From contig CAWGMQ010000008.1 of assembly GCA_963823665.1 (NCBI GenBank), positions 672,001-736,000 on the forward strand: DNA of 64,000 nucleotides, read 5' to 3'. Positions 1 through 64,000 of the stretch are shown piece by piece (the stretch's first letter is position 1; every line of letters starts with the position of its first letter). Source of the DNA: an uncultured Planctomycetota bacterium (GTDB lineage: Bacteria > Planctomycetota > Planctomycetia > Isosphaerales > Isosphaeraceae). The position numbers and the translations under genes were made by a program. Under the pieces are notes generated by a model. That model saw only the letters and a list, made by a program, of their open reading frames with translations, was not told where the DNA came from and did not search any database.

Positions 1-369
1 CGAGTTGCGGTTCGCCTCAAGCAATCGCTTCACCCGATCGCGGGGAATCGACGAAAGTGGGCCGGTCACCCACTCCACGATGGTCTTGCCCCCGTTGAGA
101 GTTGCATCCTCCGCCTTCTCGCCAGGCGTCTCACGCGCCTGCCGCTGAATCAACATCTCGATCGCGCGGTGGTAAAAAAGCGCCGCATTCCCCGCCACCA
201 GCGAGCGGCGCTCCGGCAAGAGCTGGTATTTGAGCGCCGGCACCGGGGCCAGCGCCGGTCGCAGCACAATCTGGGTCGGCTTATCGCCGTCTGGCCCGGC
301 ATTTACTCGCGTGACGGATGCCATCGCGGCCACAGCCATGAAGCCCAGGAACAAATAATGACGCCTCAT
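1..369 (-). CDS. Secreted Planctomycete hypothetical protein, 5' part (runs off the window edge)
   Basis: Manual translation from ATG at 369, which overlaps the upstream TGA (ATGA): MRRHYLFLGFMAVAAMASVTRVNAG...PALAPVPALKYQLLPERRSLVAGNAALFYHRAI. Signal peptide, then a motif seen downstream of Planctomycete ECF/anti-sigma pairs. Confidence 0.7.
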   Translation of the reverse strand, partial: MRRHYLFLGFMAVAAMASVTRVNAGPDGDKPTQIVLRPALAPVPALKYQLLPERRSLVAGNAALFYHRAIEMLIQRQARETPGEKAEDATLNGGKTIVEWVTGPLSSIPRDRVKRLLEANRNS

Positions 370-929
370 AAGGGATCTCCCGGTTTGAGAATCTTCTGCA
401 GCTCAATGCTCCGCAGCGTGCCCGCCGGTGCCAGCCCCGTGCCGGCGGGCAAGTCACCGCCACCAGAACGAACCGCGACAGAAGATGGCTCCTGCACGGC
501 ATCCAGCCCGAACCGCATGACCATCGCCTGAAACCGCCGGTAGTCCGAAGCAACCGGCCACGAGGCGACCAAACGAGATTCGCCCGCCTTCGGCTCTTCC
601 GAGTCACGATGCGGAGCGTTCCCCGCGCCGGCCTGCGGTTCTCCACCAGAAACTGCAATCGCAACTGACCCCGGCGCAGCCACGAAGACAACTCGCTCGA
701 CGACTTGCGGGGCAGGGCGGCTCGCCAGCAAGAATGACTCGCCACAAAGCGCAAGACCCAGCGCCGCCGTGCAAGCCGGCCACGCCCATCCTCGCGTCGC
801 CCCTCGGCTCGAGATCGCGCCGGCCTGGAACATCAGCTTGTCCCGGTCCAGCCGGCTCGAGGCCGGAACCAGTTCTCCGAGGGCCGACTCGATCGCTTTC
901 AATTCTGGATCGGGCGGGATTTGCGGCAT
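366..929 (-). CDS. Putative anti-sigma factor (single TM)
   Basis: MPQIPPDPELKAIESALGELVPASSRLDRDKLMFQAG...WAWPACTAALGLAL. One hydrophobic segment; overlaps the 3' end of the ECF sigma gene. Confidence 0.65.
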   Translation of the reverse strand: MPQIPPDPELKAIESALGELVPASSRLDRDKLMFQAGAISSRGATRGWAWPACTAALGLALCGESFLLASRPAPQVVERVVFVAAPGSVAIAVSGGEPQAGAGNAPHRDSEEPKAGESRLVASWPVASDYRRFQAMVMRFGLDAVQEPSSVAVRSGGGDLPAGTGLAPAGTLRSIELQKILKPGDPL

Positions 930-1411
930 GTGACCCCCAACCTTTCCCGGATCGCGGAAAGCCCCGCGGCATAAAATCGATGCGCTGTGCTCGAAGAGCA
1001 CCCCGACAGCTCGCCAATCTGCTCGAACGTTAACCCACCCCACAGATGAGCCACGATCACCTCGCGCTCCGCGAGCGGCAGCGATTGAAGCGCGGCCGAA
1101 GCAGCGTCGGCATCCAGCGACCCGGTCCCGCCGGAGGCGTCGCTACCCGCCTCGAGCCAGACCGAAGGCTCACCCGCCGCCTCGGCCTCGTGATGCCGTC
1201 GCCTCCTGGCCGCAACCGCCGCATTGATGGCGCCGTTCCGCACAACGCGAAACAGCCACGCCCCCGGCTGCTCGGGCCGCGGTCTTTGCGCGGCCAGTTT
1301 CAAGAACGCCTCCTGGACGACATCCTCAGGCGCATGGCACCACTGGCGTGCATACAGTTCCAGCGCCGCCGCGTACCGATCGACCAAACCACCGAGCCAA
1401 TCGGAATCCAT
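899..1411 (-). CDS. ECF sigma-70 family RNA polymerase sigma factor
   Basis: Region 2 (APEDVVQEAFLKL, AWLFRVVRN) and region 4 (LPLAEREVIVAHLWGGLTFEQIGE). Alternative start at 1456. Confidence 0.9.
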   Translation of the reverse strand: MDSDWLGGLVDRYAAALELYARQWCHAPEDVVQEAFLKLAAQRPRPEQPGAWLFRVVRNGAINAAVAARRRRHHEAEAAGEPSVWLEAGSDASGGTGSLDADAASAALQSLPLAEREVIVAHLWGGLTFEQIGELSGCSSSTAHRFYAAGLSAIRERLGVTCRKSRPIQN

Positions 1412-2253
1412 GCATGGCGGTCCCGGAAACCGCTGGAAGATAGTCAAGCCATTCATCCACTATGACAACGCCCGCAACCGTTCGTCCCAAAAAAATCCGT
1501 CGTCCATCGAAGCCCCTCTCCAGGGGGACTTCGTTTTGTACATTTGACGATGCGCCTTGCTATGTAAGCATTAAGGGAACGACTCCATAGATCGTAGGTC
1601 CGGCACTCTTGCCCGATTCCCTGCTCCCGGACTTCCCTCGATTGTTCGGCCTGGTTCAGACGCGGGCAACACGCCTGGACTCCGTTCGCGTCTAACCGCC
1701 CAGTCGGGTGACTCCGTGGGGTGGGTGCAACCGAACATCCCGAGATAGCGGTACGGCCGCTGGGTTGCGACCAAACGCCGCCACATCCCAAGCCCCAACG
1801 GGGCGGCCCCTGGCTCGGGTGAGGATCCCCCGCCCGCCGGCCCACTCTCACAACGCAGCGCGAATCTCGTTGAAAATGGCCCGAGAAAGAAGGGCAAAAA
1901 CATAGTGAACAACACCATCGAATTACGATGGCAATTTTTGGTGACGCGTGCCAAGAGCTTTTGCTATCACCGAAGAACGCCATCGCTTTGTTCCTATTCC
2001 GTTATTCCGATTGAAGTTACAAAGAATCTACTCCACCCGAAGCAATCGTCGAACCCATCGACAAAATGGCAAAAAGTGGCAATATTACGGGGGTCTTCCA
2101 GCATCTGTACACCAGTGTAAACCGGCCGCTTTTCAGCAGCGTCCAGTGGTCGTGATCCGTCGGTTGTTGAAGCTGGCTCAATGCAGTTGGAATCACGGTC
2201 TCTTCCTCGAAGAAATGGATTGAGATGAAGAAGCGCACCGTCAAGCATCCCGA

Positions 2254-2276
2254 GTAAGTCAGGCTTTCAGCCTGAC
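2254..2276 (+). repeat. REP-like palindrome GTAAGTCAGGCTTTCAGCCTGAC
   Basis: GTAR tetranucleotide followed by a GTCAGGCT/AGCCTGAC hairpin; near-identical copy at 33285-33306. Confidence 0.75.
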
Positions 2277-3648
2277 GTCCTGTCGATCGGCCGTTCGGCC
2301 AGGAACGAGAACGAGTTGTTCCCCGAATTACCCGTTATTGGGGTTCATCTCAGCGGTTCCCACACCGCCCGCCGGCGCGCGCACGCACGGCTCCTATCTA
2401 GATGATCTACAAAACCCCCGATCCATTTGCGCCGAAGATGTGGAATTCGTCCATTTCGAGCGAGATTTCTCCGTCCCGGTCCTCCATCATCGGTGCTCCG
2501 CTTTCGGTCGTCCGCCCTCCGTCAGCCGTTCCCCCGCTCGGGTTCGTTCGCGAATTCCAGCCACGTTGTCAAGTCACCGTTCATGGGTGTTTTCGTGATC
2601 GAACCTTCACTCCAATTCCAAGTTACGCAGTTCCAGCCACCTGAGCTGTCTTGGGTTCGTTCGTCACATTTTGCGACTCACGGGATTGGCGTTTCTCTCG
2701 CAGCCGCACCTGAACTGCAGCGCCGATTCTCATCTCGCGAGGGCGAACGCGGCGCAACGCCGCTGCCGCGACCATTGCGTTCACCGCCGACGTGCACCCT
2801 GTCGAATCCCGATCCGGGTATCGTGTCATATTCTCTTCCCTCGTTCGTGAGATTCGTAAGATTCGTGGTTCGACGTCCCCCCGCCATGTCACACGGCAGC
2901 CTGGCCACGCTTCGCACGCTCCAAATAAGTAGGAGTGAATGGAACTAGATGGAACTAAACGGGACTCCTGGCCCCAAAAAAATCTCATTTTGCTTGCGGA
3001 CTTGAACCCCGTCCGATCGCTGGCCGGCCCCCCCTGAATCCGTACGGAAATGCTGAGTTCCAAAGAGGATAACGCCACCAGTCCCAATCCATGATCCCTC
3101 GGGCCAACGGGTGAAAACTCATCCTCCCGTGGTCCAGACCCGTCCCACGCGCGGCACAGCTCAAAATTCGGGTGGATTTCGCCGCGTACCGATCCCCCTT
3201 TACAAGCGCAGGCCGGCCCCATTTTCCCGATTGCACAGGCGTGGTCAGGCCGAGTTGAGATCCTCGAGCACGCGCTCGAGCAAACGGAGCAGTCATTCCC
3301 GGTTCCAGAGACATGGGTGGCTCGCCCCTCGCGCCGACTCCGGTGTCGGCGATCGAGACTGAGCTACTTATATTATGGACCCACTTTCGCGATTTGGCCA
3401 TTTCGTCGACCAGAAAACCTGGGATTTTTATCCGGCTTGTAATGGATACAACGACCAACTCGATCGAAACCCAATAAGGATTTGAGTTCGCGAAGCCGAA
3501 TCTCAAATCCCGGTTCAAGAAGCCCGTTGAGCGCACCCCGCAACCTGCTGTTAGGGAAACGGTTCGACACGAGAATGGGTGATCGAGGGTCAACGGAGGG
3601 AACCGAGAGGATCGCGCCGGGTCGCCTTGGGGGATCGCTCCCCCAAGG

Positions 3649-6068
3649 GCCGGGTAAGGAGGTGACGTTACCGCCACCCCCTCCCCTCAGAACTGCACGT
3701 GAAAGTTTCCCTTCATGCAGCTCAAGCCTTCACGAACGCCCCTCGCAGGACGCGGCCGCTTTCGTCAGTCGTTCTTGGACATGGATCTGCCGATGACAGT
3801 TGGCATGCAACAACTCCAGGTTGTCGGCTGTGCCAGAACCGCCCCGGCTGCGCCAGATGCGATGGTGGAGATGCAAGTCTTCCTCTGCGATCCGCAGCGG
3901 TTGACCACAGACCACGCATCGTCCCTCTTGTTCCTTCCATAAGTATTCGATCCGACCCCGACCTGCCAGCGTTTGGCTCAGTTGCCAACCCAGTCGTGCT
4001 TCCAGGTACAGTTCCCACTTCGGATCGTAGGGATTCACGTCGCTCCGGATCTTCACATAACGAATGATCTTCACTTTGGCTGCTTCCATCAACTGGATCG
4101 GCCGGCCTTGGCCTTTCTGGTCAAACAGCGTACCGGTGAAGACCCAGTGGCGGTAACCGTCTTGCTGGAAGTATTTCTCCTTGATCCACCTCCGGCCTTT
4201 GTTCTGGTGCCGTCGTCGACACCAACGCCACAATTTCTGGAAAATCCGGTGATCCACGTACGTAAAAGTGCGCTTGCTCGCCGCGTAACGGTGGTACATG
4301 GTCCAGCCCTTGATCTGCTGATTCAAACGCCAGATCATCTCTCCTGCCGTTAGGCTGCCCGAGCCGTCGATCGTTTCCTGTATCTTGTTCAAGAACGTCT
4401 TCACGTTTCGCAAGGACGGCTTGGTGAACACCTTGCCGCAGCGATAGCGTCGCACATTCTGCCCCAAGAAATCGAAGCCATCCTCCACATGCGTGATCTG
4501 GGTTTTCTCGTGGGAAAGTTCCAAGCCGCGTTCCTTCAAGAAATGAGCCACGAGAGGTTGCACTTGGTCACGGAGGAGTTCCTTTGAGATGCCCGTGATC
4601 AAGAAGTCATCCGCATAGCGGACCAGGTGGACTTTAAACTTCCGTTGTCGCCCGTGCTTCTCGGCGAACTGTTCCGCCAACAGCCGTTGCAGTCCATCCA
4701 GAGTCCAATTCGCCAGGACGGGTGAAATGATCCCGCCTTGAGGTGTTCCTTCCGTGGTGGCGAACCAGGCGTGCTTCTCCAGGAAACCCACTTTCAGCCA
4801 TTGCCCGAGCAACTGCCGGTCCATGGGGACGTGCGTCAAGAGCCAGTCATGACTGATGCGATCAAAGCAAGCTTTGATGTCCCCTTCGAGAATCCATGCT
4901 GGACCGCTCCGATTACCCAAGACAATATGAGATTGTTCCAGGGCGTCGGCACAACGACGTTCCAGCCGAAAGCCATAGGAATGGCCGTCGGCTCGAGATT
5001 CCGCAATGGGATCGAGGCCTAGCAAGTATAATGCCTGCATGGCTCGATCTGACATGGTGGGAATTCCGAGAGGACGTCGCTTGCCGTTGCTTTTGGGAAT
5101 GTACACCCGGCGGAGCGGTTGCGGTTGGTAACCGTGCCGACGCAGAGTGCTGAAAGCAGCCGACTTGGCTTCCGGTGTGTTCCAGAGAACTCCGTCCACA
5201 CCGGGAGTCTTCGCACCCGAATTACTGATGACTCGCAAAATGGCCAGGGCCCGGCCACTGAACGAGTGCGTGAGCAGATAAACCAGAGCCTTGACCTTAT
5301 TCCATCTGCCCTCCGCAACAGCCTTCACGATACGCGCCTGGAGCCGACGGACTGTGCGCCAGACTTTCTTCCATTCGATGGAGTGCCAGTCGGGCGTAAG
5401 CTCGGGAGCCGCACCAGCAAGCATTTCTGCCGCCGACATATCTGCTTGTCTCCCTGAGTCGGTTGGCCAAGGTTCTCTCGTGACGGAACACCTGAGGGAA
5501 GTCGGCACCGCTTTCGCGGTGAGGGGATGTCGTCCGTGGGAGGACTCACCCTCTATCCGATCGACTACCGAACGGCATTGGCTTGCTCCCTCATCCTCCA
5601 CCCGCCGCCCCATCGGCGACGCCTTACGACGGTCCTACCCCGAAGGGAGGGCGACGGGCTTACCACGTTCCACGGATGAATCACGGATGGTTTAGGCTCT
5701 GCCTCTCCGCCGGTGGCTCGGATGACGACGACAGGGGATGGGAAATCCCACTGTACCTGGCCACGTACCTTTTTGGTTCAAGCCTCTCAGCGCCTTTGGC
5801 TTGTTGGATCTCACGACGTTTATCGGCAGTTCACCTGGATTAGCCATGCCATCCACCCCTGGCCCCCGACCGCATTGGCGTTCGCAGTCGCCGGATTCCC
5901 TCACGGGATATCCAACCACCCGAAGGTGAGGTTACGTTGTCCCAAGAGCTTCGCACGGTCGGATTGCTCCGGCCGCACGTCCTGGTAGGGTTCCGGTGGT
6001 CGTACATCGGGTTATGTCCTGGTTGCAAATCCAGTCATAACAGACTCATCCGCAGCTTCGTTTCGCGA
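3649..6068 (-). mobile_element. Inner group II intron (chloroplast-like CL/IIB class), full length, 2420 nt
   Basis: 5' end TCGCGAAACGAAGCTGCGGATGAGTCTGTTATGA (CL-type). DV GAGCTGCATGAAGGGAAACTTTCACGTGCAGTTC at 3723-3690. DVI ends CCTTACCCGGC at 3649. EBS1 TTCCCA (5744-5739) and EBS2 AGATCC (5811-5806) match the 5' flank. Confidence 0.92.
3730..5439 (-). CDS. ltrA: Group II intron reverse transcriptase/maturase with C-terminal HNH endonuclease
   Basis: N-terminal WHSIEW...[11 protein letters not shown], then [33 protein letters not shown], the maturase X domain, and an HNH domain (CVVC...HLHH...[15 protein letters not shown]). ATG 5439 follows a GGAG RBS. Confidence 0.97.
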
Positions 6069-6994
6069 TTCCCACAGATCCGGACGTGTCCCATTAAGGC
6101 ATCCGGCTCGTCATGTCGCGGAGTCGCTGTCCCTCTCACGATCTGGCTGCCTTACGGGCACACGCTCTGAGGTCCAATGCCCTCGGCGTGGTTCCGGCGT
6201 CCAGTCCACGACACGGTACCCCCTTCGCTCCACAGGGTCTGGGAGGGCCCATTCCCCCGCTTCACTGCTACTACGGAGCACTCCGACTCCCGTCCGCCCA
6301 TTTCGCCGCACTTCGTTGCCTTCGTTTGGCGATACCACCCTTGCGTCTTGTTCGCTCCCAGCGACCCGACGCGGGGTCGTGGGCCGGGGAGTTGGTATTC
6401 CGGTTCCCGAGCCGGAAATGTCAGTGGAGACGGATGGGGCTCTCAGGTTCCCGAGCAACCCTCGCGTCCCTGCGCCATGTTCTTGGACCCCGGCAGGACC
6501 GAACACGCCAGGCCATTGCGGCGCGTCGACACAGCCCCCGCTTGTGTCTACAACGGAGGCTCCCACGATGAGTATTTCGGGGCTCGATAGCATGGCATGG
6601 AGACTCGCTGTCTACGCTTCGCAATGAGGGTCACCCCTCCCCACGCAAGACTTGCTTCCGGCTGCCGGCCAGGCTCTGCCGGGCGGGATTCGTTAACCCG
6701 CAGGGTCGCGATGAAAGGTTTCTGTGTTTCGAGGCACTTCCTCCTTTCTCGAGCTTTTCCTGACGCAAGGACACCCACCGATCAGCAACCGAAATTCCGA
6801 GGCGCTGACTCACGGCAACGACGTAGGCATCGAACATCATGAACTTCACTTGAGAAATCGTATACGACCTCTCCGTAGACCCATCTGCGATCGCCCACCG
6901 GGCGTGCCAGCTCCCCATCGGGGTGAACTCAACCAAAGCCGTCTGGCCGTCGACCAGCGCATCCATCCCGGCCGGCACGTAAGAAAGACCTCGT

Positions 6995-7581
6995 TTACCC
7001 CCCCCGGTCTCCTGGCGAAAACTTCACTGATCCTGGGTTGATGAGCGACTGTGTCTCCTTGATCAAGGCAGCAAACTTCAGCACAGTCAGGGTGAACTCG
7101 GTGAGCTGCTCGCGACCCTCGGGACCGACCCAGACATACGTGTGCCCGCACTTCCCGACGCAGCAGGCGTCCTTCGGAACATCGCGCTTGCGGCCTACGT
7201 GAAACCAGCCAGGCTCGATGTTGGCGAGGTCAACCGGAGCAATCGCAGCTCGCTCGCATCAATCACCGGTGCCACACCCCACTGGGCAACAGCGGTCCTC
7301 GAGCCCAGGAGCTGCGGGAACCACGTGACCGGAGGGCCGATGTCCAGCGCCGCGCCCCCCGAGATCGAATCGGTGACCTGTGTCGTCCCCTCGCGCAGAT
7401 TGACGTGCCACGGGAGTGCAGACGGGTTCGTTGCGAACTGCGCGAGGTTATCCAGAACTTGCTGGTACTGCAGCTCGGGCAGAGAGCTTCCCTGGTTGAT
7501 CGTTCGATGCCGAAGCCTACCGGACGTGCATCCCGTTGAAGCAACCAGGCCGACGACAATGAAGACCATGGCAGGTCGCAT
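6995..7581 (-). pseudogene. Planctomycete lipoprotein with internal deletion/frameshift near 7230
   Basis: Lipobox-like ASTGC and LQYQQVLDNLAQFATNPSALPW in one frame. The C-terminus (PGWFHVGRKRDVPKDACCVGKCGHTYVWVGPEGREQLTEFTLTVL...GDRGG*) continues in another frame to TAA at 6997-6995. Confidence 0.65.
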
Positions 7582-7695
7582 GGAGTTCCCGGAACGCGCC
7601 GAACAAATGGCTTATGCGGCCTATATCGGCGAATCGTCGTTCTTTCGTGAGGATCGTGGTCATCTTGCCTCGATCCGCGCGGCTCGCTCCGGCCG

Positions 7696-8124
7696 TCACC
7701 ACCAGTGTCTCCTCAACTCCTCCGAGTTCACAATCCGGATGCCGACCCAGAGGTACAACCCCACAAGGGACAATACCACGAGGATGACTCCGGCCTTGAC
7801 GAAGATGCCGCCTCGGTCGAATCGGTTCGCGAGATCCGCAAATCCAATCCCGAGCGCGATCTCGACCCAGCCAACCATCGAAATCGCCAGCGGTAACGCC
7901 GTCACCGCACCAACCGGGATCAACCAGTGACCCGTCAGTCGCCCGATCGCGTAGAGCGCGAGGATGATCAGAGCGGTCAGAGCAAATCCTCCGACCACTT
8001 TCGTCAATCCTCGAACACGTGGGTTCGACACGAGACGCGCAATCGCCGCCCGCGATCCCTCAGGCAACGGCGCCAGCAAGAGACCGAAAACGCGGTCCTC
8101 AAACCGCCGCACGGCATCGCACAC
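7696..8124 (-). CDS. Hypothetical membrane protein (about 3 TM)
   Basis: ORF with three hydrophobic segments; start uncertain. Confidence 0.55.
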   Translation of the reverse strand: MCDAVRRFEDRVFGLLLAPLPEGSRAAIARLVSNPRVRGLTKVVGGFALTALIILALYAIGRLTGHWLIPVGAVTALPLAISMVGWVEIALGIGFADLANRFDRGGIFVKAGVILVVLSLVGLYLWVGIRIVNSEELRRHWW

Positions 8125-8195
8125 CTTCGACAGCCAGATCCAGGAGGTGTGTGCATCACCGTGCCAATGTATAATGAGGGACAGGAGGCGTTGCC

Positions 8196-8949
8196 ATGCC
8201 GATTCACGATTGGTCTCGGGTACCCGCAGGGCTATTTCACGACTTTCACCAAACTTGGTCGATCCAGATCAAGATGGCACTCAATGCTGGAATCTTACCC
8301 AAAGGCATCTCCGCCCTGGTCGAACAGCGCTCCGGCCCTCGAGAATCGGACGTTCTTGCCATCGAACGGCGCGCTAACCCGTCGCGTGTGGGATTGGGCA
8401 GTGCTGGCGGCGTGGCGACCATGGAACCTCCGACCGTTCGATTCGTGAGCCGCACCACGAAGGAGATCTACGCCGCGCGCGCGAACCGCATCGTCGTCAA
8501 GCACCATCTGGGCCGTACCATCGCCGTGATCGAGATCGTCTCGCCAGGAAACAAGGATAGCCGTGCCGCCTTGCGCGACTTCGTCGACAAGACAATCGAC
8601 TTCCTGCGCGCCGGCATTCACGTCCTCGTGATCGACCTGTTCCCGCCAACGCCCCGTGACCCGTTTGGTATCCACAAAGTCATCTGGGATGAAATCGAGG
8701 AGAAGGACTTCACGCTACCAGAGGGTAAGGATCGCATTCTGGCCTCCTACGAAACCGGGGGGGTGCGCAGCCTACGTCGAGGCGGTCGGCGTCGGCGACG
8801 CGCTGCCGGACATGCCTCTCTTCTTGACGAATAGCTGGCACGTGCCGGTGCCACTGGAACCAACCTATCAGGCAACCTGGGACGCCAGTCCCGAGGATTA
8901 CCGCACCGCTGTTGAAACCGGCGTGATGCCTGAGCTCGATGCAGAGTAA
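8196..8949 (+). CDS. DUF4058 family protein, frameshifted near 8760
   Basis: MPIHDWSRVPAGLFHDFHQTW and AVIEIVSPGNK, then AYVEAVGVGDALPDMPLFL...VPLEPTYQATW in a second frame. The shift is at or next to a G7 run. Confidence 0.85.
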
Positions 8950-8950
8950 G

Positions 8951-9030
8951 CAGGCCGACCTGGGCGAAGGGACCAACTTCATGCTGGTTGTCGACCAGTT
9001 CGAAGAGATCTTTCGCTTCCACGGCGTGAG
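8951..9030 (+). pseudogene. Short remnant resembling an nSTAND-type P-loop NTPase Walker B region
   Basis: Translation NFMLVVDQFEEIFRF with no start and no continuation. Confidence 0.4.
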
Positions 9031-9326
9031 CCGGGCCCTTGCGCATCAACTCTGGTGCCCGTATCATGGATTAGAATTTCAAAAAATACTTGGCGTCCGC
9101 ATGGCTGGATTTAATTGTTGAGTCGCCAGGACAAGAATCGTATAATCGGCCCTCGATGACCGGACTGAAGCTCGTCACCGTGGACGCAGCTCCAGTCAAC
9201 CATTTCCAATTTGACCGGACGACTTGGCCCCGATCCGGGTTCCCAGCGGCGGTGCGCGGGCTCTTTTTCCTTTGAACCTGTGGACAAACGGCCGTGGCTC
9301 GCATTTCCCAGAGTATGGGAACCCTC

Positions 9327-9977
9327 ATGGCGGACGAATCAGGCGACAACGAAGCGCTCCTGGAGCGTGCGGCCGCCGGCGAAACAGCCGCGCTCGCCGA
9401 GTTCTGGGAGCGACATCATAAGCGTCTGCGCCAGATGGTGCGGCTTCGGCTCGATCGCCGCCTTCAGGGCCGGGTCGACCCCTCCGACGTTCTCCAGGAG
9501 GCTTACATCGACCTGGCCGCGCGACTCCCCGAGTATGCCCGCGATCGCCCCTTCACGCCGTATCTCTGGTTGCGCCTGGTGACCGGACAGCGGCTCATGG
9601 AAGTGCACCGCCGCCACCTGGGCACGGCGATGCGCGACGCCGGCCGCGAGGTCTCGCTCTATCGCGGCGCCCTGCCGCAGGCCAGCTCCATCTCGCTCGC
9701 CGCCCAGTTGCTCGGCCGGTTTACAACGCCGAGCCAGGCCGCTGTTCGTGCCGAGCGGAAGCTCCAGCTCCAGGGCGTCTTGAACGCCATGGACCCGATG
9801 GACCGCGAGATCCTCGCCCTGCGCCACTTCGAGGAGCTCACAAACGGCGAAGCCTCCGAGGTGCTGGGCCTTTCCAAAACCGCCGCCAATAACCGCTACA
9901 TGCGCGCCCTCGGCCGCCTGCGCAACCTGCTCGAGAGCTTGCCGGGGTTCCTCGAAAAGGCTGAGGGACCGCAATGA
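9327..9977 (+). CDS. Planctomycete-type ECF sigma-70 factor, kinase-associated
   Basis: LRLDRRLQGRVDPSDVLQEA and DREILALRHFEELTNGE; ATGA overlap with the downstream kinase. Confidence 0.92.
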   Translation: MADESGDNEALLERAAAGETAALAEFWERHHKRLRQMVRLRLDRRLQGRVDPSDVLQEAYIDLAARLPEYARDRPFTPYLWLRLVTGQRLMEVHRRHLGTAMRDAGREVSLYRGALPQASSISLAAQLLGRFTTPSQAAVRAERKLQLQGVLNAMDPMDREILALRHFEELTNGEASEVLGLSKTAANNRYMRALGRLRNLLESLPGFLEKAEGPQ

Positions 9978-12900
9978 CGGCTTCCGGAACTTCGGACGAA
10001 CGATTCAGCGCGCTGGCCGACGACTTCGTCAACCGCCAGCGTCTCGGCCAGAACCCTTCTATCGACGACTATGCCGCCGCCCACCCGGACCTGGCCGACG
10101 AGATCCGCCTCGCGTTTCCCGCCCTCTTGATGATCGCAGACTTGAAGCCTGGCCCGCGCGACGCCACCGGAGATTTCGAAGCCGCGTCCGTGGTCGTCCG
10201 CGGCGCTCGCCTCCAGCGGCTAGGCGACTTCCGTCTGCTCCGCGAGGCCGGCCGCGGCGGCATGGGCGTGGTCTACGAGGCCGAGCAGGAATCGCTCGGC
10301 CGCCGCGTCGCGCTCAAAGTGCTGGCGGCTCACGCGATCGCCGATCCGGCGCAGGTAAAACGATTCGAGCGCGAGGCCCGCGCAGCCGCGCAGTTGCACC
10401 ACACCAACATCGTGCCGGTCTTCGGCGTCGGCGAGCAGGACGGGCTCCACTACTACGCAATGCAGTTCATCCCGGGGCTCGGCCTCGATAGCGTGATCGA
10501 GGAGGTCAAGCGGCTTCGCTCGGCGCCCTCGACAAGCACACCGGCCAGTGCTCCTGTGCTCGAGCCGCGGAAGAGCCCCCTCGATATCGCCCCCACTGTC
10601 GCCGGGCTCGCCCGCTCGCTCTTGAGTGAACATTTCGATTCGACCGCCCTGGCCGCGTGCACGCCCGGTTCCATCGACGTGTTGCGGTCCGAGGAGCTGG
10701 GAATGATGGATCATTCCCCCCGGGCGCCGATCGAATCAGCCGAACTTTCTTCCGACGTGGTGCTCGGCCCGTCCGGGCTGTCGTCGACATCGGGATCAGA
10801 CACCCGCTACTGGCGCAGCGTGGCCCGGGTCGGGCTCCAGGTCGCCCAGGGGCTCGAATACGCTCATACGCAAGGCATCTTCCACCGCGATATCAAACCC
10901 TCCAACCTTCTGCTCGACGCCCAGGGAACGGCCTGGCTGACCGATTTCGGCCTTGCCAAGGCGGTCGAGGGCGACGACTTGACCCACACCGGCGACATCG
11001 TCGGCACGATCCGCTACATGGCCCCCGAACGCTTTCAGGGGCGCTGCGACGCGCGGTCGGACGTCTACGCCCTCGGCTTGACGCTCTACGAAATGGTGGC
11101 GCTGCGCCCGGCGTTCGACCACGCATCCCGCCAGGCGTTGATCCGCCAGGTAATGGAAGAAACGCCGCCCCGCCTGCGCAAGATCGTCCCCGGCATCCCG
11201 CGCGATCTGGAAACCATCATCCAGATGGCGATCGTGCGAGAGCCCGGCACTCGCTATGCGACCGCCGGTGCCATGGCCGACGACCTCGCGCTTTTCCTGG
11301 ACGGCAAGCCCGTCCACGCCCGAGATACCGGCCCGATAGAGCGGTGCTGGAAGTGGGCCCGGAGGCGCCCGTTGGTCGCAGGCTTGGTCACCAGCCTGGC
11401 CCTCGCTGTGTGCACAGGATTCGGATTGGTCACCTGGCACTGGCGCGCCGCAGTTGCGGCGCGCGACGAGGCGCTGCGAACGCTCAAGATGGCCAACCAG
11501 GCGGTCAACACTTATTTCACCAAGGTCAGCGAAGAGAAGCTGCTCAACGAACCCGGGATGCAACCGCTCCGTCGTGAGCTCCTGAAGCTCTCGATCCCGT
11601 ACTATCAGGCGTTCGTCGCCCAGCGCAGCGACGACCCCGCTCTGCGGGCCGACCTGGCCAAAGCCTATACCAACTGGGGCAAGGTCACAGGCGATATCGG
11701 CTCGACGGACGACTCGAGAAAACTCCTCAAGACCGCGATTGGCCAGTTCGAGCCCCTCCTCAGGGTCGATCCGTCCAACCGTGATCTTCAGATGAGCCTG
11801 GCACGGACCTATCTATACCTGGCTGAGCTGTCGTACCGGGCGAATGACGTGAAAGGGGGATCCGAAGCGGTCAACCGGTTAGCCGTCCTCTTGACGCGCG
11901 TGGTCAGTGCACCGCCCGACGACCCGGTGGCCAGGCGGATGCTGGGACGCTGCTATGACCTCGCCGCCAGTTTCCGCGTAGACGAAGATCCAGTAGAGGC
12001 GAAGCAGCTTTTCGAGAAGGCCCTGACGATCTTGAACGACGACGTCCGCGACTTCCCTTCCTACACCGAGGCCTGGTGGCAGCTCGCGGGAACCTATGCC
12101 AACCTCGCGTTCCTGCTGGGCCTCTGCGTGCACGGCGACTCGGACGAGGCAGATCGACCCATCTCCAGATCGATCGAAATCCTCAGGAAACTCCGCAACG
12201 ACGAGCCCGGCAGAGCATTGTTCGAGAAGGACCTCGCAAGGGCATTGATGGTCCGCGGCCAGATCTGCCTTTCCAGAGGCACCCTCACGGATGCCGGCGA
12301 AGCTTTCGACGAAGGACTGCTGGTTATCGAATCGGTCGTCGCGAGAAACCCCAACGTTAGCGAGTGTCTACACCGTTTAAGTATGATCCTCAGTTACGTT
12401 GCTGAAATCCGGCTCGAGCAAGGCCGCACCGCGATTGCGCGGAAACTTCTCGAGAAGGCGATTGCCCTTGAGCAGGATCTCTTCCGGCGCGGTGGAACCA
12501 TGGGCCAGAGCGCCGTGAATCTGATCGACTGTCAGTCCATGCTCGCCAGGCTCGAGCGAGAGTCGCGGAGGATGGACGCGGCCAAAAAGGCCATCAGCCC
12601 GCCACGACCGGAGATGCTAGCGCAAATTGCAGCCTCGCCGGACCCGAGTATCATGGGAATCGATTTGAAGGTGTTGCTCGAGGAAGCCTTTCTCGATTCC
12701 CACAGAGCGAAAGACACGTCCCCACAGTTAGGCCCCCTCCTGGAGGGATTACGGAAACGTGAAGACTTGCTGCGGAAGCATCCCGAGGATGTCAACTTCC
12801 GTCACCAGGTCGTCTCGGGATATCTGGCCCTCGGCCAGATGCTAGCAGCCTCCGGGTTAACGGGAGACGCGCTGAAGAAACTTGAAATCGCGGCCTCCCT

Positions 12901-13348
12901 GCTCGCGCCGGGACTGCAACAGGCGCCGCGGAATCTTCGCCTTCAGGCCCAGAAAACCCGGCTCGAAGTAGAGCGCGCCGCTCTCCTGGACCAGGGCGGT
13001 AACTCTGCCCAGGCACGCTCTGCGGCCGAGCACGCCGTCTCCCTCGCCGAGAAACTCGCGGCCGCAGACCCAGCCTACCAGTATGACCTGGCCTGTGCCT
13101 CGGCGCTCCAGTCCCGACTCGATCCGCCCGCCCCCGGCCATCCCAACACTGCCCTCGCCGCACTTCGGAAGGCCATCGAGGCCGGGTTCGATAACATCTA
13201 CAAACTCGAATCCGACCCTTATCTCACTGCGCTCCATTCGCTTGAAGAGTTCCGTCGCCTCGTCAAGCGCCTCAACGACACGAAGCAGCCGAATCTTCCT
13301 GAGAACGAAGACAGACCAGCCGCGCCCACCCATCCCTCCAAGCTCTGA
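9974..13348 (+). CDS. Ser/Thr protein kinase with TM and C-terminal TPR-like region (paralogue 1)
   Basis: GRGGMGVVY, VALK, HRDIKPSN, DFGLA, GTIRYMAPE; TM at about aa 465-490; helical repeats. Confidence 0.95.
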   Translation: MTASGTSDERFSALADDFVNRQRLGQNPSIDDYAAAHPDLADEIRLAFPALLMIADLKPGPRDATGDFEAASVVVRGARLQRLGDFRLLREAGRGGMGVVYEAEQESLGRRVALKVLAAHAIADPAQVKRFEREARAAAQLHHTNIVPVFGVGEQDGLHYYAMQFIPGLGLDSVIEEVKRLRSAPSTSTPASAPVLEPRKSPLDIAPTVAGLARSLLSEHFDSTALAACTPGSIDVLRSEELGMMDHSPRAPIESAELSSDVVLGPSGLSSTSGSDTRYWRSVARVGLQVAQGLEYAHTQGIFHRDIKPSNLLLDAQGTAWLTDFGLAKAVEGDDLTHTGDIVGTIRYMAPERFQGRCDARSDVYALGLTLYEMVALRPAFDHASRQALIRQVMEETPPRLRKIVPGIPRDLETIIQMAIVREPGTRYATAGAMADDLALFLDGKPVHARDTGPIERCWKWARRRPLVAGLVTSLALAVCTGFGLVTWHWRAAVAARDEALRTLKMANQAVNTYFTKVSEEKLLNEPGMQPLRRELLKLSIPYYQAFVAQRSDDPALRADLAKAYTNWGKVTGDIGSTDDSRKLLKTAIGQFEPLLRVDPSNRDLQMSLARTYLYLAELSYRANDVKGGSEAVNRLAVLLTRVVSAPPDDPVARRMLGRCYDLAASFRVDEDPVEAKQLFEKALTILNDDVRDFPSYTEAWWQLAGTYANLAFLLGLCVHGDSDEADRPISRSIEILRKLRNDEPGRALFEKDLARALMVRGQICLSRGTLTDAGEAFDEGLLVIESVVARNPNVSECLHRLSMILSYVAEIRLEQGRTAIARKLLEKAIALEQDLFRRGGTMGQSAVNLIDCQSMLARLERESRRMDAAKKAISPPRPEMLAQIAASPDPSIMGIDLKVLLEEAFLDSHRAKDTSPQLGPLLEGLRKREDLLRKHPEDVNFRHQVVSGYLALGQMLAASGLTGDALKKLEIAASLLAPGLQQAPRNLRLQAQKTRLEVERAALLDQGGNSAQARSAAEHAVSLAEKLAAADPAYQYDLACASALQSRLDPPAPGHPNTALAALRKAIEAGFDNIYKLESDPYLTALHSLEEFRRLVKRLNDTKQPNLPENEDRPAAPTHPSKL

Positions 13349-13398
13349 ATTCAGTGCGTTCGCCCCATGCGTCTATGACCGCATCGGGCGCGAGCCCA

Positions 13399-16197
13399 TC
13401 AACTTGCAAAAGGATCACCCGGCAGCGCAAGATCCATGAGCAGCATCTGGAAGTCGTCTCGGTCGCGCAGAGGCTCCAGTTCGGGGCTGGTTCGGAAAAC
13501 CTCCCGCGTCTTGAACCCACCCGCGACCGATCGTCGCAGCGCCAGCATCGCTTGATCGCCGTAGCGCCGGGCGTCCTCAGCCTCGGAAGGAGAGCGGCTT
13601 GCGGACGCAGGCGGGATGCGCAGTGCCAGGCAGCGCGCCGTGTGATAATGATACGTGGGCCAGCTTTGCGGCAAGGACTCCAGCAGCTTCTCGGCCTCGT
13701 CAAGTAGCTTGAGTGCCTCCGTGTACCGTCCCACCTTGCGGTACAGCCCGGCAAGCCCCGTGTCGCCGATGTCGAGGGCCTGCCTGTATCGAACGGTCTC
13801 GGGAGCGCCCTGCACCAGCTTCTGGATCACGACGCGTGCCTGCTCGTACGATTGGATCGCCTCGGCAGTCTGGCCCAGCTTGCATTGCAAGGCGGCGATC
13901 CAGTTGATGGTATCCGCCCGCTCGGCCTGAACACCTTGGTCGTTGCCGCGGTGGCGCACGCGAGTGTCCCAGATCGCCAGGGCCTCTTGTTGAATGAGCA
14001 GAGCCTTTGCGGGTTCACCCAACTGGTCGAGGAGCATGCCGACATGACTGAGGTTTGAAGCCAGCCTGAGTTGCAAACGAATGACGGTAGGATTATCGCG
14101 GACAAGGGCTCTCCTCAGCGCCAGTGACTTCTCAAGGAAATACAGCGACTGCGCGACCTGGCCCGTCGACTCGAGATTCGTCCCGAGGCCTCGGTATCCG
14201 TCAGCGAGATCATTTTGCCACTTCGAAACTTTTGGCTGGATGCGGACCAGCATCTCAAGCACCGAAATGGCTTCGCGGAAAGACCGATGCGCTGCCGTAG
14301 GCTGATTAACCCGATCTTGCTCCTGACCGTACCCGTAGAGCGCAAGGCCCAATGCGTTCTGAATATTGCCGTCCCGAGGATTGCCACGAGCCAGCGGGAC
14401 CAGGATCGCGAGGGCACGCTCGTGGGAGTGCAGCGAACCGTCTTCCTGGCCCAGAGCCGCCTGTAAGCCGCCGAGAGTCGCGAGGCAATCCGCGAGCGCC
14501 TTCCGAGCCTTTTGATCGGTCGGGTCCTCGTGTAGGATTCGCTCGCGGAGCGAGAGCTCGTGCTGAAACAAGATTAATGACTCGGCATGAGAGCCGAGTT
14601 CATTGGTGATTCTGGCGATTCTCGAGTACGCATGGGCCAGATCGACCAGAAGCTTCGGGTCATTTCCCTGACGTGCGATGAACCGTTGGTAATATTTAAG
14701 CGCATCCTCGAGCAGATTCTTGCGCAACTGGCGAAACTCGCCCAGATCTTCCTGGTTTAGCAGGGTCTCTTCACTGACTCTCAGCAGGTAGTCTTCGACA
14801 GCCTGCCCCGCATCGCGGGCACTCTCCAGAGCCCGTGTCTTTTCTGCCAGCGTCAGCGCCTGCGCCGCGCGCAACCGGGTCGCCGCCTGGTACTGCGACC
14901 AGGCCAGAGCAATCGAGAGTCCGGTCGCCAGCACCAGGCTCGCCGCGGACAAGCCGAAAGCAGCCGCCAGCCTTGGCTGCCGGCGGCACCACCGCACGAC
15001 CCGAGCGGGCGCTCCGAGTGGGCGGGCAAGAACCGGCTCGTTGGCGAGATACCTTCGCAGATCCTCCGCCATTGCTTCCGCACTTGAGTACCGAGCATCG
15101 GGCTCCTTCGACATCGCCTTCCGCACGATCGTCTCCAGGTCGGGCGCGATGCGGCGATCAAGCCGCCGTGGCGCGGCCGGCTCATCATTCTTGACACGAT
15201 CGATCAGTTTCGCCGTACTCGATTCGGCGAAAAGCGGACGAAGCGTGAGCAGCTCATACAAGGTCACGCCCAGCGAGTACACGTCGCTTCGCGGCTCCGA
15301 GCGTCCGTCAAACCGCTCCGGCGCCATATCGCGCACGGTGCCCACGGTATCTCCAGTCTGAGTGAGCCCGGCTTCGCCATCGAATGCCTTCGCCAGGCCG
15401 AAGTCGGTGACCCATACGCTTCCCTGCGTGTCGAGCAGCAGATTCGCGGGCTTGATATCGCGATGCAGAATTCCCTGCTCGTGAGCGTAGGCCAGAGCCC
15501 CAGCAACCTGAAAGCCAATCCGCGCGATCGTTTGGAAGTGATTCGGGTCAGCGCCAGCCGATCCCGCGAGCCGGTCAAAGATCTGGTCCAGGCTCTCGCT
15601 CTCGATGAACTGCATCACATAGTAGAGCTGACCTTCGTCCTCCCCCACACCGAAGACAGGCACGATATTGGTGTGATGCAGCTTGCCCGCGGCGCGAGCC
15701 TCACGGTGGAAACGCTGGACTGATGTCGTCGAGGCGCGATGGACGAGCATGATCTTGAGCGCCGCTCGGCGGCCAAGGGCGAGCTCGATCGCCTCGTACA
15801 CAACGCCCATGCCGCCGTGGCCGATCTCACGAATGATCTGGAAACCGGCGACCGCTGGCAACTGCCGCACTTTGGACAACGATGATTTCGCCGCCAAAGC
15901 GGTGCCGGCACCGGCGCCTTCCGAACTTATCCTCGTCCGATGATCCCGATGCGCCTTGCGCGGTGGGCCGCGGTCCTTGAGCGATTGAAGCACGGCGCAA
16001 TCGAGGCTCTCTTCGCGTCGCTGCGGTGATCGACAATCAACGGCCAGTGCCTCATTTCGCACGACCATGAGGCCTTCCAGTCGCCGCTGACAGAGGGCGC
16101 AGCACTCAACGTGATCCTCGACCGCTTCGTACTGTCGGTCGTCGAGCTGCTCGTCCAGCAAGCGATCCAGTTGGCCGAAGAACGCGCAGCTATCCAT
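13399..16197 (-). CDS. Ser/Thr protein kinase with N-terminal HxxxCxxC zinc-finger, TM and TPR repeats
   Basis: HVECCALC, GHGGMGVVY, HRDIKPAN, DFGLA, GTVRDMAPE; TPR-like C-terminus. Confidence 0.93.
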   Translation of the reverse strand: MDSCAFFGQLDRLLDEQLDDRQYEAVEDHVECCALCQRRLEGLMVVRNEALAVDCRSPQRREESLDCAVLQSLKDRGPPRKAHRDHRTRISSEGAGAGTALAAKSSLSKVRQLPAVAGFQIIREIGHGGMGVVYEAIELALGRRAALKIMLVHRASTTSVQRFHREARAAGKLHHTNIVPVFGVGEDEGQLYYVMQFIESESLDQIFDRLAGSAGADPNHFQTIARIGFQVAGALAYAHEQGILHRDIKPANLLLDTQGSVWVTDFGLAKAFDGEAGLTQTGDTVGTVRDMAPERFDGRSEPRSDVYSLGVTLYELLTLRPLFAESSTAKLIDRVKNDEPAAPRRLDRRIAPDLETIVRKAMSKEPDARYSSAEAMAEDLRRYLANEPVLARPLGAPARVVRWCRRQPRLAAAFGLSAASLVLATGLSIALAWSQYQAATRLRAAQALTLAEKTRALESARDAGQAVEDYLLRVSEETLLNQEDLGEFRQLRKNLLEDALKYYQRFIARQGNDPKLLVDLAHAYSRIARITNELGSHAESLILFQHELSLRERILHEDPTDQKARKALADCLATLGGLQAALGQEDGSLHSHERALAILVPLARGNPRDGNIQNALGLALYGYGQEQDRVNQPTAAHRSFREAISVLEMLVRIQPKVSKWQNDLADGYRGLGTNLESTGQVAQSLYFLEKSLALRRALVRDNPTVIRLQLRLASNLSHVGMLLDQLGEPAKALLIQQEALAIWDTRVRHRGNDQGVQAERADTINWIAALQCKLGQTAEAIQSYEQARVVIQKLVQGAPETVRYRQALDIGDTGLAGLYRKVGRYTEALKLLDEAEKLLESLPQSWPTYHYHTARCLALRIPPASASRSPSEAEDARRYGDQAMLALRRSVAGGFKTREVFRTSPELEPLRDRDDFQMLLMDLALPGDPFAS

Positions 16198-16254
16198 CGA
16201 ACGATCCTCTTGGCCTGTGCCCGCAAAGCCGGCTGACGAGATCTGCCCAAGGCA

Positions 16255-16881
16255 TCACTCCGCGGGCAACGCCTGGGCCGCGTTCTCGAGCGCGACGACT
16301 TCTCGATTCAGTTGCTTGGTCACATTGCTCCTGGATACAAACACGGCCGCGACCTTCATCCCCAGTTGCGCCGCCGCGTCGGCGCCTGACAATCCCTCGA
16401 TCGCCGTGAGGCGGTAGGCTTCCCACGTCTTCAGAGCGATCCGCTCTCGCACTCGCCGCCCCGCCTCCTCGAGCAGTTCCAGGTCGAATTCCGCCTCCAG
16501 TCGCCGAGCCAGATCATCTCGTGCTTCAGCCGTCTGGATCAGCTCGGCCCCGTCAATCCCGCCCCTGGCCACCGCTCCGATACAACTCCGGCGGTCGGCC
16601 ATGTAATCGTGGCAGGCGTTCCTGACCAGCGTTCTCAGCCAACCTCGGAAACTCTGCGCTGGGTCGTACGCAAACCGCCGCATCTGGATCGCGAGCTTTG
16701 CCAGCACTGCCTGAGTGACATCGTTGGCGTCAGCATCCTGAAGCTGCCACGCGCGGCTCCAGCAGTAGATCTTCGCGCCGTAGCGGTCGACAAACTCCTC
16801 CCAGGCAGCCTGGTCCGACGGCCTGTGGCTCAGTCGTAAGAGCAGGCTGACACTCGTGATCGAGGCCTTCGGTTCCGGCAC
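16255..16881 (-). CDS. Planctomycete-type ECF sigma-70 factor
   Basis: TSVSLLLRL...DQAAWEEFVDRYG...DANDVTQ...SFRGWLRT...TWEAYRLTAIEGLSGADAAAQLGM. GTG start at 16881; the longer ORF start only reads through the upstream repeat. Confidence 0.9.
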   Translation of the reverse strand: MPEPKASITSVSLLLRLSHRPSDQAAWEEFVDRYGAKIYCWSRAWQLQDADANDVTQAVLAKLAIQMRRFAYDPAQSFRGWLRTLVRNACHDYMADRRSCIGAVARGGIDGAELIQTAEARDDLARRLEAEFDLELLEEAGRRVRERIALKTWEAYRLTAIEGLSGADAAAQLGMKVAAVFVSRSNVTKQLNREVVALENAAQALPAE

Positions 16882-17104
16882 GTGCCTACCAAGGATCGAG
16901 ATGTTGGTGAATTGGATCAGCCCCGCACCCTCGCGGCCTGTCGTCCAGAATTTCTTGAATCTGTGCTTATAGGTCAGAGCGCCGAACGGAGTAACAGTTC
17001 TGGACTCCAACAATAACCAGGCCGCATGAGGGATGCAAGCTTGCACCCGACTCGGCTGGAGCTTCAGAACCGTTATCGCAGTCAATGTAGTCTGTTTCCT
17101 TGAT

Positions 17105-17429
17105 GGGGCGCGTCTCCGACCCCGCCCTCCCGACCGACCGAAGGTCTCCAGACGATCCCATTGTCGTCTTTCGCTCCGCGAAAGTGCGTCCGAGTTGGGC
17201 GCGGGTCTCCAGACTCCGCCCTCTGCGAGACCGAAGGTCTCCAGACGATCCCATTGTCGTCTTTCGCTCCGCGAAAGTGCGTCCGAGTTGGGCGCGGGTC
17301 TCCAGACCCCGCCCTCTGCGAGACCGAAGGTCTCCAGACGATCCCATTGTCGTCTTTCGCTCCGCGAAAGTGCGTCCGAGTTGGGCGCGGGTCTCATGAC
17401 CCCGCCCTCCCGGCCGACCGAAGGTCTCC
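17105..17429. repeat. BIME-like tandem array: three ~93-bp units plus a partial unit, built from alternating REP-like palindromes
   Basis: GACCGAAGGTCTCC starts at 17136, 17229, 17322 and 17416. Units contain CTTTCGCTCCGCGAAAG and GGGCGCGGGTCTCCAGACCCCGCCC hairpins. Confidence 0.9.
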
Positions 17430-17624
17430 CAACGCCCGCGCCGTCGATCAAACAATGTCACAGCTCCAAAACTTTTTCGCATGCCGCTGTGGATAACCGG
17501 GCGCCGCCCGCATTTTCCTCTGTAGGAGGACGCCAGGAACCGGCGACCCCGCTGAGAACGAAGCGTTCCTCGAAGTCGGAACCGGCAGAGGACCGCGTGG
17601 AGTACCATGCACCGGAGACACTCG

Positions 17625-20600
17625 ATGACCGACTCGGCCAGATCGGAAGACCGCTTCAGCGCTTTGGCTGACGAGTTCATCAAGCGCCAGCGGCTGGGCC
17701 AGAACCCCTCGATCGAGGCCTACGCCGCCGCCCACCCCGATCTGGCCGACGAGATCCGACTGGCGTTTCCCGCGCTCTTGATGATCGATGACTTGAAGCC
17801 CAGATCGGGCGACCCCACCGGCAATTTCGACGTGGCATCGGTGGTCATCCGCGGTGCGAAGTTGGAGCGCCTCGGCGATTTCCGCGTCCTCCGCGAGGCC
17901 GGCCGCGGCGGCATGGGCGTGGTCTATGAGGCCGAACAAGAATCCCTCGGCCGCCGCGTCGCGCTCAAGGTCCTCGCGGCACACGCCGTTCCCGACCCGG
18001 CGCAAGTGAAACGGTTTGAGCGCGAGGCCCGTGCAGCCGCCCAGTTGCACCACACCAACATCGTCCCGGTCTTCGGCGTCGGCGAGCAGAACGGGCTGCA
18101 CTACTACGCGATGCAGTTCATCGCCGGGCTCGGCCTCGACGCCGTCATCGACGAGGTCAAGCGGCTGCGACACGCGACTCGAGCCGCACACCCTCCCACG
18201 CCTCCGGATACCCGGCAGGGCCCCGACGGTTCCGCCCCCACCGCCGCCGCGATTGCTCGATCGCTCGTCACCGAAGCGTTCACCGCGCCTTCCCCAGTTC
18301 GAGTCAGCTCCTCCACAATCGAGCCGGCCCCTCCGGCCGGCCCCAGCGCTGACGTGGACGATCCATCGTTCCGGCTGAGCGCAGAGTCACCCGTCCTGTC
18401 GTCCGAGGCCGCCCTGAGCGCCTCCGGCATCTCGTCGGGCTCAAGCTCTGACTCGAAATACTGGCACAGCGTGGCGCGGGTCGGCATGCAGGTCGCCCGG
18501 GCCCTCGAATACGCCCACAATCAGGGAATCCTCCACCGCGACATCAAGCCGGCCAACCTCCTCCTCGACAGCCAGGGAACCGTCTGGGTCGCCGACTTCG
18601 GGCTGGCCAAGGCCGTCGAGGGAGAGGACCTGACCCACACCGGCGACATCGTCGGCACGATCCGTTACATGGCGCCGGAGCGGTTCCAGGGTCGGTGCGA
18701 CACACGGTCCGACATTTATGCCCTGGGTTTGACGCTCTACGAGATGTTGGGGCTCGCTCCGGCGTTCGAGCACAAGTCCCGCCAGGCGCTCATCCGCCAG
18801 GTCATGGAGGAAGAGCCGCCGCGCTTGCGCAAGCTCGATCCGTCGATCCCGCGCGACCTGGAGACCGTGATCCACAAAGCGATCGCCCGAGACCCCGCCG
18901 GTCGTTATGCCACGGCCGGCGCTCTGGCCGACGACCTGTCCCTGTTCCTGGACGACAAGCCCGTCCGTGCCCGGGACGTCGGCATTCTCGAGCGAACCTG
19001 GAAATGGGCGCACCGCCGGCCGGCGATCGCCGCGCTCCTGGCCGGCCTCGTGGTCACTATTCTCGGTGGCCTGGCGGCCGTGACCTGGCAATGGCGCGCA
19101 GCCGTGACCGCCCGCGACGAGGCGCAAATGGCCCGCGACGAGGCACGCGGCAACCTGAAAGTCGCCAGCAAGGCGGTCGATACGTTTTTCACCACCGTGA
19201 GCGGAGAGCATCTGCTCAACGAGCCTGGAATGCACCCGCTCCGCGAGAAACTGCTCATGCTCGCACTCGCCTACTACCAGGATTTCGCCTCACGCGGCAA
19301 CGACGACCCCTCGCTCCGCGTCGCGCTGGCAAACGCCTACCTCAATTGGGGGACGATTATCGGCGAGTTCCGCAAGACGCAAGACGCGAGAACAATTCTC
19401 CGGACCGCCGTGAATCACTTCAGCAGCCTGTGCCGAGCTAACCCGACCGATCCCGAACTCCAGCGGGGGCTCGCAAGGAGCTATCTCGCCCTCGCCCAGC
19501 AATCGTTACAGGGTGACTACGGCGGCGAAGGGTTTGAAGAGGCGCGAAACGCAGCCGGGCTCTGGGAGGTCGTTGTCCGCGCGCGCCCGAAGGATCCCGA
19601 GGCCAGACGCCTTTTGGGGCGGAGTTACGACCTGGCCGGCGCCTTCCGCTCCGGCACGGACCTGAGCTCCTCCGAGACGTACTTCGAGAAAGCCATCGAT
19701 GTCCTCACCGCAGCCCGGAAAGACTTCCCGTCCGACGCCCCGATCCAGCAGCGTCTCGCGATGGCGATCTCCAACATATCCGCCCTGTACTTGAACATGG
19801 GCGACCCCGGTCGCGCCGCTTTATCCGTCGGCAGATCTCTCGAGATCTTGAAGAAGCTCCACGCCGCAAACCCATCGAGCAACATGCTCCAGAAGGATCT
19901 CTCCAGAGCCATCCGAAATCGCGGCCAGGCTCGCCTGTATTTCGGCTCCCTGAGCGGCTCGGGCGACGACTTCGAGGAGGCCCTCCGGGTCGTCGAATCG
20001 CTCGTCAACAAGAATCCCGAGGTCAGTGACTACCGTTACATCCTCGGGGAAGTCTACACATACCTCGGGCAAGTCAGGGCAGAACAAAATCGGACCGTCC
20101 TCGCCAGAGAGCTCCTCGACCAGGCGATCGTCGGGCAGAAAAAGCTCCTCGAGCAGCACCCGGACATGGTCCAGAACACACTCACCCTTTTCGAGAGCCG
20201 TTGCAACGTCGCGACCATCGAGAGGGAGGCAGGCCGCGCCGATGCCGCGCGAAAAACCCTCGGAGACTCCCTCCCTCGAATGAAACAATACGTTGAATCC
20301 CAGCCTGACGCCACGCACCGGAGGATCTATTTCCAGGCGCTGCTCGAATCCACACTCATCGAGTGCGCCTGCGGTGGAAACGCGGTCGCGCACGTTGGCG
20401 CGCTCCTCGAAGCCCTGCGCGACCAGGAAAACTTCACACACACGCATCCGGAAGACAGCATCGTCCGGTGCGCAGCGGTTGAGTGTGCCCTGGCGCTCGC
20501 CCAGCTTGGTGATGCCCACGATACACCGGCTCTTGCCCTCGAGAAGTTGAATCGTGCGACCGCGCTGATCACACCGGGCCTCGCGATCACCCCCGGCCAT

Positions 20601-20990
20601 CCCCGCCTCCGCAGCCGCCATTCCCGCCTGGAAATCATGCGCGGCACCCAGCTCCATCGCGCCGGCAAGACCGATCAAGCAAGAAAGGCGGCAAACACCG
20701 CTGTCGCCATCGCCGAGAAACTCGCAGCCGAAGATCCAGCCTACCTTTACGAACTGGCATGCGCGCTCGCACTCAAAGCCCAGCTCCAGCCTGGCGAGCC
20801 CGGACCGCCGGCGGCCGCGGTGGCGGCCCTCCGCAAAGCCGTCGAATGCGGATTCGATAACATCTACAAGCTCAAGAACTCCCAGCAACTCGCGCCGATT
20901 CGCCACAGAGAAGATTTCCAGACGCTGCTACGTGACACAGAGAGGAGAGTGAGCGCGTCCGTCGCGCGCAGCGACGAACACAAACGCTGA
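17625..20990 (+). CDS. Ser/Thr protein kinase with TM and TPR-like region (paralogue 2)
   Basis: All kinase motifs intact; N-terminus nearly identical to the kinases at 9974 and 22878; GGAG RBS before ATG 17625. Confidence 0.95.
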   Translation: MTDSARSEDRFSALADEFIKRQRLGQNPSIEAYAAAHPDLADEIRLAFPALLMIDDLKPRSGDPTGNFDVASVVIRGAKLERLGDFRVLREAGRGGMGVVYEAEQESLGRRVALKVLAAHAVPDPAQVKRFEREARAAAQLHHTNIVPVFGVGEQNGLHYYAMQFIAGLGLDAVIDEVKRLRHATRAAHPPTPPDTRQGPDGSAPTAAAIARSLVTEAFTAPSPVRVSSSTIEPAPPAGPSADVDDPSFRLSAESPVLSSEAALSASGISSGSSSDSKYWHSVARVGMQVARALEYAHNQGILHRDIKPANLLLDSQGTVWVADFGLAKAVEGEDLTHTGDIVGTIRYMAPERFQGRCDTRSDIYALGLTLYEMLGLAPAFEHKSRQALIRQVMEEEPPRLRKLDPSIPRDLETVIHKAIARDPAGRYATAGALADDLSLFLDDKPVRARDVGILERTWKWAHRRPAIAALLAGLVVTILGGLAAVTWQWRAAVTARDEAQMARDEARGNLKVASKAVDTFFTTVSGEHLLNEPGMHPLREKLLMLALAYYQDFASRGNDDPSLRVALANAYLNWGTIIGEFRKTQDARTILRTAVNHFSSLCRANPTDPELQRGLARSYLALAQQSLQGDYGGEGFEEARNAAGLWEVVVRARPKDPEARRLLGRSYDLAGAFRSGTDLSSSETYFEKAIDVLTAARKDFPSDAPIQQRLAMAISNISALYLNMGDPGRAALSVGRSLEILKKLHAANPSSNMLQKDLSRAIRNRGQARLYFGSLSGSGDDFEEALRVVESLVNKNPEVSDYRYILGEVYTYLGQVRAEQNRTVLARELLDQAIVGQKKLLEQHPDMVQNTLTLFESRCNVATIEREAGRADAARKTLGDSLPRMKQYVESQPDATHRRIYFQALLESTLIECACGGNAVAHVGALLEALRDQENFTHTHPEDSIVRCAAVECALALAQLGDAHDTPALALEKLNRATALITPGLAITPGHPRLRSRHSRLEIMRGTQLHRAGKTDQARKAANTAVAIAEKLAAEDPAYLYELACALALKAQLQPGEPGPPAAAVAALRKAVECGFDNIYKLKNSQQLAPIRHREDFQTLLRDTERRVSASVARSDEHKR

Positions 20991-21045
20991 TGCAGCTCCT
21001 CGATCAACCAAATGAGCGACGCTTTCCCGCCGCCTCTATTGCGCC

Positions 21046-21116
21046 GGGCTTCCCCCCCTTTAGAAGGGGGTCCACCACTCCCTTTCCCCCCCTTGAGAAG
21101 GGCGGGCCAGGGGGGT
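21046..21116. repeat. Pair of C-rich/G-rich hairpin repeats (CCCCCCTT-n-AAGGG)
   Basis: CCCCCCCTTTAGAAGGGGG and CCCCCCCTTGAGAAGGGCGGGCCAGGGGGG directly after the kinase stop. Confidence 0.55.
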
Positions 21117-21233
21117 GCATTGCGGCCGCCACCGTCACAAAGCCGTCGCGATTCAAAAAGCGACGAACCGTTTGCCGGCTAAATCGTCAACAAGGCCCGC
21201 TTTTCACCGCACCACCTCAAGGGAGGTCCGATC

Positions 21234-21467
21234 ATGACTAAACATGTGCTCAAGTACAAACATCCGAGTCGATTCCTCACCGCGATCGTGATAGCGAGTC
21301 TCTTCGCCGGTTGCCAGCCCGCCGGAACCGGCTCGATCGACGTCGACCCAACGAACGCGACCGTCCAAGGTTTCAAATCGATCGAGCCTGCGAAACGGCC
21401 GAAGTCGCCCGGAACCAGCAAGCAGCCCGCCGGCACGAAGAGCGCGCCGCGGACAGGTTTCAGATGA
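21234..21467 (+). CDS. Small lipoprotein
   Basis: GGAGG RBS; signal peptide with lipobox FAGC; adjacent to the DUF1559 gene. Confidence 0.7.
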   Translation: MTKHVLKYKHPSRFLTAIVIASLFAGCQPAGTGSIDVDPTNATVQGFKSIEPAKRPKSPGTSKQPAGTKSAPRTGFR

Positions 21468-21559
21468 CCAGAACGCCCCTCCGAGCGGAGCGTCACCCGC
21501 GCGCCGGCGTTGGCGTGCGGAACCAGTGCGAGGTAGCCTTTTTTTCATGAGGTATCCAG

Positions 21560-22594
<1,035 letters not shown>

Positions 22595-22706
22595 GCACGG
22601 ATGGATGAACCGCCCGCGCGAGTAGCTCGAACACCCAAGCGGGTTCCTCGTCTTTGCACGACGACGAACCCCGCGTGGGCGGCACCGGCTCTGCCAGCGC
22701 TCCGTT

Positions 22707-22777
22707 GTAGCAGGCACACTCCGTGTGCCGCCCGCTCATGCTCCGTTGTAGCAGGCACACTCCGTGTGCCGCCCGCT
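22707..22777 (+). repeat. Two tandem REP-like elements GTAGCAGGCACACTCCGTGTGCCGCCCGCT
   Basis: Identical 30-mers at 22707 and 22748; GTAG plus a GGCACAC/GTGTGCC hairpin; third copy at 29997. Confidence 0.85.
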
Positions 22778-22877
22778 CAGAGCTCCCCGTGTGCTACCGG
22801 CTGTGCCAGTGCTGCATCCCCGACCGAATCCCCGTCCCGGAATCGCAAAAAGCCACTGAGGTATGAGGAGGTCTTAG

Positions 22878-25800
22878 GTGAGCGTCTCCGGCACTTCCGA
22901 CGAACGATTCAGCGCCCTGGCTGACGAGTTCATCGAGCGACAGCGGCTGGGCCAACACCCTTCGGTCGAAGGCTACGCCGCCGCGCATCCCGACCTGGCC
23001 GACGAAATCAGGCTGACGTTTCCCGCCCTCTTGATGATCGATGACTTGAAACCAGCATCCGGCGACGTCACCGGCAATTTCGACGCGTCATCCGTGGTCG
23101 TCCGCGGCACGCGCCTCGAGCGCCTCGGCGACTTCCGCGTCCTGCGTGAGGCCGGCCGCGGCGGCATGGGCGTCGTCTACGAGGCCGAGCAAGAATCCCT
23201 CGGCCGCCGCGTCGCGCTCAAGGTCCTCGCCGCCCACGCAATCCCCGACCCGGCCCAGGTGAAGCGGTTCGAGCGCGAGGCCCGCGCGGCCGCCCAGTTA
23301 CACCACACCAACATCGTCCCGGTCTTCGGCGTCGGCGAGCAGGACGGGCTGCACTACTACGCGATGCAGTTCATCGCGGGACTCGGTCTGGACACCGTGA
23401 TCGAAGAGATCAAGCGCCTCAGGTCCGCGAATCCGAATTCCGCTCCCACCGTAGCCTCACCGCCGGAGTGCCGGGAAAACACGCGGCACATCGCCCTCAC
23501 CGCCGCCGGAATCGCCCGCTCTCTCGTCACCGAACAGTTCGGCTCGACCCAGCCGTTCGCCGATGAGCCCTCCTCGATTGAGGCCTCGCGACCAGACGAA
23601 TTGGGAATGATGATTCATTCGCCCCGGCCAATGCTCGGATCCCCCGACCTGTCCTCCGAGGTCGTGCTTGGTCCAACGGGGCTGTCGTCCGTCTCCGGAT
23701 CAGATTCCCGGTACTGGCGCAGCGTGGCGCGGGTTGGCGAGCAAGTCGCCGGCGCCCTGGAGTACGCCCACAACCAGGGCATATTCCACCGCGACATCAA
23801 GCCCTCCAACCTTCTGCTCGACAGGCACGGCACCGCCTGGGTCGCCGACTTCGGGCTGGCCAAGGCCGTCGAGGGCGACAATCTGACGAACACCGGCGAC
23901 ATCGTCGGCACGATTCGCTACATGGCCCCCGAGCGCTTCCATGGACGCTGCGACGCAAGGTCCGACGTGTACGCCCTGGGCTTGACTCTGTACGAGATGG
24001 TGGCACTGCGCCCGGCATTCGACCACACGGCCCGCCAGGCGCTCATCCGCCAGGTGATGGAAGAGCAGCCGGCGCGGCTGCGGAAGATCAGCCCCGATGT
24101 CCCACGCGACCTCGAGACAGTGATCCAGAAGGCGATCGTGCGCGACCCCGCCGCTCGGTACGCGACCGCCGCCGCCCTGGCTGCGGACCTGGCGCTCTTC
24201 CTGGATGGCAAACCCGTGCGCGCCCGGGTCACCGGTGTGGCCGAGCGGTGCTGGAAGTGGGCGAGGAGGCGTCCAGCAATCGCCGCCCTGCTTTCCGTTC
24301 TCGCCCTCACCGCGATTTCGGGTCTGACGGCGGTCATCTGGCAGTGGCGTGCCGCGGTGGCTGCCCGCGACGAAGTCAGCCAGACCTTGAAGATGGCCAG
24401 CGACGCGGTCAATACCTCCTACACCGAGGTCAGCGAGGATTACCTCCTCGATGAGCCCGGAATGCAGCCATTGCGGCATAAACTCCTCAAGCTCGCGCTC
24501 CCTTACTACAAATTCCTCGCGGAGAAGAAGGCCGACGATCCGGCGCTCAAGGTGCAATTGGCGAACGCCTTCTTCCGATGGGGAAAGATCACCGGTGAGA
24601 TCGGCTCCAAGGAAGAAGCGAAGCGGATCCTCTCGACAGCCATCGGACATTTCAAGCCCCTCCTCGCCGCGGATCCGGCAAACCTCGAGGTCCGCATCGG
24701 TCTGGCCCGAAGCTGCCAGGCGTTCGCCTTCGAGGCCCTTCGATCCAACCAGCCGATAGAGGGCACTCAATCGGCCCGGCTCGCGGCCGAGCTCTGGGCC
24801 GAGGTCGTGCGGGCCAGGCCGGACGACCCGGAAGCGCGGTGCGGTCTTGGGCGAAGTCATGACATCATCGGGTGGGCGCGAGCCGAGGCCGGCGACAGTG
24901 TGGGCGCCAAGAGTGAATTCGAGATGGCCGTCAAGGTTCTCTCCGACGCCGCCGATCGCTCACCCGCCGACGTGGAGACGCGGCGACTCCTGACTCGAGC
25001 GCTCGATAATATCGCGGTCGTTTTTCGGAACGAAGACGACCATGCCTCTGTCGTGCGGACCACTCAAAAGGCTCGTGACTTGCTCGCGCCACTCCTCGCA
25101 GACCGTCCGAGCAGCACAACCTTGCGGAAAGCGATGGCCGATACTCTGAACATTCTTGGACATGCTTATTTTCAGATCGGCGCCCTTAGCTCGGCAGAAG
25201 CCGACCTTACACAAGCCCGCCGACTCATCGAGAGTGTGGTCCAAGATAACCCCAAGGTCATCGATTATCGTTACATCCAGGCGGAGATCTACACCGACCT
25301 GGGCCAGGTCCTGGCCGAGCAAGGGCGGACGACCTCGGCCAGGGCCCTGCTGCACCAGAAGATCACCCTCGAGCGCGAACTGCTTCGGCTCAACCCCACC
25401 TCATCCGAGTTCTTGATCTGCCTCGCCGAGGCCGACTATTTGCTCGCCCGGATCGAGAGGGAGACTGATCATTTTGGCCTCGCGGAAGGTGCTTCCGAGG
25501 AAGCCCTTGGCATCACGATTAACGAACGACGCAAACCGTTTCCGCACTATATGTTGCACGAGATCGTATTCCATACCATTGTCGAGTCGGTACGGCTTGC
25601 GGCCCGCACGGGCAAATCGCTGTCCAGCCGGGCCAGCACCCTTCGCATGCTCCTTCAGGAACTGGGTGAGAAGACGGCGGGCGGAACGTTGACCCGCGCA
25701 GACCGCCGCCTGGCCGTCGAGGGATACCTGGCACTTGCGGAGGTCGGGGCAAGTAGCGGCCAGGCGCCAGGAGTGCTCGAAGCACTTCAAAGCGCGGAGA

Positions 25801-26222
25801 GCGCCCTCGACGCGTTGCTCCGCGCGACGCCCGATCAACCTCGGTTGAGGAATCTGAAGGCAACGATCGAAATGATGCGAGGATCCGCGCTCGCCGGCGC
25901 CGGCAAAGTGACAGAGGCCGTGGCCATGGCGGAACGCGCGGTCGCCATCCGGGAGAAACTCGCCGCGATGGACCCGTCGTATTCCTACGACCTGGCCTGC
26001 GCGCTGGCCCTGACGGCCCGGCTCGACCCGGCCGCGCCCGGCCCCCCGAAGGCCGCCGTCGCTGCACTTCGCAAGGCCGTGGAGCACGGCTTCGACAACG
26101 TTCACAAGCTGAATCATGACGAGCACCTCGAACCGATCCGCCGCGGAGAAGATTTCCAAACCCTAGTCCGCGACGCGGAAAAGAACGCAGCCGCTCCCCC
26201 ATTGAACCGCAGCGACCCCTAA
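22878..26222 (+). CDS. Ser/Thr protein kinase with TM and TPR-like region (paralogue 3)
   Basis: Kinase motifs intact; GAGGAGG RBS before the GTG start. Confidence 0.95.
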   Translation: MSVSGTSDERFSALADEFIERQRLGQHPSVEGYAAAHPDLADEIRLTFPALLMIDDLKPASGDVTGNFDASSVVVRGTRLERLGDFRVLREAGRGGMGVVYEAEQESLGRRVALKVLAAHAIPDPAQVKRFEREARAAAQLHHTNIVPVFGVGEQDGLHYYAMQFIAGLGLDTVIEEIKRLRSANPNSAPTVASPPECRENTRHIALTAAGIARSLVTEQFGSTQPFADEPSSIEASRPDELGMMIHSPRPMLGSPDLSSEVVLGPTGLSSVSGSDSRYWRSVARVGEQVAGALEYAHNQGIFHRDIKPSNLLLDRHGTAWVADFGLAKAVEGDNLTNTGDIVGTIRYMAPERFHGRCDARSDVYALGLTLYEMVALRPAFDHTARQALIRQVMEEQPARLRKISPDVPRDLETVIQKAIVRDPAARYATAAALAADLALFLDGKPVRARVTGVAERCWKWARRRPAIAALLSVLALTAISGLTAVIWQWRAAVAARDEVSQTLKMASDAVNTSYTEVSEDYLLDEPGMQPLRHKLLKLALPYYKFLAEKKADDPALKVQLANAFFRWGKITGEIGSKEEAKRILSTAIGHFKPLLAADPANLEVRIGLARSCQAFAFEALRSNQPIEGTQSARLAAELWAEVVRARPDDPEARCGLGRSHDIIGWARAEAGDSVGAKSEFEMAVKVLSDAADRSPADVETRRLLTRALDNIAVVFRNEDDHASVVRTTQKARDLLAPLLADRPSSTTLRKAMADTLNILGHAYFQIGALSSAEADLTQARRLIESVVQDNPKVIDYRYIQAEIYTDLGQVLAEQGRTTSARALLHQKITLERELLRLNPTSSEFLICLAEADYLLARIERETDHFGLAEGASEEALGITINERRKPFPHYMLHEIVFHTIVESVRLAARTGKSLSSRASTLRMLLQELGEKTAGGTLTRADRRLAVEGYLALAEVGASSGQAPGVLEALQSAESALDALLRATPDQPRLRNLKATIEMMRGSALAGAGKVTEAVAMAERAVAIREKLAAMDPSYSYDLACALALTARLDPAAPGPPKAAVAALRKAVEHGFDNVHKLNHDEHLEPIRRGEDFQTLVRDAEKNAAAPPLNRSDP

Positions 26223-26443
26223 CGACAGTGCGTCGCAGAAAAAGGTGTCAGGAACCAATTCGCCGATTCCAGTCACTATGCCCCTCATATCGAGCCAGTT
26301 CCTATCGGGACACATGTTTAGTCCGGTCATCCGAAATCGCAACGCCCCTGGCCGCCTGCCCAATCCTCCCTTGCCCGTCTCGCCCGGTCGGATACAATGT
26401 CTGTTCTCGGAACGTTTCCGCATTCGTCGCAAGGGGTAAGGGC

Positions 26444-27625
26444 GTGCGAGTCGGCTATTTCGATTGTTTCAGCGGCACGGCCGGCGACATGACCATGGCC
26501 GCCTTGGTCGACGCCGGGGTCGACCGCCGCGCCATTCAGCAAGGCGTTGCCAGCCTCGGCCTGCCGTGCGAGCTCACGTTCGAAAACGTGCGCCGGGGCG
26601 GCTTTCGGGCGACTTATGCCAAGGTCATCGCCCCCGAAGAGCACGTCCACCGCCACTGGCACCACATCGAGGCGATGATCGACAAGAGCAGCTTGACAGC
26701 ACGTCAAAAAGACCTGGCCAAACGTATCTTCCTCAAGCTCGGCGAAGCCGAGGCCAGCGTCCACGGCGTCGACATCGCCAAGATCCACTTTCACGAAGTC
26801 GGCGCAGTTGACTCGATCGCCGACATCGTCGGCTCCGCCATCGGCCTCGACCTGTTGGGCGTCGATCGATATGAGGCAAGCCCCGTCCCCACCGGCCGCG
26901 GTTGGGTCAAGGCCGCCCACGGGCGGATGCCCCTGCCGGCGCCCGCCACCGCGGAGTTGCTTCGAGGCGTGCCGCTTGCCGAATCGTTCATCGACGGCGA
27001 GATGACAACGCCCACCGGCGCCGCCATTCTCGCCACCGTCGTCGAGCGCTTCGCTCCTCTCCCGGCGCTCACGATCGAGTCGATCGGCCTGGGCGCCGGC
27101 ACCCGCGAAACACCCGGCCAGGCCAATATCCTTCGCCTCTTCGTCGGCACTGTCGACCTTCCCGCCGCGTCCGACCGCGTCTGGGTGCTCGAAACCAACC
27201 TCGACGACCTCCCCGGCGAAATCGTCGGTTACACCATGACCAAGCTGATGGATTCCGGCGCGCTCGACGCGTTCGTCACCCCCATCCAGATGAAGAAGAA
27301 CCGACCCGGCGTGATGGTCTCCGTCCTCTGCGACGAACCTAAGATCGCCGCCCTCGAGGCCGTCCTCTTCCGCGAGACCGCAACTCTGGGCATTCGCCGC
27401 TACCCCGTCAGCCGCCACAAGCTCAAACGGCAGGCCCTCGAAGTCGAAACGAAGTTTGGAACGGTGCGAGGAAAACTCGGCTGGCTGGATAACCGCGTGC
27501 CGGCGTTCAGCCCCGAATTCGACGATTGTGCACGGATCGCCGCGGCCCAGTCCGTGCCCTTGCGCGAAGTTTATGAAGCCGCCCAGCTAGCTTACTCTAA
27601 CGAAAATAAGAAATCATCTGAGTGA
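26444..27625 (+). CDS. larC: Nickel pincer cofactor biosynthesis protein LarC
   Basis: YFDCFSGTAGDM, HFHEVGAVDSIADIVG, GEMTTPTGAA, LETNLDD, MKKNRPG, PEFDDC. Confidence 0.93.
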   Translation: MRVGYFDCFSGTAGDMTMAALVDAGVDRRAIQQGVASLGLPCELTFENVRRGGFRATYAKVIAPEEHVHRHWHHIEAMIDKSSLTARQKDLAKRIFLKLGEAEASVHGVDIAKIHFHEVGAVDSIADIVGSAIGLDLLGVDRYEASPVPTGRGWVKAAHGRMPLPAPATAELLRGVPLAESFIDGEMTTPTGAAILATVVERFAPLPALTIESIGLGAGTRETPGQANILRLFVGTVDLPAASDRVWVLETNLDDLPGEIVGYTMTKLMDSGALDAFVTPIQMKKNRPGVMVSVLCDEPKIAALEAVLFRETATLGIRRYPVSRHKLKRQALEVETKFGTVRGKLGWLDNRVPAFSPEFDDCARIAAAQSVPLREVYEAAQLAYSNENKKSSE

Positions 27626-28227
27626 GCGAAGATCAAGATCCAAGGAGGGATATCACGATGAATCTGGAAGCCTGGTTCGTCTTGACCGTCGCAGGGGCGT
27701 TTCTGCTGCTGGGAATCGCCGGCTCGCCGCTGGCGTGGGTGGCCCTTCATCATCGCAAATCGAACCTCGAAAACTTGATGGAAAAGCGATGGAACGAGCT
27801 CACCGCCGAATTGCGGCGGCTCGAGGGGCGGCTCGCCCTGGCGGAACAGGCAAGCCAGTCCGGACGTAAAAAGCACGAGCTCACTCCCGCTGAGAATGGC
27901 ACGAACGGCCGCGGCTTTCCCAATCGCCCGTTCCTTTCAACCTGGCGCCGATTACCTGAAACTCGCACCGACGAACCGGATGACGCCGATACGTCCTTGA
28001 TCTCCGTTCCGAATCTGGCTGCCGGTCCCGAAGACCGCGACCCGGCGGCGAACTCGCTCACCCAGCGCTACAGTGCAATCTGGACGCTTGCCGACCAGGG
28101 GGCCACGCCCGAAGTGATCGCCAAGGCAACCGGCCAGCCCATCGGCCAGATCGAGCTGATTCTCGGCCTCCGCCGCCACATCGACGGATCATCCCGCACC
28201 ACAATCCCTCATGCGCCCCACGCCTGA
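27622..28227 (+). CDS. Membrane-anchored protein with C-terminal DUF2802/DUF6115-like helical motif
   Basis: N-terminal TM, coiled coil, C-terminal IWTLADQGATPEVIAKATGQPIGQIELILGL; overlaps the larC stop. Confidence 0.7.
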   Translation: MSEDQDPRRDITMNLEAWFVLTVAGAFLLLGIAGSPLAWVALHHRKSNLENLMEKRWNELTAELRRLEGRLALAEQASQSGRKKHELTPAENGTNGRGFPNRPFLSTWRRLPETRTDEPDDADTSLISVPNLAAGPEDRDPAANSLTQRYSAIWTLADQGATPEVIAKATGQPIGQIELILGLRRHIDGSSRTTIPHAPHA

Positions 28228-28708
28228 ACCTGATTCGGCGCCGTTCGACTCCGGCCAAGGCAACGCCCGCCTCGACCGAACCCGCTCGCACGTGCTGAAT
28301 ATGCTCGTAGTCGTCGGGCTCGCAATCGCCGTATCCGGCTGGCTGCTACGACAGCGTGCCCTCGCCTGGCAGCCGCGACCGGCCAAGACGCTCAATGACT
28401 TGCTCTACGCTGTTCTGATCGCGCTCGCCGCCGCCAGCTACATCTCCAGACGCGTGCTCACAGCCCGCGCCGCTCGCGCCGCCCCCGAGCGTTTCGAGAG
28501 CCTATTCTACTGGGCACACCTCGGGCCCGCACTCACCGCCAGCCTGGCAGTCCCTCTTGGCTTCGCCTACGGCTGGCTGGTCCGGCCCGAGCTCGACGCA
28601 CTCATTCCCTTCTGGGCCGTTCCGTTCGTGCTCGGCTTCCTCGCCTTACCGCGACGATCCGAGCTGAATGACCGCGGCGATTCTTCTCCTCCGCGGGAGC
28701 CGGCATAA
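28211..28708 (+). CDS. Hypothetical membrane protein (about 4 TM)
   Basis: Hydrophobic segments; overlaps its operon neighbour. Confidence 0.7.
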   Translation: MRPTPEPDSAPFDSGQGNARLDRTRSHVLNMLVVVGLAIAVSGWLLRQRALAWQPRPAKTLNDLLYAVLIALAAASYISRRVLTARAARAAPERFESLFYWAHLGPALTASLAVPLGFAYGWLVRPELDALIPFWAVPFVLGFLALPRRSELNDRGDSSPPREPA

Positions 28709-28710
28709 AA

Positions 28711-29937
28711 ATGACTTCCTTCCAGCTCACAATCCTCTCGATCTACGCCGTGCTCGTCGCGATCTGGCCGATTCGCCTGCTCGTGATCGAGGTTGTGCTC
28801 AGGCGCCAGCGAGTGCTCTCGAACGATTCGCCTCGATTTGATCGTCCCGACCCACCGCTCGTCTCGGCGATCCTTCCCGCCAAGGACGAAGAGCTCAACT
28901 TGCCCGCCTGCCTCAGCTCGGTCTGCAGTCAATCCTATCCGCGTCTCGAGATCCTGGTCGTCGACGATCGCAGCACCGACCGCACCGGGGAGATCGCGCG
29001 CGAATTCGCCGCCCGTGATAGCCGCGTACGACTCTTCACGATCGAGCACCTGCCGCCGGGCTGGACTGGCAAGACGCACGCTCTCGATCAGGCGCTGCAC
29101 CACGCCCGTGGCAAGTGGCTCTGGTTCTTCGACGCCGACACCATCCACGCGCCGGATAGCCTGTCGATCATGATGGAATATGGTCGATCCCAGGGTGCCG
29201 CGCTCGTCAGCCTGCTCCCCGAGCTCAAATGTGAGACATTCTGGGAAAAGGTGGTGCAGCCCCTGGCAGCCATCACCTTGATGCAGTCATTCCCGCTTCA
29301 CGTCGTGAACGACAATCGGTCGCGCCTGGCATTCGCCAACGGCCAGTACATCCTGATCGAACGCAAAGCCTACGATGCCGCCGGCGGCCATCGCGCGGTG
29401 CGCGAGCGGTTCGTCGAAGACATCGGCATGGCAGAAAACGTGAAGTCTCTGGGATTCCCGATCCGCGTCGCACTCGTGCGCGGCTTGGTGCTGTGCCGCA
29501 TGTATGCGTCGTTCCAACAGCTAGTTCGCGGCTGGAGCCGCATCCTCTACGACGCCCTCGGCCGCAAGACCTGGCGTCTCGTGCTCAAGCTGCTCGACCC
29601 GATCATCTTCTGCCAGAGCGGCCACCTCGCGCTCGCCCTCGCACTGGCCCTCATCGCGCTCGGCCGCTCCGGTCCCTTCACAACCTGGCTCCTCGTCCTC
29701 GCCGTGATCCATCATACGTTGATGTGCTTGCTCTTCCTGCGCGTCTACACTTTCTCGGTCCCCGGCACGCGCTACTTCCTTTTGTACCCGCTCGCCAACC
29801 TGGTCGTGGACGCGATCCTGTTCCGAGCCATCCTCATGTGCCTCACTGGCAACGTAACCTGGCGCGGAACCGCTTATCGGAAATCGGGCCCGGACAGTCA
29901 GCTCGAAGCCAGAGGTCAGCGGCTGCCCGGCCGTTAA
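28711..29937 (+). CDS. Family 2 glycosyltransferase (HpnB/CruC-like)
   Basis: VVDDRSTD, GWTGK, FFDAD, ANGQ, VED, RMY...GW and C-terminal WRG. Confidence 0.9.
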   Translation: MTSFQLTILSIYAVLVAIWPIRLLVIEVVLRRQRVLSNDSPRFDRPDPPLVSAILPAKDEELNLPACLSSVCSQSYPRLEILVVDDRSTDRTGEIAREFAARDSRVRLFTIEHLPPGWTGKTHALDQALHHARGKWLWFFDADTIHAPDSLSIMMEYGRSQGAALVSLLPELKCETFWEKVVQPLAAITLMQSFPLHVVNDNRSRLAFANGQYILIERKAYDAAGGHRAVRERFVEDIGMAENVKSLGFPIRVALVRGLVLCRMYASFQQLVRGWSRILYDALGRKTWRLVLKLLDPIIFCQSGHLALALALALIALGRSGPFTTWLLVLAVIHHTLMCLLFLRVYTFSVPGTRYFLLYPLANLVVDAILFRAILMCLTGNVTWRGTAYRKSGPDSQLEARGQRLPGR

Positions 29938-29996
29938 TCAGCACCGCACCACTACGAGACGGTGCTGGGTGCTACCGGCACTGCCAGCGCTCTGGT

Positions 29997-30026
29997 GTAG
30001 CAGGCACACTCCGTGTGCCGCCCGCT
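29997..30026 (+). repeat. REP-like element identical to those at 22707 and 22748
   Basis: Exact 30-bp match, between convergent genes. Confidence 0.85.
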
Positions 30027-30150
30027 GAAAGTTCCGGCTGGATGGCACTGACCTTGCCACTGCTGCATGCCCGGTCGATCGTTGTCTCCCGCTTGCGAAA
30101 ATCCGTTTAATGCAACCGACCAAAAAACTCGCCCGGTTACTCTGGTGCGA

Positions 30151-30975
30151 TCACGCCACCGTTCTGTTCCTGAGCCGGCTCGCCGACTCGGGGTCATGAG
30201 TGGGCAAGTACACGGTAGGTCGTTGCTCGGCATACCACGAGATCGTCTGAAGCGTCTGCAGCGCCACACTCTCGCTCGGGCTCACGCCGTCGACCTTCCG
30301 CTCGACAAGCGACCGCTGCGTGTAAGTCGCATCACCAGCCAGGAAAAAGCTCACGTCGCCATCATCGACGATGACCGAAACGTGGCCAGGCGTATGTCCC
30401 GGCGTCGGAACGATCACGACTCTGCCGTCGGAAGTCAACGGATAGCTGCGATCGAAAGCCCCGCGCGAGCTCGATTCAAACGCGATCGGCCTCGGAGCGA
30501 ACCACGACGGCCATCGGTTCGGCAAGTACCCCAGCAACCGCCCGCGGAAACTCGTCGCCAACCGCAATTCGTCGCCGCTGACCAGCACCTCACTCTTCGG
30601 AAAATGATGCAGGCCGCCCGCATGGTCGGTGTGCAGGTGGGTCAAAACCACCGTCCGCACGTCATCCGGACGGATTCCCAACTCGAGTAGTCGCGGACCG
30701 ATTTCCTGGTCGGACCGGACATCAATTCGTACAGCCAGCCTGAAGTATGGGTGCCATCGCGGAAAATACCCCGCCTCGCTCGTCCGTGCGGTCTCACCCG
30801 TATCCACGACGATGACACCTTGGTCCGTCTCGATGGCCCATGCCAGAATCGGCAGCGGCTCGGTCCACACGCGATCGAGCAGGATATTGACCTGCCGCAT
30901 CGCACCTCGGCCCCGCCCGACTCGCTGGCTCGCCTTGATCCGAACCGTGCCTGTCACGATGGGATGAATTCTCAC
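30151..30975 (-). CDS. Metallo-beta-lactamase fold hydrolase (N-acyl homoserine lactonase family)
   Basis: THLHTDHAGG, TPGHTPGH, LAGDA, PTHD. Confidence 0.9.
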   Translation of the reverse strand: MRIHPIVTGTVRIKASQRVGRGRGAMRQVNILLDRVWTEPLPILAWAIETDQGVIVVDTGETARTSEAGYFPRWHPYFRLAVRIDVRSDQEIGPRLLELGIRPDDVRTVVLTHLHTDHAGGLHHFPKSEVLVSGDELRLATSFRGRLLGYLPNRWPSWFAPRPIAFESSSRGAFDRSYPLTSDGRVVIVPTPGHTPGHVSVIVDDGDVSFFLAGDATYTQRSLVERKVDGVSPSESVALQTLQTISWYAEQRPTVYLPTHDPESASRLRNRTVA

Positions 30976-30984
30976 GTGAATCGC

Positions 30985-32004
30985 TCAATCCGCTGACTTG
31001 AGTATCTTGGTCAGCGCATCCTTATCATCCGGCAGGAGCTCGACGCCGACCAAGCGGGGCGTAAGCGTCTTCCAGTTCGGATCGAGCGCAAAGACCTTGC
31101 GAAACAGCGGAAGCGACTCATCGACACGCTTCATGTTCACAAGAGCAACGGCATGCCAGAAGATCATCTCGGCGTTATCAGGAGCCAGCGCCCGGGCAGC
31201 GCCATACGCCTTGAGCGCTCCCTCGTGGTCCTTCTTCTCGACCGCAAGGTCCCCGTCATTCATCAAGTTATAGGCGCGCTGAAGTGTCACCAGCCGGCGC
31301 AATTCAGCGACCGGTTCCAGATGGTCATCCACCCGCAGATCGAAAACCCGATCCTGCCATGGCCTGCCCGTCGGCTTTCCTGAAACGACAATGAGCGCGG
31401 CCGCCTGCTTGCCGCGAATATCCCCGCCCGCGGCCTGCGCAGCCTCAAGTGCCGCGAGCATCCGCGCCGCCAGGTCCCCCTGAGTTGACTCGAACGCCTT
31501 CGCCATCGCCGGCCACACCTTGTCGGAAAGCATCAAGTTGGCCTGAACCGAATAGTTCTCTCCAACATGCTGGCCGGCTGCCGGAATGCACTTCGCGCCC
31601 GTATAGGCTGACACCTTCCCGCTCGAATCGATCATAGCCACCTGGCGAACTTCTCGACTCTCGTCCACAGCCAGCAGTCCTTTGAGCGCATCCGGCGCGG
31701 CGCGGCCGGCCCGCATCAGGTCCAGCCCCAGCTTGCCGTAACTAGCATCGACGAATGATTGTGTGGCAATGGCACCGACGCCCGCTTCCGCCCACGGAAC
31801 CATCGACCCGACCGCGAACCAATGCGACTGCACGGCCACTCCCAGCTCGCCGGTCTTGGCATCGCGCGCAACGATGGAATACGTGTGCACCGGCCGCCGC
31901 CGGGAAGCTCCGCGAATCTGTTGCGCGGGCTCCTGCGCATTCAGAACTGACTCGACCAGGCAACACACGCAAAGACAAAAGACGACTCTGGATTGACTGA
32001 TCAT
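30985..32004 (-). CDS. DUF1028 (Ntn-hydrolase-like) protein with C-terminal TPR
   Basis: HTYSIVARD...GELGVAVQS...GAIATQS...GGDIRGKQAAA...DLRVDDH; signal peptide. Confidence 0.9.
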   Translation of the reverse strand: MISQSRVVFCLCVCCLVESVLNAQEPAQQIRGASRRRPVHTYSIVARDAKTGELGVAVQSHWFAVGSMVPWAEAGVGAIATQSFVDASYGKLGLDLMRAGRAAPDALKGLLAVDESREVRQVAMIDSSGKVSAYTGAKCIPAAGQHVGENYSVQANLMLSDKVWPAMAKAFESTQGDLAARMLAALEAAQAAGGDIRGKQAAALIVVSGKPTGRPWQDRVFDLRVDDHLEPVAELRRLVTLQRAYNLMNDGDLAVEKKDHEGALKAYGAARALAPDNAEMIFWHAVALVNMKRVDESLPLFRKVFALDPNWKTLTPRLVGVELLPDDKDALTKILKSAD

Positions 32005-32013
32005 GGCTACTCG

Positions 32014-33029
32014 CTACTCCCCGATCGTCAGCACAACTCGAAATCGCGCCTTCCCACTCATCATCCGATCGTAACCCTCGGCGACGCGATCGAGCGGATA
32101 CGTCTCGTTCATCGGCCGCACCCCCGCTCGGGCGCTGAAGGCAAGCGTGTCCTGCGAATCGATCGAGGTCCCGGAATACCAGCCTTTCACCGAACGGCAT
32201 CCCATCAGAAGCGCCAGCGGCGAGACTTGCATCGACTCGGCAGCGCCGACGATCAGCAGCGTGCCGTTGACCGCCAACCCCCCCTGGACGGCGCTCATTG
32301 CATCGCCGCTCGTCGCCGTCGCCAGGATGATCTTCGCGCCCCGAGCTTTTGCAGCTCCGCCGCGGGGTCCTCCGCCTGGCTGTCGATATACACCGCCGCT
32401 CCCAGTTGGCGGGCGAGCGGCTCCTTGTCCTTGCCACGAGCAATGCCGACCGTGTGAAAACCCATCTTCGCTGCGTACTGCACGCCGAGATGCCCAAGCC
32501 CCCCGAGTCCAAGCACCGCAACCACGTCGCCCGCCCGCGCCCCGCTGTTCCGCAGCGCGTTGAAGGTTGTGAGACCCGCACACATGAGCGGTGCCGCCGC
32601 GATCGACGGCAGATCGGCCGGCATGAGCGCAACCGCGCTCGCCGGCGCGACCATGTACTCCCCGTAGCCCCCGTCATACGAAACGCCCGTGACCTGCCCG
32701 CGCACACACGCGAAAAACTCGCCGCGGCGGCAGTAGTCGCAATACCCGCAGTAGCCGCCGTTCCAGCCGACACCGACTTTCTGGCCGGGCTGCCATCCCG
32801 CCACACCCGCCCCCACAGCATCGATCACTCCGGCCACTTCATGGCCCGGAACCCTCGGGTACTCGATCCAGGGGAACGCCCCTTCTTTGGTCAGCGAATC
32901 GCTGTGGCAGATGCCGCAAGCCTGCACCTTGATCCGCACCCACCCGGCACTCGGCTCCGGAATCGGCCGCTCAACGATTTCGATCGGGCCCTTCGCACGC
33001 GAAACCTGCGCCACTCGCATCACCGCCAT
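32014..33029 (-). CDS. Zinc-dependent alcohol dehydrogenase, frameshifted near 32340
   Basis: CGICHSD, PGHE, CxxCxxC, LGLGGLGH. The C-terminus GAKIILAT...GKARFRVVL is in a second frame; one G appears to be missing from a G run. Confidence 0.9.
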
Positions 33030-33284
33030 GATCTTCACTCCTGGAACAGAATTCACGTTTCCAACCCCAACACAGTGTAACCGGGCTGCGTTTCGTACCA
33101 CCATGTTGCCGCCGGATAAACTCCGGTTTATCATCCGAAGCGTGGCAACAGCCTACGGCAACGACGCCGATATGCTTGTCTTCAAACGCGCCGAGGCCAT
33201 CGAGGCCACCGAGCAGATCCTGATCGACAACAGCATCCGCCAGCAATGCTCCCCCGACATCGCTTCGATCTGGAACAAACGCAA

Positions 33285-33306
33285 GTAGGTCAGGCTTCAG
33301 CCTGAC
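33285..33306 (+). repeat. REP-like palindrome GTAGGTCAGGCTTCAGCCTGAC
   Basis: Matches 2254-2276. Confidence 0.75.
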
Positions 33307-33331
33307 GTCCACAAGATCGCCCATCGCCAGG

Positions 33332-34711
33332 CTACTGACCGCGCAGTTCCTCGAGGCTCGCACGAGCCGCTTCCCGCACGACGTGATCCTTGTCTCGCAG
33401 GAGTCCCTCGACGCTGGTCAGCACGCTCCGATCCCCGATCGCCCCCAGCGCCCGCGCGGCCTCCGCGCGAAGCAGGGGGTCTTCATTCGTGAGCAACCGA
33501 ACAAGCGCAGGCACGGCCGCACGGGCCTTTGGGCTCCACTGAGCGATTGCCTCGATCGCCGCTTCTGGTCCCGCTGTTCCCGCACCCTTCTCCTCGAGTT
33601 CCTTCATGGCACCGGCGAGCGCTGCTTCATCACCGGGCTCGATCCGCGAAATCGCCAGCGCCGCAAAGACCCGCGCTTCAGCATCGCGGTCGTGGACAAC
33701 GATTCTTCGCAACGTCGGTATCGCCGCCTTGGCCCCAATACCGACGCGACCAAGCGCTTCCGCCGCGTCACACCGAACAGCGCGCGTGACGGTGAAATCA
33801 GGCGCCAGCGGCCGGTAACGCTCCCGCGTGTCGTCCAGCGCGGATATTAGCGCAGGTACCGACGACTTCGCCCGCGGTCCAATAGCCCCCAGCGATCTCG
33901 CCGCGGCACCGCTGACCTGGGGGCTCCGATCCTTCAGAGCATCGGCGAGCGAAGCAACGACTCTCTCGTCCTGCGGATCAATCAGACACAACGAGTTTGC
34001 CCCTTCATAGCGAACCCATTCCCCCGGGTCGCTCTTGAGTAACTCAGCGACGCGAGTAACAGCGAGCTTCGCCTTCGGTCCGCCGACTCCAAGCCCTTGC
34101 ACCGCGACGCGCCGCACGTCTTCTTCCGGATCCTTCGTTCCGCGATCAAGTGCTTTGATGATGGCATCCTCTTCGCACCTCTTTTCCAGAAGCGCAACCA
34201 GCGCTCGCGCCGCTCGTACCCGTGTCCAGTTGCCTGGCCCCGCGAGCATCGTATCAACGAGCGCTGGTACAGCTTTGGAACCCATCGATTCCAGCGCCAG
34301 AGCCGCGAAGTCGCCGACAGTTGGATTTGGACCAAGATGATCGACGACGCCTTCATAACGGTTGTCGCCCAGTACGGCGATCAAGTCGGGAATCGCGCCG
34401 GCCGCTTTGTTGCCGAACTCCGCAAGCATCCTTGCCCCGAGCGCCCTGAAGCTCGAAGACTCGTTCTTCAGCAGCCTGATCGCGGAGGCTATGTCCTGCG
34501 CTGTCAGGTCCTCGGTTTGGCGCGAATTCGCCGGGACTTGACCGGTCGCCACTTGCCCGCCACAGGTGAACACTCCCGCGGCCATGACCACCGCGCCCAT
34601 CACCCGCAGCCCAGCCACGCACACGTTGCGACTCCGCACGATCACCCTCCCGGTCGGTTCCCACCGCGACCTCCGCAAGTCCCAATTCGGGACACGCGTG
34701 TCACGCACCAA
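33332..34711 (-). CDS. HEAT-repeat protein, probably exported
   Basis: Repeated VR.AAA.ALG.IG...VPALI..L.D units; start uncertain (possibly about 34600). Confidence 0.85.
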   Translation of the reverse strand: MVRDTRVPNWDLRRSRWEPTGRVIVRSRNVCVAGLRVMGAVVMAAGVFTCGGQVATGQVPANSRQTEDLTAQDIASAIRLLKNESSSFRALGARMLAEFGNKAAGAIPDLIAVLGDNRYEGVVDHLGPNPTVGDFAALALESMGSKAVPALVDTMLAGPGNWTRVRAARALVALLEKRCEEDAIIKALDRGTKDPEEDVRRVAVQGLGVGGPKAKLAVTRVAELLKSDPGEWVRYEGANSLCLIDPQDERVVASLADALKDRSPQVSGAAARSLGAIGPRAKSSVPALISALDDTRERYRPLAPDFTVTRAVRCDAAEALGRVGIGAKAAIPTLRRIVVHDRDAEARVFAALAISRIEPGDEAALAGAMKELEEKGAGTAGPEAAIEAIAQWSPKARAAVPALVRLLTNEDPLLRAEAARALGAIGDRSVLTSVEGLLRDKDHVVREAARASLEELRGQ

Positions 34712-35330
34712 GGTCTCGCTCTAACTTGCCCCTGTAATCGACCAATCTTCCAAGGACTTCATCATCGCCCTCTTTCTCCGCCTGTTCGATCATTCCGTCG
34801 ACCAGCCCAATTTCGGCTCGCAGCGACTTCCGCTTCGCCTCATTCGCGATAACCTTCGCAGAAGGCACATCTTCCTCCCACAAGCTCGCGTCGAATGAAT
34901 CCTGGGACACCCGCCCCCGCATCAACCACGAGACGAGTTTCGTGACTAGCGTTCCCACAACAGCCCCGCCCACAACCCCACCGACCAGACCCATGACGAA
35001 GAAGGCGATCCCCGGATTTCCACAGACCTGTGCGTCAGGCGACCGGGCAATTTCCTCGTCGACGGATCGGTTCCACGCAACCATCGAACCGCTGAAAATC
35101 AGCGCGAAGCACGCCAGTGCCGTCCCGATGCCGCACAATCTTGCGGGCCAGGGCTCGTCATCCAGGTCCATACGTTCCCCCAGAACGCGGCTCCGATGTT
35201 CCGCCACGGTCTGGCCCAAGCCCCAGGCCGGAAGCGACGCGGAGCTTGGATCTCCCGCTTCAGACTCTTGACTCGCGGCGGGCGTCATTCGCACGATGGC
35301 CATCTCCAATGCTAGCGTTCCTTGTGTCAT
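34701..35330 (-). CDS. Hypothetical membrane protein (2 TM)
   Basis: ORF with two hydrophobic segments, adjoining the HEAT gene. Confidence 0.6.
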   Translation of the reverse strand: MTQGTLALEMAIVRMTPAASQESEAGDPSSASLPAWGLGQTVAEHRSRVLGERMDLDDEPWPARLCGIGTALACFALIFSGSMVAWNRSVDEEIARSPDAQVCGNPGIAFFVMGLVGGVVGGAVVGTLVTKLVSWLMRGRVSQDSFDASLWEEDVPSAKVIANEAKRKSLRAEIGLVDGMIEQAEKEGDDEVLGRLVDYRGKLERDLGA

Positions 35331-36603
35331 TCAACCAGTGCCCGCATACCGTCACGAAAGCGTAAATTTGCCTTCGTTCCCATCTCCGTTCAAGCTGATC
35401 AGCGCACTCCCCCGCGACGGCCAGCTCCTATTTGCCACCCGCGCCGCTCGCATGTTCGCCTACGGCTTCCTCTCCGTGGTACTCGTCCTGTACCTGAAGG
35501 CCGAAGGGCTCAGCGAGCAACAGATCGGCGTGCTCCTGACGATGACCTTGCTGGGAGACATGGTCATCTCGCTCTGGATCACGACTGCCGCCGATCGGAT
35601 CGGCCGAAAGCGGATGCTGATCACCGGCGCGGGTCTCATGATCCTGGTCGGTTGTGTCTTCGTGGTCACCGCCAATTTCGTCGTGTTGCTCATCGTTGCC
35701 ACCATCGGCGTGCTCAGCCCCAGCGACAAGGAAGTGGGGCCCTTTCTCTCGATCGAGCAGGCTACGCTCACGCAAACGATTTCTGACGACGAGCGAACCG
35801 CCGTGTTCGCCTGGTACAACCTCGTTGGATCGTTGACCGCCGCGCTCGGCGCACTCGCCGGCGGATTCGCCGCCCAGAACTTCCTGCGCATCGGGATGAC
35901 CGGCGCGGCCATTTATCGACCGCTCGTTGCGGCCTATGGCCTCGTCGGGCTCGCGCTGGCAATCGGCTTTACACGCCTGAGCGCCGCCGCCGAATCGCCG
36001 CGCCGAGCCGAGGCCCCAGAGCAAAGAACGTGGTTAGGCCTGCACAGTTCGCGCGGCGTCGTTCTTCGCCTGTCAGCCCTGTTCGCGCTCGACGCCTTCG
36101 GCGGCGGTTTTATCATCCAGAGCATCGTCGCCTACTGGCTCCATCTCCGATTCCAGCTTGATCCGGCCGTGCTTGGAAGCATCTTCTTCGTCGCCAACCT
36201 GCTGGCGGCCGCTTCGGCATTATGCGCGGCCGCGCTCGCGCGCAAGTTCGGCTTGATCAACACAATGGTCTTCACCCACCTCCCTTCGAACGTGCTCCTT
36301 CTGCTGGTGCCGCTGATGCCCACCGCGACGCTCGCCGTCGCCGTGCTGCTTTTGCGGTTCTCGATTTCCCAGATGGACGTTCCCACCCGTCAGTCATACA
36401 CCATGGCCGTCGTCCGTCCGGACGAGAGGTCCTCCGCAGCCGGCATCACCACGGTCGCCCGATCGCTGGGCTCGGCCATCTCGCCCGCGATCGCCGGCTA
36501 CTGCCTGGCAAACTCTGCCTGGATGAGCGCACCGTTCTTCATCGCCGGAGGGGTGAAGATCGTCTATGACATATGCCTCTATCGCTCTTTCCGCAGCTTG
36601 TAA
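35296..36603 (+). CDS. MFS transporter
   Basis: About 12 TM, ADRIGRKR motif A, SQMDVPTRQSY; true start probably near 35370. Confidence 0.9.
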   Translation: MAISNASVPCVIQPVPAYRHESVNLPSFPSPFKLISALPRDGQLLFATRAARMFAYGFLSVVLVLYLKAEGLSEQQIGVLLTMTLLGDMVISLWITTAADRIGRKRMLITGAGLMILVGCVFVVTANFVVLLIVATIGVLSPSDKEVGPFLSIEQATLTQTISDDERTAVFAWYNLVGSLTAALGALAGGFAAQNFLRIGMTGAAIYRPLVAAYGLVGLALAIGFTRLSAAAESPRRAEAPEQRTWLGLHSSRGVVLRLSALFALDAFGGGFIIQSIVAYWLHLRFQLDPAVLGSIFFVANLLAAASALCAAALARKFGLINTMVFTHLPSNVLLLLVPLMPTATLAVAVLLLRFSISQMDVPTRQSYTMAVVRPDERSSAAGITTVARSLGSAISPAIAGYCLANSAWMSAPFFIAGGVKIVYDICLYRSFRSL

Positions 36604-36640
36604 CCCAGACAGAGCACCACTTGCCCGTTTCACCGTCGGG

Positions 36641-37141
36641 TCATCGCACAACAGTCCCCAGAACGCTGTAGGAGACGACGATCGCCATCATCAGAAGCGT
36701 GACGGAAAATCCGATGACCGACAGATACGAAAACCTCCCTCGTCGCACGGAGAGCGCGATTCCGATCGCGCCAAGGATGAGGCTGAGAAACGCCAGCAGG
36801 TCGCATTCGTGGGACGGCACGTGGACCGACCCTGCCGGGACGAGCACGGGCACCTTCTGACCCGTAAATGGATCCCGGTCGAACTTGCCTGGCGACGCTT
36901 CAACCATGAACGCGCGTCGCTCGCTCCATCTTGGGAATTCGAGCCCGAATACGCCCGGCAAGGTAGCAACAATCGTCACCATAGCGAATGCGATCGACGA
37001 AGTGCCCAGCATCAGGGTCGCCACGGTCTCACGGGGCTCGTGCCTGCCCCGCCGCGCGGCCACGCGAGCAGCGTCACGATCCTCGGCAGAGAAGGTCATC
37101 CGTCCGGCGAGCCAGCGGCGTTTGTCCATGTGCGCCTCCAT
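36641..37141 (-). CDS. Hypothetical membrane protein
   Basis: Three hydrophobic segments; co-oriented downstream of the ARPP-1 gene. Confidence 0.55.
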   Translation of the reverse strand: MEAHMDKRRWLAGRMTFSAEDRDAARVAARRGRHEPRETVATLMLGTSSIAFAMVTIVATLPGVFGLEFPRWSERRAFMVEASPGKFDRDPFTGQKVPVLVPAGSVHVPSHECDLLAFLSLILGAIGIALSVRRGRFSYLSVIGFSVTLLMMAIVVSYSVLGTVVR

Positions 37142-37159
37142 CCCATCGAGGACTTCTGT

Positions 37160-38074
37160 TCAACTCGCCACCACCACGCTTCCGTGGATCATGGAATCCG
37201 CATAGACCAGCGCCGAGGCATGCGTCGCCGGGTCGGGGTCGAGCCGGAATTCCCGCCCTTCTCCGACCGCCGGCGCAGGCTCCCACGCCTGTGCGTTGAG
37301 CCCGGCGATCAACCGCGCAACGTCGGCCTTTTCCGCGGTCTCCTCCGCACGCGATTCCTCCAGGGAATCCATCACGACGCCGCTCAAGAGCCGGTCCCAC
37401 ACGCGAGCACAGGTCACGGGCTTGTCGAAAATGTCGAGCGCCACCACTTTCTTGCCGACCGCCACGGCAACGCCGGTCGCCCCTTCCACATACTTGATTC
37501 GCTCGCGGAACTCATCGAGACGGGCAAGATTGAGCTCGAATGTGTCCGACATCGACTGGGTCGGCGAAGAGGCGTCGAGCGACGACATTTGCCGGCTGAC
37601 CTCACTCCAGACGGCCGTCTGGTCAGAGGTGTATCCGCGCCCTTCTTTCATCGCGGCATACGACGACTTCTTGAGGATATGCCGCAGTTTCGACGAAGAG
37701 TGCGAATCGCTCGAGGCGAACTGCTTCGACCGATACCGCCACCGCCCCTGTTCGACGCAGCTCACCGGAATCGCGGTCTGGCTGTGCGCACCGACCAGAA
37801 CAGAGGTGTTGAGAACGCGGTTCTGCTTGGCCCCGCGCAGCTCCTCGCCTTCCAGGAAGAGAACCCGCGAATCTCCACTATTGGTGACGCGCAGATTCGG
37901 AACCGAGCCCGACTCGCTCACCTCCTCGACGGCGACCACTCCTGACCGGATCGCCTCGTCCGACAAGAGATATTCGACCTTGCCGTCGATCGTCGAGAAC
38001 AACGGAAAAACCGCAAGCGACTGGTGACGGATGGGATCGCCGACGCACATTTCAGGCAACGTGGATGTGGACAC
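37160..38074 (-). CDS. ARPP-1 / DUF6569 family protein
   Basis: LAVFPL...EVSESGSVPNL...GEELRGAKQNRVLNTSVLV...IPVSCVEQGRW...Q.AVW. Confidence 0.85.
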   Translation of the reverse strand: MSTSTLPEMCVGDPIRHQSLAVFPLFSTIDGKVEYLLSDEAIRSGVVAVEEVSESGSVPNLRVTNSGDSRVLFLEGEELRGAKQNRVLNTSVLVGAHSQTAIPVSCVEQGRWRYRSKQFASSDSHSSSKLRHILKKSSYAAMKEGRGYTSDQTAVWSEVSRQMSSLDASSPTQSMSDTFELNLARLDEFRERIKYVEGATGVAVAVGKKVVALDIFDKPVTCARVWDRLLSGVVMDSLEESRAEETAEKADVARLIAGLNAQAWEPAPAVGEGREFRLDPDPATHASALVYADSMIHGSVVVAS

Positions 38075-38312
38075 GAAATGCTCCTCTCTCGCGGAAGACC
38101 CTATTGCCGCGATCGGCAAGTTCCGACCTCGGTCGGCGTCCGCGCCGATCTCGGTCTCGCTTGGCACTTCGACAGGCGCAAGACCAGCGGCAAATCCATT
38201 CTCGCAAGTTCGCACAGAATTGTCCAAGTGAGCCGCGCGAGGCGCCGGAAGACCTGGCCCGGCGATGCGGCGTGTCGATCCCGCTCCAGTACTATCTCGC
38301 CAGGCCTCTGAC

Positions 38313-38648
38313 TCAGGCAAATCGGACGAGCAGAACGAGCGACGCGATCGCCATCACCAAACCGGCGATCTCGTACACCGAGAGCGGCTCTCGGAAAACC
38401 GCCACGCCGACGGCTGTGAGCAAGAGAATCATCGAGACAGAGTAGACCACCCCGATCGTCGCCAGCTTCAAGTGACGCATCACGAACACCCAGCCGAATG
38501 CCGTCGAGGCGTACACCGCAAATCCAAGATAGAACCATTTGCTCGAGAACGGGTTGTCTCTGCCGCTTGCAAGCTTGAGCAAGTAATCCCCGACAACTCC
38601 CAGAACGCTGAAGCAGATGATGACGACGAAAGCGACCCAGTTCTTCAT
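38313..38648 (-). CDS. Small SMR/DMT-type 4-TM transporter
   Basis: 111 aa, 4 TM, VAVFREPLS...IAGL. Confidence 0.8.
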   Translation of the reverse strand: MKNWVAFVVIICFSVLGVVGDYLLKLASGRDNPFSSKWFYLGFAVYASTAFGWVFVMRHLKLATIGVVYSVSMILLLTAVGVAVFREPLSVYEIAGLVMAIASLVLLVRFA

Positions 38649-38825
38649 TGCGTCTCCCTTCTCGCCAGAATTCCTCGCGCCTGCCGGTTGATGCTTCGCT
38701 CCGGAGAACTTATAATCCATCCTACTCAACTCCGGCCATAACTCTGATCGGATTCAGCGGGAGTACACCTTTCCTGCCCCGATCGGTGGCATGCGTCTTC
38801 ATCACAATGACTGCACTGTTAAGGA

Positions 38826-39413
38826 TTGAAACCGATGAGCGGTCTCATATCCCCCGGGACCAGGCCCTTGCTTGCTATTGGCACCGTCGTCTTCGGCGGC
38901 GCGGCCATCGCGGGAATCATTACATCGCTCGCAATGATCAGCCCGTCGCCTCCAGTTCTGAAAAACGCGCCCTCGCTCACCAACCCCAAGCCGAGCATTC
39001 CTCCCCCCGACGATCCCGACGCCGAATACAGGAAGAAGCTCACGCCCGAGCAATTCCATGTGACCCGTGAGCGGGGAACGGAATTGCCGTTCAGTGGAAA
39101 ATACTGGAACACCAAGGGCCACGGGCTCTATAAGTGCGTCTGTTGCGGCACAAGCCTCTTCGACTCGAGAACCAAGTTCGATTCGGGCAACGGATGGCCC
39201 AGCTTTTATGAGCCCATCGAAGAAACCAGGATCGAAGCCCGGGTCGACGGAACTCTGCTCGACCAGCGCACGGAAGTGATCTGCCGGAAGTGCCACGCGC
39301 ACTTGGGCCATGTCTTCGGCGACAGCACGCAGCCAACCGGCTTGAGATATAGCATCAACTCCGCCGCGCTTGACTTCGAGGAAACCATGGCCGCATCATC
39401 GGGAGACCGTTGA
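38826..39413 (+). CDS. msrB: Peptide-methionine (R)-S-oxide reductase MsrB-like protein with N-terminal TM; catalytic Cys replaced by Ser
   Basis: LTPEQFHVTRERGTE.PF, CVCC, KFDSGNGWPSF, CRKCHAHLGHVF, TGLRYSINS. Confidence 0.88.
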   Translation: MKPMSGLISPGTRPLLAIGTVVFGGAAIAGIITSLAMISPSPPVLKNAPSLTNPKPSIPPPDDPDAEYRKKLTPEQFHVTRERGTELPFSGKYWNTKGHGLYKCVCCGTSLFDSRTKFDSGNGWPSFYEPIEETRIEARVDGTLLDQRTEVICRKCHAHLGHVFGDSTQPTGLRYSINSAALDFEETMAASSGDR

Positions 39414-39679
39414 CGGTCGAAATCCCAGCGGGATGGCGAAACTTCGAACAATCCCCGGCCCCTGGCGCCGGAACCACGATTCGCTGCCTTTCCCCACCAG
39501 GCACACGATGAGCCCGTTCGCGGTTCGCCACGACAGTCCCCCGGTGCTCCCCCCGCGCTTCAGCCACCTCCGTTCTCATGCCCAGCCTTCCGCGCGCAAG
39601 ACCCTTGAACCCTTGTCCCGCGCTCCTGACGGAGTTATGATTTCAGTAGTAACAGTTTAGCCAGACAGGACGAAACATC

Positions 39680-40261
39680 GTGACACTCACACCAGCCGCA
39701 CAGAAGTTCGTGCTTCACTGGGGCGAGATGGGTCAGGCTTGGGGCATCAACCGCACGATGGCCCAGGTCCATGCGCTGTTATTCATTGCGCCGGCGCCTC
39801 TCGACGCGGAAGAGATCAGTAGCTTGCTGGACGTAAGTCGTTCCAACGTATCGACGAGCCTTCGCGAGCTGATCACCTGGGGCGTGGTCCGGCGCGTGCA
39901 TATCATCGGCGACCGCCGCGACCGATTCGAAGCCCTCAAAGACGTTATGGAGACCTTCCGGGTCATCATGGCCGAGCGCAAGCGCCGGGAGATGGACCCT
40001 ACGATCGCACTCCTGGAACACTGCGTCCAGGAGGCCAAGCTCGGTCAGCCCGACGAGCAATACACCCGCGATCAGTTGGAAAAAATGCTCGATTTCACCC
40101 GCATGGTCACGACCTGGTACGGGCACATCGACAACCTGTCGACGCCGGCCCTCCTCCGGCTCTTCCGGGGTGGATCGATGCTCGCCAAGGTCTTCGGCAA
40201 GCGCCAGAAGTCCAAGGTGACCAGCGACCAGGAAAAGGCCGGCGCAGGCTCGCTCCCCTGA
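39680..40261 (+). CDS. GbsR/MarR family transcriptional regulator
   Basis: FVLHWGEMGQAWGINRTMAQVHALL...SRSNVSTSLREL..WG. Confidence 0.9.
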   Translation: MTLTPAAQKFVLHWGEMGQAWGINRTMAQVHALLFIAPAPLDAEEISSLLDVSRSNVSTSLRELITWGVVRRVHIIGDRRDRFEALKDVMETFRVIMAERKRREMDPTIALLEHCVQEAKLGQPDEQYTRDQLEKMLDFTRMVTTWYGHIDNLSTPALLRLFRGGSMLAKVFGKRQKSKVTSDQEKAGAGSLP

Positions 40262-40272
40262 ACCACGACTTG

Positions 40273-42180
40273 TCAGAACGGCACAGCCGACTTGGGCGGT
40301 GGCGCCGCCTGCTTCTGCACCGGGCCCCGCCCGCCGGGTGTCGCCGCTGGAGCCCCTTTCGCGGTCGCGGTCTTGGCAGGCACCGCCGGCGGCGGTGCCG
40401 CCTTCTTCGCCGCGGCAACGGCGGCTTTCTTCGCGGCGGCCTTGTCCTTCGCTCCGCGCTCGAGCCGCGCGCGCTCGAGTGCGTCGACGTAAGCGTTGTA
40501 CGTCTCGTCGTCCAGGTAGCGGTCGATCGTCGCTTGAAGATCGGCAATCTGAGCCTGTGCGGTCTTCGTCAAGACGGCGATCTTCAATTTCGCTTGCTCC
40601 TGCGCCGCGTCGCCCTTGAGCTTCGCCAGCCGCTCGCCAAACTTCGCCGGCGGAGTCAACTGGGCGAATTCCTTCAGCGTCGTGTCCAGCCCATTCCAGT
40701 CCTCGCCGTCCAGGCGCGCCTTCATCCGCGATTCCAGCCGCGCCCGCAGCGCCACCAGGTCGACCACTTCATCCCGCAGCGAGTCAATCTGCGATTCGAG
40801 TGCCACCGTCAGTGGCTTGGGATCAAACGGAATCGGCTGCTCATCCGGCCGGCTCTCGCCCGGCATGATCGGCAGCTCGACCATCGGCTCCACGTTTCCG
40901 GCCAGCAAGCGCAGAATGACCAGCCCATCCGCAAACCCCGGCGGAAGCACGATCCGGCCCGACCGATCCGTCGTCCCCAGCTCGTGCGGCTGCCCGTCCG
41001 GAACCCGCCGGGCCGTCAGCGTATACCCGGCCGCTGGTATCATATCGGGCTTGGTCACGAACCGTAGCTTCACCGGGGTATTTCCCGGCTTGAGCCCCAG
41101 CCCGGCCAGACTGTTCGGTCGCGACATCCGACTCGAGAGCGGGTCACGCATCGGGCTGATGATCGCACAACGCGCCACCGGGCCCTCCACCGATTGCACC
41201 TGAAGATACGTGAACGGTATCCGCAGGATCTGCACCGTGCCGTTGCGGAGTGAAACCAGCCGCAGCGGCATGAACACCATCCCCTTGTTCACGACTGCAC
41301 CATAAGGGCTCGCCGGCGTGATCGCCGCGCCCTGAACCTTCAAGAGCGCCCCACCAGCTTCCTTGCCGATGATCTCTGCGGTCGGATTGAACAGCTCCAG
41401 AGCAAATTCAAGGAGCGCGCGTGGCGCATCACTGCTGGCATCCAGACGGTGTTCCTGCAGCGCGCCTAACCGCCGTGACGGCACGTCATATTCCCGTCCC
41501 ACCATCAGCAGACCCGAAGCCCCGGGCCTCGAAACGCGTACGATCCAGACCTTGTCGAATGCCGTGAAGCCGGCGAAGACTTCAGGCGCCACCGTCGCAA
41601 CGTCCACAGTAGCAAGCGGTCCGGAATCCGGCTCGATCGTGACGGCCCACGGCGGGCCGACGAAGCGCTTGACCAGAACCTGCCATTGCTGTAGCAGCTC
41701 GGCGCGCTTCGCCACGTCAATCCTGGCTGAAGGATCACACGCCAGATGAAGCGAGATTCGATACGGGCGCCGCTCGATCGCCTCTCGAGGCTCGCTCTTG
41801 GGTGCCTCTTTCCCGGAAGCCTTCGCCTGCGGATTCGCCCCATCCGCCGCCGCGGCTTTCGTCGTGCCTTTCCCCGCCTCCTTGGCCGGAGTGCCAGAAG
41901 CATCCTTGGCGGGCGTGCCAGATGCCTCCTTGGCCGTCGCATCCGACGCTTTCTTTTCCGGCGCGTCCGGGGCCTTCTTGGCGGGCGCCTCGGCTGCCTT
42001 CTGGGCCGGCGGCGCGTCTGAAGCCCTCTTGGCGGGCGCCTCGGCTGCCTTCTGGGCCCGCGCTCCCGAACCGTCCTGGCCCAGGGCTCTTCGTTCGACC
42101 ACGGGCATCATCACCAGCAGACCGACGAAAACATGGGGAATGCACACCAGCCGCCGCGGGCTGTCGAATCGGATGAACAT
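40273..42180 (-). CDS. Planctomycete hypothetical exported protein with Ala/Lys/Pro-rich repeats
   Basis: Long ORF, signal-like N-terminus, repeated AQKAAEAPAK; last gene of a five-gene operon. Confidence 0.75.
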   Translation of the reverse strand: MFIRFDSPRRLVCIPHVFVGLLVMMPVVERRALGQDGSGARAQKAAEAPAKRASDAPPAQKAAEAPAKKAPDAPEKKASDATAKEASGTPAKDASGTPAKEAGKGTTKAAAADGANPQAKASGKEAPKSEPREAIERRPYRISLHLACDPSARIDVAKRAELLQQWQVLVKRFVGPPWAVTIEPDSGPLATVDVATVAPEVFAGFTAFDKVWIVRVSRPGASGLLMVGREYDVPSRRLGALQEHRLDASSDAPRALLEFALELFNPTAEIIGKEAGGALLKVQGAAITPASPYGAVVNKGMVFMPLRLVSLRNGTVQILRIPFTYLQVQSVEGPVARCAIISPMRDPLSSRMSRPNSLAGLGLKPGNTPVKLRFVTKPDMIPAAGYTLTARRVPDGQPHELGTTDRSGRIVLPPGFADGLVILRLLAGNVEPMVELPIMPGESRPDEQPIPFDPKPLTVALESQIDSLRDEVVDLVALRARLESRMKARLDGEDWNGLDTTLKEFAQLTPPAKFGERLAKLKGDAAQEQAKLKIAVLTKTAQAQIADLQATIDRYLDDETYNAYVDALERARLERGAKDKAAAKKAAVAAAKKAAPPPAVPAKTATAKGAPAATPGGRGPVQKQAAPPPKSAVPF

Positions 42181-42200
42181 CGGAGCTCTCGACAATTCTC

Positions 42201-44844
42201 TCACGGTTTCTCCCATGAGTCCTTGGCGATCCAGGGGGCAATTTCCCACGTCTGCACGTCTTGATAGAGATCGAGAGCGCCCTTCACCGGGCCTTTGAGA
42301 CGATCGCGCCAGGCGTAGTGGTCTGCGAGCTGCCAGAGCGGAATGATCGGCAGCTCGTCGCGCGACTCGCGATCGATCTGCTGCGCCAGGGCTCTCGCGG
42401 TGGTCCACTCGGAGGCGCGCTCGAGCTGCAGCAGCAGCCAGAGCATCTCCTTGCTGGCAATCGCGGCGAGCGCTTCGGCCTCCGGCGGTGCGTCGTAGCC
42501 GGGGCAAAGCATGAGGCCGGCCTCAAGCACCGGCTCGCGGCACTCGAGCACCCGGTAAGCCAGGTCGAACTGCCGGCCGGCGCGCAGCTCGCCCTCGAGC
42601 TGCGACGGCGGAACCTCGATCGGCACAACTTCCACGCCGGCATCGCGAAACGCATCCGCGATCCGGGGAACTATCGCGCGCACCTCCGGAATCGACGGAT
42701 ACTCGAAATTCAGCTTGATCCGCGCGTTGTTCATTTCCTTGCGCGCAGCCGCCACCAGCATTTTCGCCAGCCACATCTCCGCCTCGAGCGGCTTCACGCC
42801 TGGAAAATCGGCGTAACTGCCCTTCGGAAACGGCCCGTCGGCCACCGCATTCGCGCCCTCGGCCGGCCGCTTGATCAAGTAATCCTCCAGGAGCGACTTG
42901 CGGTCCAGCGCGTATGATAGCCCGCGCCGCAGCGAGCGGCTGCGCAAGGCCTGGTTGCGGCCGTCGATCGCGATCAAATGAATGACGGGGTTCGCATAAG
43001 CGCCGACTTTGATGTCGGGAGACGCCGACAGGCCCATCACCAGATCCGGCGGCACGTGCTCGATCAGGCTCACATCGCCGCGCCGCAGAGCCCCGACCGC
43101 CGACTGTCCGCTCGGAAACCGAATCTCGCGAATTCGCTTGATCGGCACCCCTTTCTCCGCCGTCGGCGCTGGCTGGGCTGGCCCGTCCGACCGGCCTCGA
43201 GCAGGCATCTTCTCGGAAGCCAGCACGCCGGCGAATTTGGCCCCGCCCCCTTGGTCGCCGGTCTTTCCCGCCGCGACACGCGCCTCCGGAGCGACGTCGT
43301 CCCGAAGACGCAGCTCGACGCGGTCCGTCCCGGCCAGGGTGCAGATGAAAAGACCGTCGGTGACCAGCGGCCGATCACGACCCGTCGACGTGACTCGCCC
43401 GTCAAAGCCGGCATGAGCCGGGCCCACCGGGCCCAGCAGCCACGCCCCCCCTTTCAGCGGAGAGTGGTTGAGACGAAGCTCCAGCTTCGTCTCATCGACG
43501 ACCTCCACCCGATCCAGCAAATTGGCCCACCGCGCGTCGAACCGCAAGGAATGCGGGTCGGTGCGATCGATCAGGTCGCGGCCGACGTCGATTGCCGAGA
43601 CCGGACGCGAGCCGTCTGACCAGTTGAACCCCGGCCGGATCTTCAGCACCAGCCGACGGCCCAGATCAGACGACTCGATGGCCGCGCCAAGCTGGCCTGG
43701 CTTCTTGCCCTGCCGCGCAGCGTCATCGTCGCTCACCAGGATCGGCCGATACAGCAGCCGGCTGATCCGCTGGTCAGCCGGCGTGCGAATCCACGGCCCG
43801 ACCGGAGAAGACACGTCGTTCACCGCGACTTCGAGCGTCGGTTCTGCCAGGAAAGCCTTGTCATACAGCGGCTCGGTGTGTTCGAGCGCCGGCCAGATGC
43901 GCAATGCCTCCGTAAGCGCGTCCAGCCGCGCCGGCGGCGGCGCGTTCTCCGAGGCCCTCACTCGATCCGTCGCCTTGTTGATGAAGAGCGCTCGCATCTG
44001 CTTCACCAGAATATGCTCCGGCACCACCTCCGTCAGCTCGTGCAGTACCCGCCGCCCGCGCGGGTAAAGTCCCAGCGAAAGCGCCTTTTCGATCCTCTTG
44101 CCGAAAGCTTCCCCGATCTGGTCCAGCAGCCCCTCGTAGTCTCGTTTTCGCCCAAGCAGCTCACGCAGCAGCCGCAGACCGCGCTCGCCATCGCCGTCGA
44201 TCAAGGCCTTGCCGCCCTCCCTGTAGAGCAGAAGGTTCACGCGGTCAAATAGCCCGTTCCAGCCCGGATTCCGCACCTGCACCCGCAGACAGCACTCGAA
44301 CGCCTTCGTGTACTCGTGAACCGCGATCAGGTGATCACATTCCTCCAGGAGCAAGTCCTCGAAGTATTCCACCTTCTTGATACTCGCCCGCTTCGTCTTG
44401 AAGTCGACAATCTCCTTCGGCCCGCCTTGCAGCAAATGCAGCCTGACGTCGTCCTCCTCCAGACCATTCGGGTCGACCTCCTTCTTCTCGGTCGGCAGCT
44501 CGATATTGGCCTTCTTGCCGACCTCGATGTTTCCCCCGAACGGTATTTCGTTCTCTTTTGCGCTGCCGTCTCTTTTCGCGCTCCTTGGCCGGGTCGGGGG
44601 TCGGCAGTGGTCGAGGGCTCACCGGATCGACGATCAAGACTGTCCCGTCAATCAAGGTCACGCGATCAAACGGTGCCGCTCGCAACAGTTCATCGGTGGT
44701 CTTGGGCGCCCCCTGATCCTGTGCTGGAGCGCCAGCCACGAGCACGCCCGAGGCGATCGGAACCACGAGCGCCGCGACGAGTGCCAGGGCGAACGAGCGA
44801 GTGAGCCGTTTCACGAGAACCTGCCTTTCGATCACTCGATTCAA
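42201..44844 (-). CDS. ABC-type family 5 solute-binding-like protein with N-terminal helical extension; frameshift near 44570
   Basis: WSDGSRPVSAIDV, LRRGLSYALDR, ELPIIPLWQ. The N-terminal signal part is in ORF 44335-44844 and the rest in 42201-44435. Confidence 0.8.
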
Positions 44845-47800
44845 GGTTTGCCGCCCGAGCGAAGCTCGGCCGTCACGGGACGAATCGTCCCCTTTCCCGC
44901 CGGAACCAAAACCTGCTTTCCAGCCAGCACCAAACCGTCATCCGGCAGAATGCCGAGCGCGAGGCGGTCAAGCTCCGCGCCGCTCGAACGGGCGCGAACG
45001 TGAAGGTTCCCGTCGCTCGTCAGGATCCAGACCGCGTCATCCTTTACAAGCGGCGCGCCCACCGGGGCCGCCTTCAGGTTAATCGACCATTGCCGGGTGC
45101 CGTCGTGCCCCACCGCCGTCACTCCCCCCGCCCGGTCCATCACGAAGCAGCCGTCGCCGGCCGGAGACGGCGGCCCCGCAAGCGGTGCCTCGAGCGCCCA
45201 CGACCCCACCGGGCTCAAGTCCCTGGTCGCCAGCACCCGCACGTGGCGATCGGCCGTGACCACGATCACAGCACCCCCCGTCGACACTGGCCCCGCCACA
45301 ATCTCCTGCGGAAGCGTCGCCGCCGCCTCGCCGACTAGCCGCGGCACTGGCGCCGTCTTCTTGGCAACCCGGTAGATATGGCCGACGTTGTCGGCCAGTA
45401 TCACCATTTCCTTGTCCACCGGCGCCGGCGGCAGCCAGCTTCCCTGGTGGTCCCGGTCGAACTTGGGCACGAACGGCTCGGCGCCCGCCAGGCCCGTGAG
45501 CGGATCGATCAGGTACGCTCGCGCGTCACTGCCGGGAAGCAGAACACCATCGCCCCAGGCGATCGGCTCGGCGGCCAGCGCCACCGGCAGGGCGACTTTC
45601 TGCCAGCTCCCCGGCTTCACCGGATCTTGCACCCAGAACTGCTTGGAGCCGTCCTTGGGCACGATCACGTCGATCGTCTTGCCTGCAGGCCTCGAACCGC
45701 AGCCGCCGGCCCGGCGGCAGCGAAAACTCACCCGGCCTGGGAACCGCCTCGATCAGGAACCCGCCCTTGCTGATCCGATCCGCGTCGAGCACCACTTCAC
45801 GCCCGTCGCGGCCGATCAGCGAGAGCAGCCCCCGCCCGCGGACGGCCGCACCGGCCACGGCGCGCCGACGATTGTCTTCCAGACAATCCCGCTCGTGTCC
45901 GTGTCGATCGCCCAGAGCGCCACCCCGCCGCTGGCTCGATCCTGGAATGTCATGATCACCAGCTTGCCCGCCTTCTGGATCGGCTGAAGCGCCGGGCCCG
46001 GCTGCGCGATCGGCGTGTGCGGATCGATCGTGCCCTTCTCCAGGTCGAGGTCGAACCGGCCCGAATGTGCCGAAGCCACCCACAGCTCGCGATCGGACCG
46101 CGCCAGACCGAATGCCGGTCCACTCGAGACCGAATCGGCGGTCAGCTTCGACAGCGAATGAAAAGGCGCCTTGTTCGTGTAGTCTCCCACGGTGAAGGCT
46201 TCATAGCCCCCTTTGTCGCCCAGCCCCCAGACGACCGGGCCGGCGCTCACAGGAGTCTCCGCGATCCACCCGGAAACATCCACGTCCTGCACGAGATTCA
46301 CCTTCCCCCCCTCCGGGTCGAGAAGCATGACGTGCAACTGGCTGTTGTACATCGAATTGTTTTCCGGGACGATCAGGAACCGCCCCAGTCGCGCCGGAGC
46401 ACATGGGACGGACCCATCGGCATGACCGAGATACACCACCGCAGTGCACGACAATGGCTCACGCGCCAGCACGAACAGGCAATCCTGCCGGCCGATCAGG
46501 TAAAGGTGCTGGCCGGCCTCGTCGTTCACCGGCGAGCGTCCCAGCGGCCGTCCCAAGTTAACCGTGGTTTCCAGCTCGCCCGACTCGAGCCGCACCAGCA
46601 GCAGTTTTCCGCTCGGCAGCACCTGCGCAAGCAGGTTCCCCACTACGAGCGGCGGGTCCGTCGCGGCACCGCCTAACCCCAGCCGCCACTTGAGTGCGCC
46701 CGAGCGCGCGTCAAGCCGCACCAGCTCATTGTGCCGCGCATCGATCGCCACCACCGTCCCATCGCCCGGCACCGGCTGCGGCACAAACGGCGCCGCCAGC
46801 CCCAGCGGCCGGCTCCACAAAGGCGCGCCGGTCAAGCCGTGCAGTGCATAGGCATAGCCATCGGCCAGGGCATAGACATTCTCCTCCGGCGGCGGCTCCG
46901 CGGTTGTTTCTCGACCGGTGCGCATCACCAGTGAGGTCGGCGGTCCCAGCGCCTCCACACGGCCCGAGTGCTCCGCCGGACGATTTGTCTTCTCGACCGT
47001 GATCGCCTTGCGAATCGCCTCGTTCGCTGCAGTCATCCGCGTGATCAGTTCCTTGTCGCGGGCCAGGTCGGGGTACTGCTCGACCAGACCGTCCCGCGCG
47101 TCATAGACCCGCGAAGGTGCGGAATCCTTGGTCGCCTGGTCCATCTTGGCAAACGCCTCCGCACGGACCTGCGCCTTCTTCACGGCGGCCCGCGCTTCGG
47201 TCAGCTTGGTCGGCAGCCGCGACTTGGTCAGAAACGACGGGGCCGGCTCTCCGGCGACGCGAGCGTGCAAGCCGACGGTCGACTCAGCCTCGGCAAGGGC
47301 CTTCGGGTCGGCGGCTGACCGCGCGCGGTCGGCCAGGCCCTCGCCGATTTTGATGATCACCTCCGCCAGGTTGACTTGCTCGTCGCGAAATGCCGGCAGC
47401 GAGCCAACCTGCTCGACCATCTCGTTAGCGGCCTCGAGCGCCGATGACCAGGTGCCGCCTTCAACCGTGACGTACTGCCGCACATTTGCGAAAGACCGCA
47501 ACACCTTGGCCTTGCCGGCGCGCGCATCACGCGGGTTAGCCGCCAGAAACGTGTCGAAATCGCGCATCGCCGTGCGGTAGTCGCCGTCCTCGAAGTTCTG
47601 CACGGCGCGGTCGAACGTGCGCGTGGCGATCGTCGAGGCGATGATCGATTTGAGCCAGAAACCCATTCCAACCAGCAGCAGCAGCGTGGCCACCAGGCCG
47701 ATCACCAGCGGCGAGGTCAAGATCCTCTCGCGGCCGGGCGCCACAGTGCCCCACAATGCCGCGAGCCGCGCAAAGCGTTTCGCGCCGCCGGCCTTCGGTT

Positions 47801-48372
47801 GGGCCTTGGCGAGTGTTTCCTCATAGTCAGGTTCGCTCTTGCGGCCTCTGCCTAAGCCCCGCTTGAGTGGTGCATCCGCCGGCGCGATCCCGGGCTCTCG
47901 TCCCTGTGTGGTCCGAACTGAATCAAGCCAGTCGTCTTGTTCGAGCATCGGCGGCTCATCGCGCTCGGCCGAGCGCTTGCCGCCCCGGCTCGACGTGCGC
48001 CCGGCCACCACCGGAGGTGGCGCAACCCTCGTTCGGTCGTCTCCCGCCGATTTCGAGCGCCGGGGATCGCCCCCCTCTTCCTCGCCCCGGACCAGAATCA
48101 TCCGGCAGTCGCCCACCGTGATCTCGTCGCCCTGCCGCAGACTTCCCGTCGTCATTTTGTGGCCGTTGATCACCACGAATTCCGCGTCGGGCGATGCCTC
48201 GACCTTGAACTTCGGCGACTTTCCAGCGAATGCGTCCGTGCACTGGCCGGATAAATTCGCCCTGAAGGACCACGTCGCATGCCGAGCTCGTTCCAAACAA
48301 CACCGGGTGATCGCGCGAAAGCTCGACAAATTGAACGCGACCTTTACCGTCGTGAACTTCAAGTGTGGCCAT
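44841..48372 (-). CDS. FHA-TM-TPR-PQQ-like beta-propeller protein; frameshifts near 48220, 45830 and 45690
   Basis: N-terminal FHA-like region (FGTSSACDVVL...HGRI...LRQGDEITVG), TM, TPR, and repeated beta-propeller W motifs, stitched across ORFs 47956-48372, 45816-48362, 45526-46083 and 44841-45731. Confidence 0.8.
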
Positions 48373-48410
48373 GCTCGCGCGAGCTCATCCTTTCTGGGTC
48401 TCAGAACGAC

Positions 48411-49376
48411 TTAGCGAAGCGGTTCCTGGGCTGCGACCTGAAAATCAAAACCGCTGCCGCTTTGAACCACGGTGAATCGAGTAACGCGTATCTCCCCCGG
48501 CTGCCTCCCCTTGTACTTGACCTCCAGTTCGGAAAGGCGGCGCTCGGCCTCCTGCGGATAAAACTGAAACACGACGCTTTCCCCAACCTCGATTCCAGCT
48601 TTCCGCAAGAGCCCGATGTCCGCTTCCTTGCGGCCGCGACCCTGCCAGAGGAAATACAGCCGGTGGTCTCCGCGCCCCGCCCCCTGCCGCTTGGTCGGAG
48701 TCGGGCTCGAGAAATTCGAGACATAAACGAGTTGGTCGGGAGGCACGATCACGGCCATCTCGACACCCAGCGAATCGAGCTGCCGGGCATATTCACTCTC
48801 GGGCTGATTCGGCTTGTAGATGATGCTCCAGCGCTGTTCCGCCGGCACGCCGCCGTCGCCCGGTCCAAAGCCGAGGCCCGGCCCACCGGTGCCGAGCTTC
48901 GACGCCCGCTTCCCGCTCGCAACCTGCCCGCCGCTGGGCATCACCGCCCCCAGATCCACCTCGGCCAGGCTCTGCCCGGCCTCGACGGCCACATCAAGCA
49001 TCGCGCCGGGTGTCTGCTGAACCGACGGTTCCTCAAAATCACCGGCCGCCTCCTCATTGTTGGACGCCATCGCGGACGCGTCGGCTCCCGAAATGTCAAT
49101 CTTTTCGGTCGAGCCCGGTGTGCCGTCGGGGCTGCCTCCGCCCCCTCCGAACACCTCGATGATCTGCACCGGCGCACTGACCCGAGCCGCGTACGCCTGG
49201 GTCGAGACATACACAAGACCCAGCCAGGCCACCACCAGAACTACCCCGCACAGCACCGCCATGAGCATGGACGTGATCTGATCGTATTTCGACTCACCGA
49301 GCACCTTGGCTTCGATCTCAGGCTCGGCGGCACTCTTGTCGGCCGGCATCGCCGGGTGTCCAGTCATTTGACTCAT
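48411..49376 (-). CDS. Planctomycete hypothetical single-TM protein
   Basis: TM near the N-terminus, Gly-rich linker, VPAEQRW motif; ATGA overlap with the upstream gene. Confidence 0.75.
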   Translation of the reverse strand: MSQMTGHPAMPADKSAAEPEIEAKVLGESKYDQITSMLMAVLCGVVLVVAWLGLVYVSTQAYAARVSAPVQIIEVFGGGGGSPDGTPGSTEKIDISGADASAMASNNEEAAGDFEEPSVQQTPGAMLDVAVEAGQSLAEVDLGAVMPSGGQVASGKRASKLGTGGPGLGFGPGDGGVPAEQRWSIIYKPNQPESEYARQLDSLGVEMAVIVPPDQLVYVSNFSSPTPTKRQGAGRGDHRLYFLWQGRGRKEADIGLLRKAGIEVGESVVFQFYPQEAERRLSELEVKYKGRQPGEIRVTRFTVVQSGSGFDFQVAAQEPLR

Positions 49377-51034
49377 CTCGAAGGGCTCCTCGTCGGCGCG
49401 GGCGCAGATGTGCTTGCCGGTGCCGGCTGTGACGCACCATCACCATGATCGTCCAGATCGAGCGGGCGGATGGCCTCGAACCATTCGCGCCATTTCTGGG
49501 CGGCCGCTTGCCGCTGCTCAGGCGTCGACGGGCTGGGCGGTCCGTAGCCCTCGATCTTGCGCGAAAGCAAGAGCAGCCCCATCCGGGCCGCACCGACCAC
49601 CTCTTCATCTTCATTGGGGGTCACGAGCACATCGATCAACCGCGGAATCACGTCGAGGTCACCGGTGTGCGCCAGCGCCCACGCCGCCACCCCGCGCACG
49701 CCCACGTCTCTATCCGTGAGCATCTTGCGGAATCGAACCTTGTACGGACGCAGCGCTACGGGTCCTTCCTTGTAATATCGGTCAACCATTCCCGCCACCG
49801 CCGCGTCGGCCGCTTCAGCCCGGGGATCCTCGAGCACGGCCAGCATTCCTTCAATCGCGCCGTTCATCGGCCGGCTCACCACCCGCCCCCCCGCGACCGT
49901 GAGCGACGTCAGGTCCTTGGGCAGCTCCCGGCCCCCCAGCAATGTCCCGGCGCCCAGCTTCCTGATGTTGATTTTCTGGATCGTCTTGGCCGTCGACTTC
50001 ACCAGGAACAGGACCGACCAACACGTGTTCATGTCAACGCCGTGATTGCTATGCCACGACCCGTCGGAAGTCTGCCTCGAGCGGATGAACTCGGCCCCTC
50101 TCGTGTACCAGTCGACTCTTCCCAGCGTCGCCTTCTCGGCGAGCGCGCCGATTCGCTCGACGCCGTAGAGCATGTAAAAAGGAGTCTGGCCCGCCAGGTT
50201 GGCGTCCCCGGGCGCGAAATTGAGCGAAAGCCACCCGATCCCTCGCTTGATCGCCCCTTCAACCTGGGGCCCTGACGTCGAGGGCTTGAAGTTTTCGCGC
50301 GTGCCCTCGGTGACAAGCGGCGTCAAGAGCGAGCTATTGTCGCGGCGAGTCGTTCGGTAACGATCGAGCTGGCGCTGGCAGATCAGCAGGCTGCCGATAC
50401 CCGCGGCGGTCATCGCGCACGTTTCGGGCTGACTGCCCTCGTCGCGATGATAGTTCCAGCTTCCAGCCGAGCTCTGCACCGACATGTACCACGAGGCGGC
50501 CCGGTCCCACACGGCGGGGTCGATGTCCACACCAATGTTGTCGGCTTCCCACAGCCCCAGCACCGCGTACTGCGAGATCGACGTGTCGCCGGCCGATCGG
50601 TTGGAGTAATCCCACGAGCCATTGGCGTTCTGACGGCCCACAATGTAGTTGGCCACCGACGCGATCAGACTGCGGTTCGCCTCCGGATCTTCCGTGGCGA
50701 GCGCCATGATCGCCGCGCCAGCCTCGTATGTGCCGGGTCCATCCCCGATGGCGGGTGCGTACTCGCCGCCAGTTCCAAATCGCTTGCGAACCGCGCTCAA
50801 ACACGACTGAACCGTCGGATCATTGTGAGGAACTTCCGCTTTCATCAGAGCCAGCGCAATCATCGCCGCCTGGCCGGGCGCTGTCGTGTTCTGCTTTTTG
50901 AGAAACGCAACGCCCGCGTTCACCGCCGGCTCCTGCTGGGCCATGGCCGCCGGCGAAAGAACCGTGACGAACAACGCCGCATAACCGGCGAAAAGCCCCG
51001 GCTTCCCGTAGCGCTTGATCATTGTGGGGTCCAT
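49373..51034 (-). CDS. Prenyltransferase/squalene-oxidase (QW) repeat protein with C-terminal HEAT repeat
   Basis: [41 protein letters not shown]; signal peptide. Confidence 0.85.
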
Positions 51035-51186
51035 TCGAAATCTACACCCTTCAGTCTCGAGCGGCGTCTTGCTTCGCTGGAGCCACCCCTCGACTTCATC
51101 ATTTTATCCGGGCGCGTCGCCATGAGAAACGGCTTCTCACTGGATTCCGATCGAATTGGGTGATAAAAAGGAGCCGGTCCTCCAAG

Positions 51187-52701
51187 ATGCACTCTACACA
51201 ACGTCCCGGCGAGGCCGCTCTCTTCGGCCGGTATAACTTGAGCGCCTACGACGAGATGTTCGCATCGCCCGATGCGCCGCGATCCCATTACGCGCCCCTC
51301 TTCGAGCGGTTAATCGAATTGGGTCCCGTCGAGCTCGAGCGACGCAACAAGTTGGCAGACTTGACGATGCGCCAGCAGGGCATCACGTTCACGGTCTACG
51401 GCCGGAAGCAGGGCGTGGAGCGCATCATCCCGTTCGACCCCATCCCGCGCTTGATCGCCGCCGCCGAATGGGATCGGATCGAGCGCGGCCTCATGCAGCG
51501 CGTGCGGGCTCTCAACCTCTTTATTCATGACGTCTACCACGACCGCCTCATCCTCAAGGACCGGATCGTTCCTCCCGAGCTGGTCTTCGGCGCCACCGGC
51601 TATCGCCGCGACTGCGTCGGGCTGCAAGTCCCGAATAACATCTATATCCACGTCGCCGGCATCGACTTGATTCGCGACACCGATGGCCGCTACCTGGTGC
51701 TCGAAGACAACGGCCGCACTCCCTCCGGCGTCAGTTACGTGCTCAAGAACCGCCAGGTCATGAAGCAGGTCTTCCCGCTCTTGTTCGACCAGTACGTCGT
51801 GCGCCCGGTCGAGGACTACACCGATAACCTCCTGGCAGTCCTGCGCTCGATCGCCCCCGCCGGCTGCGACGATCCGACCGTCGTCATCCTGACGCCCGGC
51901 ATGTATAACTCCGCGTACTACGAGCACAGCTTCCTGGCCCGCCAGATGGGTGTCGAGCTCGTCGAGGGCCGCGACCTGGTGCTCGATCGGGGCCAGATCT
52001 TCAGACGCACCACCCGCGGTCTCAAGCGGGTCGACGTGATCTACCGGCGAGTCGACGACGATTTCCTCGACCCGCTCGCCTTCCGTCCCGAAAGTATGCT
52101 CGGTGTCGCCGGGCTGCTGGGTGCCTACCAGGCCGGCAACGTGGGGCTGGCAAATGCCCTGGGCACGGGCGTCGCCGACGACAAGGGCATCTACCCGTTC
52201 GTTCCCGATATGATCCGCTTTTTTCTGAATGAGGAGCCCATCCTGGACAACGTCGAGACCTTTCGCCCACTCATCCCGTCGCACCGGCAGCACATCCTGG
52301 CCAATCTCGAGTCTCTCGTCGTGAAGGCCGTCGATGCCTCGGGTGGATACGGTATGTTGATCGGCCCCGCCTCCACACGCGCCCAGCGCGACGAGTTCGC
52401 CGCGAAGATCGAAGCCAACCCGCGCGGTTTTATCGCCCAGCCCACGATCTCGCTCTCGCGGCACCCCACCCTGGTCGACGGCCGCCTGGACGGCCGCCAC
52501 ATCGATCTGCGGCCGTTCGTACTTTACGGTGAAGACATCATCGTCATGCCCGGCGGCTTGACCCGGGTGGCTCTTCCGGAAGGGAGCCTGGTGGTCAACA
52601 GCTCGCAGGGCGGTGGAACCAAGGACACCTGGGTGCTCCACGACGGACCAAACCGGCCCCCCTCGGCAGGGCCAGCCGACCCGGCGCTCTCGGGGAACTG
52701 A
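51187..52701 (+). CDS. Circularly permuted type 2 ATP-grasp protein
   Basis: [52 protein letters not shown]...[15 protein letters not shown]. Confidence 0.95.
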
Positions 52702-52702
52702 A

Positions 52703-53665
52703 ATGCTGAGCCGCGTCGCGGAAAACCTGTTCTGGATGAGCCGTTATCTTGAGCGGGCTGAAAACGTCGCCCGCTTGCTCGATATCGGCCTCTACCTCGA
52801 GCTCGACGCCCCCACATCACCCGGCGAAGACGGCTCGGCCCCGGTCGAGATCGCCCTGGCAATCTTGTCGAGCGGCGGCGTGCCGCGCCCGGCCAGGCTC
52901 GCGGTCGGCCCGCACCGCAACGCGGTCCTCGGCTTCCTCACGTTCGACCGCTCCAATCCCAACTCCCTCGTGAGCACGATCGCGCGCGCCCGCGAAAACG
53001 CGCGCGGCACCCAGGAAAGCCTGGGCGTCGACGCCTGGAGCGAGATCAATCGCCTCTACCTCTACCTCTGCGGCCAGCGCGCCCAGCGCCGGTTTCATGC
53101 CAGTGCCTCCGCCCTCTACGCCACGGTCAAGCAGTCGTGCATCCTCTTTGACGGCATGGTTCAGAACACGCTGCCGCGCGATGAGGTCTATCATTTCATC
53201 CGCTTGGGCCGCCATCTCGAGCGGGTCTGTGTGATGGGCCAGATCCTCCACGCCAAGTGCCGCACGCGCCCGGAGGGCGGCGCAACCGTCGATCCGGCGA
53301 TCGAGCTGGTGCGCTGGACCGGCCTGCTCCGAAGCTGCTCGGCCTACGGCGCCTACCTCCGCGTCGAGCGCGACCGCGTCGATCCCGCCGGGGTGATCCG
53401 GTTCCTCGTCTTGAACGCCGACTTCCCCCGGGCGATCCGCTTCTGCGTGGCCCGCTGCCGCGAGTCGCTGCGCGAGATCGCCGGCGGCGACGACGAGGAA
53501 TACACCAGCGAAGCCGAGCGCTTGCTGGGAAGGCTCGACAGCGAGCTGCGCTACAGTGACGTCGCCGAGATCTTTGATCGCGGCCTGCTCCCTTTCCTGG
53601 AAGGCATTCGCGCCACGTCGATCCGCGTCGGCGACGAGATCCAGCGCACCTATTTCCTCACGTGA
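52703..53665 (+). CDS. Alpha-E domain protein
   Basis: MLSRVAENLFWMSRYLERAENVAR, ARENAR, LGRHLER, FPRAI. Confidence 0.95.
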   Translation: MLSRVAENLFWMSRYLERAENVARLLDIGLYLELDAPTSPGEDGSAPVEIALAILSSGGVPRPARLAVGPHRNAVLGFLTFDRSNPNSLVSTIARARENARGTQESLGVDAWSEINRLYLYLCGQRAQRRFHASASALYATVKQSCILFDGMVQNTLPRDEVYHFIRLGRHLERVCVMGQILHAKCRTRPEGGATVDPAIELVRWTGLLRSCSAYGAYLRVERDRVDPAGVIRFLVLNADFPRAIRFCVARCRESLREIAGGDDEEYTSEAERLLGRLDSELRYSDVAEIFDRGLLPFLEGIRATSIRVGDEIQRTYFLT

Positions 53666-53673
53666 GCCCGACC

Positions 53674-54693
53674 ATGCTGCTCCGCGTCCAGCACGAAACC
53701 AAGCTCAGCTACTCCGAGCCCGTCTCGGAAACCGTCTTCGACGTGCGCATGGCACCCCCCTCGGATGAAGACCAGACCAACCTGGGCTATCGTCTGCGGA
53801 TCGTCCCCTCCGCGCCGGTCACGATCTACCGCGACGGCTTCGGCAATCGGGTCGATCTCTTCAACATCATCACGCCCTACAGCGAGCTGATCATCCGCGC
53901 GACCTCAATCGTGCGCACCCATCGCGCTGCCGCACCCGAATCGCGGCTCGAGGAAACGGCGTGCGATTCACTCTTCGCCGAGCCGATGGCGATTGATGCC
54001 CTCGAGTATTTGCAGCCCAGCCCCCTGGTCAGTGCTTCCGCCGAGCTACAGCAGTTCATCGCCGCGCTCAAGAAACCCGAGGGCAGTTTAAAAGGAATTT
54101 GCGATCAATTGATGGGCACCGTGACTGCGGCTCTGGCGTATGAGAAGAAGGTGACGACCGCGCGGACGCCCGTTGGCGAAGCGCTCCGGCTGGGCAGGGG
54201 GGTCTGTCAAGATTTCGCCCATCTGTTCCTCGCCGCCTGTCGCGGGATCGGTCTGCCCGCGCGGTATGTGAGCGGTTACGTTCACGAGGAGGGCGAGGTG
54301 GCGACCCACGCCTGGTGTCAGGTGTGGACCGGCAAGTTCGGATGGCTCGACGTAGACCCGACGCGCGGCAAATTCGGCGGTGATGACTACATCAAGATCG
54401 CCCTCGGCCGCGACTACTCCGACGTGCCCCCCAACCGCGGAGTGTGGAAAGGCCTTGCCGAAGAAACCATTTCCGTGAGCGTGAAAGTCGATCCAATCGA
54501 CCGCGTCCCCCCCGACTGGAGCGACTGGTCGGCAATCCAGGCCCCCTGGTCCGCGTCATCCTGGGTCCAGTCCCAATCCCGCCTCGAACGCGCCCGCCAA
54601 AACGCCCAGACCGGCTACCGCCAGCAACAAGGCCAGCAGCAGCAGGGGGATTCCGGGACAGCGGATCTCGCGAACTCGACTGATCCAAACTGA
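53674..54693 (+). CDS. Transglutaminase family protein
   Basis: GVCQDFAH, PARYVSGY, THAW, DPT, GRDYSDVPP; Gln-rich tail. Confidence 0.95.
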   Translation: MLLRVQHETKLSYSEPVSETVFDVRMAPPSDEDQTNLGYRLRIVPSAPVTIYRDGFGNRVDLFNIITPYSELIIRATSIVRTHRAAAPESRLEETACDSLFAEPMAIDALEYLQPSPLVSASAELQQFIAALKKPEGSLKGICDQLMGTVTAALAYEKKVTTARTPVGEALRLGRGVCQDFAHLFLAACRGIGLPARYVSGYVHEEGEVATHAWCQVWTGKFGWLDVDPTRGKFGGDDYIKIALGRDYSDVPPNRGVWKGLAEETISVSVKVDPIDRVPPDWSDWSAIQAPWSASSWVQSQSRLERARQNAQTGYRQQQGQQQQGDSGTADLANSTDPN

Positions 54694-54871
54694 GAAATTT
54701 GTGGTCGCCGTGGAAGTCGAAATGGTCGTCCCGATCGATGACCCGAGTGAGCCGTGTTACGAATCGGAGACGGTTCAACTCCTACGCGAGGTCAAGGAGC
54801 ACGCCGAGCGCGGCGACATCGCGTGGCTGACGAAGAAGGGAAAGGTGTACGCGGCCGTGGAGGTTGCCTGA
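54650..54871 (+). pseudogene. Start-less duplicate of the 75-aa gene at 56985
   Basis: IPGQRISRTRLIQTEKFVVAVEVEMVVPIDDPSEPCYESETVQLL...AAVEVA*. Lacks the first two codons and overlaps the transglutaminase 3' end. Confidence 0.8.
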
Positions 54872-54990
54872 CGGACCGTACCATGTATCGGGCGGTTCAA
54901 GACCGACCACGGAGGCTAAGCCGATGGGCTTCCTGACAGTGCAGGGGATTTACAACCCGCAATGACGCAGTCACCGCATCTCGCGAACGC

Positions 54991-55624
54991 TCACTTCAAT
55001 TCCCGCACACGAATATTCCGAAACGCAACCGGCCCATGATCGCCCTGCAATAGCAGCGGCCCGCGCGGAACCTCCTTGAGCTTCCACGCATTGCCAGTGG
55101 GCGTCTTGACTTCGACCCCGTCGTGAATCACCTGCCCGTTCAAGACGACCTTGTCGAACCGTGCGTTCTTGATCTTCTTCCCCTCACCATCGAATCGCGG
55201 TGCCCGGAAGACAATCTCGAGAATCTGCCATTCGCCGGCTTGCTTCGCTGCGTTCGTACGAGGAGGGATGCCCTCGTCGATGTGATGATACCGCGGCAGC
55301 ATCTCCGCCCGCGGATAGATCCCTCCCGCGTGTGTTGCCTTGGGCTGAGCGACCCCGAAGCTGTCATGAATCTGGATCTCGTGGAATCCCTCGAGCTTCA
55401 CTCCGGAGTTGGATCCATTGAGTATCTTGAACTCGAAATGGGCCTCGAGATCGCCAAAACTCTGTTTGGTCACGAGGTTCCTCGACCTGCCGGCAGGTCC
55501 ATTCACGATCACCGTGTCGCCATCGCCTACCTGAGGCAGGAGCCGCTCCGGGTTCTTGGGATCGGGCTCGGCATCGCAGGCCCTCTTCCAGTCGCCGGCG
55601 GGCCTGCGCCAGTGTTCGCACCCG
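54991..55624 (-). pseudogene. 5'-truncated duplicate of the DUF1080 gene at 59673
   Basis: Aligns from GCEHWRRPAG to the stop; signal peptide missing; an unrelated fragment lies upstream. Confidence 0.8.
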
Positions 55625-55801
55625 TCTTGCGCGCGCGAAAAACAGTTTTCGGCCCGGCAGGACGCCAATCGGCTGCACGTCGTACGCCGCGATGATGACT
55701 GGGAGGAACACCTCGAAGTCGGCGTCATTGAGTATTCCTGGTAGACTATATTCTCGGGGAGTCCCGATACGACGCGCATCTGACGACGGCGAGGGGCGAG
55801 C

Positions 55802-56056
55802 ATGACGGTAAAAGAACGAGCGGATTTGGGGCAGCAAGCCATGCGGGCCTTCGACCGGGATCTCCCTCGGCTCTGGATTGAGCGGCCGGGAAAGTGGGTC
55901 GCTTACCAGGGCGAGCAATTGCTGGGCTTTGGCGCGCATAAACACGAGCTTTATCACGAGTGCTTCGCCCAGGGACTGTCACGCGAGGAATTTGTTATCT
56001 TCTGCATCGAGCCGCTCGAGACCGAGATCATGCTTGGGGTCGACTCCGACGAATAA
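55802..56056 (+). CDS. DUF5678-like small protein
   Basis: AFDRDLPRL...PGKWVAYQGEQLLGFG...LY.EC...GL; sits upstream of a retropepsin-like gene. Confidence 0.7.
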   Translation: MTVKERADLGQQAMRAFDRDLPRLWIERPGKWVAYQGEQLLGFGAHKHELYHECFAQGLSREEFVIFCIEPLETEIMLGVDSDE

Positions 56057-56083
56057 GAAGACGCTTGGCTCGGAGTCAACAAA

Positions 56084-56603
56084 GTGCCGCTATTCGTCGA
56101 CCGATTGCCGTTCCATTGCTGGACCAACCACACCCGAACGCCGCCGTTATCCCACTATACGATCGTCCTCCCAGTCGTTCTGACTGAGCCGACGTTACTG
56201 GCAGCCGCCGTCACCTACCACGGCAACCGATTGGGCGCTCGACACGGGCAATCGCGGCGAGGCCTTGGCGTGGCGCCATCACTTGGTGCACGCCGGTCTT
56301 GATCCTGACGAAGGGCGGTTACCCCTGCCAATGATCATCCGCACCGTGGCGGGACAGGTGGCGGTTCCGGTCCGCGACGCCGACCTCTGGCTGGTGAGCA
56401 ACTTGCCGGCGTTGCGGGGAACTCCGCACCGGATGGTCCTCCATCGCGGATTGCCGTTCCGCGACACCTCGTCCAGGGCGGAGCCGGAATTCCAACGTCC
56501 CCTCATTCGTATCCGCGCTCTTCGTTCGGCTGGAATGAAGATCGAGATCGACTTCGCAAGAGACACCGTCTCGGTGTGGACACCGGACGTTCCTCGCAAC
56601 TAA
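56084..56603 (+). CDS. Retropepsin-like (aspartyl protease fold) protein, frameshifted near 56205
   Basis: WALDTGNRGEA in the second frame; C-terminal PLIRIRALRSAGMKIEIDF. Confidence 0.6.
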
Positions 56604-56984
56604 TTGCGACGCAACTTCCGCCGGAGCTGATCGTTTTTGCGGACCGCCGCCTCGCGTAACATGTGCGTTCTCCCGACCGATCTATTCGGGAGCTGGTAAA
56701 CCATCCGGTGCTGCCCGCGCTGTTCGTCGGACGTCGTAAAACGACACCGCATCAGCCGCGATTGATTCGATATGCGCTGCGCCCGTCTTGCCGTGTCCGT
56801 GATCGAGGCCGGACAAATGGAATGTGAGCGCTGTATCTCAGGTAAGAAAGACACAGAGAAAAGCCAGAATGCACAAATACGCGACGAGTGCCAATCCAAT
56901 CGCCTCTAAATCCATCAACGCGGCGTTCCGACAGAGCGATTCGATTGACTGTTGTTGGTACAATTTCGTCGATAGAGGATAATC

Positions 56985-57212
56985 ATGCGCATCCCCGGAC
57001 AACGGATCACACGGACTCGACTGATCCAGCCTGAGAAATTTGTGGTTGCCGTGGAAGTCGAAATGGTCGTCCCGATCGATGACCCGAGTGAGCCATGCTA
57101 CGAATCGGAGACGGTTCAACCCCTACGTGAGGTCAAGGAGCGCGCCGAGCGCGGCGACATCGCGTGGTTGACGAAGAAAGGGAAGGTGTACGCAGCCGTC
57201 GAGGTTGCCTGA
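56985..57212 (+). CDS. Small hypothetical protein (75 aa)
   Basis: AGAGGA RBS; protein-level conservation with the second copy at 54650. Confidence 0.8.
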   Translation: MRIPGQRITRTRLIQPEKFVVAVEVEMVVPIDDPSEPCYESETVQPLREVKERAERGDIAWLTKKGKVYAAVEVA

Positions 57213-57708
57213 CCCACCGCCGGCTGAGCGAAGGAAACGCTTTCGGCACGCTGACTTACCTGCCCGAGCAGGAAGCTCGTGCACCATCACATTTTTATCT
57301 CGAATCAACAGCGCTGGAGAGTCATCGACCGCCCGGATCTCTGTCGCTGGCGTTCAGTTGGCTTAGAGTGTCACTAAGGTTCGATCATCGGGCGGGGTGA
57401 GAACGGTAATCAAATCTCGGCCTCCGTGATCAGTCAGCCGCCCAACATGCGGCGAGCGGCTCTTCTGCGAAGACGACATTGCGCGATGGCTTGGAACGCG
57501 AGGCGCTCCGCCGAGGCGCAATTGCGCGGATTGCGGTTCGAGTTGGTGCGCGGACCCATCCCGTGTAAGATGAGAGCGGGTGTACGAGCTGCAATGCCGA
57601 GCCATGCCGAGGCAGTGGTGGCGAGCGGTCTGACTGCGGACGGATTCCGGATTGCGAGTAATCCCGGCGACTACGCATGAGAGCGCGACCAGAACGGAGC
57701 GATGAATC

Positions 57709-58156
57709 ATGGCCGAGCTAAAGAGCCAGCAGACAACCTCCCCCATTGCGGAGACCATCGACCCCTGCGGCGTTGCGGGAAGTTTGGGCGCAGTCGTGGA
57801 ACCCGCCACACGCGATTCAACAGACTCGGACAACGACCGCCCGGCGCGTGGAATCTCTGTAATTCCGATCCCTCGACGTGAAATCGCTCGGCTTCAGGGT
57901 ACCGTCCGGTTGAGCGAGCTCCCGCGCCGCAAGCCCACCATAGTCTTCGACTCGTCCCGACAGACTGGGGACGCCCAGGATCGTAGACTTCCATGAAGTC
58001 TTCACGCTTCCAAGGCCGGTCTTGGAGTCGCTGCTGAAAGCGCGGCGAGTTTCACGTCCGCAATTGCTTCCGCCCTACCGCGAACATCTCTCCCAGGCGT
58101 TCGCACGGTTCTTCATGCGCGTCGGTCTTCCCAGCCCAGTCGCGAGATTTTGGTAG
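57709..58156 (+). pseudogene. Two-gene remnant joined by a deletion
   Basis: ORF 57709-57996 runs into a start-less frame, RIVDFHEVFTLPR...LLPPYREHLSQAFARFFMRVGLP*, which I recall as the C-terminus of an uncharacterised family. Confidence 0.55.
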
Positions 58157-58389
58157 TGGTTCGGACGGAAACCCGGGCGGAACGCGTGGAAACCCGGCAA
58201 CACTTCGTTTGTCTCGTGCACCGAAGCCCCGCTCGATCTCTGGGGTCAACGGCACCGCCGCGGGACGGATGGCGGTTCCGGTCCGCGACGCCGACCTATG
58301 GCTGGTGAGCAACTTGCAGGCGTTGCGGGCAACTCCTTAATGGAGCAACGGGAAGTCGAATCCAGGCGGACACCCTCGGGCGCCGAGAC

Positions 58390-58470
58390 GAACTTCTGCC
58401 ACCGACGGTTTCCCCTCTGAGTAATATGTTCCGGCAAGCCGGGAGCAGCGACACGCCCTAATCGAGCCAT
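58390..58470 (-). pseudogene. N-terminal remnant of a REP-associated tyrosine transposase (RAYT, Y1/HUH family)
   Basis: MARLGRVAAPGLPEHITQRGNRR matches the RAYT N-terminal H-[IV]-TQRGN motif; similarity ends after about 27 codons. Confidence 0.75.
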
Positions 58471-58517
58471 TGCCGAAAAATGTCAAGCACACAGCCGGCG
58501 TTCAACAGTTTTATATG

Positions 58518-59599
58518 GTGTCCCCGGAACTCCTGAATTCCGGCCACCCAGCCCAAGGAGACCCTCAGCACAGGACGTCCCTTCACTTGAGCTTCGGATC
58601 CGTCTTGAGCTCGGCGGCTAGACTCCACTCGACCTCTGCTGGGACCGTATGATCGTCCATTTTCAAAAGCATCGAGAACTTCTGAGTGATCGCCGAAGAG
58701 GTCATGACGCCGGCGGTGGTATCGAAGCGCCACCCCCCGGTTTGCTCCTGAGATCTTATGTTGACCTCGGTGATGAGCGAGGAACTCGTCGGTTCGATCC
58801 TCGCCCTTCCGCGTACGTCGACGCTTTGGACCGCCTCCGTCGCGCTGGTAACTGTGTGATTACTTTCCAGCACCATGATCCCCATCCCGACGGGCACGTT
58901 ACGGCGGACAAGCCAAGAGGTGCCTTTCCGAACGGGACCCTCGGGCAAGACCACTACCGCTCGTGAGAACATACCCTTGAGGCTTTTTTCATCACCCAGT
59001 ACCCTTCCTGGCGGATCTAGTTGCTTGTAGACGTCCACGAGCTTCGGTGGAACTTTGACATCACGAAACTCGCCGCGCGTCGTCATCGTAGCAGTAAACT
59101 CGCTTCCAACAATGGACCGGAAGAGTCTCGAATACAGTACTGGTGTTTCAAACGCGTCATGTTCATTTGCGGTATCCACCTGGAAATCCTTTCCCGGCGG
59201 TGATGAAGCAATCTGAAACTTGATTCGGTTTATCGTTTGCTTGACCTCGGCCGTTCCAACCTTGTCCACGCTCGTCACGTGCCAAGTTGCGAACGTCGTC
59301 AGTGTGAAGTTGTTGTGTACCTTATTTCCCTGGATGGTTGTTTCGAGGTTTTGCGTTTCGGTCAGGACGAACTCTCGCGATTCACCTTTCTGAAACTTCC
59401 ACCTCAAAGTGTTTTCCTGTGCAGCCGACAGCGCAACCGCGCCGAGTAGCACAGGCACGAAACACGGCAAGCGACTCAGTGTTCCTTCGCTTCTCATTGC
59501 GGAAACTTCCCATGAACGAGTGCCGACCCATCGCGCCGCATGGAGTGCCACCATCCCCGATTCTATCAGAGACATTTATGAGTTTTGTTCCGGGGACAC
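58518..59599. repeat. Perfect 13-bp inverted repeats bracketing the DUF6263-like gene
   Basis: GTGTCCCCGGAAC at 58518-58530 and GTTCCGGGGACAC at 59587-59599. Confidence 0.75.
58583..59497 (-). CDS. Secreted DUF6263-like protein
   Basis: Signal peptide, LRWKFQKGE, LPEGPVRKGTSW, FDTTAG. Confidence 0.75.
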   Translation of the reverse strand: MRSEGTLSRLPCFVPVLLGAVALSAAQENTLRWKFQKGESREFVLTETQNLETTIQGNKVHNNFTLTTFATWHVTSVDKVGTAEVKQTINRIKFQIASSPPGKDFQVDTANEHDAFETPVLYSRLFRSIVGSEFTATMTTRGEFRDVKVPPKLVDVYKQLDPPGRVLGDEKSLKGMFSRAVVVLPEGPVRKGTSWLVRRNVPVGMGIMVLESNHTVTSATEAVQSVDVRGRARIEPTSSSLITEVNIRSQEQTGGWRFDTTAGVMTSSAITQKFSMLLKMDDHTVPAEVEWSLAAELKTDPKLK

Positions 59600-59672
59600 T
59601 CTGCATACTTGCCGTCAATCGCATCGGAAAAGGTGTCGGACATGTTTCCCTTCGGTAACGCCAGCGTGCGCG

Positions 59673-60425
59673 TCACTCCAATTCTCGCACCCGGATACTC
59701 CGAAACGCCACCGGCCCATGATCCCCCTGGAGCAACAACGGCCCGCGCGGAACCTCCTTAAGCTTCCAGGCGTTGCCCGTCGGCGTCTTCACCTCAACTC
59801 CCTCGTGAACCACCTGCCCGTTCAAGACAACCTTGTCGAACCTCGCGTTCTTGATCTTCTTCCCCTCGGCATCGAATCGCGGCGCCCGGAAGACAATCTC
59901 AAGCGTCTGCCATTCGCCGGCTTTCTTGGCTGCGTTCAAACGAGGAGGGATGCCCTCGTCGATGTGATGATACCGCGGCAACATCTCCGCACGCGGATAG
60001 ATCCCTCCCGCGTGCGTGGCGTTCGGCTTTTCAACCCCGAAGCTATCGTAAATCTGGATCTCGTAGAATCCCTCGAGCTTCACCCCGGAGTTGGAGCCCT
60101 TCGGGATCTTGAACTCGAAATAGGCCTCGAGATCCCCAAAACTCTGCTTCGTCACGAGGTTCTTGGACCTGCCGGCAGGACCATTCACGATCACCGTGTC
60201 GCCGTTACCGTCCGCAGGCAGCAGCCGCGCCGGGTTCTTGGGATCAGGCTGTGCATCGGCGGTCCTCTTCCAGTCGCCTGTCGGGTTGCGCCAGTGTTCG
60301 AAGCCCGCTTTGCCGATCAAGTCGATCCAGCCGTCTTCGCCGGGCCCGGACGCAGCCAGGCAGTGCAGCACCACGCCCAAACTTGCCAGGGCGCCAAGCA
60401 AAATCCGTTGTGCGATTGTTTTCAT
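59673..60425 (-). CDS. DUF1080 (3-keto-disaccharide hydrolase-like) protein
   Basis: Signal peptide, NSGV, YEIQIYDS, GGIY, GEWQ, LQGDHGPVAFRSI. Confidence 0.92.
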   Translation of the reverse strand: MKTIAQRILLGALASLGVVLHCLAASGPGEDGWIDLIGKAGFEHWRNPTGDWKRTADAQPDPKNPARLLPADGNGDTVIVNGPAGRSKNLVTKQSFGDLEAYFEFKIPKGSNSGVKLEGFYEIQIYDSFGVEKPNATHAGGIYPRAEMLPRYHHIDEGIPPRLNAAKKAGEWQTLEIVFRAPRFDAEGKKIKNARFDKVVLNGQVVHEGVEVKTPTGNAWKLKEVPRGPLLLQGDHGPVAFRSIRVRELE

Positions 60426-60801
60426 GATGATTCAAGCCGTTGCCGAGCAACAAGTATAAGCGGTGAATCCCACGCAGGCCTCCGAAGTCGCCGTTCATCC
60501 TACGACAGCATCCCGCCCCGAGCAAATCCCTTCCAAGCTCGTAGCCCGAATTGGAACGACGACATTCGAACCCTCTTCTTCGTTGGCTTCGTTCCCTTCT
60601 GTTCAATCCCTTTCAAGTTCACCGTCGCATGAATTCCAAGACCCAACCGATGCCCGACCTCCTCCACTTGTTGTTGCGGCGCGGGAGTATCGCACGAAGC
60701 CCAACTACGCTGGGCAACCGTCAGCCTCGGCTCTCCAGCCAGCCAGCTCACATCTCGATATACTTGAGAACGATCGCATCGTCGCCCCACGGAGCCACCC
60801 A

Positions 60802-61365
60802 GTGAAGCGGCCCCACATCTCGCTCGCAATGCTGATGGCGCTCATCGTCCTCGCCGCGTTCAACTTCGCCCTCGCACGTTGCCTCCTCGACGTTGACGGC
60901 TACATCCTGGCCGCAATCGTTCCCGGCGCATTGACGATCCAGCTCGCTACGGTCCAACTCATTCGCACACGGCACGCGTTCCGCGCCTTCTGGGCTGGAT
61001 TCATCGCGGGGCTGATCCTGACAGCAGGGCTCTGCGTCTGGGGCATGTTCCATGATCGACATACGACGTCACGCTTCGATCCTGCCCTCGGCAAGAGGGT
61101 CGTCATTCGGAGCCCGGGCCCTCCGATGTGGCCCGGATGGCCGAGCTATCGTCGTCATGCTTACCAGATCATCGTGAGTTCTGACTGGGGTCGTGCCCTG
61201 ATGGACCGATACGACCTGACGTCATTATCGATGTATGCCGTCGTGATGTTCCTGCCGCAGTTCCTCGTCGCCCTCGTCACCGGGTTGCTGGCACTGTTGA
61301 TCGCCTCCGTGCCGCGCATCCTCCGATTCCCTCCCGGCCCGTCTCGCAGATCTATTCCGATGTGA
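60802..61365 (+). CDS. Planctomycete membrane protein
   Basis: GTG start, RPHISLAMLMALIVLAAFNF...RAFWAGF; about 4 TM. Confidence 0.65.
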   Translation: MKRPHISLAMLMALIVLAAFNFALARCLLDVDGYILAAIVPGALTIQLATVQLIRTRHAFRAFWAGFIAGLILTAGLCVWGMFHDRHTTSRFDPALGKRVVIRSPGPPMWPGWPSYRRHAYQIIVSSDWGRALMDRYDLTSLSMYAVVMFLPQFLVALVTGLLALLIASVPRILRFPPGPSRRSIPM

Positions 61366-64000
61366 CGATTGACCGGGCCTCGTCGACCAGGTTGCGCACA
61401 TCCTGATCGCTCGCGGCTGAGCCCGGCAGTGCGTGGTGATTTGCCTTGAAAGCAGTCGCGGCTTGTTCCAGCGTTTTCTTCGCCCCCGTGTGATCGCCCA
61501 CGCGCCACTGGGCCATCGACCGGATAGACAGGCCTGACGCATCGGGCCAGAACGTCTGCGCCCGGGCGAGCGGTTCCGCCTCGGCCAGCGTCGCGATCGC
61601 ACCCGCGTAGTCGCCCGTCCGGTAGCGGGCCAGCGCAAGCCCAAGCGCAAGCTGGTAGCGGTCGGGGCCGATGCGGCAGGCCGCCTGCGCCTGCTCGACG
61701 GCGGCGCGGGCTGCGCCTGACTCGACGCGGCGGTTGCACACCGCCGCCCATGATACCTCGTGAAGCCGCCGCACGTCCTCGGGATAGTCGCCCGCAATCT
61801 CGAGCGCCCGTCGCCGCGCCGCTTCGCTGATGGTACCGTCGGCCCGCAGCCGCTCGATCACGTGCGACCGCAGCATCGGCCGTTCAAACAGGAACCTGAC
61901 GAGGCTCTGAGCCTCACTCTCGGCCGCGCCGCCTGACGCACTGCCAACGGTGCCCCACAACTTGACAATGCCCCCGCCATGTGCCGAGGCAAGCACCCGG
62001 CCGTCGCCGCTCAAAGCGACGTCCCGCGTTATTTCATCCGCATCGAGGCTGAGCATCTCATACGCGGTCAGCGGATCCCACAGCTTGATCGAGCCGTCGA
62101 CGCCAGCGGAAACCAGTCGTGAGCCGTCGCGGCTGTAAGCGAGTGTGGTCACGTCGTTCGCGTGCCCGTGCAAGGTCCGCTTCGACCGCAGCGTACGCGC
62201 GTCGAGTAACTCGACCGCACCGCGCGCCATGGGCACCGCGAGGGTCCGACCATCTGGGCTGAAAACGACCTTCGCGCCGTAGACCGGCCCGGCAGGCAGG
62301 CTGCCCACTTCCCGGCGGGCAGCAACGTCCCAGAGCTTGAGTGTCGCGTCCGTCCCCTGGGGTCGCCGGCTCGTCTCATCCAGAGAGGCGAGCGTCGCAC
62401 CATCCGGCGAAAAGGCGACGCTGCAAACGCCCTGAACGTGCCGATGAAGCTGGCCGCGAAGCCGGCCCGTGGCTCGCTCCCAGAGCCAAACCGCCCCGTC
62501 GCCTCCGCCCGCGGCAAGTGTCGACCCGTCGGGACTGAATGCCAGCGCGCCGATTTCGCCCGGACTGCTCTGGGAAATCACGCGCTCGTCGCGCCCCGTT
62601 GCTGGGTCCCACACGCGGATCACGTGGTCGGCGCCGGCCGTCGCGAGCCAGCGCCCGTCGGGTGAAAATGCGAGCGACGAGACAACTCCTTTGTGGCGGG
62701 TGTAAAGCAACGTGGGCGCGGTGAGCGCGGGGTTCCACACATACACTGCGCCAAGCGCACTCGAGAACGCCAACCTCCGGCCGTCTGGACTGAAGGCGAC
62801 CTGTCGAACCGGGCCTTCCGCCACCAGCCCTCTGACGGTGTAAAACTCCCGGGTCGTCGACGCATCCCAGATCTTCACCGTACCGTCGGTGCCCGATGAC
62901 GCCAGGCAGCGCTCGCCGCGACCAAACGCCACGCTGAAAACCGGCCCCTTATGCCCGCGCAGGGTCAACACGCTCGCACCAGTATGGCGGTCCCACACGT
63001 TAATCAAGGAACCCCCGTCGGCAACGGCAATGCGCCGCCCGTCGGCGCTCGCCGCCAGCGCGTAGACTTCGGATCGTTGGCCTCCCAGAACCTGAACGTC
63101 GCGCCCCGTGGCCCGATCCCACACCCGCACCGTCCCATCGTCCGCGGCGGAGACCAGCTCATCTCCTTTGGGTGTGAAGATCACGCGGTGCACAGACGCC
63201 CTATGACCTGAGAACACGCGAACAATGGCGCCAGAGCTCCCATCGCGGAGGATGATCGTGTTGTCCGTCCCCGCGCAGGCAACAGACCGCCCGTCCGGGC
63301 TATACGCGACGCAAAAAGTGATCCTGCCCGTTCGTGCACGGCGCGACTCGGGCGATGCAGGATCGCTGAGCGTGGCGAGACGTCGCAGTGCGCACGCGTC
63401 ATGAACCGATACTTCGCCGTCGTTGTGCCCGACGACGATCCGTTGGCCATCGGGCCGAAAAGCGACGCTCACGATCCTGGCGCCCTTCTCTTCGCTCCGA
63501 GCCAGTTCTGTTCCAGTGGAGAACTGCCAGAGTCGCAGAGTGTTGTCTGCGCCGCTCGGAACCAGCCGCTCGCCGTCTGGGGCGATCGCCAGACAAAGGA
63601 CCGCTTCCGCGTGCCCGCGCAGGATCCTCGGTGGCTGCTCGCCCGTGAGGTCCCAGATCCGGATGGAACGGTCATGGCCCGCCGAAGCAACCCATCGGCC
63701 TGATGGATGAAAAGCCACTTCCCAGACCGAGCTCTCGTGTCCCTTCAATGTCTGGAGATCGAGGTGAAACAGCCGGTCCAGATAATGAGCCTCGAACCCC
63801 CTCAAGTCCTCCGGAATCGTCTTGCCGGGGACCAGCTCGCCGGTCGCCTGCTGCGCGCACGTAGTTCTACCGTCGAGCCAAGCCCGATGCGCCAGCGAAG
63901 CCTGCAGCCCGTACCAGCGGCGGTCGCCCAGCCGTTTCTCCTCCCGCACGTCACGCGCAAGCGCACGCTCCCTCAAGGCGAAATACGTCGAGACCACCGT
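61352..64000 (-). CDS. WD40-repeat plus TPR C-terminal part of a large protein, probably a Ser/Thr kinase (5' end beyond the window)
   Basis: Numerous GH...V..VAFSPDG...ASA..D.T...WD repeats, preceded by a DLRGFE linker typical of Planctomycete kinase-WD40 proteins. Confidence 0.9.
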   Translation of the reverse strand, partial: TVVSTYFALRERALARDVREEKRLGDRRWYGLQASLAHRAWLDGRTTCAQQATGELVPGKTIPEDLRGFEAHYLDRLFHLDLQTLKGHESSVWEVAFHPSGRWVASAGHDRSIRIWDLTGEQPPRILRGHAEAVLCLAIAPDGERLVPSGADNTLRLWQFSTGTELARSEEKGARIVSVAFRPDGQRIVVGHNDGEVSVHDACALRRLATLSDPASPESRRARTGRITFCVAYSPDGRSVACAGTDNTIILRDGSSGAIVRVFSGHRASVHRVIFTPKGDELVSAADDGTVRVWDRATGRDVQVLGGQRSEVYALAASADGRRIAVADGGSLINVWDRHTGASVLTLRGHKGPVFSVAFGRGERCLASSGTDGTVKIWDASTTREFYTVRGLVAEGPVRQVAFSPDGRRLAFSSALGAVYVWNPALTAPTLLYTRHKGVVSSLAFSPDGRWLATAGADHVIRVWDPATGRDERVISQSSPGEIGALAFSPDGSTLAAGGGDGAVWLWERATGRLRGQLHRHVQGVCSVAFSPDGATLASLDETSRRPQGTDATLKLWDVAARREVGSLPAGPVYGAKVVFSPDGRTLAVPMARGAVELLDARTLRSKRTLHGHANDVTTLAYSRDGSRLVSAGVDGSIKLWDPLTAYEMLSLDADEITRDVALSGDGRVLASAHGGGIVKLWGTVGSASGGAAESEAQSLVRFLFERPMLRSHVIERLRADGTISEAARRRALEIAGDYPEDVRRLHEVSWAAVCNRRVESGAARAAVEQAQAACRIGPDRYQLALGLALARYRTGDYAGAIATLAEAEPLARAQTFWPDASGLSIRSMAQWRVGDHTGAKKTLEQAATAFKANHHALPGSAASDQDVRNLVDEARSIVTSE

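Follow-up and report, generated by a model that had tools for sequence, protein, structure and literature searches.

The junction between domains V and VI (DV-DVI) of other group II introns appears, from comparison of sequences, to be the regular homing target of a IIB1/CL1-type intron and not the place of a one-off event. This intron very probably belongs to a sub-lineage of IIB1/CL1-type introns that retrohome into that junction. In the window, the whole stretch of 64,000 nucleotides that was analysed, it is part of a real twintron on the minus strand, in which an inner intron of 2420 nt is inserted, with no loss or duplication, in a 733-nt ORF-less outer intron of class E/F type (Table 1). 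All seven full copies of the inner intron in this genome are located at the DV-DVI site and are 100% identical. Twintrons and the homing of introns into introns are already known; a literature search found no earlier description of a DV-DVI landing site.

Architecture of the twintron

All coordinates of the original prediction of a group II twintron were confirmed: two intron 5' ends (6768 and 6068), two DVs (6109-6077 and 3723-3690) and two 3' ends (3649 and 3616). An Rfam scan gave two distinct DI models on the minus strand, RF02005 at 6692-6478 (135.8 bits) and RF02012 at 6011-5862 (105.5 bits), as well as the DV-DVI model RF00029 at 3725-3649 (63.4 bits). The insertion junction is exact and allows no sliding, the inner and outer introns end with the same seven bases, and uninterrupted copies in the same genome carry the same DV-DVI join as the rejoined outer intron, as expected from a precise insertion. 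The insertion interrupts the basal stem of the outer DVI on its 5' side, 8 nt past an intact and contiguous DV. The proposed insertion into the catalytic core is therefore imprecise: DV is intact and the DVI basal helix is split instead, although the inner EBS2 does read the DV 3' strand. In the same way, the DV-DVI that deletion of the inner intron was said to leave clean is rejoined exactly, but its upper DV stem shows two changes in relation to all 13 ORF-less siblings, and the A at 6069 is opposite a C where eight of eight uninterrupted DVI copies show a G-C pair. The rejoined last 78 nt fold into DV and DVI (z = -3.7, 500 dinucleotide shuffles), whereas the whole 733 nt gave z = -1.7 (40 shuffles) and its minimum free energy (MFE) fold did not recover the six domains; whole-molecule folding was therefore set aside as evidence of DI, and Rfam and homologues were used instead.

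Table 1. Coordinates of the twintron features in the window
Feature	Position	Strand	Basis
5' part of the ORF-less outer group II intron, class E/F type, from DI through DV to the first DVI bases	6069-6768	-	RF02005; 96.3-97.7% identity to 13 uninterrupted copies
Outer EBS1, AGACAC	6544-6549	-	Loop varies with 5' exon in divergent copies; exon of this copy mismatched at -1
Outer alpha-prime, end of stem-loop	6510-6519	-	RF02005 alignment; alpha and alpha-prime change together in divergent copies (by eye); PMC3753933
Outer DIV, about 105 nt, no ORF (474-aa RT in ORF-bearing sisters)	6112-6218	-	Fold; sister ORFs
Outer DV, AGC triad, intact; upper stem changed at 6092 and 6089	6077-6109	-	Sibling comparison; fold
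Inner-intron IBS2a (6082) and IBS2 (6081-6077), final bases of outer DV 3' strand	6077-6082	-	Complementary to 5812 and 5810-5806; covariation in 78 non-redundant relatives
Inner-intron IBS1, 5' strand of outer DVI basal stem	6069-6074	-	Complementary to 5744-5739
Inner group II intron, 2420 nt, putative IIB1/CL1 type	3649-6068	-	RF02012, RF00029; seven full copies in the genome
Inner EBS2a (5812) and EBS2 (5810-5806)	5806-5812	-	Complementarity, covariation; definition as given in PMC8643678
Inner EBS1, UUCCCA, within its own stem-loop	5739-5744	-	Complementarity to IBS1
Inner intron-encoded protein, 569 aa: RVT_N, RVT_1 (YADD), GIIM, HNH	3730-5439	-	Pfam; 6me0_C
Inner DV	3690-3723	-	RF00029; fold
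Inner DVI, bulged A at 3655, 3' end	3649-3689	-	RF00029; fold
3' part of the outer intron (distal hairpin of DVI with bulged A at 3622, 3' end)	3616-3648	-	Identical to DVI of two uninterrupted ORF-bearing copies; DVI helix covariation

The inner intron is assigned to the IIB1/CL1 type by its sequence. Its protein has an RT-X-HNH architecture according to Pfam, with 6me0_C as best solved relative (E 7e-181; next match 9e-39). Its DV shows the AGC triad and a 2-nt bulge, and its DVI a bulged A. It also follows the IIB1 scheme, with EBS1, a 5-bp EBS2, the length given in PMC8643678, and an EBS2a-IBS2a pair at -14. EcI5 and T.el4h, which are IIB1 introns with a CL1 reverse transcriptase, share this protein architecture and the EBS1, EBS2 and EBS2a scheme (PMC8643678; 6me0); unlike here, the DV-DVI junction is apparently not their natural target, as far as the account in PMC8643678 goes. 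All seven copies begin with UCGCG and not with the canonical GUGYG, which is the usual boundary but not a strict class feature; relatives of the inner intron begin with GUGCG, UUGCG or CUGCG. An EBS3 is not claimed, since the candidate G is constant across the clade although the +1 base varies.

The outer intron and the state of the locus

The outer intron had been described as ORF-less, and the near-identical uninterrupted ORF-less copies of the same genome (Table 1) agree with this; furthermore, the last 33 nt of two uninterrupted ORF-bearing copies are identical to 3648-3616. The cognate protein of the ORF-bearing sisters has 474 aa and shows only RVT_1, with no En domain; this domain is absent from intron classes C-F (PMC4424553). 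The outer alpha-prime is located at the end of a stem-loop, as described for class E/F introns in PMC3753933, and the DV loop has 5 nt in the uninterrupted sisters, also a class E/F feature, and is changed in the window copy. The length of the outer intron is slightly over the 450-700 nt, ORF excluded, that the same source cites for class E/F introns. Among the eight uninterrupted copies, the DVI helix shows two-sided changes in seven of 15 pairs, and its basal pairs are kept in 8/8 or 7/8 copies. RF00029 gave no score to the DV-DVI of this host type in an uninterrupted copy, and one published pipeline overlooks the outer introns of twintrons (PMC8919778), which leaves a blind spot in their detection.

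It is doubtful, although conceivable, that this outer copy has lost splicing altogether and, even with the inner intron gone, is a mere landing pad. Its altered upper DV stem and the A-C pair at the DVI junction favor this, as does a mismatch at -1 of EBS1-IBS1, which arises because the 5' exon of this copy ends in C (T in the 19 other copies of the ORF-less and ORF-bearing types). The surroundings point the same way: a search for a host gene spanning the final exon junction gave none, with no Pfam match in either flank; the upstream gene is devoid of about 280 bp found in family homologues; and the sequence upstream of the 3' flank differs from that in its closest paralogue. However, DI scores 135.8 bits against 138.4 in an uninterrupted sister, its three private changes, judged by eye, are transitions after which G-U pairs remain, and neither the triad nor the bulged A is altered. 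A search for an empty allele gave none, and family matches to the 5' flank mostly end well before the site. The one that reaches it, in genome G406, has nothing matching the 3' flank in the stretch examined; the 3' flank was searched in the genome of the window and in 14 loci from elsewhere.

It is quite unlikely that the exact set of ends found here arose by recombination, or by chimeric assembly, across the identical repeat of 2420 nt. The 5' part is of the ORF-less type and the DVI of the ORF-bearing type; the divergent host C8:520311 bears the same DVI, which descent does not explain; at locus L217 the insert follows a CL1-type DV and precedes an E/F-type DVI; and no read spans the twintron locus in the four RNA runs, which consist of contigs of other strains. 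Nevertheless, the same combination would be expected of an ORF-less copy that branched off early and retained the ancestral DVI, and the reciprocal product is absent among the seven loci. A chimera would moreover leave nesting and targeting untouched, since these recur in 10 other sources.

Distribution and probable recognition of the target site

The seven full copies are found in one ORF-less host, four ORF-bearing hosts and two divergent hosts at about 72% identity. Host-host identity is 98.8-99.9% among the ORF-bearing copies and 91% between the two divergent ones, and identical inner copies in mutually differing hosts therefore indicate that insertion was recent and occurred repeatedly. 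A DVI remainder also follows an eighth copy, which is partial. In this genome, seven of the nine matching sites are occupied and two are empty, while none of the 14 variant-type junctions, 13 of which belong to ORF-less sister hosts, is invaded (Fisher p = 1.5e-4, for copies that are not independent).

Outside this genome, 13 of 19 distinct clade-type 5' junctions, from 10 sources, are at DV-DVI; the DV test for hosts accepts an AAC triad as well, L252/L233, with a truncated DV, was counted by eye, and L262, on a long branch, was left out of the classification. Four further loci show the DVI remainder directly after the intron 3' end. The remaining six junctions are at non-intron sites, and most of them form a nested subclade with other EBS letters and moderate support. 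In a tree of 96 rows, a branch with 100/100 support separates all DV-DVI cases from 81 other rows, of which none passes the DV test. In addition, an RNA-library contig of a relative (X16 record 23, 5771-6114) crosses the 5' junction into DV.

The position of the junction matches the predicted recognition sequences. From -14 to -9, the end of the host DV 3' strand is complementary to EBS2a and EBS2; from -6 to -1, EBS1 has its complement in the host DVI, on the 5' side of the basal stem. Of the 468 EBS2/EBS2a cells compared in 78 non-redundant relatives, 394 are Watson-Crick pairs (shuffle mean 140, maximum 175), with EBS2a paired in 67 and the EBS2 positions in 59 to 71 of the relatives. The EBS letters also track the host: CCCCCA is found with TGGGGG (locus L151) and CTCCCA with TGGGAG (locus L152), and at locus L189, with a CL1-type host, the inner EBS1 and EBS2 are both changed. 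Invaded sites with imperfect pairing at loci L084, L150 and L217 count against targeting. The own junction of the inner intron has two mismatches to its EBS2 and one to its EBS1, and no self-insertion was found in this genome. A proposal that A at -8 shields the ORF-less copies by breaking EBS2-IBS2 was rejected as a pairing mechanism, because this position does not covary (T 32, C 24, A 15 and G 7 of the 78 relatives), EBS2 has 5 bp by the definition in PMC8643678, and a site with A at -8 is nonetheless invaded (genome G368, locus L233).

Since the genome has many intron copies, targets are plentiful, and an ordinary intron could have inserted into another by chance or ectopically. This explanation is hardly credible and is already contradicted by the seven of seven copies at one nucleotide position, the complementary and covarying EBS letters, and the use of the same site by relatives elsewhere. 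In homing to DV-DVI, by analogy with known IIB1 retrohoming, the RNP would reverse-splice into DNA, the HNH domain would cut the opposite strand and the RT would copy the intron. The inner intron would thereby gain a conserved, multi-copy target outside host genes.

Order of splicing and relation to known nested introns

Lariat splicing of the outer intron probably requires prior removal of the inner one, and a strict order, which the original definition of a twintron demands, is plausible. The bases bound by EBS1 and EBS2 would be those that the host needs for the base of DV and of DVI, so the two folds would compete. In that case the outer intron, having no ORF, would depend on the 474-aa protein supplied in trans by its ORF-bearing sisters. 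In four of 21 RNA runs, all consisting of contigs, neither the joint left by the inner intron (3649-6068) nor that of the exons (3616-6768) appeared among the 15 of 17 joints listed; as these contigs come from strains unlike the window, the missing joints say nothing against splicing.

Targeting could also hold with no forced order, which we consider rather unlikely. The outer intron could cut its 5' site by hydrolysis before removal of the inner one, because its DI-DV is contiguous, and excise the whole 3153-nt unit, or it could use the inner DV-DVI, because both introns share the last seven bases. The distance of 8 nt between DV and the insertion would allow it. There are also precedents: group IIE introns were spliced in vitro only by hydrolysis, without branching (PMC3753933); "zombie" twintrons, one with a DI insert, splice the outer intron without prior splicing of the inner one, as PMC7049729 outlines; and C.te.I1 uses alternative DV/VI repeats (PMC4424553). 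Against this, EBS1 and EBS2 of the folded inner intron would occupy the host DV and DVI strands, and the DVI basal pairs are conserved in uninterrupted copies. Two DVI remainders, expected if the inner intron used the outer 3' site, are found in none of the seven insertions of this genome. Furthermore, an inner-removed intermediate was detected for the Trichodesmium twintron, by the account in PMC4649490.

The nested introns of Methanosarcina acetivorans studied by Dai and Zimmerly (2003) reportedly have, going by the title, the ORF of related introns as target; ORF-less hosts would therefore offer no site, whereas here ORF-less hosts are invaded (3/7 copies). Both cases show repeated site-specific homing with other group II introns as a perpetual target, as summarized in PMC4424553 and PMC2882425. 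In Thermosynechococcus elongatus, an intron family likewise homes to a conserved site of another group II intron (F3, TeI3a-e, in F1, TeI4a-e), with identical inner copies in diverged outer copies and a protein family of CL1 type, according to the description in PMC2882425. In that description the inner intron has no ORF, and its landing site in the host is the DIV ORF, between two start codons; unlike it, the inner intron here encodes its own RT-En, lands in the ribozyme at DV-DVI, and has hosts of another class as well as CL1-type hosts.

Tr.e.I7/I8 of Trichodesmium erythraeum is another group II twintron of a bacterium; its inner intron, also of IIB1 type, interrupts a structural domain, and sequential splicing was shown in vivo (PMC4649490). 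As portrayed there, it differs in its DI insertion, its single locus in a protein-coding host gene and the lack of a lineage-wide target. In the Euglena psbF twintron, one group II intron interrupts the 3' catalytic region (domain V) of another; this is a chloroplast case, with the insert inside DV, and the passages of PMC8393795 that describe it give no sign of a mobile lineage with such a target.

Described homing of bacterial introns into introns uses a host ORF or a single DI site, while the DV and DVI target is present in all group II introns, whether they carry an ORF or not, and the landing site can therefore drift only at neutral positions. The system bears on the need for DVI and an intact DV base in nested class E/F splicing, on the way in which an intron docks onto an RNA exon when a stable helix holds the binding sites, and on the mutual limitation of selfish elements, in a single genome where seven hosts are invaded and more than 15 are free. 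As a tentative and somewhat improbable extension, the inner intron may represent a parasitic lineage on the group II core, which would retune its EBS1 and EBS2 when it changes between hosts of class E/F and of CL1 type, avoid its own junction here, and gate splicing and mobility of every host by binding its catalytic helix. Hosts would escape by structure-neutral changes around the site, which would explain why variant junctions are free and most matching ones are filled. If so, the entry of a second, unrelated intron into DV of relatives of this lineage would make it a multi-level arms race.

Architecture of the twintron

The original prediction of two minus-strand group II introns, one inserted into the other, was confirmed on the sequence: the twintron is real. 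A Rfam scan found two distinct DI models and one DV-DVI match. BLAST within 20 stretches of the same genome showed the outer intron to have 13 uninterrupted copies without an ORF, at 96.3-97.7% identity, six ORF-bearing sisters, two of them uninterrupted, and divergent ORF-less relatives with about 72% identity. The 2420-nt insert at the junction is the sole difference between interrupted and uninterrupted ORF-bearing copies, with no duplication or loss. The rejoined sequence folds as DV plus DVI (z = -3.7), and the outer DVI helix covaries over eight uninterrupted copies, with 97.5% of cells paired (slid controls, <=62%) and two-sided changes in 7 of 15 pairs. The insertion point lies 8 nt past the last DV pair of the outer intron; DV is unsplit, and the insert separates the basal stem holding the bulged A (3622) from the distal hairpin. 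The best solved relative of the inner protein is 6me0_C (E 7e-181), a CL1 protein encoded by a IIB1 intron (PMC8643678).

Features of the twintron (window positions) and of related loci fetched for comparison (L numbers)
Feature	Position	Strand	Basis
DI match RF02005	6692-6478	-	Rfam, 135.8 bits
Outer EBS1	6549-6544	-	matching changes in divergent copies
DI match RF02012	6011-5862	-	Rfam, 105.5 bits
Inner ORF, 569 aa: RVT_N, RVT_1, GIIM, HNH	5439-3730	-	domain matches
DV-DVI match RF00029	3725-3649	-	Rfam, 63.4 bits
DV-internal intron junctions	L156:2029-4471; L185:1237; L203:869; L137 about 5737		
Loci of opposite-strand insertions in the dispersed repeat	L064, L065, L066, L076, L078 (contigs C11, C6, C5 of the genome of the window, G000)		

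The outer intron and its surroundings

In the outer intron alpha-prime terminates a stem-loop, and its sisters have a DV loop of 5 nt. Both are among the features of classes E and F (PMC3753933), and the sequence would place the outer intron in the class E/F type, E and F taken together. The sister protein has 474 aa and RVT_1 only; the sister ORFs are full length in 2 of 6, and the remaining ones stop early, possibly from sequencing errors. Two loci, L066 and L110, are exceptions to the matching changes in outer EBS1. The window copy differs from its sisters at three relevant points: its upper DV stem is changed at 6092 and 6089; at 6069 it has an A, at a place that forms a G-C pair in 8 of 8 uninterrupted copies; and its IBS1 has a mismatch at -1. 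Its DVI is of the ORF-bearing and not the ORF-less type, which fits retention of an ancestral DVI as well as an exchange across the repeat. A divergent host (L073:5154-8312, contig C8) shows an ORF-bearing-family DVI after the inner intron and a 3' exon start like that of the divergent family, a mix explained either by exchange of a short tract across the repeat or by an effect of assembly.

No host gene depending on the splicing outcome was found at the locus flanks, in line with bacterial twintrons being mostly intergenic (PMC4424553). The gene upstream (7581-6995, minus strand) looks broken; it is without about 280 bp between two matched blocks, which homologues in many genomes of the family have. 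A repeat at 3472-2900, about 570 bp long and non-coding in appearance, has 47 genomic matches, and one paralogue precedes a transposase-like ORF. A near-palindromic dispersed repeat is the target of the ORF-less/ORF-bearing family and of one divergent family, on opposite strands, and the EBS1 sequences of the two families are near reverse complements. Tandem outer-type introns (L067:6547-8036 and L068:8348-9659) suggest repeated homing beside an earlier copy, because a short regenerated target (24 to 34 nt) separates them. At 9294-16197 an ECF-sigma-like ORF adjoins large ORFs of 1124 aa and 932 aa that resemble Ser/Thr kinases, as judged by eye on the translations; such a neighbourhood is typical of Planctomycetota.

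Probable homing of the inner intron

The genome contains seven full inner copies, 100% identical and all located at a DV-DVI junction; their hosts are one ORF-less (window), four ORF-bearing and two divergent introns. An eighth copy is incomplete, and behind it lies a DVI remainder. The partial copy in L074 (C8:1396090) comprises the last 182 nt and directly follows three tandem copies of the target repeat of the outer family. That the inner copies are identical and their hosts diverged suggests recent, independent insertions, an argument also applied to T. elongatus (PMC2882425). The ORF-less copies differ among themselves (98.9% mean identity), therefore most are older than the inner-intron burst. 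No inner copy inserted in another was found in this genome.

The 3' strand of the host DV ends in bases 6082 and 6081-6077, which complement inner EBS2a (5812) and EBS2 (5810-5806), respectively, and pair with the strand that carries the AGC triad; EBS1 (5744-5739) is complementary to 6074-6069. An alignment of 98 rows left 92 in which exon, EBS2 loop and a usable start were all present; among the 78 non-redundant relatives, EBS2/EBS2a pairing was Watson-Crick in 394 of 468 cells (shuffles: mean 140, maximum 175). The own junction of the inner intron has two mismatches to EBS2 and one to EBS1. A pattern scan of target sites in the genome found T at -8 in 14 and A in 17. Among sites that share IBS1, IBS2 and the C at +1 with the window locus, 7 of 9 with T at -8 and 0 of 14 with A were occupied; three non-intron sites fitting the T pattern are empty. 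An EBS2 mismatch of the A at -8 as a bar to insertion was ruled out, since -8 does not covary; the determinant of filled versus empty sites could be -8 read otherwise, or the 3' bases (+3, +7).

Outside this genome, 13 of 19 distinct 5' junctions bearing the start motif of the clade are located at DV-DVI (10 sources). The invaded hosts elsewhere are class E/F types (AGC or AAC triad) and CL1-type introns, the latter (L179, L189 and L217) 83-88% identical to the inner intron. EBS1 varies with the host in L151, L152, L189 and L217, and EBS2 in L189, with one mismatch each in L084, L150 and L217. In a DI-DIII tree (96 rows) a 100/100 branch separates all DV-DVI cases from 81 rows, none of which passes the DV test; three rows on the DV-DVI side form a subclade (support 83/82) whose EBS letters differ and whose targets are not introns. 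Titled close relatives belong mostly to Planctomycetota; a copy at 98% comes from a record with Actinomycetota in its title. Judged from these comparisons, the twintron very probably arose through a lineage of introns that home to the conserved 3' core of other group II introns.

CL1-type relatives of the inner intron carry a different group II intron within DV itself, just past the GAAA loop; it has an open frame of 662 residues with RT motifs and matches RF00029 at its 3' end. A pattern search placed its junction in 3 of 146 loci, a fourth was recognised by eye, and the intron is a putative second lineage aiming at the ribozyme core. For Euglena psbF, an insertion within DV has been described (PMC8393795).

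Splicing order and relation to known twintrons

Inner docking and host DV-DVI folding draw on shared bases, and 2420 nt interrupt the basal helix of DVI; for both reasons, branching of the outer intron probably takes place after inner splicing. A strict inner-first order, as originally predicted, need not hold: group IIE introns splice hydrolytically in vitro (PMC3753933), zombie twintrons are known (PMC7049729), and EBS2-IBS2 is dispensable for splicing in some cases (PMC3753933, PMC8643678), so that competition at DV would ease. No joint removing the inner intron was present in the four runs examined out of 21 (two RNA, two DNA; contigs of other strains).

Sequential twintron splicing in a bacterium has been published (PMC4649490), as have twintrons and homing into other introns (PMC4424553, PMC2882425). 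No bacterial lineage homing to the DV-DVI junction was found in the full-text literature accessible, and database records or supplements may hold cases.

Follow-up and report, generated by a model that had tools for sequence, protein, structure and literature searches.

A group II intron that probably homes to the domain V/VI junction of a second intron family in a soil planctomycete

On the minus strand of the stretch analyzed here (the window; 64,000 nucleotides from an uncultured planctomycete of the family Isosphaeraceae), a group II intron with a reverse transcriptase (RT) gene interrupts a second intron, which measures 733 nt and is gene-less in this copy (Table 1). Empty copies of the second, or host, intron read GGATC(T/A)GTGGGAG followed, at the insertion point, by CC(T/C)TGG; in these copies, position 6069 is joined directly to 3648, and the inner intron thus lies wholly within the outer one. 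Because the empty copies provide the uninterrupted sequence, the boundaries of the inner intron are exact to the base, and they agree with the end of the 5' exon at 6069 that a first-pass annotation had proposed. Seven translated reading frames flanking the locus gave no Pfam match at an E value of 0.01 or better.

Table 1. Features of the nested introns, with positions in the window
Feature	Position	Strand	Basis
Inner group II intron, 2420 nt	3649..6068	-	Filled versus empty host copies; seven identical copies
Inner intron domain I core	5862..6011	-	RF02012, 105.5 bits (gathering score, 34)
Inner intron domain V (3723-3690) and domain VI, bulged A 3655	3649..3725	-	RF00029, 63.4 bits (gathering score, 40), full model
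Intron-encoded protein gene, 569 aa	3730..5439	-	Open frame without stop; Pfam RVT_N, RVT_1, GIIM, and HNH above cutoffs
EBS1 (TTCCCA), hairpin loop	5739..5744	-	Co-variation with flank -6 to -1; consensus hairpin, compensatory stem changes
EBS2 (AGATCC)	5806..5811	-	Co-variation with flank -13 to -8; unpaired in consensus fold
EBS3 (G)	5705	-	Column complementary to first 3'-exon base
Inner-intron IBS1 (TGGGAA)	6069..6074	-	6/6 pairs with EBS1; equals 5' strand of host domain VI base
Inner-intron IBS2 (GGATCT)	6076..6081	-	6/6 pairs with EBS2; position backed by co-variation
IBS3 (C), first base past inner intron	3648	-	Pairs with G5705
Host intron 5' segment: 5' end TTGCG, domains I to V, first 6 nt of domain VI	6069..6768	-	96-98% identity to 13 empty copies over ~710 nt (window 6780-6070)
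Host intron 3' segment: distal domain VI hairpin, likely branch A 3622, 3' end ...GACCCGGC	3616..3648	-	Contiguous with 6069 in empty copies
Host domain V	6077..6109	-	RF00029 alignment of empty copy; comparison of copies
Host EBS1 (AGACAC), domain I hairpin loop	6544..6549	-	Loop in RF02005 alignment; complementary to conserved host-copy flank GUGUCU
Host IBS1, last 6 nt of host 5' exon, GTGTCC (GTGTCT in other copies)	6769..6774	-	Pairs with host EBS1: 5/6 here, 6/6 elsewhere

The window copy of the inner intron begins with UCGCG and ends with ...UUACCCGGC, and its relatives have a homologous 3' end, ...ACCCG(A/G)C. The termini (UCGCG...GC) differ from the consensus, GUGYG...AY. To read the 5' ends of relatives, a BLAST search with the first 149 nt was used, which located the 5' end of only one close relative (L031); the others were placed by their distance from the RT start. 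Among the 26 relatives with both ends read, a first-base U went with a penultimate G at 14 loci and a first-base G with an A at 12, without exception, and the termini look like a co-varying variant rather than the result of decay. The C at intron position 2 was found only in the copies of this genome, among the relatives read, and UUGCG..GU ends are on record for one published intron (PMC7923331). Domains V and VI (DV and DVI) of the inner intron are canonical and have a fold z-score of -6.6. The solved chain nearest to the intron-encoded protein is 6me0_C (E value, 7e-181), part of the Thermosynechococcus elongatus TeI4h particle. The TeI4 introns have been called CL/IIB1-like (Mohr et al. 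2010; PMC2882425). In all, the evidence supports the inner element as an endonuclease-bearing group II intron, chloroplast-like and of the IIB kind, that is presumably mobile.

The host intron, probably also of group II, belongs elsewhere. Its 5' segment matches RF02005 with 135.8 bits at 6692-6478 (135.8 to 138.4 bits across host ribozyme cores), so that inner and host ribozymes fall into different Rfam D1-D4 families. Homology among host copies begins about 10 nt upstream of 6768, and at the other end, the RF00029 alignment of an empty copy stops at GACCCGGC. That alignment covers the full length of the model, at 33.3 bits, which is under the gathering score of 40; the host DV has a G.A mismatch at the position of a G.U pair in most group II introns, and the window copy carries two substitutions in the upper DV helix. 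Host copies of one type (type B) contain a 434-amino-acid ORF with a Pfam RVT_1 match and no HNH or GIIM match, and this host RT is 34% identical to the inner RT over 228 aligned residues. The first-pass annotation had described the target as an intron of a different class; this holds at the level of the RT (HNH domain, 34% identity) and of the Rfam D1-D4 families.

The exon-binding sites (EBS) of the inner intron were assigned from an alignment of 27 relatives, in which the columns of each intron were compared with the flank of that same intron, mismatched combinations of intron and flank serving as the control. The EBS1 columns formed at least 5 of 6 pairs with their own flank in 16 of 19 nonredundant introns, versus 24 of 340 mismatched combinations, and the EBS2 columns did so in 14 of 19, versus 20 of 336. 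Additionally, in 20 of 22 introns, the base in the EBS3 column can form a Watson-Crick pair with the base that opens the 3' exon (runner-up column, 12 of 22). A consensus fold of 24 distinct sequences (RNAalifold) placed EBS1 in a hairpin loop, closed by a stem with compensatory changes, and EBS2 within an unpaired stretch, the latter in keeping with the description of a IIB intron (PMC4649490). Folding in isolation gave no such structural support: RNAfold on the isolated 41 nt favored an alternative hairpin, in which EBS1 pairs with the UGGGA of the stem itself, and the z-scores were -1.4 for the EBS1 hairpin and 0.1 for the EBS2 region. The structure of the EBS is therefore backed by comparison with relatives and not by isolated folding. 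On that comparative footing, together with the co-variation, both sites lie in domain I loops, as had been predicted, with the refinement that EBS1 occupies the loop of the consensus hairpin, as a position at the stem tip implied, while A5739 belongs to the loop and not to the stem. Given that EBS2 co-varies with its target and that the inner intron has an endonuclease domain, we reject hairpin targeting of the IIC style for this element.

In the window, EBS1-IBS1 and EBS2-IBS2 both form 6 of 6 Watson-Crick pairs on the minus strand, exactly at the positions first proposed, and with EBS3, the target pairs come to 13 of 13; with positions fixed by homology, the chance of 12 Watson-Crick pairs is about 6e-8. 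The 13 target bases extend from the 3' arm of the host DV across the linker into the 5' strand of the host DVI, with the insertion point six bases into DVI. IBS2 had been equated with the 3' arm of the host DV, which is correct for five of its six bases, the sixth lying in the DV-DVI linker. The target also takes in a host-specific A of domain V. In type B host copies that contain the inner intron, the sequence reads TGGGAG, giving a G.U pair at position -1.

Censuses within genomes were drawn from the best-scoring candidates (at most 40 per genome search) and are lower bounds. At least seven full-length copies of the inner intron, identical over 2420 nt, were found in this genome, and all seven occupy the same position of the host intron, as does a 217-nt 3' fragment, which bears out the earlier suggestion that this is a cognate and not an ectopic site. 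Similarly, the proposal of a multicopy landing site is borne out by at least 22 host DV-DVI copies. The seven inner copies are spread over three diverged host types: within type B, the host 5' parts differ at 2 to 10 of about 700 columns, whereas those of different types are hard to align and differ at hundreds of columns. Among the matches listed, the inner intron occupied four of six type B copies, 1 of 14 type A copies, and both copies of the third type; empty copies were found for types A and B, and none of the third type was among the matches listed. All 13 empty type A copies have an A at -8, leaving an A.A mismatch in the EBS2 pairing, and the sole filled one, that of the window, has a T. 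The identity of inner copies that sit in three diverged host types argues for separate, recent insertions, of which at least four are needed (type B, the window, L006, and L007), although part of that identity could reflect consensus polishing in a metagenome-style assembly.

Beyond this genome, the same junction was found in 24 metagenome contigs and in five further genomes belonging to the family. All relatives that share the EBS pair, namely L031, three loci of genome G061 (L105, L134, and L135), L106, and metagenome contigs, sit in host DV/DVI, and the possibility raised at first, that such relatives might be found mostly in nonintron targets, was not borne out; the junction is present also in L122. 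In G061, all four scored matches extend into the host DV part of the query, and the two that were read over their full length, L134 and L135, lie in two different host variants, with the junction and a matching EBS. The 24 contigs contain differing host DV sequences, in at least eight versions (counted by eye), and an independent soil-metagenome contig has the junction within a type B host. Relatives with 81 to 89% RT identity and another EBS are located at other, nonintron sites, and among close RT relatives in general, the EBS loops co-vary with the 5' flanks, as the first-pass annotation had suggested should be looked for. From these comparisons, the specificity is kept in diverged relatives in other genomes. 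The introns of G061 are about 75% identical to the inner intron in nucleotide sequence over intron positions 1 to ~1620, with 59% identity in the RT, and by a table of segment-wise identities, the inner intron reads as a mosaic of two lineages.

We consider it very probable that the inner element is a mobile intron of the IIB kind, equipped with an endonuclease, whose cognate homing site is the DV/DVI junction of a second intron family with an endonuclease-less RT; the EBS assignment behind this reading rests on co-variation against the mismatched control, on EBS3, and on the consensus hairpin. Spread mainly at the DNA level, through homologous recombination or double-strand-break repair from a filled host copy that carried its flank along, seems unlikely to us as a full account, although some observations favor it. 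The 33 nt of host sequence past the insertion are of type B in both the window and L006, whose hosts are otherwise not type B, and this version is set apart from that of type A by four paired differences; a type B base likewise occupies -8 in the window, and L057 contains a recombination joint between intron copies. However, L007 retains its own host 3' segment, the window host keeps type A bases upstream of -8, and homology to the right of the site is limited to 33 nt; nor would recombination alone preserve 13 EBS/IBS pairs across 25% nucleotide divergence. Simple target-primed reverse transcription would not predict a type B 3' segment in these two hosts. Its presence points to a degree of recombination between DNA copies, which may well contribute after endonuclease cutting.

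That the inner intron is a mere passenger, moved within a composite twintron or duplicated together with its host, we judge very improbable. Composite mobility was named as a possible route by Mohr et al. (PMC2882425), and some of the type B twintrons could indeed be copies of a composite: L002 and L003, which carry the same frameshift in the host RT, near residue 378, are distinguished by 2 of 701 host columns, and L004 differs from L005 at 3 of 701. Such duplication does not account for identical inner copies in three poorly alignable host types, with the four or more insertions that these require, for the empty copies of types A and B (the third type having none among the matches listed), or for an EBS/IBS match that is kept in relatives, in other genomes and in other hosts. 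Finally, a chance or ectopic insertion with a match found post hoc is scarcely credible, for while some short complement can, as a general point, be found somewhere in a 600-nt domain I, the EBS positions were set by homology and co-variation, independently of this target, and seven of seven copies and several other genomes use the same site.

Under homing to the DV/DVI junction, the inner intron RNA, together with its protein, would enter copies of the host intron by reverse splicing into their DNA; the HNH domain would then nick the opposite strand, and the RT would copy the intron in, as in target-primed reverse transcription. Since the inner intron is always in the orientation of its host, the two are presumably transcribed together, and since the insertion breaks the host DVI, the inner intron would have to splice out first, thereby rebuilding DVI, before the host could splice. 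Both splicing and mobility of the inner intron are suggested by the presence of identical copies at one site. The host family, multicopy and presumably mobile, would keep providing fresh landing sites outside cellular genes, and such a site would probably be low in cost, as the first-pass annotation had also supposed. We compared contigs from four soil sequencing runs, two of DNA and two of RNA, with window positions 3400 to 6900 and found none that joins 6069 to 3648 and none that joins the host exons, a result that, with contigs, cannot show absence; two small joints with sides of less than 30 nt were disregarded. The contigs from RNA libraries are 95 to 99% alike to the region and may derive from relatives or from DNA, and they are therefore silent on expression either way.

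More tentatively, and with the odds in our view somewhat against the full picture, we speculate that IIB introns with an endonuclease form a long-lived lineage in soil Planctomycetota and that this lineage is an obligate hyperparasite of an endonuclease-less intron family. It would recognize the DV/DVI core, including the family-specific A in domain V, and hold the host ribozyme inactive until spliced out; its target module, domains I to III, would have been recombined between RT lineages, such that specificity is carried by the ribozyme rather than by the protein. Homing as proposed above is in itself parasitism one level up, a mobile intron having for its niche the catalytic core of another and keeping that niche in several genomes and many soil samples. 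Further, the ribozyme and the protein of one intron appear to differ in history, whereas they are usually pictured as evolving jointly. The locus offers a natural test system for whether the inner intron gates host splicing and mobility, and the copies provide natural target variants for EBS2 recognition (A or T at -8) as well as A or G at -1. As nested introns are commonly discarded by annotation pipelines (PMC4028801, PMC8919778), such lineages are probably under-counted.

Homing of one intron into another mobile intron is known, having been published for Thermosynechococcus (Mohr et al. 2010; PMC2882425) and Methanosarcina (reviewed in PMC4424553); for the DV/DVI site, our literature searches found no description of a bacterial lineage that targets it. 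In the T. elongatus twintrons (PMC2882425), ORF-less TeI3 (F3) introns lie within TeI4 (F1) introns. One group II intron has there adapted to a site that is conserved in another mobile one, as it probably has here, and in both systems the inner copies are identical while the outer copies have diverged. In T. elongatus, however, the two introns are closely related to each other, the inner one lacks a gene, and the site lies between the first two ATGs of the outer ORF, in domain IV (PMC2882425), whereas the inner intron described here has an RT and an endonuclease, its host is of another lineage, and the site is in the DV/DVI ribozyme core. For the nested introns of Methanosarcina acetivorans (Dai and Zimmerly 2003, as cited in PMC4424553 and PMC2882425), loss of copies by recombination is described, to which the joint in L057 is comparable; going by the title of that report, those introns home into the ORFs of related introns and reach up to five nested levels, in contrast to a DV/DVI junction and two levels in the window. 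The psbF twintron of Euglena gracilis (Copertino and Hallick 1991, as described in PMC8393795) is similar in that the inner group II intron breaks the outer domain V and must leave first, as would apply to the catalytic 3' end here; that twintron occupies one locus, in a protein gene of an organelle, with the site inside domain V, whereas here a multicopy bacterial lineage with retained recognition loops inserts six bases into domain VI. The twintron of Trichodesmium erythraeum (Pfreundt and Hess 2015; PMC4649490) is likewise bacterial and consists of two RT-encoding IIB introns, for which sequential splicing was demonstrated, while for the introns described here we infer it. In that case, the inner intron lies in host domain I at one locus, and the account given of it describes no family-wide homing specificity (PMC4649490), unlike the DV/DVI junction to which the planctomycete introns appear to be directed.

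On the minus strand of window positions 6768..3616, two group II introns lie one inside the other. A search with 6120..3600 against the window's own 16.5-Mb genome recovered at least seven full copies (genome copy counts are lower bounds, since no search scored more than 40 candidates), and at many sites the first 51 query bases were followed, one base later, by the last ~40. Printed side by side, empty host sites read ...GGATC(A/T)GTGGGAG and then CC(C/T)TGG..., and filled sites ...GGATCTGTGGGA(A/G), then TCGCGAAACG......CCTTACCCGGC, and then CCTTGG.... Since a filled site equals an empty one plus an insert under a single reading only, the inner intron spans 6068..3649 (2,420 nt), with termini 5′ UCGCG and 3′ GGC; its relatives start with (G/U)UGCGA and end at the homologous ...ACCCG(A/G)C. 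Intron termini were also seen to covary (window 6068 and 3650; loci L031 to L081, L134, and L135): a first-base U pairs with a penultimate G in 14 loci (UUGCG...GGC) and a first-base G with a penultimate A in 12 (GUGCG...GAC), with no exception among the 26 loci for which both ends were read. The termini of the host family are likewise UUGCG...GGC.

Features of the nested introns in the window
Feature	Position	Strand	Support
Outer intron, domain I-IV core	6692-6478	-	Rfam RF02005, 135.8 bits
Inner intron, domain I core (family other than that of the outer intron)	6011-5862	-	Rfam RF02012, 105.5 bits
Inner intron, protein gene (569 residues)	5439-3730	-	Domains RVT_N, RVT_1, GIIM, HNH
Canonical domains V/VI (one in the region)	3725-3649	-	Rfam RF00029, 63.4 bits

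The first-pass annotation had matched the exon-binding sites of the inner intron (EBS1 and EBS2, in domain I) to domains V/VI (DV/DVI) of the host at 12 of 12 positions. Because an RF00029 alignment of an empty host copy puts the insertion point within the 5′ strand of DVI, past its sixth base, this placement was right and can be made precise: IBS2, the flank target of EBS2, comprises the last five bases of the 3′ arm of the host DV plus one linker base, and IBS1 is the basal 5′ strand of the host DVI. The pairings held up as well. Domain I of the window intron was aligned with that of 26 relatives from other genomes, and the columns under 5744-5739 (EBS1) and 5811-5806 (EBS2) were compared with each intron's own 5′ flank in 19 non-redundant introns; at least five of six pairs formed in 16 of these for EBS1, versus 24 of 340 mismatched combinations, and in 14 for EBS2, versus 20 of 336. 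RNAalifold recovered the EBS1 hairpin, the stem changes being compensatory. When every alignment column was scored for complementarity to the first 3′-exon base, that of window G5705 was complementary in 20 of 22 introns (runner-up, 12 of 22), and G5705 is EBS3, pairing with C3648. With EBS1, EBS2, and EBS3 together, the window intron matches 13 of 13 target positions. In the EBS1 hairpin, the 5′ strand GUGGGA (5745-5750) repeats the sequence of the target directly before the insertion, so that EBS1 (5739-5744) can also pair with this strand in cis, a pairing favored by RNAfold for the hairpin taken alone.

The host represents a genuine intron family with multiple copies, present in this genome in three forms. 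Its copies start with UUGCG, preceded by a conserved 5′ exon (...GGTGGGTGTCT) whose final six bases pair with a domain I loop sequence, AGACAC, and end in ...GACCCGGC; an empty copy aligned with RF00029 over its full length, but at 33.3 bits fell short of the gathering score of 40. Type B hosts are full 2,011-nt introns encoding a 434-residue RT without an HNH domain, type A hosts are 733-nt derivatives without a gene that are 96 to 98% identical to the window's host, and a diverged third type hosts L006 and L007. All host DVs seen (window 6077-6109; L097 5952-5984; metagenome loci L137 to L160) end in GGAUC, not GGUUC, so that the G (or A) of the catalytic triad faces an A; since this A belongs to the IBS2 of the inner intron, EBS2 would be mismatched with the DVs of ordinary group II introns. 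The host copy in the window shows apparent wear: the final base of the 5′ exon (6769) is a C that mismatches the host EBS1 (T in other copies), and the upper helix of its DV has two substitutions (6088-6093). Among the type B loci compared (L002/L098, L003, L004, L005, L024, and L097), the RT gene is frameshifted in three of four occupied hosts and intact in the remaining one and in both empty hosts, which are small numbers. Host introns also occur head to tail (L015/L016, at about 1458535-1460050 of G000:C10 in the window's own genome; L020; L007 725-836): two 733-nt copies are offset by 757 nt, the 24-nt spacer between them repeating the target ...GGTGGGTGTCT, and further copies lie 20 to 60 nt behind the 3′ end of another host intron. 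Several copies have a GC-rich palindrome upstream of the host target.

All seven full inner copies are identical across 2,420 positions; the type B hosts that carry them differ from each other at 2 to 10 of about 700 columns, and alignments between the three host types are poor. Among the matches listed, four of six type B copies are filled, as are 1 of 14 of type A and both of the third type. The 13 empty type A copies listed all have an A at -8, facing an A of EBS2; the window's copy, the only filled type A among the matches listed, has a T there. One perfect type B target (L097, on C7) is still unfilled. This distribution needs at least four separate insertions and, with identical inner copies in three diverged host types, supports the earlier proposal of a cognate homing site. 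The inner intron is also present as a 217-nt 3′ fragment bordering host sequence; this fragment adjoins an opposite-strand intron of another Rfam family, RF02003 (L103 1907-2270; G000:C8 about 1395900-1396270).

When host DV was combined with the inner domain I as query, 29 of 121 genomes of the same family matched, and 11 further genomes of the family contain the host DV without an inner intron match. Seven 5′ ends were read from these matches: three at the junction with the host (L105 of G061, L106 of G005, and L122 of G087), two in rearranged sequence derived from the host (L108 and L119), and two outside host sequence (L107 and L117). In L107, EBS1 and EBS2 are different and match the flank of that intron itself. 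The introns of G061 have canonical termini (GUGCG...GAC), share ~75% nucleotide identity with the window intron over positions 1 to about 1620, and perfectly match ...GGATCTGTGGGAG through EBS2 AGAUCC and EBS1 CUCCCA; the two fully read copies (L134 and L135) sit in different host variants. Flanks of RT homologues were also read from genome contigs. L031, with 98% RT identity, lies at the junction, and host DVI lies downstream of the 3′ ends of L057, L088, and L078; relatives with 81 to 89% RT identity occupy other, non-intron sites (flanks such as ...CATTGC, ...ATTCGG, and ...TTGGCC), with EBS matching those sites. A search for the junction pattern returned 24 metagenome contigs with, by our own count, at least eight different host DV sequences (11 contigs share one host); since this search finds the junction by construction, the contigs show breadth, not frequency. 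The match between inner-intron EBS and host DV/DVI is confirmed and extended by boundaries, EBS3, and other genomes, and the site shared across copies and genomes supports its interpretation as an intron that parasitizes introns. We infer that the inner intron is probably active.

L046, a relative with another target, has nearly the same 24-nt sequence (GGAAGTCAGTCAATTATC(C/T)TGACC) on both sides, and its target site is therefore tandemly repeated. In L057, positions 1389-5150 hold a third intron, with an RF01999 domain I and its own RT and DV/DVI, bordered by host RT to residue 277 at the left and by inner-type RT from residue 276 at the right, as if recombination had taken place between two copies of an intron that homes into the part of other introns' RT genes encoding YADD.

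Compared with the window intron segment by segment, the G061 intron is 81 to 88% identical over positions 1-400 (domains I-III) and 55 to 66% identical over the protein gene, whereas L032-like introns, which have other targets, are 50 to 71% and 81 to 90% identical, respectively. By these identities, the inner intron is a mosaic, with domains I-III like those of the same-target G061 intron (L134) and a protein gene like that of other-target introns (L032); target specificity goes with the ribozyme part. Directly behind the insertion, 33 host bases (3616-3648 in the window) match type B exactly both in the window and in L006, hosts that are themselves not of type B; relative to type A, these bases carry four paired changes in a hairpin. 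L007 retains its own version. The type B base pattern at 3616-3648, at 6076, and in L006 resembles co-conversion of the flank, in the course of insertion or afterwards, and suggests a repair or recombination step at the DNA level that copied the donor flank in some events.

The principle of intron homing into introns is already known. The Methanosarcina nests are described as the outcome of repeated site-specific homing, providing a perpetual homing site (review PMC4424553), and inner introns are found in domain V in Euglena psbF (PMC8393795) and in domain I in Trichodesmium (PMC4649490). In the literature searched, with subscription papers mostly outside coverage, no bacterial lineage homing to DV/DVI was found described; the new parts are the landing site, the specialization on a different intron family, and the mosaic. 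Mohr et al. (PMC2882425) make the same argument as that made here, from identical inner and diverged outer copies, but the site in that system is the start of the outer ORF, whereas here it is the host DV/DVI.
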